Assembly: GCA_964016885.1 (NCBI GenBank)
Contig: OZ024746.1
Location: 54,436,001 to 54,500,000 of the forward strand
Source: Eledone cirrhosa
Taxonomy: Eukaryota
DNA length: 64,000 nt
Reading direction: 5' to 3'
Under the pieces are notes generated by a model. It saw only the letters and a program-made list of their open reading frames with translations, did not search any database and was not told where the DNA came from. The translations under genes were made by a program, and so were the position numbers. Positions 1 to 64,000 of this stretch are shown here, in pieces (positions within the stretch are counted from its first letter, which is position 1; each line of letters opens with the position of its first letter).

Positions 1-280
1 ACAGACGTACAGCAGTATGTACATGTATACATACATGCACACATATATATATGTACCTATGGATTTACCGAACATTTATTATAATGCTCGGTTTGTTTGT
101 AAAGACACATCCCGAATTAAGCGTTCTCCACGCTCCACATATGGCGTATTATCTTCGTTTTTTCCGTTCATTGCCAGAGAACGTCTTTATGAACCACATA
201 AGAGAATATTAGTCTACGACTTCTTTTATACCATAAACGTGGTTCTGTCTTTGCGTGTAATTGTGTTTCAGCGCTCTAAA

Positions 281-468
281 TAATTGTTTCTACTTTAGGT
301 ACAAGGCCAGAAATTATCCCAGTGCATTACTGGTACTTTATTTTATCGACCCCGTAAGGATGAAAGGCAAAGTCAACCTCGGCGGGATTTGAACACAGAT
401 CGTAAAGGGACGTAACTATGCTGGAAAGCATGGCCTCCGACCCTCTACAGATACTGCCAATCCACCGC
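281..468 (-). mobile_element. SINE family A (tRNA-like head, gcctttcatcct..ggggtcgataaa core; Meta-SINE-like)
   Basis: Same sequence at 1602-1823(-), 1857-2010(+), 53316-53684(-), 55236-55421(-) and, degenerate, 40555-40685(-). Confidence 0.8.
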
Positions 469-792
469 TTAAATAATGACGTATTATATTCGTTTTTTCC
501 CGTTCTTTGCCAGGGAACGTTTCCACGAACCAAAGTATCGTCTTCCTGTCTTCCTCCGGTGGCAACGTTTTTTTAAATATTCACTTCTGCGTTCACAGAG
601 TGACTTTGTTAGTTTCAGAAGATCCCGTTAAGGGTGAAAGCAGCGATTCTTTGCTTCAACTTTAATCTGTTATTTTAATAAATATTTGCTCTACGGTTCT
701 TATATATTTGATATATATTTATCCTCATCGAGCCCTCTTTGGATTTTAGTCTTCAAATTTATTATTATTACTATATATAATTATATATATTT

Positions 793-944
<152 letters not shown>

Positions 945-1601
945 ATGCGTTTGTTTGTGTGTGTGTGTGTGTACACACTAGGAGCAAATGCATTCGTATT
1001 CAAATAATAACTTAGCGAAATTAATCAAGAATTTAGTAGTTGCATATGTTTACATATTTCTTCCATTGTTTTCCTTTTCTCTGTATACCAACAATATGAA
1101 ATATTTATAGAAGAAACCGAAAATATAAATCAATTTTCTCTTGGGGTAACAAACTCAATAATGATCTGATTAATTGTTATAACATGACACGAAAAGATAT
1201 CTCTGTTGGATATTTGATTTGAATGAATGCACACTGAGACGAACTTCACCCAGAGCTAAATTATTTCATCACAAAACAATTACGCCAACAAGCAGCCTTT
1301 GTGAAACGCCGCAAAATTAACCTAATGATGAGTGTAATTTAATTCCAAAAGATATGAACCTTCCATAAATAAAACCACTACAAAGATAATTTCCTAGATC
1401 AGAAATGCAATCAACACAGCTATGAAATCTTGCAGTCACGTTAACTGTCAATAGCAAAATGCCGTCAACAATAACTAGTATACTATTAGCTGGGCATGAG
1501 AAGATTACAGAAGATTGAAAATATATCACTAGTTTTAGAGACAACACCTGACGATATTAAACGACAAACCGTAGGTGAATATCTACGGCAGATTGATGAC
1601 A

Positions 1602-2010
1602 AATTAATGATTTCTTATATAGGCACAAGGCCAGCAATTTTTTTGGGGAAAGGAAAGTCGATTAAATCGACGCCAGTGTGTTACTCGTACTTTATTTTAT
1701 CGACCCCGAAAGGATGAAAGACAAAGTTAACCCCGGCGGGATTTGATCTCATATCATAAAGAGCCGTAACTATATGCTGCAAAGCATGGTGTCCGCTCCT
1801 CTACCGATACTGCCAATCCACCGACAAATCAATGCCTATTTGTATTCCCTATCAAATGGTGGCGAATTGGCAAATTCGTTAGAACGTCGGATAGAATGCT
1901 TTGCGGTATTTGTTCTGGCTCTCTGATCTCTGAGTTCAAATCCCGCCGAGGTCAACTTTGCCTTTCATCCTTTCGAGGTCGATAAAAAAAAATAGGAATC
2001 TAGTACTGGA
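1602..2010. mobile_element. Head-to-head pair of SINE family A copies
   Basis: Minus copy 1602-1823 and plus copy 1857-2010 with B box gagttcaaatc. Confidence 0.75.
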
Positions 2011-2256
2011 GTCGAGTCTGCTTCTATATCTCTACCGCACTTCCTCTCCCTCACATTCTTCCTTTCTCTGGAAAATATCTACTGTACCTGGAGAGGTATG
2101 GGCTCCGTCAGCCTTGAAATGTCTAACAAACGTTATATGTCAATACGGCCCTCCTACACCTGCATCAGGAGCTAAGGGATCATACCATATTATACTATAC
2201 CATACCATTCTCTATAAAAAAAATAGTAACTAGTTGCCGTGGTGATACTAGATATG

Positions 2257-2581
2257 TGGTGAAGACGCATAGCTTAGTTGTTAGAGCATCGGGCTTACAA
2301 TCACGAGGTTGTGAGTTCGATTCTCGGACCGGACTTTGCGTTGTGTTTTTGAGGAAGACACATTAGTTCACATTGCTGCAGTTCACTCAACTATAGAAAT
2401 GAGTTACGACGTCACAGGTGCTAAGCTGTATCGGCAATTGCCTTTCTATGGACAACATAAGTGACTTGTATGCATGGGCGACTGCTGGTCTTCCAGAAAC
2501 AACCTTTCCCGGACTTGTCCCTCGTAGGAGAACTTTCTTGTCCAAATCCAAAGGTCATTCGTGACCGAAGTGGGTCTTTAC
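2257..2581 (+). mobile_element. tRNA-derived SINE family B (also 25027-25270 -, 55509-55790 +, 56660-57006 -)
   Basis: A box t(a/g)gcttagt(t/g)g, B box gttcgattc, shared ttcacgttgctccagtt.actcagct core. Confidence 0.75.
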
Positions 2582-2749
2582 TAGAGAGGTAGACAGAGAC
2601 AAAATAATGCAAAAAAGTTTCATCGTATATTTCTAAAATAGAAAAAAATATTGTTGGTTAACGAGATACAAGTAGCCATCTGGCGACATTTATCACATTT
2701 AAATTTTAAAATATAGACTCATCAGTGACAAAGAGTAAATACTAAATAG

Positions 2750-3200
2750 AAATGAAGATTAGATACGAATTGATCACCCTCAAACAAAAGTTTAGAGCTG
2801 TCAGTGAGAAATTCTGGAATTAGAAACGAGCAGCTGAAATTCCAGGGGTTGATAAAAAAATTCAGCATTCGGTAATCAGAAGAAAAGTGTGAGAACCAAG
2901 CTCACTACCTTTCCATATGATCATGAATATTGGGTCATCACAGAACGAATATCATTGCCAATATATGCGACCAAAATTAGCTTCCCCCGAAAGGTCTTTG
3001 GAGTAAATATTATTCGATATGGCACGTATAACGGAGAACAGGGTGTCAATCCATGTAGAGCCATCACGTCTCAGCATTGAGAGACCACAAAATGTAGATA
3101 GGAACTAGAATATACCGCCAGTGGCCAAGTGAGGAACAGCACAACAGAAAGATTGACAGCAACTATTTCTGATCAGAAATGGAGAAAAAAACCAATGGAA
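2750..3200 (+). pseudogene. Degenerate RTE-type LINE fragment
   Basis: YDHEYWVITER..ATKISFPRKVFGV resembles the RTE post-RT motif YGHESWVMTER..AEMRFLR. Confidence 0.55.
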
Positions 3201-3598
3201 ATATTGTTTCTCCCACCAAATCCATCGATCGGGTCAATTCTTTTCAATACATTTACATCTGCGTGCGTGAATGTATGGATTCAAGTATAGGACCTAGAGG
3301 GAAGAGGCGAATAAAACAGAAGTATGATGGAAAATAAAGAAAAGGGTCACAGTGTCCTTAGAGCAATGTGTATCTAATGTATTGGTTAAATGGTATCTGA
3401 CTGCCAAGGCCGGCATATATCATATATACATTAGCCAATATGGTACGTGTACATACACATAAATACACATAAAATGTATATATACAATGCCACACCGGAA
3501 CATAGAGAGATATATTACCAAAATAGAATAAAGGTTACATATATATAGAGAGAGAGAGCAATAAGAGAGAGAGGAGTGAGAGAGAGAGAATGAGAGAG

Positions 3599-3666
<68 letters not shown>

Positions 3667-3772
3667 GAAGACATATGGCACTAGAATACGTAAATGTTAC
3701 TTAGGGTATATACATACATAAGCACAAACACACACATACATATACACATACACAAACACACACACCCACACC

Positions 3773-3804
<32 letters not shown>

Positions 3805-4236
3805 ATATGACAATAGAGAATCTATATGGAATATACAAACAATATGTTCACCAAATATATAACCAGCCACTCCAATCTTAAAAGAAATAAAAACGTCTCC
3901 ATTGTTTTGAATACAAAACAACAATAACAATAACGACAAAATCAACAAAGTCAACAACAACAAAACACAAAATAAAACATAAAACACAAAACAAAACAAA
4001 TGAGACAAACCATTCAAAACTATGCAATACAAAGAGGACAACAACAAGAACAAAATCACCAAGAGATGTCATCAATGGTACAGAAACGAGCCTCCCATTT
4101 CAGAAAATGGCGCATTATTATAAAACTTCTAGTGTGTTCAACAAACTCTTTCGACCACACATACATGTTATATGTTTTTTATATACACACACTCAAACAC
4201 ACATATATATTAATATATTTATACATATATGCATAA

Positions 4237-4958
<722 letters not shown>

Positions 4959-5284
4959 AGAGAGGGAGATTTACATCTATGAAGTAGTGTTACATAACTT
5001 CCACTCCACACTTGTGTCACGTCCCAGTTGTGTACGGTCTCTATTCCTCCCAGCTACGTTTATAGAAATCATTTTTTGTATTGTTATGTCATGGCTGTCA
5101 CCTCGTATTTATTCTTCTACCGGTTTGCACCGCTTCCTATGAATTAAGAACCAAACACAGCACTTGACCTCAAAGTCTTTCTGTTCCCGTCTCTCTATGT
5201 TAATCTCCATTTTGCTACCCTTTTCTCAATCTCTCTCTCTCTCTCTCTCTCTGCGTATATATAATATATAATATATATATTTAT

Positions 5285-6362
<1,078 letters not shown>

Positions 6363-6490
6363 TAATAAAAACAATGTATAAAAACAAAGAACAAGTTACT
6401 TATATTAAACAATTCATCATTTAACGATCGTTTGGTAGATTTATCTACATATATATATATATATTTATTTATACACACACACTCACACAA

Positions 6491-6527
<37 letters not shown>

Positions 6528-6670
6528 CACCTATGTATCTCTATCCATCTCAGCCACATTTCTCACTATCTCTAAGCTTCTATTTCTGACTATTTCACTA
6601 AAAAGCTATCATATTCTCTATCGCTCTATATCTTTCACTCTTTGTACACTCTACCTAAGTTTCTATGAAT

Positions 6671-7274
6671 TTACCTCACATAATATCTCCCATAACATTT
6701 ACATTACTCTATATATACTATTGTATTTCCACAGTAAAGGCTTTACCTCACATAATGTTTCCCATAACATTTACATTACTCTATATATACTATTGTATTT
6801 TCACAGTAAAGTCTTTACGTCACATAATATTTCACATAACATTTACATTACTCTATATATACTATTGTATTTCCACAGTAAAGGCTTTACCTCACATAAT
6901 GTCTCCCATAACATTTACATTACTCTATATATACTATTGTATTTTCACAGTAAAGGCTTTACGTCACATAATATTTCACATAACATTTACATTACTCAAT
7001 ATATACTATTTTATTTCCACAGTAAAGGCTTTACCTCACATAATATCTCACATAAAATTTACATTACTCTATATATACTATTGTATTTCCACAGTAAATG
7101 CTTTACCTCACATAATATCTCACTTAACATTTACATTACTCTATATATACTATTGTATTTTCACAGTAAAGGCTTTACCTCACATAATATCTCACTTAAC
7201 ATTTACATTACTCTATACATACTATTGTATTTTCACAGTAAAGGCTTTACCTCACATAATATCTCACATAACAT
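6671..7274. repeat. 72-bp minisatellite array (~8.4 units)
   Basis: Unit ctcacataatatctcacataacatttacattactctatatatactattgtatttccacagtaaaggctttac; 24-aa periodicity in the overlapping ORFs. Confidence 0.95.
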
Positions 7275-7484
7275 CTCGTATACGAGAGACGTGTGTTGAC
7301 GTGTGTGAACAAGCTCGGCTACCGAGTCGGATTTACTTACTCAAAAGTGAGTTTTGATTAATTTTTTTATACTGTAATATACGTTAACCCCTTGCCTTGG
7401 TCGTCAAACTTTGAGTTTATTTATTTTCGCCCCTTTTTGGGTCGAATTTTCCAGTTAAAAATTTATTACGGCAAACTAATAGAA

Positions 7485-9222
7485 ATGGACGGAATTTTCA
7501 CATCTCATCCTAACGTGAAAGCCACGCCCCCTAAGAAAGGTGATACAGAGAAGCTAGAAGCACAAAGCTCTAAGTCTTCCCTCCTCACTTCTGAAAAAGA
7601 AACATGGAACACGGAATTAAAAGAAAAATTTGTAAAAATGGGTGAAAACCCAGAAAGTCACATAAACGCAGACAAAAACAACAACGACAATAACAGCAAT
7701 AGTCACAACACCAACCAAGGAAAAAATAACGATAACACCAAACAAAGCGAAACCACTACTGGTGCCTCCTTTGCACAGGCGGTCCGGAAAACACAAACCT
7801 GCAAGCAACTGGACATTACAACTCTGAGAGAAAAGATGAAGCAAGCGAAACAGTATGTAACTTTCAAAGAAGGAGGAGACTTCACAGTCACCTCCCCACA
7901 AGAAATCAAAAGGGACACGACGCTAAGAACGATATCTTTCAGAACAATTTCCAACATAACAAGGAAACTAGCTCAATTATCCCAAAAAGAGATTGAGCTG
8001 GTCCTAAAAAATGTGTGGAGTGATATATCGTTCATACAAAAAGGCCCACTCTATGGGAATATAACGGTCCTAATGAAGGATCAATTGACGGCCAGGAAAT
8101 ACTCTGTGGCGCCAATTGTTTCCAAGCTACATACATTTTTCCCCACATATTTAGGGAAAAGAACGCAGAAAATAAGGATCTCCGGAATCCGGCCAAATGC
8201 ATGCATTTCCTGGGTACTAACAGGATTTTTAGAAGACGAGGACGGAATCCTCTCAGTAGGAGAAGTCACCACAGACGTTTTCGGCGGTTCGAGCGTGGAG
8301 GTTCTGGTCCAAATGAGACCAGAACGAATAGCTAGAATACCACAGAGGGTGTCCGTCGATGGAGAAACATTTATATACATTTCCACCGAAGGTAGGAGGC
8401 CCATATGTTACTACTGTTCAAGCAGGGGTCATCTAAGGGCTGCTTGTCCTCAATTGACAAAAAAAAAGGCTCTTTTGCCTACACCCCACACACCACCACC
8501 GCCACCACCACCACCACCACCTCCACCACCACCACCACAACAACAACAAAAACAACACGGAAAAATAACACAAGACACGGCCCCACCCAAAACAACTTCA
8601 AAAACACACACAAATACAACAAAACCCCAAAATACACCACTACCCGACAGCACGGACGAGGACCCAGCTGAAACGGCACCTAGTGACGAAGAGGGGGAAC
8701 CCTTCCAACCTGTAAAATGAAAAAAAGAAAGCACCACTCGAACATAAACGAAACAAACACACAACCACCAACAAAAACAAAACAAACAGAACAAACAAAA
8801 TCCGCCCCACCCCAAAACATAACACATACAACAAAACGTAAGCACACACAAGAACAACAAACAAACACAACACAAATAAAACAGTATACATACATTAACA
8901 CAAATAACAAATAACTAGTAAAAACAATACACAAAGACCCTTAGGTGGAAACTGAAGGGCAATTCTTTGCAAGCGCGGCCAACAAACCGCATTTAAAAAT
9001 GATAAGACTCCCAATGGACACCTATGCAAAACTAAGAGAGAACTTTCCTGAGGACGTGGGGAAAACATGTACTCGACCCTATAACCGCGTCCTCACCAAA
9101 CACACCTCACCCACACCTCACCAAACACCCCCACTCCACCACAGAACAACACCCCACCAAACAACCCCTCCAATACGCCCATGGATATTGTGCAACCTGC
9201 TCCTCAGGTGCCGAACAGGTAG
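7485..9222 (+). pseudogene. Tx1 ORF1 (gag-like, CCHC zinc knuckle), broken in its 3' part
   Basis: ORF 7392..8720 (first ATG 7485) contains CYYCSSRGHLRAAC and a Pro/Gln/Thr-rich tail. It continues in fragments 8717..8914 and 8945 onward; copy 2 places the likely stop at tag 9220-9222. Confidence 0.8.
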
Positions 9223-9243
9223 GTCCTTCCTCTTTTAACCAAC

Positions 9244-12200
9244 ATGGCTGATATAAGAGTTGGGTGTCTGAATGTACGTGGCCTGGGACTGTCTTGGAAA
9301 CAAGGCAAACTTTTAAACGATCTCAGGTCGCATAGAATGGATATAATGGCTATTTGCGAGTCCAGGATCAGCAGCGAGCACCAACTGGCGCCCCTCTTCG
9401 ACGACTTTGAGATCTTCGCATCTTTCTGTCAACTGGGGGGTGGGGGTGGAGTTGTCGTTCTGCTGCGAAAACACCTGGGCCTCGCCATACAGAAGGTGCA
9501 CCTGGACCCGGAGGGTCGACTGGTGGTTTTAGACGTCGGCAGTAGTGAAAGTGGAGCCCTTAGACTAATAGCTGTGTACGCCCCTTTTTGGGCAGCGCGG
9601 CCGGAATACTTCCAACGTCTGGAAACTTTTCTGGGAACGTCCCGCTCCTTGCTTTTAGTGGGGGACTGGAATGGTATCCTGGATGCACGTTGGGACTATG
9701 TAGGGGCATGTGCCAATAGAGGGGGGTGTAAAAGCCTCAAAAGGTTAATCGGCCGATTTGACCTGGCCGATAGATATCGACTAGATTTTCCGACTGTACC
9801 ACTATGGACGTGGACCAATCGCAGTGGAACATCTAGGTCGTACCTAGATAGGGTCCTAGTTAGAGAGAAGGATAGGGACACATTTAGCTGTCCAAAAATG
9901 TTCATGGTTGACTATTCGGATCACAAGTTAGTGACCTGCATAGCCAACCTTGATAGAACCCATAGACAGGGACCCGGTTACTGGAAGCTGAACTTGTCCT
10001 TACCGAGAAGCAAAGCTTACAGTAAACGGATTAGTACGTTAGTTAAGCAGAGTTTGACAGGGGCAATTGTCAACAACAGGTGGTGGAGCTCTCTTAAGAG
10101 AGCAATTAGAATAGAATCGATAGGTTTTAGTCAGGAATTAGCAAGGGATAGGAACAAGACGGAAATGGAATTAGTAGATAGAGTAGAAGAGGCGATTAGG
10201 AGTGGCAATGTAGCCGGCGTGCTGGCATCAAGAATGGCCTTAGACCAGTTCTTTGAGGTGAAGCATGAAGGCTGCGTTGTCAGGAGTAAAATACGTGCTC
10301 TGGGTAATGAGGGAGCCAAAGCTGTGAGCTGGGCCCGAGTGACAGAGGCAAAAAGTGGGAACAAGTCCACGATTCAGTCTTTGAAGGACCAGGATGGGCG
10401 TGTGATCCTTGAACCTGGGCAGATGTGTGCGGCCTTTCAGCGGCACTTTGCACGACTGTTCGAGAGGGGCGGCGCGCCGGGTGAGACTATGGATTTCAAT
10501 CCATACCTCGACGGTTTGCCGCGGCTCTCGGACGCGGAGGCGAAGTCCTGCGAAAGGACGATTTCAGCTGCTGAGGTAGGGGCGGCGCTGAGCCAATGCG
10601 GCAAACGGAAATCCCTGGGTCTCGATGGTCTACCATACGAGCTATATGTAGCGATGTCGGACGTATTCTCCGATATCCTCGAAGCAGTCTACTGCAACTG
10701 GCAGCAGAACGGGAGAATTCCCAGTTCTGTGACCAAGGGCGTAGTTACGCTGGTGAGGAAGGATGAGAACAAGGGGGATGACATAAGTAACTTCAGGCCC
10801 ATAACTCTGCTAAATACAGAGTTAAAGATTTTGGCCAAGGTGTTAGCGAAGAGGTTGGCGCTTGTCGTTGGAAACCTGGTGGGAGAAGCGCAGACATGCG
10901 CAATCCCGTCCAGGTCCATTCACGACAATCTCCACCTTATGCGATACATCATAGAGAGGGTAGGGAATGAACCAGGCTTTGGTGGGGCCCTGATCAACTT
11001 GGATCAATCTAAAGCTTTCGATAGGGTTGACCATCGTTACCTGGATGCGGTGCTCGCGGCGGCAGGCTTCGGACCCGTTTTCAGGGGTTGGATTGCTGCG
11101 ATGCACAGCAGCAACGTCTGCTCAAGGGTCAAGGTGAACGGCCACCTGTCGGAGCCGTTCTAAATCATGCGATCCATCCGATAGGGATGCCCTCTCTCCT
11201 CCCTACTGTATGTGCTGGCTCTTGAGCCACTACTGCGGAAGTCGGAGCAGTTGCAGGGCATCCCTTTGGAACCGGGATTGCAGAAAGCGGCGTCGGCCTA
11301 CGCCGATGACGTGACAGTAATGGTGTCGAAAACCTCGCAAATCGGTGAGATCGGCACCTTACTGGCGGAATATGAAAGGTTTACAGGAGCCAAGCTGAAC
11401 CGGGACAAGTCCGTCGGTTTGCAACTCGGAACTTGGAGAGGCAAACCGATGCCCTCCAACGACGTCGTCGGACGCTGGACGGAGGGCCCGGTGAAGCTGC
11501 TTGGGGTCTGGTTCGGACCAGACCTCCAGGTGGAGAAAAACTGGAACGAGGTAACGGCCAGGGTGTTTGCACTCACCCAGAAGTGGGCCCAGTGCAAACT
11601 ATCCCTGAAAGGTCGAGCGGAGGTGGCGAATACTTATATAGCATCCGTCATCTACTACCGCTTGACCGTCGTGCCTTGCCCAGTGAAAAGACTCGCCAAA
11701 ATGGAGTGTGCGCTGTTCCAATTTCTTTGGAACAAGCGGACCCCTTTGGTAAGGAGATCCATCTGCTGTCAACACCCTTCGAAAGGAGGGCTGGGGATGC
11801 CCTGGCTACAGATGCGAAAACACGCATTAAGGCTACGGCACCTCCAGGTATTCCTCACCGGTCAACCGGTGTGGGCCCCGTTTGTGAGGCGAGCCTTTCC
11901 CAGACTCGTCTCGCTCACCGAGCTGCAATCCTGGGTCAAGCAAAGACCGAGAAAAGTGGGCGACTGGCACATTGAATGTGCCCAGGCGCTCACGGCCCTC
12001 TGGAAAGCGGACCCAGCAATCAGTGGAGACTCCACCTCGACATTCTATAGAGGGTTGGTACGCAGCAGGTGCGACGATGCTCTCGGAGAAGCTCTAGGCA
12101 TGGAGGAAGATGAACTGGCCAGTCTGTTCGGTAGGACGTTTGGCCCTGGACCGATGGACAACTTCCAAAAGTCCCTGGCTTGGCAGTGCTACCGAGGGGC

Positions 12201-12681
12201 TCTACCCGTTCGAGACAAGCTCCACAGGCATGGGAGCCTGGGTAGAGATCCTTTGAATAAGATCTGTCCGAGATGCGTGCATGATGACGAAACCGTTGCG
12301 CACGCATTCGTACACTGCCTAGGCATTGCTGACCTGTGGGGCTATGTGGAACGACTACTGTCGAGGGTGGGACCAATCTGGTTGACCACCGAGTCCATTG
12401 TCACGATCAAACCGCCTCCCCCTTTCAAAAACGAAGGAGAGGCGGTTTTTCTCTGTGTGATAGCCATGGCTAAATAAGTTGTATGGTGGACGAGGCTGAA
12501 AGGGCTGAGGTCAGACACCTTTCTCTCCGGCCAACAACTGGTCCCCTTTTTCAAATACCATTTTAAAAGAAGGATCAGAATGGAGAGAGAGGTGCTCTAC
12601 CCCAGCAAGTTTTATGAAAGGTGGGTGAAAGTAGGGAGAATGGCCAGCGTGAATGGGTCTTCTCTCTATATCAGCCTGTAG
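9244..12681 (+). pseudogene. Tx1 ORF2 (AP endonuclease-reverse transcriptase), three in-frame stops
   Basis: APE motifs LNVRGL, GDWN, YLDR, SDH; RT motifs FRPITLLN, LDQSKAFDRVDH, YADD; C-terminal CPRC..ETVAHAFVHC. Single frame with stops at 11161 (TAA), 11182 (TAG) and 12475 (TAA). Confidence 0.93.
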
Positions 12682-12918
12682 GTGAAAGAAGAGGAAAAAG
12701 AGGAGACGAGGGAAGCACCTACTCTTTGTGCTCCTGAGGAGAAGGGTTGCACATTTTTTCCGGGGTGTGTGCGACCCATGTTAATGCCCCCTCCCTATTG
12801 AGGACTTCGTTTGTTGTTGTTATTTCATTGTTATATTTTTGTACTCGTTAATTATATGTAAACTTCCCCCCTTGTATCTGTCCCTACCTTTTGTGCCCTA
12901 GTGGCAAATAAAGAAACC

Positions 12919-13343
12919 ACTCTATATATACTATTGTATTTTCACAGTAAAGGCTTTACCTCACATAATATCTCACATAACATTTACATTACTCTATATA
13001 TACTATTGTATTTTCACAGTAAAGGCTTTACCTCAAATAATATCTCACATAACATTTACATTACTTTATATATACTATCGTATTTTCACAGTAAAGGCTT
13101 TATCTCAAATAATATCTCCCATAACATTTACATTACTCTATATATATTATTGCATTTTCACAGTAAAGGTTTTACCTCACATAATATCTCACATAACATT
13201 TACATTACTTCATATATACTATTGTAATTCCACAGTAAAGGCTTTACCTCAAATAATATCTCCCATAACATTTACATTACTCTATATATACTATTGTATT
13301 TCCACAGTAAAGGCTTTACCTCACATAATATCTCACATAACAT
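12919..13343. repeat. 72-bp minisatellite array between the two LINEs (6 units minus 7 bp)
   Basis: Same unit; 425 bp between the copy 1 3' end and the copy 2 5' end. Confidence 0.95.
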
Positions 13344-13552
13344 CTCGTATACGAGAGACGTGTGTTGACGTGTGTGAACAAACTCGGCTACCGAGTCGGA
13401 TTTACTTACTCAAAAGTGAGTTTTGATTAATTTTTTATACTGTAATATACGTTAACCCCTTGCCTTGGTCGTCAAACTTTGAGTTTATTTATTTTCGCCC
13501 CTTTTTGGGTCGAATTTTCCAGTTAAAAATTTATTACGGCAAACTAATAGAA

Positions 13553-15277
13553 ATGGACGGAATTTTCACATCTCATCCTAACGTGAAAGCCACGCCCCCT
13601 AAGAAAGGTGATACAGAGAAGCTAGAAGCACAAAGCTCTAAGTCTTCCCTCCTCACTTCTGAAAAAGAAACATGGAACACGGAATTAAAAGAAAAATTTG
13701 TAAAAATGGGTGAAAACCCAGAAAGTCACATAAACGCAGACAAAAACAACAACGACAATAACAGCAATAGTCACAACACCAACCAAGGAAAAAATAACGA
13801 TAACACCGAACAAAGCGAACCCACTACATGTCCCTCCTTTGCACAGGCGGTCCGGAAAACACAGACCTGCAAGCAACTGGACATTACAACTCTGAGAGAA
13901 ATGATGAAGGAAGCAAAACAGTATGTAACTTTCAAAGAAGGAGGAGACTTCACAATCACCTCCCCACAAGAAATCAAAAGAGACACGACACTAAGAACGA
14001 TATCTTTCAGAACAATTTCCAACATAACAAGGAAACCAGCTCAATTATCCCAAAAAGAGATTGAACTGGTCCTAAAAAATGTGTGGAGTGATATATCGTT
14101 CATACAAAAAGGGCCACTCTATGGGAATATAACGGTGCTAATAGAGGATCAATTGACGGCCAGAAAATACTCTGTGGCGCCAATTGTTTCCAAGCTACAC
14201 ACATTTTTCCCCTCATATTTAGGTAAAAGAACGCAGAAAATAAGGGGCTCCGGATTCCGGCCAAATGCATGCATTTCCTGGGTACTAACAGGATTTTTAG
14301 AAGACGAGGATGGAATCCTCTCAGTAGGAGAAGTCACAACAGACGTTTTCGACGGTTTGAGCGTGAGGTTCTGGTCCAAATGAGACCAGAACGAATAGCT
14401 AGAATACCACAGAGGGTGTCCCTCGATGGAGAAACATTTATATACATTTCAGCCGAGGGTAGGAGACCCGTAGGTTACTACTGTTCAAGCAGGGGTCATC
14501 TAAGGGCTGCTTGTCCTCAATTGACAAAAAAAAAGCTTTTTTACCCCCCCCACACACACACACCACCACCACCACCACCACCACAACAACAACAACAACA
14601 ACAAAAACAACACGGAAAAATAACACAAGACACGGCCCCAACCAAAACAACTCCAAAAACACACACAAACACAACAAAACCCCAAAATACACCACTACCC
14701 GACAGCACGGACGAGGACCCAGCTGAAACGGCACCTAGTGACGAAGAGGGGGAACCCTTCCAACCTGTAAAAAGGAAAAAAAGAAAGCACCACTCGAACA
14801 TAGACGAAACAACCACACAACCACCAACAAAAACAAAACAAACAGAACAAACAAAATCCGCCCACCCCAAAACATAACACATACAACAAAACGTAAGCAC
14901 ACACAAGAACAACAAACAAACACAACACAAATAAAACAGTATACATACATTAACACAAATAACAAAGAACTAGTAAAAACAATACACAAAGACCCTTCGG
15001 TGGAACTGAAGGGCAATTCTTTGCAAGCGCGGCCAACAAACCGCATTTAAAAATGATAAGACTCCCAATGGACACCTATGCAACACTAAGAGAGAACTTT
15101 CCTGAGGACGTGGGGAAAACATGTACTCGACCCTATAACCGCGTCCTCTTGAAACGTTTCCCCACCCACACCTCACCAAATACCCCCACTCCGCCACAGA
15201 AAAACACCCCACCAAACAACCCCTCCAATACGCCCATGGATATTGTGCAACCCGCTCCTCAGGAGCCGAACAGGTAG
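13553..15277 (+). pseudogene. Tx1 ORF1 copy 2, frameshifted
   Basis: Fragments 13460..14383, 14269..14877 and 15053..15277 match copy 1 ORF1; first Cys of the knuckle mutated (GYYCSSRGHLRAAC). Confidence 0.8.
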
Positions 15278-15300
15278 GTCCTTCCTCTCTTTTAACCAAC

Positions 15301-18300
15301 ATGGCTGATATAAGAGTTGGGTGTCTGAATGTACGCGGCCTGGGACTGTCTTGGAAACAAGGCAAACTTTTAAACGATCTCAGGTCGCATAGAACGGATG
15401 TAATGGCTATTTGCGAGTCCAGGATCAGCAGCGAGCACCAACTGGCGCCCCTCTTCGACGACTTTGAGATCTTCGCATCTCTCTGTCAACCGGGGGGTGG
15501 GAGTGGAGTTGTCGTTCTGCTGCGAAAACACCTGGGCCCTGCCATACAGAAGGTGCACCTGGACCCGGAGGGTCGACTGGTGGTTTTAGACGTCGGCAGT
15601 AGTGAAAGTGGCGCCCTTAGACTAATAGCTGTGTACGCCCCTTTTTGGGCAGCACGGCCGGAATACTTCCAACGTCTGGAAACTTTTCTGGGAACGTCCC
15701 GCTCCTTGCTTTTAGTGGGGGACTGGAATGGTATCCTGGATGCACGTTGGGACTATGTAGGGGCATGTGCCAATAGAGGGGGGTGTAAAAGCCTCAAAAG
15801 GTTAATCGGCCGATTTGACCTGGCCGATAGATATCGACTAGATTTTTCGACTGTACCACTATGGACGTGGACCAATCGCAGCGGAACATCTAGGTCGTAC
15901 CTAGATAGGGTCCTAGTTAGAGAGAAGGATAGGGACACATTTAGCTGTCCAAAAATGTTCATGGTTGACTATTCGGATCACAAGTTAGTGACCTGCATAG
16001 CCAACCTTGATAGAACCCATAGACAGGGACCCGGTTACTGGAATCTGAACTTGTCCTTACCGACAAGCAAAGCTTACAGTAAACGGATTAGCACGTTAGT
16101 TAAGCAGAGTTTGACAGGGGCAATTGTCAACAACAGGTGGTGGAGCTCTCTTAAGAGAGCAATTAGAATAGAATCGATAGGTTTTAGTCAGGAATTAGCA
16201 AGGGATAGGAACAAGACGGAAATGGAATTAGTAGATAGAGTAGAAGAGGCGATTAGGAGTGACAATGTAGCCGGCGTGCTGGCATCAAGAATGGCTTTAG
16301 ACCAGTTCTTTGAGGTGAAGCATGAAGGCTGCGTTGTCAGAAGTAAAATACGTGCTCTGGGTAATGAGGGAGCCAAAGCTGTTAGATGGGCCCGAGTGAC
16401 AGAGGCAAAAAGTGGGAACAAGTCCACGATTTGGTCTTTGAAGGACCAGGATGGGCGTGTGATCCTTGAACCTGGGCAGATGTGTGCGGCCTTTCAGCGG
16501 CACTTTGCACGACTGTTCGAGAGGGGCGGCGCGCCGGGTGAGACTATGGATTTCAATCCATACCTCGACGGTTTGCCGCGCCTCTCGGACGCGGAGGAGA
16601 AGTCCTGCGAAAGGACGATTTCAGCTGCTGAGATGGGGGCGGCGCTGATCCAATGCGGCAAACGCAAATCCCCGGGTCTCGATGGTCTACCATACGAGCT
16701 ATATGTAGTGATGCCCGACTTGTTCTCCGATATCCTCGAAGTGGTCTACTGCAACTGGCAGCAGAAGGGAGAATTCCCAGTTCTGTGACCAAGGGCGTAG
16801 TTACGCTGGTGAGGAAGGATGAGAACAAGGGGGATGACATAAGTAACTTCAGGCCCATAACTCTGCTAAATACAGAGTTAAAGATTTTGGCCAAGGTGTT
16901 AGCGAAGAGGTTGGCGCTTGTCGTCGGAAACCTGGTGGGAGAAGCGCAGACATGCGCAATCCCGTCCAGGTCCATTCACGACAATCTCCACCTTATGCGA
17001 TACATCATAGAGAGGGTAGGGAATGAACCAGGCTTTGGTGGGGCCCTGATCAACTTGGATCAATCTAAAGCTTTCGATAGGGTTGACCATCGTTACCTGG
17101 ATGCGGTGCTCGCGGCGGCAGGCTTCGGACCCGTTTTCAAGGGTCAAGGTGAACGGCCACCTCTCGGAGCCGTTCCAAATCATGCGATCCATCCGACAGG
17201 GATGCCCTCTCTCCTCCCTTCTGTATGTGCTGGCTCTTGAGCCACTACTGCGGAAGTTGGAGCGGTTGCAGGGCATCCCTTTGGAACCGGGATTGCAGAA
17301 AGCGGCGTCGGCCTACGCCGATGACGTGACAGTAATGGTGTCGAAAACCTCGCAAATCGGTGAGATCGGCACCTTACTGGAGGAATATGAAAGGTTTACA
17401 GGAGCCAAGCTGAACCGGGACAAGTCCGTCGGTTTGCAACTCGGAACTTGGAGAGGCAAACCGATGCCCTCCAACGACGTCGTCGGACGCTGGACGGAGG
17501 GCCCGGTGAAGCTGCTTGGGGTCTGGTTCGGACCAGACCTCCAGGTGGAGAAAAACTGGAACGAGGTAACGGCCAGGGTGTTTGCACTCACCCAGAAGTG
17601 GGCCCAGTGCAAACTATCCCTGAAAGGTCGAGCGGAGGTGGCGAATAATTATATAGCATCCGTCATCTACTACCGCTTGACCGTCGTGCCTTGCCCAGTG
17701 AAAAGACTCGCCAAAATGGAGTGCGCGCTGTTCCAATTTCTTTGGAACAAGCGGACTCCTTTGGTGAGGAGATCCATCTGCTGTCAACACTCTTCGGAAG
17801 GAGGGCTGGGCATGCCGTGGCTACAGATGCGTAAACACGCATTAAGGCTACGGCACCTCCAGGTATTCCTCACCGGTCAACCGGTGTGGACCCCGTTTGT
17901 GAGGCGAGCCTTTCCCAGACTCGTCTCGCTCACCGAGCTGCAATCCTGGGTCAAGCAAAGACCGAGAAAAGTGGGCGACTGGCACATTGAATGTGCCCAG
18001 GCGCTCACGGCCCTCTGGAAAGCGGACCCGGCAATCAGTGGAGACTCCACCTCGACATTCTATAGAGGGTTGGTACGCAGCAGGTGTGACGATGCTCTCG
18101 GAGAAGCTCTAGGCATGGAGGAAGATGAACTGGCCAGTCTGTTTGGTAGGACGTTTGGCCCTGGACCGATGGACAACTTCCAAAAGTCCCTGGCTTGGCA
18201 GTGCTACCGAGGGGCTCTACCCGTTCGAGACAAGCTCCACAGGCATGGGAGCCTGTGTAGGGATCCTTTGAATAAGATCTGTCCGAGATGCGTGCATGAC

Positions 18301-18682
18301 GACGAAACCGTTGCGCACGCATTCGTACACTGCCCAGGCATTGCTGACCTGTGGGGCTATGTGGAACGACTACTGTCGAGGGTGGCACCAATCCGGTTGA
18401 ACACCACCGAGTCCATTGTCACGATCAAACCGCCTCCCCCTTTCAAAAACGAAGGAGAGGCGGTTTTTCTCTAAAGAAGTTGTATGGTGGACGAGGCTGA
18501 AAGGGCTGAGGTCAGACACCCTTCTCTCCGGTCAACAACTGGTCCCCTTTTTCAAATACCATTTTCAAAGAAGGATCAGAATGGAGAGAGAGGTGCTCTA
18601 CCCCAGCAAGTTTTATGAAATGTGGGTGAAAGTAGGGAGAATGGCCAGAGTAAATGGGTCTTCTCTCTATATCAGCCTGTAG
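15301..18682 (+). pseudogene. Tx1 ORF2 copy 2, frameshifted/deleted
   Basis: Fragments 15301..16788, 16653..17240, 17083..18474, 18416..18682. 1-bp loss near 16767, ~41-bp deletion near 17139, ~17-bp deletion near 18472. Confidence 0.92.
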
Positions 18683-18994
18683 GTGAAAGAAGAGGAAAAA
18701 GAGGAGACGAGGGAAGCACCTACTCTTTGTTCTCCTGGGGAGAAGGGTTGCACATTTTTTCCGGGGTGTGTGCGACCCATGTTAATGCCCCCTCCCTATT
18801 GAGGACTTCGTTTGTTGTTGTTATTTCATTGTTATATTTTTGTATTCGTTAATTATATGTAAACCTCCCCCCTTGTATCTGTCCCTACCTTTTGTGCCCT
18901 AGTGGCAAATAAAGAAATCACTCTATATATACTATCGTATTTTCTCAGTACAATTTCTCTCTTTCTCTGTTTCTCTCCAATTTGTATATATATG

Positions 18995-19063
<69 letters not shown>

Positions 19064-19064
19064 T

Positions 19065-19155
<91 letters not shown>

Positions 19156-19159
<4 letters not shown>

Positions 19160-19298
19160 CTATGGATCTCTATCCATCACAGCCACATTTCTCACTATCT
19201 CTAAGCTTCTGTTTCTGACTATTTCACTAAAAACCTATCATATTCTCTATCGCTCTATATCTTTCACTCTTTGTACACTCTACCTAAGTTTCTATGAA
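19156..19298 (+). repeat. Direct repeat of the sequence left of the LINE/minisatellite block (6527-6669)
   Basis: cctatg(t/g)atctctatccatc...tacctaagtttctatgaa is present on both sides; 18953-18985 also matches 6211-6245. Confidence 0.85.
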
Positions 19299-19415
19299 GT
19301 AAAACAAGGTAAACTTAAAAAGTCAGGAATATTTTTTCTTTGTTTAATCGATCGCCTCAGCCTTTATATAATAGCTGCCGTAATAGTATATGTATATACA
19401 TATATATATATATAT

Positions 19416-20144
19416 ACGAACATGCTAGACAACAACATGACGGTAACATAGACAACATAGAAATTAGAATAATATCTAAACATAGGAATGACCCAGCAGA
19501 TAGGCAAATCAGAGAGGCCAGTGAAATAGAAATTAGAAGACCAAAGCTAAACAGAAAGAATGAGTGGAACAACAACAACACCCAAACAAACAACACTGAC
19601 CTAAGAGAAGTATAAATAAGTAAATAAAATAAGATAAAATAAGATAAATAAATACATACACAAGCACAATAACAACAAGCACATAAACACACACTAATCA
19701 CCTAGCAGACACAACACTATACACACTAGTTACACATCACACATAACACTATACAAACACGCAAACGCATGCGCAAAGAAGACAAAATAAAATAAGATAA
19801 ACAAACAAGCAAATAAATAAATAAATATATAGACAGACTGAATAAAAAATGGCGTAGACATACAACACAACAGGAGGAACAATGAATATAACACCACTGA
19901 CGATGTTGCAGATGTGCAACGAAAGATTTATGTAAATTATGTAAACTATATATATATATATGTGTTTGTGTCTATATTGTATCTGTATTATTTTTGACAG
20001 CCGGTCAGTCAATGGCAACATTGAGGACCGAGTAAGTTAGATCGCAGATATAAAAGACAGCGAGAAGCAAAAACCAACCAAACAGTGAGTGTGTTCTGTT
20101 ATTAATTCTGGCAATATTACGCAAATATGACCCTCCCCAAGTAT

Positions 20145-20149
<5 letters not shown>
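19416..20149 (+). mobile_element. Penelope-like 3' fragment (GIY-YIG C-terminus, degenerate HHR, terminal motif)
   Basis: EHARQQH..RQIREASEI..PKLNRKNEW peptide; ctgacga-gttgca..tgcaac-gaaa near 19897-19924; ends atgaccctccccaagtataacaa-(TA)n. Confidence 0.7.
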
Positions 20150-20226
<77 letters not shown>

Positions 20227-20230
<4 letters not shown>

Positions 20231-21107
20231 AGAACAAAAGATGGTTAGAAGAGTTCCATGTATTTTATTATACGCATTTCAAAAACAAATATCATCATGC
20301 AATAATATTTGTGTTTTCATCAGATAAAACATTAAGACATGATATGAAGGTTAAAAAAACACTTGTGGATAGTTCAGTTTTAAATCAACATATGAGAAGT
20401 AGTTTTAGATTGATGTGTGATATTGGGAAAAATATTTTATTTAGGGGGGGGGGAGGAAAAAGAGGAGGAGATGAGAGTAAAAAGTGGAGAGGGAGGAGTA
20501 TAATGAGGAAGGATGAGATAGGAGGAGAGATGGGTGATAGAGAGAGAGAGATAGCTTTTATAACTGAGAAAGATATATTGTTTTACAGGTTGAAAACCGT
20601 TGGAAGGTAATGTATAAATTAAAAGAATTTGAAAATTAACGAAGAGAAAAATAATGTAAAGTTAAGGTTTGTATATTTTCAACCTCTCTCTGTAAAACAA
20701 TATATCTTTCTCAGTTTTAAAAGCTATCTCTCTCTCTCTATCACCCATCTCTCCTCCTATCTCATCCTTCCTCATTATACTCCTCCTTCTCCACTTTTTA
20801 CTCTCATCTCCTCCTCTTTTTCATCCCCCCCCCCCTCTAAATAAAATATTTTTCCCAATATCACACATCAATCTAAAACTACTTCTCATATGTTGATTTA
20901 AAACTGAACTATCCACAAGTGTTTCTTTAACCTTCATATCATGTCTTCATGTTTTATCTGATGAAAACACAAATATTATTGCATGATGGTATTTGTTTTT
21001 GAAATGCGCATAATAAAATACATGGAACTCTTCTAACCATCTTTTGTCCTTATATATATTATGTAGAGTGCTTATTATCCGATATCTACAATAAAACTCA
21101 CCTCCTA

Positions 21108-21110
<3 letters not shown>
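20227..21110. mobile_element. Fold-back PLE-type element, arms ~20227-20596 and ~20677-21054, extra tail to 21110
   Basis: ~370-bp inverted arms, outward-facing HHRs, (TA)n on both sides. Confidence 0.8.
20952..21018 (+). ncRNA. Type I hammerhead ribozyme (mirror copy on - strand at 20263-20329)
   Basis: ttttat-CTGATGA-[long stem II]-GAAA-tgcgca-TA-ataaaa. Confidence 0.8.
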
Positions 21111-21152
<42 letters not shown>

Positions 21153-21159
21153 CATATAT

Positions 21160-21278
<119 letters not shown>

Positions 21279-21793
21279 TATAAATCTATATATCTATATT
21301 TTTGCATATATGTATATATGTATATATATATATATATAAATGTACACCTATATTTATGTATAAATATGTATGAATATATATAAATGTACACCTATATTTA
21401 TGTATATGTATGTATTCAGAGAGATACAGACAGAGAGAGATGGGGAGAGTGAGAGAGAGAGATAAACGGAGAGAGGTGGATGAGAGAGGGAGAACTACAT
21501 CGGATTTATACTAGTAAAGTAAACACATGTCGATCAAAGTATGGCGTGCTTCATCTGATTGTTGGACGATAACTAGACGTGCTTATGCCAATAATATTTA
21601 TCTAACCATTTTCTATAGCACTATACATATGTGTAGTATGTGTCTATAAGACATACACAAATGTGCGTAAACACACATTCTTGCATACACCCAAACAAGC
21701 ACACACATATGTATGTATATGTGTTTATCTGTACGTATATTTATAATGCGAGAAATATTGAGACACAAATGCATGCACTCATTTAAGTATATA

Positions 21794-21869
<76 letters not shown>

Positions 21870-21879
21870 TATATATATA

Positions 21880-21918
<39 letters not shown>

Positions 21919-21940
21919 GTGTGTATAATATACTTATATA

Positions 21941-22000
<60 letters not shown>

Positions 22001-22001
22001 C

Positions 22002-22114
<113 letters not shown>

Positions 22115-22383
22115 TAAATATATTTTTGTATATACAAATATATATATATATACACACATATATTGAAGTATGTGTGTGTATATATGATATATATTAAGCG
22201 TATTCGTATCTGTTTCTATATTTCTCGCTTTGTAGATATAGGTACAGATACACACTTATACGTATGTATGTGTTTGTGTGAGTGTGTTTAGGTTTGAGTA
22301 TGTGTGACTTTACGCACCTTTCTGTACGCTTTACAGATACGTATTACACATGTATAGAGCTATTGAAAATGATATATATATAT

Positions 22384-22451
<68 letters not shown>

Positions 22452-22453
<2 letters not shown>

Positions 22454-22645
22454 AGGAAAAAGTATGAACCCGACTGCAGAGCTCAAGCCGTTTCGACGGC
22501 TATTTCAGTCCAGAAGCAGCCGTCGAAACGGCTTGAGTTCTGCCGTCGGGGTCATACTTTTTCCTACTTCCCACTCGACTACCCTAAGTATTGAGTACTC
22601 TGGTGCGTTCTGGTACATCTGGTTCCTTACCACAATTCCTTTGTT
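22452..22645. mobile_element. Miniature fold-back PLE derivative (family also at 25825-25998, 44648-46079, 62518-62575)
   Basis: ~48-bp inverted arms aggaaaaagtatga.cccgac.gcagagctcaagccgtttcgacggct plus an ~80-bp tail with ttgagtactc, in (TA)n. Confidence 0.75.
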
Positions 22646-22656
22646 ATATATATATA

Positions 22657-22760
<104 letters not shown>

Positions 22761-23569
22761 AACATATATCGATTTTGATTCTGTTTTGCAAGATTCTTCA
22801 TCTCCAAATATCTATTTAAATAGATATTATTTGTGAGGGTCATAGTGTCAATAAAATACACACACTAGTTGTTTTCATCATCAAATTTATTAACAGTTAT
22901 CTAATTTATCAGTTAGTCTAATAAGCGGATGCTTATATAATTGTCATATTTAATTGTCAAACTCTCTCGTCACACATTCTGTGATATTCTCTATGGCTAT
23001 TCTGGCTGATGTGTTTTTCCTGTTTTTGTCTTCTATTTACTCCATTTTGTATTTCTGTTGTGTCTATTTAGTCTATTTAGTTTGTACTTGCATGTATGAG
23101 TGTCTTCGTGTGCTGTTACTTCCAAAGCTTTCTGTATTACTGAACTAATAATAAAACTGAAGGGATATTCAACTGGTGTGTGTTTGAATTAGAAATATAG
23201 CCCTCACAAAGCATTATATATATATATATATAGTTAAAAGAATAGAGGTGTAACACACAAGTTATTATATATTGGTAAACGGAATAGAAAATGCTGACAA
23301 ATTGTTCACAGTTGAAAAATGGTTTAATTAGGAATAAAAGAGTATTAGTGATTGTATGGGTTAGTATTCAGTTGTGGTTTTAAGTTTTTAAGTTTTTACC
23401 GGTTGCGCATTTCTAAATGCTTTTCAAAAATAATTTTGAGATAGAGTGTCCGTGCTGTTTGCTCTGATTAGAGCAGCGATTTTTTGCTTAAACTTTAATC
23501 TGATATTTTAATAAATATATATATGTATATATGTATATGTATATATGTATATGTATATATATATATACG

Positions 23570-23609
<40 letters not shown>

Positions 23610-23627
23610 TATGCATATATACATATA

Positions 23628-23674
<47 letters not shown>

Positions 23675-23708
23675 CGTACATACTCACCCACCCACAAACA
23701 CACACTTA

Positions 23709-23778
<70 letters not shown>

Positions 23779-24669
23779 ATATATATACTCCCACATTTGC
23801 AGAGAACGCCGTTACATGTTCACTTGTCTAGCATGTTCAAATCTCCGTAAGAGCACGCACTAACAGCAACACATATGAGAGCAGGTACACATGCACCAGT
23901 TACGTCTGCATACATTATGTTCAATATAAAGATGGCAGTTATAAATCTGAAACATCTTCCATAAGTCTGCTGAAGAAGAAGGAATAGTAGTAGTAGTAGT
24001 AGTAGTAGTAGAAGAAGAAGAAGAAGAAGAAGGAAGAGGAGGCGAACAGCAATGGCAACAAAAATGATAACAACAACAACACAACAAGATACATTCTAGT
24101 CGTTACTTATGTATCTACTCATGCTTGCACTGGTATTAGCAACACCCTGGCAGTGATTCAAATGAGACAGAATTGCCTCTGTCTAAAGAGATAAGCCAGC
24201 TGGTTATTTAAATTGTGTATCCGTTATATACATCAGTTTTTTTCTCACAAAACAAAATTGCGAATACTTTATCCAGAGAATTGACCTGGGAAAGGAACTG
24301 AAGTTGACATTTCATTTGGTTCTGCTCATTTTTACTGTTGACCGTGTATAAATTGATATCGAACTGAGTAAGGAGGTAGTTTGAGGGGCCAGGAAGTCAG
24401 ATGTCTCCACTTTTGTAGTTTTGAAGAAGGCAGCTATCGTGGTGCTGCTGGTAATTTGTCAATTTTTGTCACTTAGCCTACTGGGCTAAGAAGCATGATG
24501 ACATTCCCCGTCATGTCACAGGAGAAATAGTCACCGCAGGTCGCATCCCAAATTTTAGATATACTGCCTTGAATAGTCTGATTTAAGACAAAACATATAC
24601 AAACTCACAAGCACACACACATAAGCATACACACAGACGCGCACAGACCCCACAAGCACATACACATAC

Positions 24670-24708
<39 letters not shown>

Positions 24709-24993
24709 AATAATTTGACGAGCTATATCTCGCTATTTATGGTACTGCAACATCATACTACTCACTGTTCTCCACAATGTTAACTGGAGTTAAAGTATTG
24801 AAGAGTATATCTCTCCGGAATGCGTTAATGAATTTATAAAAACTGAAGAGATTCATCAGGGCAATCAACAATTGTTCAATATATTCAGCGGCTTAATGAT
24901 CATTAAATCATCGGATTATGACATCAAAGTTATTGGAATATATATATATATATATATATATACCAATAACTTTGATGTCATAATCGGAAGATA

Positions 24994-25024
<31 letters not shown>

Positions 25025-25824
25025 TGTTACAGCTCACACCTATGCAGGTTAGCTAGCCTCCTCCAAGGTATATCTCGTTGGAGGTATCTTGGGTGATTTA
25101 ATGGTAGGGACCCCATTCGTATCATCTCATTTCTACAGCTGAGTAAACTGGAGCAACGTAAAATAAAGTTGCTTGTACAAGGAAACAACACATCACCCGG
25201 CCCGAGAATTGAACTCACAACCTTTCGATTGCAAGCCCAATGCTCTAACCACTAAGCCATGCGCCTTCACATATATATATTGATATATCCCACAAAATAA
25301 TTTTGATCATTACCAAAAGTTAATACAGCTAACATTGAACTATTAATAATCGGGTCAGATGGTAAGAAGACCAAAGCAAACAGCCCGGCGTTTGGTGAAA
25401 CTAGCACTAGTTTCACGAAAAGCCTGGCTGTTAATAATAATTACGGGAACACGTTTATGTTCAAAGTCAGTTGTAACACTCAGAACCGGCCCTGGATCTT
25501 CAGGTGTTATGTCCAGTAAAACAACAGAGCGAAAAATAAAGACATTTTCTCCTGTATATCGAAGCTAGAATCCCACATCTCTCTCTCATATGTTTGTCAT
25601 CACAAGGAAGGTAGTAGTAATTCTGTGGTGTTGAACAGACTTTGGGAAAAGGCCGGTAATTCACTCGCCTCTTATGGGATGTAATCGAAACGGGGATTTG
25701 ATCTCACATTTAAATTTATATTTAAGTTGAAAATCACAATACCGCGATATAAATATGTGTGGTCTTACAGATATATTAAAACCCCCACACTCGTATATAT
25801 ATATACATATATACATATATATAT

Positions 25825-26378
<554 letters not shown>

Positions 26379-26509
26379 ATATATAAAGGAGAGAATACAT
26401 GAAAAGAACATGTTTTTTCATTACAGGGTGTATGTTACCACTAGAGTGAAAGATATAAAAACTGCAAAAGGTACGGGAAATACAACGCGGGAAATACAAA
26501 CCGTTGCTT

Positions 26510-26598
<89 letters not shown>

Positions 26599-27103
26599 AG
26601 TGTGTGTGTGTGTGCGTGCGTCTGTGTATGAGTGTATCAGGGTTACTTTTGCCGTTTAGTCATTAAAGGAATTTAATACCCATGACCCTCTCCAGGGCGG
26701 CCGAGAATCGGGATAGGATAAAGAAATCCTTTCCGAACCGATTATCTGCTCTATATGCTTGCAGCTGAGTTGACTCCTCAAAAGGCATCCAAGGATCAAT
26801 TTTTTTCTTTTGATTGGGATGACGGTATATGTATATCATCCTACTATAGCACCCAAGACAACGACTATCCTCTATGTCCTTCTTTACTTTTAAACGATCT
26901 ATCACTTGAGGGGAATTTGGTTGATATTTTTAACTGGCTGAGTGACAACAAAGAAGCTTCCTAACTTAGTATTTTAAAGATTTACCCTGTAGGAAACGAG
27001 GGAATTTAGACATATTTCGATCAATGAAAACATTATTGGCAATGTGCACAGATTATCTGCTAAATATATGTGTGTATACATATAATATACAGTATATATA
27101 TAT

Positions 27104-27137
<34 letters not shown>

Positions 27138-27220
27138 TGTTATACTTTGGGAGGGTCATGTTGCCAATAACAACACACGATTTCAGATAAAGAATCTTGC
27201 TAAACAAATTCAGAAACGAA

Positions 27221-27262
<42 letters not shown>

Positions 27263-28398
27263 TAAGAGAAAGGGGGAGAGAAAGAGATAGAAGGAGAGAG
27301 ATATACAGTTAGACAGACAGAGAATGAAGGTGAGTGTGAAGTTGTAGTACCTCGGGTAAAAGCAAAAAATAACATGTAACATGCTAACAACAATCAATAT
27401 TCTCTTTATATATATGTTGGCTGTTGGTAAGATAAATTGATGTATTTAAATACATAAATAATAATGTGTTAAGGCAGCGAATTAGCAGAATATATAGAAT
27501 TTTGGATTAAATGCTTAGGTATTTCTTCTGATCCATCCACAATCAACTTCTGCAGTCAATAAACAAATTACCCTCCAGGGGAGTTGGATTAGCAGAATTG
27601 TTAGACATTTAGACATTATTCTTTGTGGTGTTCGATCCAAGTTATTGTGAACAACAGATAAAACCAACAATGGAAAGAGTAATGGGTGTATAGTTTCTTT
27701 GCTGCGATCTGACAATCGGTACATTTTTTTCTCCTATAGTAAGCTCACAATATGATTCTAGCTCACTGGCGGTGCTGAATTGTTTGCGGCCACAAGAAGA
27801 CAATTCCAGTGGCTTTTCTATGTGGATTGTAACTTAAGAAATCAACTAGAGAAGACACTACTTGGTTACCTAACATGACGGAAAGAGAATACACATCTAG
27901 CAATGTAACATCTTTTAATAACAGGGTAACATTAGATAATATACTCCACAGCCATCAACACCAGCTACAAAAATAGTTACTATGACAACTCAAGGGCCAT
28001 GCAATATTACACACATCACATGAGTGTTTCTATAATTTACAAGAGCTTCTATAAATTTTGAGTCTTGATGGATGTGTTTAAAATATGTTTTTAAACAGGA
28101 CATTGTCTGCAGTAATCACGCATCAATGAATTTGCCTCACTACTCAACCCCGTACACCTTTTGACATCGGAGAGTCAGGAACATATGTTTCAATAAGTGG
28201 TGCGTGTGAAACACTGCTATACAAGAGTAGAAGACACTCTATCATCACGCAACCATGCCAATATTTCCACGAGATTATTATTCAATATGAGGATAGTACA
28301 CAAGGATGCAATCAAATCAAATCAAAACAAAATAGAATATCATTGAAAAATTTCAAAATAATATTTTCTAATACTAAACAACACTAGACAATGTATGA

Positions 28399-28487
<89 letters not shown>

Positions 28488-28563
28488 TATGTATGTATAT
28501 ATAATATATATATATATGTATATATGTATATATATATATATAAATGTATATGTATATATATAA

Positions 28564-28628
<65 letters not shown>

Positions 28629-28647
28629 TATGTATATATATATATGT

Positions 28648-28773
<126 letters not shown>

Positions 28774-29110
28774 ATCTTTCTCTTCATCTCTGTCATCATC
28801 CAGCAATCATTTTGTTTAGAGAGAGATATGAGCTTGGATCTGTGAGTTCTGTCAAGTGTGACTAGCAACGGCACTTAATGCATGAGGCTTGACAGTTCAC
28901 ATTAATTACTGCTCTATATCATGAAAGAAAAAAAAACAAAGCAGTATGGGTGAGGAAAACGAGGAAATATATGAGTATCTTTATGTGTTAGTATATATAT
29001 ATGTGTAAACGTATCACGCTCACTGCATAATAATGCAAACGTATATTAGTCATATTTCTGAAAGATCGATTGCATATGTGTATATGTATTAATGTGGGTG
29101 TCTATGTAGA

Positions 29111-29177
<67 letters not shown>

Positions 29178-29331
29178 AGTGTGTGTGTGTGTGAGAAAAA
29201 CCACAGACCCTCCATCTCAACTCTACTTTTGTAAAGCAGAAGAACTGCGAAACCGGTAAAGGAAACCAAATAAATATATATATTTTTTTAAAAATAAGAC
29301 TCCAGTTGCATTTTCGATTTCATCTTTTTTT

Positions 29332-29374
<43 letters not shown>

Positions 29375-29377
<3 letters not shown>

Positions 29378-29819
29378 GATATTAACAAATAGAAACTATA
29401 TTTATAAAACCGTATTTATTTCATTATACATATTTCAAGGACACCAAGTTAAATTATGGTGTGCTTTCATCAGATAAAATATAATATAGAGCAGTTTTAT
29501 AAATAAATATTGACATACCCTTAAAGAATGCAACCATTACTGTTGGAAGCTCCCGGGTCTTCCAACGGTAATTGTTGCATTCTTTAAGGGTATGTCAATA
29601 TTTATTTATAAAACTGCTCTATATTATATTTTATCTGATGAAAGCACACCACAATTTAACTTGGTGTCCTTGAAATATGTATAATGAAATAAATATGGTT
29701 TTATAAATATAGTTTCCATTTGTTAATATCGTATTTTTACTCCAATTATTTGTTGAGTGCTTTATATCAGTTATAAAAATATTTGGTTTGTTGCATCCCA
29801 ACAATTTAAATATAACTTT

Positions 29820-29821
<2 letters not shown>
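29375..29821. mobile_element. Near-perfect fold-back PLE-type element (175-bp arms, 9-nt loop) with tail
   Basis: Arms 29375-29549 and 29559-29733; the tail also occurs reversed at 5611-5735; (TA)n flanks. Confidence 0.85.
29628..29690 (+). ncRNA. Type I hammerhead ribozyme (mirror copy on - strand at 29418-29480)
   Basis: attttat-CTGATGA-aagcacacca..tggtgtcctt-GAAA-tatgta-TA-atgaaat. Confidence 0.75.
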
Positions 29822-29876
<55 letters not shown>

Positions 29877-29904
29877 GTATATATATATATATGTATGTAT
29901 GTAT

Positions 29905-29975
<71 letters not shown>

Positions 29976-29976
29976 C

Positions 29977-30022
<46 letters not shown>

Positions 30023-30065
30023 ATGTATGTATATATATATACATTTGTATATGTATGTATATATA

Positions 30066-30110
<45 letters not shown>

Positions 30111-31020
30111 TTATTAAAATAACAGATTAAAGTTTAAGCAAAGAATCGCTGCTTTCACCCTTCATTATTATTACTATATATATATATATGTGTGTGTGTG
30201 TTTGTGTGTGTAAATATATGTGTATGTATATACTTGTAAAGATACACGCAATGACAAACATAGTATGATTAAATATTACTTCTGTAAGGATTGCAGAAGG
30301 GGTACTCATTACAAGATTCAGAGGATATGTTGTGTTCATACTTTCTGGCTATTGTGATATATATATATATCTTATGTTCACCGAATTCAGGGACTAGACT
30401 CCTTCTTCCTCCCGTTTGACCTGTACGGAATTCCTTCCTTGCTCACATTTCGACTAGGTTTGATGGTCTTTATTCTCGTTCACGATTTCCCCGAACTTAC
30501 ATTCATAGAAATCTGGGACCTGACTCTTTCTTCCTCGCTTTTCGTTGCATTACCATCTTTGATTGTTTACAGTCTCCCTCGTTTCCCTTATTTACGTGTC
30601 CCAACGACTTTCTTTATCCGTTGCTCGCACCAACCGGACGTATATGGTCTTTAAAGCGATGAAATATCAATGATGGTTGGAAGACCACTGATGAATGACT
30701 AACTTTATTCATATAGTAACCCATTTGCAACCACGCAGCACGTTTGTTTTCATATTCACACATATATTTTCCTCCGCTGTGACCCGTCTATTTCGTTCTT
30801 ATTGCTTCCTCTTTCTCTGTATCTTTCACCTCCCTTTACCCTCTCTAACAGTCACTCTCTCTGTTAGCCTATTCCTCACTCAGCACTCACTCACTCTCTA
30901 CAACTACCTCTCCTACTTCCTCCCGTTTGACCTGTGCGTAATTCTTTTCTTGCGCACGCTAGTTGTTCCTATTTTTCTCTCTTGTCTACGATTACCTTAT
31001 GCATATTAACATATATTTAT

Positions 31021-31515
31021 ATGTGTGCATGTATGTATATATATATACATACTACTGTACGTCTGTATACATATATGTATGTACGTGTACATATTTATAT
31101 TTAAGTAACAGCCGTACTAAGAGTGGGAAATGAAATTTCGTTTCATTTTTTCCGTTTATCGTTTTCGGTGCATCCAGCCGATTACCCCACTCGATATGCA
31201 AATTGGGCTACTCAGCCGTTAATATGCATAAGGTAAGTATAAACGTTCAACAATCTGGCAGGAAGGTATACGTTGCTGACGATAGCTAATAAGCTTGAAA
31301 CTAGTACAGCGTTCCTTTGTCAGTGTTGAACAAACGAGCAACGATGGTTGCTAGACACTACGGCTTAATACGAGATTTTTGTTTACAAACACACCGAGCA
31401 TTATAATAAATGTTCGGTGAATCCATACATACATATATACGTGTGTGCATGTATGTATATATATATACATACTACTGTACGTCTGTATACATATATGTAT
31501 GTACGTGTACATACT
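31021..31515 (+). repeat. Dispersed copy of the HHR tandem-repeat family (further pieces at 1-125 and 33669-33925)
   Basis: Reverse-complement match to the 57157-58394 units. Confidence 0.85.
31271..31311 (+). ncRNA. Minimal type I hammerhead ribozyme (satellite family)
   Basis: Stem I cgttg/cagcg, core CUGACGA, stem II agct-aata-agct, GAAA, palindromic ctag stem III, GUA cleavage triplet. Confidence 0.8.
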
Positions 31516-31562
31516 TATATATATATATATATATATAGATATATATATGTTTATATATATAC

Positions 31563-31658
<96 letters not shown>

Positions 31659-31661
<3 letters not shown>

Positions 31662-33284
31662 TCTGGTTTCTCGGACCCATGGCTTTTTACATATTCCTTT
31701 GTTATATTCCAATACCTGATGATATCACCGGATTCATATGGAACCCGGTCATTGAAATGATCATAGTATAATAAACCTTTCAAGGATTTACACCAGTCCA
31801 ACCTCCTGTTATTTCATTTATAATTAACTCCGTATTCGCACCACCAACTACACAAACGAAGATGGGTGAACTGCGCTGCGTTGAGTACTCTTCACAATAT
31901 CACACCAGGATTGACCATACGGAATGACCAGATCTATCCAGTGGTGAACCAACAAACCTTAAGAAATAATGCTCCTATAATGTTGAGCACTTCAAAATGT
32001 AATATTGAGCAGCGGCTCTGACTTCAGTGTACAGCTATTACCAGCATGGGATTAACTGATCTACTTGCCATTCGCGTTCTGGCTGCTCTGCGCCTTATCT
32101 ACCGCCCCCTGATACCACTTCCTGATACCACTTGTATTGTATTGACTGTATTCTCTACTCTATATCTCAGGACTTTTTGTGACTCGCACAGAATTCGGAA
32201 CCCGAACTTTACACTAGGTACAATCTGTTACCATTCTATCTCCTCCATCCTCTATATATGTATCTATATGTACAACTTATATTATCTTACAACTTGATCT
32301 ATATTGACTCTTATTTACCTTTATTAATTTTTTTACTATCTCATTAATGTATATTTTATTATTTTATTGTTTTCTATTATTTTATTAATGTATTTTTATC
32401 AATGTATTGGTATTTTTTTGTAACTTTTCCTTACTCAGGTTATTATGCACCTTCATAGCCCCCTACCCACCTAAGAACCACACTTCCTATAACCCGGACT
32501 AACTGGGACTTTAAAATAATTTAAAATAACTTTGATTTATTTGCACTTTTCATTGTTTGACTTGTGTGGTGGCTTTTTCCCGGCTGTGCGTTGGGCACTC
32601 GGAAAGTTCAGTGCTCGGAAAAATAAATTTCTCCTCTTTCGGTAAATGAAATTACTTGGAAAGGCTTGCTCTGCCCTAGTCCCACCGTGCCGCCTGTTTG
32701 GCCGCCTATTTATACCTGTACCTACAAACTCCAGGTTTGGGCACAACTATTAGCTGAATCATGCCTCTATTGACTCGTAAATAAACCCCTAATGTGTGAT
32801 ATAATAGTATTCGTGGTATAGACGATGGCCTGTCGAAATTGCTAGCGATCCCGGGGCCGAAGTTAGCTACGTTCCTAGAGTACTCGGAAAAATTAATTTC
32901 CATTTCTTTCGCTGGACCACTCGAGACTGGCTGACTCGTGGTGGTGGGTGTGCTGGCTGGGACTCTCAATCGAAATCTTTACTCTATATCCCATCCTAAT
33001 ATCTTATCGAGTTAATTAAAAACAATTTTTTTCATATAAGACTCTCTCCGTAAGTTCGTCAATAAATCTCGCTACCTCTAATTTTTTAATTTACCATTTT
33101 GCAATATAATATTTTTAATTTAATTTATTTCATCCTATAACTAGCAACATAAGTTTAGCGTTCCAATCTTCGGTTCACACATTAGACCATACAGACACCC
33201 ACTATAGATTCTTTGGGTAGCATTTTTTTCGCGGCATTTTCTAACATGAATGTAGTTTGACCCTTACACTACACTTCTTTCTCC

Positions 33285-33329
<45 letters not shown>

Positions 33330-33619
33330 CCTTCTTCTTTGACGGAGTGGTGGTAGTACATGATAGGCCTGCGCCCCCTTACCAGATATTCACTGGTAGT
33401 TTTCGGTTGCCAACACTTTGAGGGTGGCTGGCTGTGAAGCTAGTTGGTCAGCCGCCCTCTCTGTCTCTGGTTTCGCGGACCCATGGCTTTTTACATATTC
33501 CTTTGTTATATTCCAATACCTGATGATATCACCGGATTCATATGGAACCCGGTCATTGAAATGATCAAAGTATAATAAACCTTTCAAGGATTTACACCAG
33601 TCCAGCCTCCTGTTATTTC

Positions 33620-33624
<5 letters not shown>
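31659..33624 (+). mobile_element. Non-coding element with ~163-bp HHR-bearing direct repeats (pLTR/retrozyme-like)
   Basis: 31659-31822 is repeated at 33463-33624 (period 1804 bp); no long ORF; (TA)n on both sides. Confidence 0.8.
31712..31769 (+). ncRNA. Type I hammerhead ribozyme (second copy 33516-33573 has a mutated cleavage site)
   Basis: atac-CTGATGA-tatcaccgg..ccggtcatt-GAAA-tgatca-TA-gtat. Confidence 0.8.
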
Positions 33625-33673
<49 letters not shown>

Positions 33674-33920
33674 AACAAACGAGCAACGGTGGTTGCTAGA
33701 CACTACGGCTTAATACGGGATGTTTGTTTACAAGCACACCGAGCATTATAATAAATGTTCGGTGAATCCATACGTGCATATATATATGTGTGCATGTATG
33801 TATATATATATATACATACTACTGTACGTCGGTATACATATATGTATGTACGTGTACATACTTATATTTAAGTAACAGCCGTACTAAGAGTGGGAAATGA
33901 AATATCGTTTCATTTTTTCT

Positions 33921-34016
<96 letters not shown>

Positions 34017-34017
34017 G

Positions 34018-34059
<42 letters not shown>

Positions 34060-34213
34060 ACTTAGATGTATTCCAGTTTTACACACACACCACCACCACC
34101 CCACTCTCAAGAGCGTGAAACTAATAAACCTTTGTTCATACTGCCTCTCTGTTTTGTTCCCGTTCAATTTTTTATATATATATATATAAACGTATATATA
34201 TATATAAATACGC

Positions 34214-34309
<96 letters not shown>

Positions 34310-35829
34310 AATACAAATTCACCGAGAATCGCATTTCGGCGGGTATATATATATATATACAAACACGTAGATATGGTATACATGCAAACGTACATGCATG
34401 CACATTGTTTTGGCGTAGTTATGATTGTTATTATACGATGTGATGATGTGATGACATAATGATGTGTCGCGTCATGGGCACATGACTATGTTGTTAAGCT
34501 TTCTCTTCTCGACAGTTTTACTAAAGATCTTATTGCAAACTTCATATAGCCTCCAGTGAATCTATGCACTGTATCAATCAATGAGGCCACGCAATTTACC
34601 CTTCAGCTCATTTCATTCCTTTCCTTCATAAGATGTTCTATCCTTATTTCATTTTGCTTTTGTTTTGCTCATTTTCTCTTCTATTCATTTTCTATATTTC
34701 GATTATCTTGAGTTGCTTTTCTTGCTTTCTATTCCTGTTGCAACTAAATATTTCTATCGTGAATTTTTGATAAAACCTTCTTTGTCAACAGTCACGAAAC
34801 TATTGTCAAATTCATTTTTGTGAAAGAAAGATTATTTTAAGATTTTGTTGTTGTTGAACATTTCTCTGTGTTGTGTGTTAGGGAAAAATTTGTTGAAAAG
34901 TTGTTGTTAAAATGATGGATTCTTCATCGTTTTCGATGATGAGCATTCGAATGCCTAGTACGTGAACTAGGCCATGTTTAATATTCTGAATGTAAGTTAT
35001 TGATGCTCCGTCGAGTTTGATGATGCGCATTCAGTCCTTTTTAACCAAACGCCCAACTTGTGAAATGTAACCACGTTTAATATTCTAAATGTACACAATT
35101 TGGACATTGAGAATTACGTTATTCGACCAAGTAAGGCTTAAAATCCAGGATTGATTGTAAATGGTTGAGTATTGCATATATATGTGTAGAACCTATCTTG
35201 GTTTGAATCAGCTTGATGCCAGCTGTGACAAGGGTGTACTTTTAAATTACATCTACAATACATCTACAATATATCTGGAATGTATTGTATAAGTGGTTGT
35301 ATATTATACAATGCATATTATACAATTTATATTATACAATGTATATTATACAATGTATATTTTACAATATATATTATTAAATATATATTATACAAGGCTG
35401 TACCTTTGGATTACATTTAAAATACATCTTGAATTAGCGTCTGTGGTTGTCTATTATACAAAAACGTGTATCTTTAAAGAAATTCACATGCCGGATCGCT
35501 ATGAAATATTGAGTAACAGAGTTAAACATTTAAATGTTAGACACAATCCATCTTGGATTAACATGTAACTAGTTCCCTACTCCGAACCACTGTGACAGAA
35601 TATGTTGGGAGTAATGGGTATAAGGTTTACGTATATATTTGCCTCCTTCTATTCCCCCCTCTCTCTCGCTCTCATTCCCCCTCTTTCTCATTATACATAT
35701 ACATACAAACATGAATTGCGATGGCATCTATGCTTTTTGAATTGTCGATCTAAATCGCCATATCCCCATTATACACACACGTATACACGCACACACACAC
35801 ATACACACATACACACACACACACACACT

Positions 35830-35911
<82 letters not shown>

Positions 35912-36449
35912 TATATATATATAAGGGGCATATATGTCAGGTCGCTCTCGAGTGCTACTGACAACATGTAGCCCAGTACAACCTGTTTCATGTTTGGGAT
36001 ATCTGTGACTAAACTGGTAACCCCAGCAAGCTTGCTTGGTGAGGAGAGTGAAAGTTGGACAACCTGCGGGATGAAATACAAGACCCGGCAAAGGACGGAG
36101 GAACTCGGCAGAGCCAACGGCCATCCAGATAGTACTTTTCTTTTTTCTTTTTCACCTGGGAGTGAAAGGCCCCCAGTTGTTGTCACAACACCTTTATAAG
36201 AGACGGAAACTGTGAAAAAAAAGCTGCGGCTTCGGAAGCATCCGATGATGTTGACCAGTTCTCCTTTTCTGATAGTGTTTTCGATGCTCAGTGAGTGGGA
36301 TTGGTCAAGCGCAAGGCCTTTCCCCATTTCAAAGACCTTCAAAGCACGAGCATTACTTGTTCAGGATCTGTTACAGGTTCGTGTGGTTGGCCGTAGCCTA
36401 AAAGTGCACCATTTTCTGTAATCTGACAAGCGATTGCAATACTCTTAGC

Positions 36450-36490
<41 letters not shown>

Positions 36491-36494
<4 letters not shown>

Positions 36495-38852
36495 AGGATG
36501 AATATAAAATGAAAAAATGAAAGTGCTTTTTTTAAAAAAGGAATTTATTAGGTATTGACATATGTTTCTGTAACAGACGGAATACCTATGTATCGCTGCT
36601 TGCGTAATCATATAATGTTAGCAAGTATTCGATAGCAAATGTATAATCAGTTGTCACTTCTTCAGAGATTTTGGATAAACTGGATAAAATCAGAAAAATT
36701 GAAATATTTATATTAGTAATAGAGCAAGAAACAGAGGGGATAGTATATGACAGATGGTAAATTAATTTACTGCTAAAGAAGTATATAATGGGTTTCTAAT
36801 GAGAATACCATGAGTAAATCTAAATAAGAATTTTGGGAGTGCCAATTTTAATCTCTACTTGACCAACTGGACAGTGGACAGGGCTGGTCATTTGGTGCAG
36901 TAGTATTAATTATAACGTGTCAATTGGGGAAGGGGGAGATTTCGATTGCTACTAAATAACATCAATGCTAGTAGCCAGCTGGTATATGCATTAGGGAATT
37001 GAATCAAGAAATCAGAAATCTCATTTTATCTATAGCAGTTTGTATTAAAAGGTAAATAATAGAAGAGTTGATAGAATTAAGACTAATAAAGAATGTTAAT
37101 ATCTATTTTGACAATCAAACGGGGATAGAGACAGGCGTTCAATCCTGGTAGTATTTATAATATGAAAATGTAGATTTTAAGCGATGGTTACAGTATAACG
37201 ATCGCTCTATTCTGTTATTCAATAAAATGTTTTTGGATTTCATAATACAAAATAATTCCACATTACATAATTTACAAAATTCCTGTCACGGATTATGGGG
37301 GGGGGGGGGGGGGGGCAACGCTATTATATCCCATTTTAGGTGAAATTGTTGGTTATTTTCACGCAGCTGCCAAGCCTTGTCTGCGAGTGTTGTTACATAA
37401 CGCTGGTTTTCATGTTTTATCGAGTAACGATGTCTATAAAGGCGTGATTTGAAGGAGGTGGCTGTAGATCCCACATAGTACCACTTCTGTCTATCTGATT
37501 CGATAGTACATTTGTATACGATGTTGCGTTCAAGACACTGATTGTTCAACGGACACATTCCTGGTTGGACACTGTTGCAATTATAATTTTGCGTTGTTGT
37601 ATTGCCATGGATGGGTTGATGAGTTTGCTTATGTAGGACAGGATGTTGTTTGTTGTTTTGTGATTTTATAGCTAATGTTTTACGTGTATTGTTATGTTTT
37701 GGAAGGCGTTTATACAACCGTTTTGCGTTAAGCTTTTTTATATGTTGTTCAATATTAGGGGCGGTTGAATATGAAAGTCGAGTAGTGTTAGGGTTTAAGA
37801 TTTTATTATATTTATGTGATGTTGGAAAGTGTTTTATAACTAATCGAAAGAATGTTGAGGGTAGATTGGTTTTAATAGAGTTGTTATAGACCGGGTTGTA
37901 CCAAATATACTCCTTACATCGCCTTCTGTTTGGTGGTGTGCGACTATTATTGTATCTATGGACAGGAATTTTGTAAATTATGTAATGTGGAATTATTTTG
38001 TATTATGAAATCCAAAAACATTTTATTGAATAACAGAATAGAGCGATCGTTATACTGTAACCATCGCTTAAAATCTACATTTTCATATTATAAATACTAC
38101 CAGGATTGAACGCCTGTCTCTATCCCCGTTTGATTGTCAAAATAGATATTAACATTCTTTATTAGTCTTAATTCTATCAACTCTTCTATTATTTACCTTT
38201 TAATACAAACTGCTATAGATAAAATGAGATTTCTGATTTCTTGATTCAATTCCCTAATGCATATACCAGCTGGCTACTAGCATTGATGTTATTTAGTAGC
38301 AATCGAAATCTCCCCCTTCCCCAATAGACACTTTATAATTAATACTACTGCACCAAATGACCAGCCCTGTCCACTGTCCAGTTGGTCAAATAGAGATTAA
38401 AATTGGCACTCCCAAAATTCTTATTTAGATTTACTCATGGTATTCTCATTAGAAACCCATTATATACTTGTTTAGCAGTAAATTAATTTACCATCTGTCA
38501 TATACTATCCCCTCTGTTTCTTGCTCTATTACTAATATAAATACTTCAATTTTTCTGATTTTATCCAGTTTATCCAAAATCTCTGAAGAAGTGACAACTG
38601 ATTATACATTTGCTATCGAATACTTGCTAACATTATATGATTACGCAAGCAGCGATACATAGGTATTCCGTCTGTTACAGAAACATATGTCAATACCTAA
38701 TAAATTCCTTTTTTAAAAAAAGCACTTTCATTTTATATTCATCCTTTCTACATTTTCTCCGGAATATAATTTATACTCGTTGAGCAAACCTGCACGTACG
38801 CTGTTCATCTCTAACGTAACGATATATTATCACTACATTATTGATAACCTGA

Positions 38853-38858
<6 letters not shown>
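36491..38858. mobile_element. Penelope-like element with ~790-bp inverted arms (36491-37287, 37961-38749) and tail
   Basis: Arms align as reverse complements; the spacer encodes a PLE endonuclease region; (TA)n flanks. Confidence 0.9.
37288..37930 (-). pseudogene. PLE linker + GIY-YIG endonuclease fragment (Neptune-like)
   Basis: IWYNPVYNNSIKTN, NC..CPLNNQCLERNIVYKC..YYVGST..FKSRLYRH..KWDII; truncated at a poly-G run. Confidence 0.85.
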
Positions 38859-38932
<74 letters not shown>

Positions 38933-39023
38933 TGCTCTACGGTTCTTATATATTTGATATATATTTATCCTTATGGAGCCCTCTTTGGATTTTAGTCTTC
39001 AAATTTATTATTATTACTATTTT

Positions 39024-39063
<40 letters not shown>

Positions 39064-39101
39064 GTGGATGAATACCTCAACAGGTACAATGTTCGCTACT
39101 T

Positions 39102-39134
<33 letters not shown>

Positions 39135-39822
39135 ATGTGTGTAGGGGGCATATATGTATATATTTATATATAAGGTCCTCATTGAGGATGACTGACCATG
39201 TTTGCACCTGGAAAAACCCCACCACCATCACCACATCTACCACAAACGACAACACCAACAAAATCGTTATATACACCGACAACTACGGTGTATTCAATCC
39301 GGTATGTTTGATGTTTTGCCGCTAGATGAGAGAAAAATAGTTATATGGGAGGTTAAACACGCAACAATACGAAAAGAGGAAAATAATACAATCTAGATTA
39401 ATTGCTTCAAGTTTATGAATAAATATGACTCTTATTACTGTTAGAATTATAACCTTTACTGATTATGTTGTTATTGTTATGTGGGTTAGTTCTACCTACC
39501 TTCCTACCTAACTATGTCTTCTTCTTCTTCTTCTTCTTCTTCTTCTTCTTCTTCTTCTTCTTCTTCTTCTTCTTCTAAACCAATGACAGGCTTTATGTAT
39601 GTCTGGTGTGTGTGTGAGTATGTCTGTATGTGTACGTGTGCGTGTGTGAGTGTGTATGTATATGTATGTGTGTGAGTGTGTGTATCTGTGTGTGTGTGTT
39701 TCTCCGGTTGTGTATGTGTGTTGTTCTTTTTTATCTCTTTGTCATATTTGATGAAATATTGATGACCCTCGATCATGCATCTGCTATTGACCGCACTCAC
39801 ACACACACACACACATAGACAT

Positions 39823-39883
<61 letters not shown>

Positions 39884-39988
39884 TGCAACCAATAAGATAT
39901 TTATATACAGGTGCATATGTACTTACCGACTCACAAATACACCCTCACTAATATATATATGTATATGCATACACACACACACACACAC

Positions 39989-40048
<60 letters not shown>

Positions 40049-40049
<1 letters not shown>

Positions 40050-40258
40050 CAGCAATAACATAAACAGGTACTTAAGGTTTGTTGGGTTTTGTACCATAAC
40101 TCATTATTTTTTTTTATTTTCTTATGACAGCCTGAATGAGTTGGGGTCCAGAACCCAATGGAACTTAAGTACCTGTTTATGTCACTGTTGTAATTATTTA
40201 TGCTAAACTCGTTCTATGGACTGAGTGCTCTTGCCCTTGGATATTTACTACAGTAAAT
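40049..40258 (+). mobile_element. Small fold-back element with degenerate HHR
   Basis: acagc-ctgaatga-gttggg..cccaat-ggaa-cttaag-ta-cctgt; short inverted piece at 40049-40077; gagtgctc in the tail. Confidence 0.55.
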
Positions 40259-41010
40259 ATATATATATCCTCTTCCTGCTATATCAAGCGTTAACCTAAT
40301 ATAGACCTTGCATATACTGTACCGATTGTGTTGTTATTTTTGTTTACCTTTTACATACATGTATATATATATATAGTAATAATAATAAATGTGAAGCCTA
40401 TATATACAGTTATCAGATAGGGTGTGGTAAAATACCAGCCGGACCATAACCCAGAGTACTCGATACTTGGGGCAGTGGAGTGGGTAATATGAAAAGATTA
40501 TATATATATATATACACTATCGAGCATCTGATTCTCACGATCCCACCAATACAATATGTTTATCGACATCGAAAGGATGAGTGGCACTGTTGACTCAACC
40601 GTGTCCTGTACTGAGAGTGCCGCGAGCTGGAACAAATAGCCAGACATCAGATCTGACGCTATGAGGTCTCTGCCAATTCACCACTCACTATTATCCATAC
40701 TATATAATATTGAGAATAGTTTTCTATAAATGAAACAAACAGAACATTATTTCGAAACAAAAATGAAATTTATTCAATATAGATCAATTTTCAACGTTTA
40801 AAAATAGTTCATATTTAATGTCTGGCTAGGAATAAAAATAATTGTATTTTCTCTCTTATGATTGTTGTTATCGATGTATCTGTATATGTTGTTCTGGTTG
40901 TTGTTATTATTAATGGTATTGTTGTTCCTGTATGTGTATAAGTTGTTGTTGTTATTGTTGAAGGCGTTTTTAGTGATGTACATACACAGGCGCACACACA
41001 CACACACACG

Positions 41011-41061
<51 letters not shown>

Positions 41062-42299
41062 TGATTTTGTTATTGTTGATCTATATGTTGTTGTACATGA
41101 TGATGATGATGATGAGGAAAATATTGACGTATACTATCAATATTCACAGTTGACGTCTTCTCTTTACTTTTCCTTCCTCTAAATCTCTGACTATTTATAC
41201 AGCCAAAAAATAACCGAATACTTAAATATTTAACTCTTATTATGCTATATGATTTACAAGAAAATATATGAAACTGTGTTTGTTTATTTAAATGTTTTGA
41301 GTATCTTTCCGAGTGAACAGACTGTTTTGAATATTTTCAATAAACTAAAGTTAAACTAGTTTTTATATGATGCAGTCATACTGCCGTTTTATACGTTTCC
41401 GGAAAGTATTACTAATATGAATTTTTGATTCAAATGTTTATAGTATCTTGGTTATTGGACAGATGGTTTTGAAAAGTTTCTGTATTAGTGTAAAGACATT
41501 TCTTTTGACGTGTTGCAGTAACAAAGCTCTTTTGTTCTTTTCAAGAAGGTCTTGCTAATATGGTTTAATGAAGTTTGTTTATTCAAATGTTTATAACATC
41601 ATTGATATTGGACAGAATGTTTAAAAAAAATTGGCAGTAAATTAAGGTAAAGACTTTAACATTTAATGTATTACAAACACAATGATATGTACTTTTCAAG
41701 AACGAGTTGCTTTATGTGGTTCTTTTCTAGAACGACTTGCTTATGTGGTGTACAATGTTATGTGTTAACACCTGACGGCCTGTACAACATCAACAATTAT
41801 GTTAGAGATTTTATTCACTGAAATTATTATCTCGATTTTGATAGGTTTATTTATAGTTGGAGGATGTAGAACTTAGAAGTAGGTGTGTAAAAGTGAATAT
41901 TATATGTGGTCTTAAGTTTACTCTAAAACGTTCCAGAGCATCTTCACTGAGTGACTGCAAACAGAATCTACATTTTCTGGACAGAAATCTATTTAGTTTA
42001 CACGAAATATTCATTATCTAATAAAGGCCTATATGTAATCATATACTATATAACAACGTATAATAACCATATGGATATCTCGGAGTGAGTATTTTAAGCA
42101 AAGGATATATGAAAACTAACTCAATATATGTGTAAGAGCACTATGCACGTATTTCAGAATATTTACTCATATATTATATATATATATATTATATACGACA
42201 CTGTGTTAGTGTTATCGCTAATTCATTATCTGGTTTGTACACGGAAAAAATTGCTTTAAGTAAAACGCACTGTGCAATTATAGATATAGCATCTAAATG

Positions 42300-44046
42300 T
42301 AGCAACAGACAGTATATCAGAAAAAAAGAATTAGGAAAACACAAGAAACACCAAGATATGAAAATAGATATTGTACGTATATGGACTATGAAAGAAGTTG
42401 AATGTGCGCCAGTCGTGTTGAGCGAACTTGGTACAATCAGGAAGATAACGAAGTCGTAGTTGGAGAAGATTGGGATAAAATTTGAACATATCTACTAAAT
42501 AAAACCACTTTATTAGGAACTGCAATGATCCCAAAAATGTATCTAGGGAATTGAGCTGATGAAAGAATCCCAAAGGACACGTTGTTATTGATTTTGACTT
42601 ACTCAAAGGATTGTAAAATGGTAAAAACGACACAAGATACGGCTGCGATATGAATAATAAAATGACGTCGTTGATGCGGATGATGGTGGTGATGATAATG
42701 ATACTGATGACGTTGATGATGATGATGCCCATGATGATGATTAGGATGATGATGATGATAAAAGTAATAATGCTTAAGGCTCTATTGAAGAAGGAGACGC
42801 TAGACCAGGGGATATCCAAGAAATAAGTAACAAAGAAGAACCTGAATGAAAAAGCCCTTCATAGCATCTCTGTGAAGACACAGTATTCAGAGATTCATAG
42901 ACTGGTTTAAGAAAGCTACAAAGGGAATGTTACTGGCTGCAGAGAAGCAAGCCTTCGAACGAAGTGAATGAAATACTATATTGACAAATAGGAAGCTAAC
43001 CCACTCTGTAGGATCTGTGGAGAGAGAGAGAGGGGAGGGCAGTTGCTCTCATCATATCCCTAACTCTAAACCTAACCCTAACCCTAACCTAGCACAAACT
43101 CTCGATAAAGGATGGAGTCATTACATCTTATAAAAACTGATCCACAGTAATTTATGCAATCTAAATAGATTACCTCAATCTGAGAAATGGTATGAGCATA
43201 AGCCAGAGTCAGTGTAAGAAAATGATCGAGTAAAGGTGCTGTGATATTTCAGGATACAAACTGATAAAGAATTGGAAAACAATAGGCCGGACCTGGTGGT
43301 TTTCAAAAGGAAAAATATCTTGCTTGATCATAGATGTAGCTTTCCCCTTTGACACATGAATACAAGAAAAGGAGGAGAAAATTAACCGGTACCAATATCT
43401 AAAGTAGGAACTGAAAAGGATTCGGGACTGTCATAAAATCGAGGTTGTACCCATCGTTTGAGCTTGGCTGGTTATGATTGGCGATCCAGCCGGATCATTT
43501 GGAGAAGGTTGCTTCTGACAGGACACACTGGAAGGAATGTTAGAGGACTCTGCCCCCACGACCCTCTACGGAAGAAGAAGAAGAAGAAGAAGAAGAAGAA
43601 GAAGAAGAAGAAGAAGAAGAAGAAGAAGAAGAAGAAGAAGAAGAAGAAGAAGAAGAAGAAGAAATCATAATGATAATGTAACTATAAGAGACAGTTGACA
43701 AAGATAAATAGCAGGAATAAACTAGGAAAAGTGACTTAAGAATTGAAACTGATGCCCTTACCGTCACCGCCTAGTGACTTAAAAATTGAAACTGATGCCC
43801 TTACCGTCGCCGCCTAGTGACTTAAAAATTGAAACTGATGCCCCTACGGTCACCACCTAGAATCAGTAACCGAGGACGAATTCTATCAAATTCAATATAG
43901 ACAAATTAGTGAATCCCCCTCTTTATAGGTTGTGTAGTGAGAAAGGTAAACAAATAAAACACATTCTAAGTGAATGTAAGATGCTTGCTGAGGAAGAGTA
44001 CAAAAGAAGGCACGAACACATTGCCAGATTAGTTAATTGAAAGCTC
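42300..44046 (+). pseudogene. Cluster of R4/Dong-like (restriction-like endonuclease) LINE remnants
   Basis: Fragments reading PLCRICGE, KWYEHKPES, FRIQTDKELENNRPDLVV, IDVAFPFD, EVVPIV, and a second copy HILSECKMLAEEEYKRRH; many stops. Confidence 0.7.
43730..43860. repeat. 3 x ~43-bp tandem repeat
   Basis: agtgacttaa(g/a)aattgaaactgatgccc(t/c)taccgtcaccgcct repeated. Confidence 0.85.
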
Positions 44047-44134
44047 TCGCCATCATTTAATTCAAGTTTGAATGAGCTGCTAACGAAATTCAAACGAATG
44101 GAAAGTTGATTGTGAGTATTAGTATGTATATATA

Positions 44135-44170
<36 letters not shown>

Positions 44171-44285
44171 TGTATGTATGTATGTATGTATGTATGTATG
44201 TATGTATGTATGCCTGTATGCTTATATATGTGTATGCTTGTTTATTCATTTATACACACACATACAAACAAACACACATACACAC

Positions 44286-44351
<66 letters not shown>

Positions 44352-44457
44352 ATATATATGCACACACAGAAGTGTATATAATTGTGTGTGAGCAAGTGTT
44401 AGTATGAATTTACCACCCTATTATACATGCATATATACATAAATACAAATACACACA

Positions 44458-44586
<129 letters not shown>

Positions 44587-44647
44587 CCTTATCCAGCCCT
44601 CTTTGGATTTTAGACTTCACATTTTTTATTATTACTATATATATATA

Positions 44648-46076
44648 TAACAAAGGAATTGTGGTAAGGTACCAGATGGACCATAACGCACCAGAGTACT
44701 CAATACTTAGGGTAGTAGAGTGGGAAATAGGAAAAAGTATGACCCCGACGCCAGAGCTCTAGCCATTTCGACGGCTATTCGTGGACTAAATTAGAATTTT
44801 TAGCCTGGTGAATAAATAGCCGAACTTGTCAAGGGGGTACTTCCTTATATGGGAAGATTGTAGTTGTCAGGAGGATTGGTTGAAATTTGTTGTAAACACA
44901 AATAAGTCTATCATGGCATTTGGTGGAAGGTAGGGGTGGCTGAACTTGCCTGTAGAACAATAGGGGAGTGAGTGGAGCGGTCAAGCGTTGAAAGTAATAT
45001 GTATACAGCAGAATCTAAGGATAGTGTATGAAGTGGAGGAGCGATGTTATAGTAAATCGAATGATAATAATATAACCTACATTCTCACTTGGAGCTTACT
45101 GTCCAGAGCTAACTCTTACACGGGAGGACGCCGTCCGTGTAATTTATGCTCGGAGGAAACATTACAAATGTTGTTTTCGAAGGACCAACTCCTAAACAAG
45201 AAAGACGAACTGGTAATCGCATGCAAACACAGATTGCGTAGGACTTACCTCGCCCTCAAACCCCATAACGACCCGGGTGGGTAGACAAGGGCTGATACAA
45301 CCCTCCCACTTGCCGAATAAGTTAGGGGGAAACCCCAGCTTACATAGGTATCTCTTTTCTTTTCCCCTTTGTCTTCTTCTTCCCCCTGTCTCATCCTATC
45401 ACTTCCTTCCACCCTCTATTTTCTTCCTCGTCTGCTTTTCCCATTTCGCCTACCCCTATACATCCCATCGGGCCTCTGTAGCATCAGTTCCCCCACTCCT
45501 GTAATTTTAAGATAGAATTGGCCTAATAAGTTTTAACTACTTATAGCAGTTGTGTCAAACCCCTTTTATTTTTGTATCAGTTTTGTTACTACTCAATTTC
45601 TACAAGTTTTTTTCTATTCTCAACTTATTAACCTGTAATTGTAAGATAGCATTGTGATTTTTTTTATTCTTTTCTCACTATCTAATTTTATATATATATA
45701 TATTTTTTTCTATTATCTTTTATTGTCTCCTACTCTCATTCGATTTACCTATTCTATAACATCCCTCCTCCACTTCATACACTATCCTTAGATTCTGCTG
45801 TCTACATATCACTTTCAACGCTTGACCGCTCCACTCACTCCTCAATTGTTCTACAGGCAAGTTCAGCCACCCCTACCTCCCATCAAATGCCATGATAGAC
45901 TTATTTGTGTTTACAACAAATTTCAACCAATCCTCTTGACAACTACAATCTTTCGATATAAGGAAGTACCTGCTTTGCAAGTTCGTCTATTTATTCACCA
46001 GGCTAAACATTCTAATTTAGTCCAGAAATAGCCGTCGAAACGGCTAGAGCTCTGCCGTCGGGGTCATACTTTTTCC

Positions 46077-46079
<3 letters not shown>
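44648..46079. mobile_element. PLE fold-back, arms ~44728-45064 and ~45736-46079, tail on the left
   Basis: Inverted arms; + strand spacer peptide WSLLSRANSY..CNLCSEE..LLNKKDELVIACKH typical of a PLE C-terminus. Confidence 0.85.
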
Positions 46080-46119
<40 letters not shown>

Positions 46120-46898
46120 GCGTGTATGTATGTATATGCATGTGTATAAGTATATGTTCATCCATTTATTTATGAATGCGGTGTGTATTTTCGTGTAGAT
46201 GTATGTATAGTTTCTCTTCTCTCTCACTATCTCCTGCTCTCTCTCTGTCTCTCTCTGTCTTTCTCTCTCTCTCCCTCACACACACACACACTGTCTGTGA
46301 ATGTATATACTTCCATACACGTTTATCTGCTTCCAAATTTTCTTTTTCCCATTCCAAAATATAATCTTAATTTGTATTCTTCGTAATGTGAGGTTTAAGT
46401 TATATTTTCTATATGTTTTTCTTTTTCTATTTACCATTAATTTCTCATGGCGATCTCATTAGTTGAAGGTTAATGTTTAGCGACCTTATAATTACCAAAG
46501 ATGACATCTTGCAGTTTAAGATACTGATGTCATGTTATGTGGACCCCGAGTTCGATACATAACAATGTTTTCTGAACCGTTATGTGCGACCCCGGATATT
46601 TCAATCAACGACGGAGAAACAGACGGACGGACCAATTCCATTACATTTGATGCTAATTCTATTGTATATGTATGAACACATATATGTATGGTCTGTGTGT
46701 GTGTGTTATGGATCTGTGTGTGTGTAAGTGTGTTGATCGTGTATGTGTGTGTGTGAAATGTGTGTGTATGTAGGGTTGTATGGATCTGTGTAAGCATGCG
46801 ACCATGATGTTAGGCGTATATATATATGTGTGTGTGTGTGGGGGGGGGGGGTATGTATCTATATAGATAGATATGTTTGTAGGGGCGTAGATATACCC

Positions 46899-46931
<33 letters not shown>

Positions 46932-46935
<4 letters not shown>

Positions 46936-47560
46936 GTATAGAATCAATACAATTACCTCATTACCAGAGGTTTCCCGAATGAGGCGAATACGAAATAAAC
47001 GACTTCATTCGTTCGTCAGACGAGGCAATATAAAACATGGGCAAATACTTAGAAAAACACATCAATAAATCAAAAAAATATATAGATAAATGAAATAGAA
47101 ATTGAAATATATAAAAATCTATCAAGAAAAATAGTTAGGTGTGTGTATGTGTATGTATATACGCTCACAGATATGCATATATGTATATGTGCACATGTAA
47201 ATGTATAGTTTTCTAACTATACATTTACATGTTCACATATACATATATGCATATCTGTGAGCGTATATACATACACACACCTAACTATTTTTCTTGATAG
47301 ATTTTTATATATTTCAATTTCTATTTCATTTATCTATATATTTTTTTGATTTTCTTGATGTGTTTTTCTAAGTATTTGCCCATGTTTTATATTGCCTCGT
47401 CTGACGAACGAATGAAGTCGTTTATTTCGTATTCGCCTCATTCGGGAAACCTCTGGTAATGAGGTAATTGTATTGATTTTATACATTAAATTTTGCTCTG
47501 ATACTTACATAGAGCACTCTTCATTTCTATGACCTTTTCTGTTTCCAACGGAAATTTCAA

Positions 47561-47563
<3 letters not shown>
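46932..47563. mobile_element. Fold-back PLE-type element (~280-bp arms, 4-nt loop) with tail
   Basis: Arms 46932-47210 and 47215-47488, centred on atagtt-ttct-aactat; (TA)n flanks. Confidence 0.85.
47394..47465 (+). ncRNA. Type I hammerhead ribozyme (mirror copy on - strand at 46955-47026)
   Basis: gcctcgt-CTGACGA-acgaatga..tcattcgg-GAAA-cctctgg-TA-atgaggt. Confidence 0.8.
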
Positions 47564-47610
<47 letters not shown>

Positions 47611-47786
47611 TTATACATATTTATATATAAATATTTATATGTATATATATATACAGACACATATATATATATATTTATGCATCATACATATACACACATA
47701 TAGAGAAACATACATACATAGATCCAAATATACATTAATACATACATATATACATATGTACGTACATACATACTTATACATACATT

Positions 47787-47880
<94 letters not shown>

Positions 47881-48015
47881 CTGTCTTTGTGTGTACGTGA
47901 ATCGTCTATTTTTCAGTAGAGAACGGGAAAATGGAAAAAGAGTGAGCGAGAGACAGAGATAGATAGATAGATAGAGATAGAGATAGAGATAGAGATAGAA
48001 TGATTGAGAGAGAAA

Positions 48016-48105
<90 letters not shown>

Positions 48106-49191
48106 GAGAGAATGCAGGAGAAAGCAAAAATCAGGGAGTGATAATGAGAGAGTGAAATATGAGTGAATAAAATGAAAGGAAAGATTAAAAACAGAGATAT
48201 TGCCTTTGCGATTATTGCTTGGTTAGTTGTAACTCAAAAACGTCATCTAGAAGCACTTCCGATTGCTTTGCGCTCATTTTCGAAATGTTTATACATTCCT
48301 GTAGTGTGTTGGGAGTGTGGGGCAAATGCTTGGCTTAAATGCCGATATACTTTTCCAATAAATACATGTATGTTCTTTAAAAATCTTAATTGAAACGTAA
48401 CGTTCACTTCAATAAAGACCTGATTTGATAGCTGGCCCTGTTTATTGAAAATATTGTCCACGTCTTGCTGTGAATATGCTTCTTGCCAAATTAAATTGGC
48501 CACCATTTTAATGTATGTGTTTTGCCTAGATTTAACCATCATCTTCAACAGAAAATCAAATAGATTTACTCTTAGATTGCTTATTAGCCTAAGCTTTCAA
48601 GCTGTTACACATACACATCCACATACATATAAATTTGTTTTATTTTTGTTAGTGTTGTTTTTGTTTTAATTTCTTTCTTATTAATATTGTTGTTGTTATT
48701 TTTGCTCACATGGCACATTTTTATAGTAGTTATATATATAGTGGGAGGCGGAGATGATGTTGTCGTTACTGTTGTTGTTAGTGCTTTTATTTTTGTTGCT
48801 ATATTTTTCATAGAGGAGGCTTGTAATGGTGGTTATGTTGCTGGAGTTGTTAGTTGTTATTGTTGGTATTTTTATTATTATTATTGTTGATATTGCTGTT
48901 AGTTTTTTGTTTATTGTTGCTCTTACAGTGTAGTTTATGATGTTGTATATTTTTTTACAGGGGTGGAGTTATTTTTAATGTCATGCGCCGTTGTTTTTTT
49001 TTTTATCGTTTCTGTATTGCTGTGTTTCTGTGTTGTTATGTTGTGTTGTGTTCATGCTATTGTTGTTCTATTAATATTGATAATGTTTGGTGTTACTATA
49101 ATCTATATAGATTTCGTTTTGGTGTCGTTGTTGTTTTCGTTCTCGTTATCCATTTCATCTATCTCTCTCTCTCTCTATATATATATATATG

Positions 49192-49274
<83 letters not shown>

Positions 49275-49396
49275 ATGTTCGTGTATGTGTGTGTGTACAC
49301 TTATTCATGTCAGCGTAAGTAAATAACCGTATATAGACACATATGCACGTATTTGTGCAAGTATATATATATATATATGTGTGTGCATCTGTGTGT

Positions 49397-49441
<45 letters not shown>

Positions 49442-49840
49442 TTGAGGAAGTAGTCTCTGTGTTTCGGTTGTGTGTTGTATGGGAATATGTCTCGATATAT
49501 GCTGCTGTATTATGTATCAACATTGCTGCTATTTTATACTCTAACTCTGTTCTGTTGACTGTTAAGTATATTGGTAAGGACAGGCCAAAATATAGTGCTT
49601 GTAATCTGAGACAAACCCACTCTGTAATGGCTGTGTATCTCAGTTCCTTCCGATCCACACTTATATCAACACACAAAACACCCTCAGCAGCAGCCTTTAC
49701 GGGATTTCCCGTGATCCCAACGAGAATAAGGACCTGATCCACTACAGGGATTTAGTCTGTGGCTCGGCGTAAATAGATTTATCAAGTACCTCTTACTTGC
49801 TAATCAATAGACGTACTGAACTAATGTAAAATAACACGTG

Positions 49841-49903
<63 letters not shown>

Positions 49904-50118
49904 TTATATGTTTGTGTGGGGGGGGGGGGGGCGTGTGTGTGTCACGTGTTATTTTACATTAGTTCTGTACGTCTATTGATTAGCAAGTAAGAGGTACTTG
50001 ATAAATCTATTTACGCCGAGACACAGACTAAGTAGCTCTGGAGACGGAAAAATAGAGAATCGAACTACGTATCTACCGAATACCGAGTACACCTGCTTAA
50101 ACATTACGTCAAAGATAA

Positions 50119-50170
<52 letters not shown>

Positions 50171-50409
50171 ATCTGTTTGACAGCTAAACGAAAGGATGGC
50201 AATTAGTGGCCAGATATTCTTTGACGTAATGTTTAAGCAGGTGTACTCGGTATTCGGTAGATACGTAGTTTGATTCTCTATTTTTCCGTCTTCAGAGCTA
50301 CTTACCCAATTTAGTTAGCAATTATATATTGTTGATAATGAACTATTTGTTATGGCGACTATATATTCAAATTATAAATATGGCTTGTTTGTTTGTCTGT
50401 CCACAATTA

Positions 50410-50526
50410 CCGTATTTCCTGATGCCGAAGACGTTTCGTCCTCGAGGACGCACCCTAATTTTGACAACCAAAAATTTGAGACTTATGTTAGGAAAAAAGA
50501 AGCGTCTTCGACGCTGGGAAATACGG
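50410..50526. mobile_element. Tc1/mariner(pogo)-type MITE with TA duplication
   Basis: Imperfect ~25-bp TIRs ta|ccgtatttcctgatgccgaagacg ... cgtcttcgacgctgggaaatacgg|ta. Confidence 0.75.
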
Positions 50527-51388
50527 TACGTAGTCCAACACTTTAGTCATCGCTGTTCTATCTTTTCAATCCAACCGAATTTACGTAGATGGAAACTGAA
50601 TAGAAGCCCTCCAGATGTATTGTACTTGCAATGCACAGAATCATCCCTGACAAACACTGCATCACACTGAATGTCCCTGAGAATTACGCGAGAGGTACAA
50701 TAGTCTTCGGAACGCTCTGTTATTTGCACGTCCATTTCATGATCAATCTTTTACGTTGCTCGAAATATTGGAACATTCAAATTATTTATGAAACCGATGG
50801 AAATTAATTTCCTATTCATGAATGGGTAGTTACACACTGTAACGTTAAATCACCCTGTGGATTATATTAACGCAAGGGCCTTCTTTCAGGGGGGTACCAG
50901 GGAATACGCCCCCCCCCCCCCTCCCAACCACCCACTTTTTGAAACGTCTATATTTTATTTTTTGTTTATTTGATATAATACATTCTTTTTAAGCTTATTC
51001 TTTTATATCTGAACTTCATTTGAATATATAAAATTTAATTAGCGTAAAATTTTACTTATGTGATAGAGTCCGGGAAAGGCAGCATAAGTAATTTATGTTC
51101 CTTTAAGAATCAACAAATGTTAGTTTGTCTCCTTCACATTTTTAAGGCAAACAAAGCCTCTGTACTAAGGGTACACGTTTATGTAGAAGTTTCAGCCATG
51201 TGTACGTTAATTTCACGAGCAGACTGTGATTGTTCTGCTGGTCATATCAAATATCTAAATCACTAATACTTGAATTTGATGGACGTCTCTTCCTTATCTA
51301 TGTATGTGTGTATGTGAAAATGCATGTTTATGTGTATGTATTGGTTTATATGTATGTATAGTGTATATATGTATGTATAGTGTTACTG

Positions 51389-51608
51389 CTCACCGACATC
51401 CAGAGTTGACATTGCACTCAGTGCTCCTTTGGTAGTCCCTACATGGACACACTAGAAGAGGAAGACCAAGGTTAACATATGTTGATGCCCTAAGGACAGA
51501 CACTGGTTTGTTGGAGATGCAGGATATGGCAGCGATAATGAGGGACAGAGACCGCTGGAGAGAACTCGTCCATGGATCTCGGGAATTTTACCCGCCTTAG
51601 ATAGATAG
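51389..51608 (+). mobile_element. 5'-truncated RTE/RTEX-like LINE 3' end with 12-bp TSD
   Basis: RRGRPRLTYVD..MRDRDRWR peptide, (atag)n tail, atagtgttactg at 51377 and 51609. Confidence 0.8.
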
Positions 51609-51641
51609 ATAGTGTTACTGTATACTTAGTATACAGTAAAT

Positions 51642-51735
51642 TATGTCTATGGATTGCACTATGTCTATGGATTGCACTATGTCTATGGATTGCACTATGT
51701 CTATGGATTGCACTATATCTATGGATTGCACTATG
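51642..51735. repeat. 18-bp minisatellite, ~5 copies
   Basis: atgtctatggattgcact repeated. Confidence 0.9.
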
Positions 51736-52277
51736 CAGCCAATTTCATGTTTATTTCACGAGAAGCCTGTTCTGTTGATCGAACAACTGGAAAATTCATC
51801 ATTGAAACGGAGGGAGGTCAATGCCCCGTACATGTATGTGTGTGAGTGTATATGTTAATGTGTATGTATCCGTGTGTGTGTATATGTGAATATGTGTGTA
51901 TATGTGAATATATGTGAATATATGTGTATATGTGAATATGTGTGTATATTTCTGTGTGTGTGTATATGTGAATATCTGTGTATGTCCGTGTGTGTGCATA
52001 TGTGAATATGTGTGTATATATCTAAATATGTGTGTATATATCTGAATATGTGTGTATATGTGAATATGTGTTTATATATCCGTGTGTGCATATGTGAATA
52101 CGTGTGTATATATCTGAATAAGTGTGTATATCTGAATATGTGTTTATATATCCGTGTGTGTATATATCTGTGTGTGTGTGTATATGTGAATATCTGTGTA
52201 TATATCCGTGTGTATATGTGAATATGTGTGTATATATCTGTGTATGTATATGTGAATATATGTGTGTGCATATATAT

Positions 52278-52767
52278 AGCCTCTTCCTCACCCTTCACTC
52301 ACTCACTCTCTGCTACTACCTCTCCTACTTCCTCCTGTTTGACCTGTGCGTAATTCTTTTCTCGCGCACGCTTGAGCAGGTTGGTTGTTCCTTTTTTCTC
52401 TCTTGTCTACGATTTCACAGAACTTATGTTCACCGAATCATGGACTAGACTCCTTCTTCCTCCCGTTTGACCTGTGCGAAATTCCTTCCTTGCTCACATT
52501 TCGACTAGGTTTGATGGTCTTTATTCTCTCTCGTTCACGATTTCACCGAACTTATATTCATGGAAATCTGGGACTTAACTCTTTCTTCCTCACTTTTCAT
52601 TGCTTTACCATCTTTGATTGTTCACAGTCTCGCTCGTTCCCCTTATCTACGTGTCCCAACGACTTTCTTTAGCCGTTGATCGCACCAACCGGAGGTATAT
52701 GATCTTTAAAGCGATGAAATACCAATGAAGGTTGGAAGATCACTGATGAAGGACTAACTTTATTCAT
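52278..52767 (+). repeat. Dispersed repeat also present, permuted, at 30372-30715 and 30870-30995
   Basis: Shared text gactagactccttcttcctcccgtttgacctg...cactgatgaa.gactaactttattcata. Confidence 0.8.
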
Positions 52768-53315
52768 ATATATATATATATATCCGTGTGTGTGTATATG
52801 TGAATATGTGTGTATATATCTCTGTGTGTATATGTGAATATGTGTGTATATATCTGTGTGTGAATATGTGAATATGCGTGTATATATCTGTGTGTGTATG
52901 TGAATATGTGCGTATATGTGAATATGTGTTTATATATCCGTGTGTATTTGTGTGCATGTGAATATGTGTGTATATATGTGTGTGTGTACGTGAATATATG
53001 TGTATATATGTGTGTATGTGTGAATATGTGTGTATATATCTGTGTATGTATATGTGAATATGTGTGTGTGTATATATATATATCCGCGTGTGTGTATATG
53101 TGAATATGTGTCTATATGTGAATATGTGTGTATGTGTGAATATGTGTTTATATTGAATATGTTTATATATCCGTGTGTATGTGTGTGCATGTGAATATGT
53201 GTGTATATATCTGTGTGTATATGTGAATATGTGAATATGTGTGTATATGTGAATATATGTGTACATATCTATGTGTATGTGTATCCATACGAACTGAGTA
53301 TGTATTAATATTAAT

Positions 53316-53684
53316 TATTTCTACTTTAGGCACAAGGCCAGCAATTACCCAGTACATTACTGGTACTTTATTGTATCGACCCCGTAAGGATGAAAGGCAA
53401 AGTTAACCTCGGCGGGATTTGAACTCAGACTATAAAGGGCCGTAACTCTATGCTGCAAAGCATGGCCTCCGACCCTCTATGTATTAATATTAATTGTTTC
53501 TACTTATGGCACAAGGCCAGCAATTAATCCAGTGCATTACTGGTACTTTATTTTATCGACCCCGTAAGGATGAGAGGCAAAGTTAACCTAGGCGGGATTT
53601 GAACTCATAATTGCAAGGGCCGTAACTCTATGCATCAAAGCATGGTGTCCAACCCCCTACCGATACTGCCAATTCACCGCCCTC
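53316..53684 (-). mobile_element. Tandem pair of SINE A copies with a triplicated 15-bp target
   Basis: tgtattaatattaat at 53301, 53480 and 53685. Confidence 0.85.
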
Positions 53685-53859
53685 TGTATTAATATTAATG
53701 GCAGAGAAAAGGTGGCGTATATTTTAAACTAAGTAGTTTCCAATTAGAATTGATTGAGGGAGTTAAGTATATAACATGTTTGGCTGTCATACAACCATGT
53801 CTATTTTCAATTGAAAAATAATTAGGATATCTCTGAATATTCGTCTAGATTTCCTACCC

Positions 53860-54420
53860 ATATGTTGCTACCGCTGTTGTTGGTCCTGTTCTTGTTGCCA
53901 TTGTTGTTGCTGCTGTTCTTGTTGCCATTGTTGTTGCTGCTGTTCTTGTTGCCATTGGTTTTTGTTATTGGCATCGATATCGTCGTTGTTATTGACACTG
54001 TTATTGTTGTTATTATTGTTGTGACTGTATTTGTTGTTGTCGTTGTTGCTGGTCCCCCTGTTGTTGCTGCTGTTCTTGTTATTGTTGTCATTGTTTTTTT
54101 GTTATTGGCACCGATATCGTCCTTGTTATTGACACTGTTATTGTTGTTATTATTGTTGTTACTGTATTTGTTATTGTTGTTGGTCTCCCTGTTGCTGCTG
54201 TTGTTGTTGTTGTTACTGTCGTCCTTATTGGCACTTGTTTTACTGCTGCTCTTGTTGTTGCTGTTGCAACTGTTGTTGTTGTTGTCGTTATTCTTGGCAC
54301 TGTTGTTGCTGCTATTCTTGTTATTTATGTTATTGTTGCTTTGTTCTTGTGGCTACTGTTATCGTTATTGTTGTTATAGGCTTTTTTGTTGTTGTTGTTG
54401 TTGTTGTTTCTGTTGTAGCT
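53860..54420. repeat. (GTT)-rich low-complexity region with internal duplications
   Basis: Repeated ttgttattggca.cgatatcgtc.ttgttattgacactg blocks. Confidence 0.8.
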
Positions 54421-55235
54421 GGTAGACTGTTGTATTTATTAAGGTCGTGGAAATATTTATCCTGGCAGTGAATTCTATATATTGGCCGCCAAAATTCATC
54501 AAATTCTTTGTAATGTGAGTCAACGATCGACATGCTAAACCTGATAGACAAATTCCTTTAGATCGCACCCTATCTAATAACTCATATTGACATGGGATAG
54601 TCTAGGTTACTGGAATTACTTTGATCATAAGTCTGGTCAGTCGGTGATAGCCTAGGGCTAAACAACAATAAGATAAACAACAACAATATATTTTTCAATG
54701 CAAATGTATTTGGGAACTTTGAAGTGGATTTTTGACTTGCTTGGCATAGCGGCCAAATTTCCATCAAACCAAGCTTTTGTATGTTTAAAAAAAAAGACAT
54801 TAATATTTTATTTTAGATATGCTATGATCTTTTATTCATGTCTTATATTGTTTTAGTAGTTTCCGTCATTGGTTTACAGCAATACAGGAGTATGGTGCTT
54901 TTGCCTGTATACCATTACATGGACAAAAATATTTTTTAGAGAAATCAAAAGGACAAAAAATAGATTCCAGTAACTCAAGGAACGTAGCAACTTAAGAAAA
55001 TACATTAAGGCATTTTGTCGAACCCATCAACGAAAGTGCCGAAAAGGATTCTATCAGTTTCACATTCTGTCACTCTCTTTCCCTCTCTCACGCACACACA
55101 CACACACACACACACGCTAACGCTTTCACATTTGCTTCACTACGCATGCATTTAAATACATAAATGCATACACACAAACATAATCACACACACACAAACA
55201 TACACATACACACACATATGTTTATTATAAATAAT

Positions 55236-55421
55236 TGTTTCTACTTTTGGCACAAGGCCAGCAATTACCCAGTACATTACTGGTACTTTATTTTATCGAC
55301 CCCGTAAGGATGAAAGGCAAAGTTAACCTCGGCGGGATTTGAACACAGACCGTAAAGGGACGTAACTATGTTGGAAAGCATGGCGTCCGACTCTCTACTG
55401 ATACTGCCAATCCACCGCCCC
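55236..55421 (-). mobile_element. SINE A copy with 18-bp TSD
   Basis: atgtttattataaataat at 55218 and 55422. Confidence 0.85.
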
Positions 55422-55894
55422 ATGTTTATTATAAATAATATGTTTCAATATACCACACCACTCTGAATCACGTTAGCGATACAGCTAATATATGAATGTA
55501 TATAGTAACGTGAGGATTCACGTGGCCTAGTGGTAAGGGTGTTGGACTTACGAGCACAACGTTGTGGGTTCGATTCTTGGGTTGCGTGTTGTGTTCTTGA
55601 ACAAAACACTTCATTTCACGTTGCTCCAGTATACTCAGCTGAAAATGAGTACCAGCAATAGCTGGGGTTTATCCCTGCGATGGACTGGCATCCTGTCCAG
55701 GGGGGAGTCTTCTACTCTCAGTCGCTTCACGCCATGAAACCCGGATAAGCACTGACAAATGTGCCTTCTAGCTTGAGACAGACTTTCAACTTAGATATAA
55801 TAATATACCTACAAATGTATATCCCGTCCACGGATGTAAAGCAAATTATTTGTATTTGTGTTCCAATGTATTTGTTTTCGGATAAAAGGTGTTA

Positions 55895-56260
55895 ATTTGA
55901 AATCATTCAAAGTGGCTTACGGATCCGCCAAGAGTGTGTACTGTTACCGCTTATGTTTATAATTTTCATGATCAAGATTGACATATGCAGCTAGGTTGCG
56001 AGTGGTAACAAATATGATGGGTGTAGGATCAGTTGGCTGGAATTTGCAGATGACATGGTGTTATTTAATTCGTCGCAAGGGCATTTCCCACATAAAATTA
56101 ATATATTTGCAGCCGAGTCCTGCATCGCACGAATGAAAGTCTGTGCTGCAAAATCTGGGAAAATCGGTCTCTCAAAGAAGCCTGCGCAATGTACTCTACA
56201 TGTGAGTGGAGTTCTACTAGAGCAGATGGAGAATTTAAAGTATCTCGTGACATAATATTC
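55895..56260 (+). pseudogene. Degenerate LINE reverse transcriptase fragment (RTE-like)
   Basis: RQECVLLPLMFIIFM..ISWLEFADDMVL..VLLEQMENLKYL. Confidence 0.7.
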
Positions 56261-57156
56261 AGGCACTGAAGATTAGGTTCCAATTTTGACCCCTCTTATA
56301 ATCAGAAGTTATGGTAAATATTTGGCATTGAAAACTTATGTAGCGTTTAAGATAAAACTTTATCAAACAATAGTTCTTGATTCTTACTGCAGTTACGTCC
56401 TGAAAATGATCGCAGTATTCTAATAATTTAATATACAAGATTATGGGAACAGGACTCTGAAGAGAATCTTTCATACCCGAAGAAATTTCGAGTTAATATT
56501 GTAACCAATATTTTCTTCAAAATGGACATCTGTCAGGTGGCATATATACCACACAGTAATAAATGGACTGTTGGCAAGCCAACGGGGTTGCTAGAAATAA
56601 CAGTTCGTTTTAGCCTTTTTTACGCCACATTGTAGACAGAGTCTAACAAATTATTTGTTACCACTCACACAGTAAAGACTCACGAATGACCATGGGATTT
56701 ACACCTTGAAACTTTCCCTCCCAAGCACAATTCCGGGCAAGGTTGTTTATGGAAAACTAGCAGTCGCCCAAGCATACCATCTTCCCCTCTCCACGCCACC
56801 GATGATGTGCAAGTGAAAGGTTATGGCCGATACAGCTTGACTCCAGAGACGTTGCAACTCATTTCTAGATTGGAGTAAATTGGAGCAACGTGAAATAAAG
56901 GGTCTTGCTCAAGAAAACAAAGCATCACCCGGTCCTAGAATCGAACTCACAAACTCCCGATTGCAAGCTCATTGCGCTAACCACTGAGCCATGCGCCTTC
57001 ACACCACTGCCACTCCTACAAAGTAGAGAAAAAATGCCTAACACGAATTGCTAGAAACACACACGTACACACACACAGACATACACATACATACACAGAC
57101 ACACGCAGACACAGAAACACACACTCACACACATATATGTAACATATATATATATA

Positions 57157-61198
<4,042 letters not shown>

Positions 61199-61804
61199 TA
61201 TATATATATATAAGCATATATTTATTTTTTTATTTTCAATAGAGTTCTTAAACACGTTGGATTGATAATGTTTTCAAAAAAACTAATTAACCCGCGTGTA
61301 TATTATTTTTTTTCCTCATTTTGTGGATTGTCTCCCCTTCCCGCTTCGTGTCGCTATGATACTTCCTCAGTCAAAAACTGCTGGAATTTCAAATTTGGCG
61401 GTCATTCGAGGTGAGAGAGAGCAACTTTACGGACATGATTTTTGACAGCGGTAAGAAATTGTTTTCTTATATCAATGTTTAATGGGCTTCCACTGATTAT
61501 TTATAAGTGCCCACCTAAATATATTCTTACATGAATATATATTAGGCTTCTACATAAACTGGAAACATTCTCCTAAACTTGTAGAAAACTTATAATGAAA
61601 CAATTGTTTGGAAAGAGAGATATACTTTAACTTTAATTATATCTCATAAAATAATACAACTGGTTTTTCCACATTATACATATTGTTAGCACCCCAAACA
61701 CTTAAATTGGGTTTATATTTTAATATAACCTAATGTTTGTTGAGTGAGATGGTTACCAGTCAGAGTTTAGCTTTAAACTATCTCTGTTATTGTATTAAAT
61801 TATA

Positions 61805-61835
<31 letters not shown>

Positions 61836-61911
61836 TTATATATATACATATATATATATATACACATACATATATATACACACATATATATTTATATTTA
61901 TATATATATAA

Positions 61912-62014
<103 letters not shown>

Positions 62015-62450
62015 TATATATTGTGCGTGTACTTCAACATACGTCCAGTTTCATATAAACACTCTTTATATGAAACAACATTTATTCGTAACCGTACATG
62101 TATCAATATTTATTCAGGAATTAAGAAACGTGACTTTACAAATCAATTTGTATGTTAAAGTGCAGTCAACACCCACTAACATATTCCCAAGAATTAAATA
62201 TCTATGATGAGGTCATTGAGTACAAAAAATAATTCCATTTAACTGTTTAAATTAATTTGTGGTGATTTCATTCACTTGGCCTCGGCTTATATCTTTTCTT
62301 TCTTTTTCGTTGTTGAAACGTCTCAATCGCTCTGCAACACAACACGTGACCATTCGATCGATTAATCATATGAATACTAATTGAATTGTCTATGTGTTGT
62401 CTTATAGATTATGTGATTGTTTGTGTGTCAATGTAAATATATGTACGCAT

Positions 62451-62506
<56 letters not shown>

Positions 62507-62573
62507 ATATATATATACGAAAATAGTCAGGACCCCGATGGCAGAGCTCAAGCCGTTTCGACGGCTATTTCTG

Positions 62574-62686
62574 GACCATATCACGCTGAAAACACCTGTT
62601 CTCGTCCGATCACCGTAGTAAAGCAATGTCGCACCTAGTTAGTACTTAGATGTGTGACCGCTTTGGAAACCTACGTGCTGTAAGCA
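62574..62686 (+). pseudogene. 5S rRNA-derived copy, 5'-truncated by ~6 nt and diverged
   Basis: gaccatatcacgctgaaaacacctgttctcgtccgatcaccg..aagca..ttagtacttagatg.gtgaccgc..gtgctgtaagc matches metazoan 5S, including the box A and box C regions. Confidence 0.9.
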
Positions 62687-62689
62687 CCT

Positions 62690-63638
<949 letters not shown>

Positions 63639-63942
63639 TCGGTTTCAGTTTTTAGGTGAAGATTTTGTTGCAGATATTAGAAATAGAACGTGTGTATGTT
63701 ACGATGTATGCATGTGAGTTTCTGTGTGTGTATACACACATATATATATATGTATATATATATACACTTTAAATTATCTCTGTAATTGTTTGATGTTTTT
63801 TATTTTATATATATTTTCATTCGACTTTTAGTTTAATATTAAATGCTCGGATTTACCACTTGTAATCTTTGAGCTTATTCCACAGGTGGTATGGCGCATG
63901 TTTCTCATATTTTCAGACATGGCATCTTTAATCTAATTTTGG

Positions 63943-63988
<46 letters not shown>

Positions 63989-64000
63989 AAGGAAGTGTGG

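What the first reader, a model, noticed from the sequence alone, without database searches (positions are those of the whole stretch)
6671..18950. Tx1 LINE pair locked in register with a 72-bp minisatellite: new target specificity or self-targeting array
Seen: both copies start after ...cacataacat| and both end with aataaagaaa(c/t)c|actctatatatac, the same positions in the unit, with 7 nt (ttacatt) missing and no poly(A) or TSD. The spacer is exactly 6x72-7 bp. A 31-bp partial unit follows copy 2. Known: several Tx1-clade families are sequence-specific (U2 snRNA, tRNA spacers, microsatellites, other transposons). Inference: the element targets this minisatellite, or the 72-mers are its own 5' monomer array into which new copies insert; a tandem duplication is the simpler alternative.
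Basis: partly seen in the sequence, partly recalled or inferred. Interest (0 to 1): 0.75.

Follow-up and report, generated by a model that had tools for sequence, protein, structure and literature searches.

The report
LINE targeting a MITE's tandem junctions
Two separately inserted copies of a young copy-and-paste jumping gene sit at the same base of a 72-letter repeat that grew inside a small DNA transposon, as do nearly all of its roughly 300 full-length copies, and its RNA likely carries a short piece of that repeat that seals the insertion onto the previous repeat unit, a blend of habits already known from frog and fruit-fly elements.

Summary
The 72-mer is the internal repeat of a TTAA-flanked piggyBac-type MITE (at least 12,200 copies, mostly single-unit), not a free minisatellite or the LINE's monomer array. 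The window's two copies are 2.57% apart and not sisters, so this pair is not a tandem duplication.

There are three junction classes:
- Full-length copies in arrays lose exactly 7 bp.
- 6 of 7 truncated copies keep those bases and have TSDs of 2-75 bp.
- One full-length copy in a single-unit MITE has a 51-bp TSD.

The last ~23 nt upstream of the LINE ignore local array variants (0 of 14), so they likely travel on the RNA and anneal to the preceding unit. That would explain why single-unit MITEs are nearly unused. Sister families sit in (TATC)n.

Precedents are Xenopus Tx1L/Tx1D for the target and melanogaster-group R1A for the junctions. Tx1 membership was not tested against named references. 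The scan found this family before in at least seven other windows.

The parts
6213..6669 (+). Left copy (X) of a local direct duplication flanking the whole block; microsatellite-rich, with a unique 140-bp end
   Evidence: the 140-bp part occurs exactly twice in the genome, 97% identical
6670..7274 (+). 72-bp array, 8.4 units, starting at unit position 37; internal repeat of a TTAA MITE whose left end is absent here
7252..7274 (+). Likely element-borne 5' tip of LINE copy 1 (unit positions 43-65)
   Evidence: inferred
7275..12918 (+). LINE copy 1, full length, L1-group, CC-type 3' junction, 1.3% from its nearest sampled copy; decayed
7485..8720 (+). ORF1 of copy 1, ending early after a frameshift (580 aa in an intact copy); one CCHC knuckle below the Pfam cut-off
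9244..12681 (+). ORF2 of copy 1 (APE endonuclease, RT, zf-RVT) with three in-frame stops; 1145 aa in an intact copy
12919..13343 (+). Spacer array, 6x72-7 bp; its last ~23 nt (13321-13343) are the likely tip of copy 2
13344..18919 (+). LINE copy 2, full length, TC-type 3' junction, 2.0% from its nearest sampled copy; frameshifts and private 41- and 17-bp deletions
18920..18950 (+). Unit positions 1-31; the MITE right end is absent
18954..19298 (+). Right copy (X') of the flanking direct duplication

Best explanation
These are two independent insertions of a young, sequence-specific L1-group (likely Tx1-clade) LINE at one fixed base of the 72-bp internal tandem repeat of a piggyBac-type MITE, and full-length copies are likely sealed by a short piece of that repeat carried at the 5' end of their RNA. 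Shown: the fixed site, the MITE host, independent entry and three junction classes. Inferred steps: (1) The APE endonuclease nicks the bottom strand at CATT/ACTCTAT; the RNA's 3' end likely runs into the target and pairs with the primer. (2) The top strand is cut downstream by default, which gives TSDs in truncated copies. (3) A full-length cDNA ends in unit positions ~43-65 and anneals to the same stretch of the preceding unit; the flap is trimmed and exactly 7 bp are lost. (4) Efficient full-length insertion therefore needs two head-to-tail units, so the real target is the array junction rather than the MITE. (5) The family likely derives from (TATC)n-targeting sisters and took its tip from an array. 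Tandem pairs like this one arise because one array offers many sites.
For: Fixed site: (30 of 30 ORF1-picked loci; tip perfect in 29). Host: a 14-bp TIR with TTAA at both ends and a 136-bp right part; of 59 copies, 31 reach the left TIR and 34 the right part. Independent entry: hosts 16.7% apart vs LINEs 1.5% apart across 29 hosts; the window pair are not sisters. Element-borne tip: positions 43-65 of the 5'-adjacent unit differ by 0.4% between loci vs 3.8-5.1% for other units, and share local array variants in 0 of 14 cases vs 17 of 29 (Fisher p=1.5e-4, or 0.002 without one locus's four sites). No long TSD as a rule: the two flanking units differ in 68 of 81 classifiable copies, 4 are TSD-like, 9 uninformative, 5 skipped. 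Truncated copies: TSDs of 2, 6, 9, 10, 13 and ~75 bp in 6 of 7. Single-unit hosts: 2 of 16 copies whose right flank is the MITE's last unit, one with a 51-bp TSD sharing five private variants, although single-unit MITEs are 24 of 29 and 18 of 30 sampled. The 3' dinucleotide tracks age (TT 2.05%, TC 1.66%, CC 0.7% median distance from a young copy), so it is inherited. Sisters: 15 of 30 loci with the shared 3' 15-mer are not this family and are followed by TCTA/TC-type microsatellite. Precedent: PMC2718515 section 11.
Against: No RNA or biochemical evidence was obtained, so the tip on the transcript and the nick positions are inferred. The invariant tip could instead reflect strict protein recognition of upstream DNA. 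Variant sites are few and not independent. Single-unit MITEs are more diverged and rarer at chromosome ends, which could explain part of their avoidance. The pattern is exact and misses mutated hosts. One truncated copy (L266) has the tip and the 7-bp loss. Copies were picked by likeness to copy 1, which biases towards young CC copies. The Tx1 clade was not tested against named references.
Confidence: 0.75

Rival explanations
1. Targeting is real, but the 7-bp loss comes purely from staggered cleavage, and the invariant upstream 23 nt reflect extended protein recognition rather than sequence carried on the RNA.
For: It also predicts 0 of 14 shared variants and the avoidance of first sites.
Against: Truncated copies keep the 7 bp and have TSDs (6 of 7). 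One truncated copy sits at the first site of a single-unit MITE that has no upstream unit (L269). The single-unit full-length copy L265 has a tip ending in CAT that its host lacks.
Confidence: 0.15
2. The 72-mers are the LINE's own 5' monomer array, copied with it and then self-targeted.
For: Every full-length copy examined has at least one unit upstream, and 26 of the first 100 listed copies are in stacks.
Against: Arrays are bounded by MITE ends on both sides and exist without a LINE. They number about 100 junctions per LINE. Positions 1-30 of the 5'-adjacent unit follow local variants (8 of 9 where both neighbours agree, from five loci).
Confidence: 0.04
3. One insertion was spread by local tandem duplication or by transposition of a MITE+LINE composite.
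For: Local duplications exist: near-identical copies with identical spacers in 2 of 8 stacks. One host pair (L106/L107) is near-identical with a shared outer flank.
Against: The window pair are 2.57% apart with different 3' dinucleotides and private deletions. LINEs 0.2-0.4% apart sit in hosts 9-21% apart. Copies 0.04% apart lie on different contigs.
Confidence: 0.03

Closest known systems
Xenopus laevis Tx1L in Tx1D (non-autonomous piggyBac family)
   Same: An APE-type LINE that inserts specifically into a non-autonomous piggyBac-type element (PMC4494074, PMC1950540 and PMC6719617, passages read). Tx1D's internal tandem repeats are recalled, not read.
   Different: Tx1L makes a fixed TSD of about 23 bp (recalled; the primary papers were not held). 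Here full-length copies lose 7 bp, single-unit hosts are almost unused, and there is no sign of composite transposition.
Melanogaster-group R1A elements (Stage and Eickbush 2009, PMC2718515, sections 8 and 11 read)
   Same: Full-length insertions have a precise small target deletion (9 bp there, 7 bp here). Upstream target sequence is inferred on the RNA 5' end (7-28 bp there, ~23-30 here), all truncated copies have TSDs, and 3' read-through is inferred.
   Different: A different clade and target (28S rDNA, one site per unit). Melanogaster-type R1A forms few tandems, whereas here the tandem target lets copies stack. The resemblance is convergent.
Crocodilian SINEU-3 and Tx1 families in Mariner-N4_AMi (PMC4494074, section 14 read)
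   Same: Independent insertion into an older non-autonomous DNA transposon; tandem copies arise by sequential insertion.
   Different: A Mariner host with no repeat array reported in that section; a 16-bp TSD separates tandem copies.
Kibi and Koshi (Tx1 clade; (TC)n and (TTC)n targets; PMC4494074 passage)
   Same: The sister families in this genome use a (TATC)n-type microsatellite in the same way.
   Different: This family has left the microsatellite for a MITE-derived repeat that shares a TCTAT core.

Membership tests
Tx1 clade (L1 group) non-LTR retrotransposon | ORF2 with APE endonuclease, RT and C-terminal zinc motif | tested here: met
   Pfam Exo_endo_phos, RVT_1, zf-RVT; intact 1145 aa in L090
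Tx1 clade (L1 group) non-LTR retrotransposon | Closer to L1 than to R2 | tested here: met
   Human L1 ORF2p E=3.5e-53 over residues 4-857; R2 at best 2e-23, RT only
Tx1 clade (L1 group) non-LTR retrotransposon | ORF1 with CCHC knuckle | tested here: inconclusive
   zf-CCHC 17.4 bits, under the 20.8 cut-off
Tx1 clade (L1 group) non-LTR retrotransposon | RT groups with named Tx1 families in a tree | not testable with these tools
   No named Tx1 protein was returned
Tx1L/Tx1D-type system | Fixed insertion site inside a non-autonomous TTAA/TIR element | tested here: met
Tx1L/Tx1D-type system | Fixed-length TSD (recalled for Tx1L) | tested here: not met
   7-bp loss in full-length copies; TSDs of 2-75 bp in truncated ones
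Tx1L/Tx1D-type system | Composite moving as a unit (Tx1C idea, recalled) | tested here: not met
   Hosts 16.7% vs LINEs 1.5% apart
piggyBac-type MITE (host) | TTAA on both sides, TIR starting CCC, short and non-coding | tested here: met
   14-bp TIR, about 200 bp in single-unit form; empty orthologous sites were not compared
piggyBac-type MITE (host) | Autonomous partner with the same ends | not tested
   no search made
Melanogaster-type R1A mode of 5' joining | Precise small deletion in full-length copies, TSD in truncated copies | tested here: met
Melanogaster-type R1A mode of 5' joining | Upstream target sequence present on the transcript | tested here: inconclusive
   indirect support only; no RNA run could show it

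The most novel reading that the evidence does not exclude
The LINE is a parasite of a tandem-repeat junction rather than of a host element: it reads the start of one unit with its endonuclease and seals onto the end of the previous unit with its RNA. Its own nicks and unit-length duplications (51 and ~75 bp seen) also drive the birth and growth of the MITE arrays, so it manufactures its own niche.
Probability: 0.15. Interest if true: 0.72.

Novelty: new variant of a known kind. Interest (0 to 1): 0.42.

Why it matters
It is a young family with intact copies (both frames open in at least 9 of 59 sampled) and thousands of close relatives that use a different target. That makes a natural test of how an APE endonuclease changes specificity. 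Its three junction classes give within-family evidence for homology-primed second-strand synthesis, inferred before mainly for rDNA-targeting R1, and bear on how site-specific LINEs achieve mostly full-length, precise insertion. It is not a new kind of system, and the scan has already reported this family several times.

Tried and rejected
- 65-bp TSD as the general explanation of the 7-bp loss: rejected, because the flanking units differ in 68 of 81 copies; long TSDs occur only as exceptions.
- Structured RNA gene as the target: the Rfam scan of 5000-7500 gave only microsatellite-driven hits below gathering scores and none in the array or the LINE 5' end.
- A fold of the 5' 228 nt showed short hairpins and no control was run, so it is not used.
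- Naming the clade: the homologue search, cluster look-up and atlas gave no Tx1-named protein.
- Expression: no RNA holder was listed; the contigs laid cannot show a start or expression, so they are not used as evidence.
- Comparing the endonuclease with sister L255 failed because that copy is frameshifted.
- The ORF1 search meant to reach sister families returned only this family.
- Self-attraction as the cause of pairs: about 1% site occupancy over arrays of ~15 units gives roughly 10-15% by my rough estimate, against 26 of 100 observed, about 20 after collapsing duplications; with the chromosome-end bias this is not a clear excess.
- Literature searches found no description of this family. 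PMC13282606 (passages only) lists active L1-Tx1 and piggyBac families in Octopus vulgaris, and 'target site' does not occur in its main text. Its supplements, Repbase and subscription papers were not seen and may describe it.

Full report
OBSERVATION. The sequence matches the finding. Copy 1 spans 7275-12918 and copy 2 spans 13344-18919; they are 97.5% identical, each with private indels. Array 1 has 8.4 units and starts at unit position 37, the spacer is 425 bp, and 31 bp of a unit follow copy 2. Both copies are decayed. ORF2 carries APE endonuclease, RT and zf-RVT domains and is closest to L1 among solved structures. An intact genomic copy has ORF1 of 580 aa and ORF2 of 1145 aa. The genome is 3.0 Gb; earlier AI notes call it octopus-like, which I did not test.

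THE SITE IS FIXED GENOME-WIDE. The 30 fetched best matches to each end all had the same junction; 28 of the 30 3' flanks continue as 72-mer. Exact patterns give 310 5' ends, 300 of them with the 10-nt repeat flank, and 350 canonical 3' junctions, with reversed controls at 0. Thirty loci picked through ORF1, blind to flank, all had the unit upstream. Most copies are full length: 19 of 20 picked by their 3' end aligned from base 1, and the twentieth has its 5' end with an internal deletion.

THE REPEAT BELONGS TO A MITE. Arrays begin with TTAA plus a 14-bp TIR and end in a 136-bp right part, the inverted TIR and TTAA. Of 59 copies with both ends, the left flank reached the TIR in 31, another LINE in 9, other sequence in 16 and the edge of the fetch in 3. 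The right flank reached the MITE end in 34, a LINE in 9, other sequence in 14 and the edge in 2. There are at least 12,200 left ends and 34,895 array junctions. Most MITEs are single-unit and about 200 bp: 24 of 29 picked by the right end (3 arrays, 2 partial) and 18 of 30 at one chromosome tip (11 arrays, 1 with a LINE after one short unit). Hosts are 16.7% apart while their LINEs are 1.5% apart (29 hosts), so the LINE entered each host separately. In the sampled single-unit MITEs the unit almost always ends in TAT, and the CAT at the LINE's tip occurs only at array junctions. The tip therefore most likely came from an array (inference).

THE PAIR. The window copies are 2.57% apart and each ranks the other 54th and 50th of 58. 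Copy 2 (TC junction, 2.0% from its nearest relative) is likely older than copy 1 (CC, 1.3%). Stacks are common: 26 of the first 100 listed 5' ends. Of 8 stacks compared, 5 including this one consist of copies whose nearest relatives lie elsewhere, 1 is ambiguous, and 2 mix independent copies with local duplicates. With about 1% of junctions occupied, a pair in one array needs no special mechanism.

JUNCTION MECHANISM. In a tandem array a 7-bp loss and a 65-bp TSD look alike, so I used array variants. The two units flanking a LINE differ in 68 of 81 classifiable copies; 4 are TSD-like, 9 uninformative and 5 were skipped because a flank was not a clean unit. The unit just upstream is a mosaic. 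Positions 1-30 follow the local array (8 of 9 sites where both neighbours agree), while positions 43-65 never do (0 of 14, against 17 of 29 for neighbouring units) and are 0.4% apart between loci against 3.8-5.1%. I then fetched 20 hand-picked 3' junctions that lacked an exact 5' partner: 14 had a 5' end, 5 were truncated and 1 was a sister family. I also examined all 16 copies whose right flank is the MITE's last unit. Of 7 truncated copies in all, 6 keep the 7 bp and have TSDs of 2, 6, 9, 10, 13 and about 75 bp; one has the tip and the 7-bp loss. Only 2 of the 16 are in single-unit hosts. One is a 40-nt truncated copy. The other is a full-length copy whose flanks share 51 bp and five private variants, followed by the tip, as expected if the cDNA had to pair with the only homologous stretch, downstream of the nick. 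At the 3' end the target's TT is replaced by TC or CC in a way that tracks copy age, and positions 1-8 of the right flank were invariant in 51 of 51 units. Both fit an RNA that runs into the target and pairs with the primer. This pattern parallels melanogaster-group R1A (PMC2718515, section 11).

ORIGIN. The terminal 15-mer occurs 4,800 times. In 30 consecutive loci on one contig, 15 were this family with the MITE flank and 15 were other copies, 69-87% identical where they aligned (13 of 15), followed by TCTA/TC-type microsatellite; several truncated ones had it on both sides. A switch from (TATC)n to the MITE's ACTCTATAT core is likely. The direction was not tested with a rooted tree.

LIMITS. 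There is no RNA or enzyme evidence. Variant sites are few and not independent, and sampling favoured young copies. Avoidance of single-unit hosts is partly confounded by their greater divergence and by regional bias. The Tx1 clade is assumed from architecture and behaviour, not from a tree.

THIS WINDOW'S ODDITY. Both MITE ends are missing. The block runs from unit position 37 round to position 31 and is flanked by a direct duplication of local sequence present only here. That suggests the array arrived as a block, from a circle or by template switching, rather than by MITE transposition (inference, untested).

VERDICT. The feature is real and explained: a new variant that combines a Tx1L/Tx1D-type target with R1A-type 5' sealing, which confines it largely to tandem junctions. 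The scan has reported this family in at least seven other windows.

Noticed in passing
window 6213-6669 and 18954-19298: A direct duplication of local sequence, found only twice in the genome, flanks the whole array-LINE block. The block starts at unit position 37, ends at position 31 and lacks both MITE ends, like a nearly circularly permuted insert.
   Followed up: partly
G000 C1-C4 (list): LINE copies crowd chromosome ends: 50 of 53 lie within 32 Mb of an end (50 of 50 on C1-C3, 0 of 3 on C4; threshold chosen after the fact, about 16% expected), while MITE left ends are sparser at the C1 tip.
   Followed up: partly
L219, L220, L210, L043: MITE arrays come in several periods (60, 70, 72, 82 and about 41-43 bp), all sharing the same TIR-adjacent junction, which suggests repeated independent births at one spot.
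   Followed up: no
G000 C1:4.22-4.26 Mb and C10:40.72-40.76 Mb: Stacks of 6 and 5 full-length LINEs, several separated by exactly one 65-bp unit; part local duplication, part independent insertion.
   Followed up: yes
L072: A copy in which ORF1 and ORF2 read as one 1781-codon open frame, probably through a frameshift.
   Followed up: no
L270, L271, L043: Arrays that invert on themselves, with LINE copies in opposite orientation on the two arms.
   Followed up: no
window 5250-6360: Three degenerate ~350-bp local tandem units built around (TA)n/(CA)n tracts just upstream of the block.
   Followed up: no
window 20149-21141: A near-palindrome of about 1 kb, 86% arm identity.
   Followed up: no
window 57156-58394 and 53299-53659: Tandem duplications with 449-bp and 180-bp periods.
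   Followed up: no
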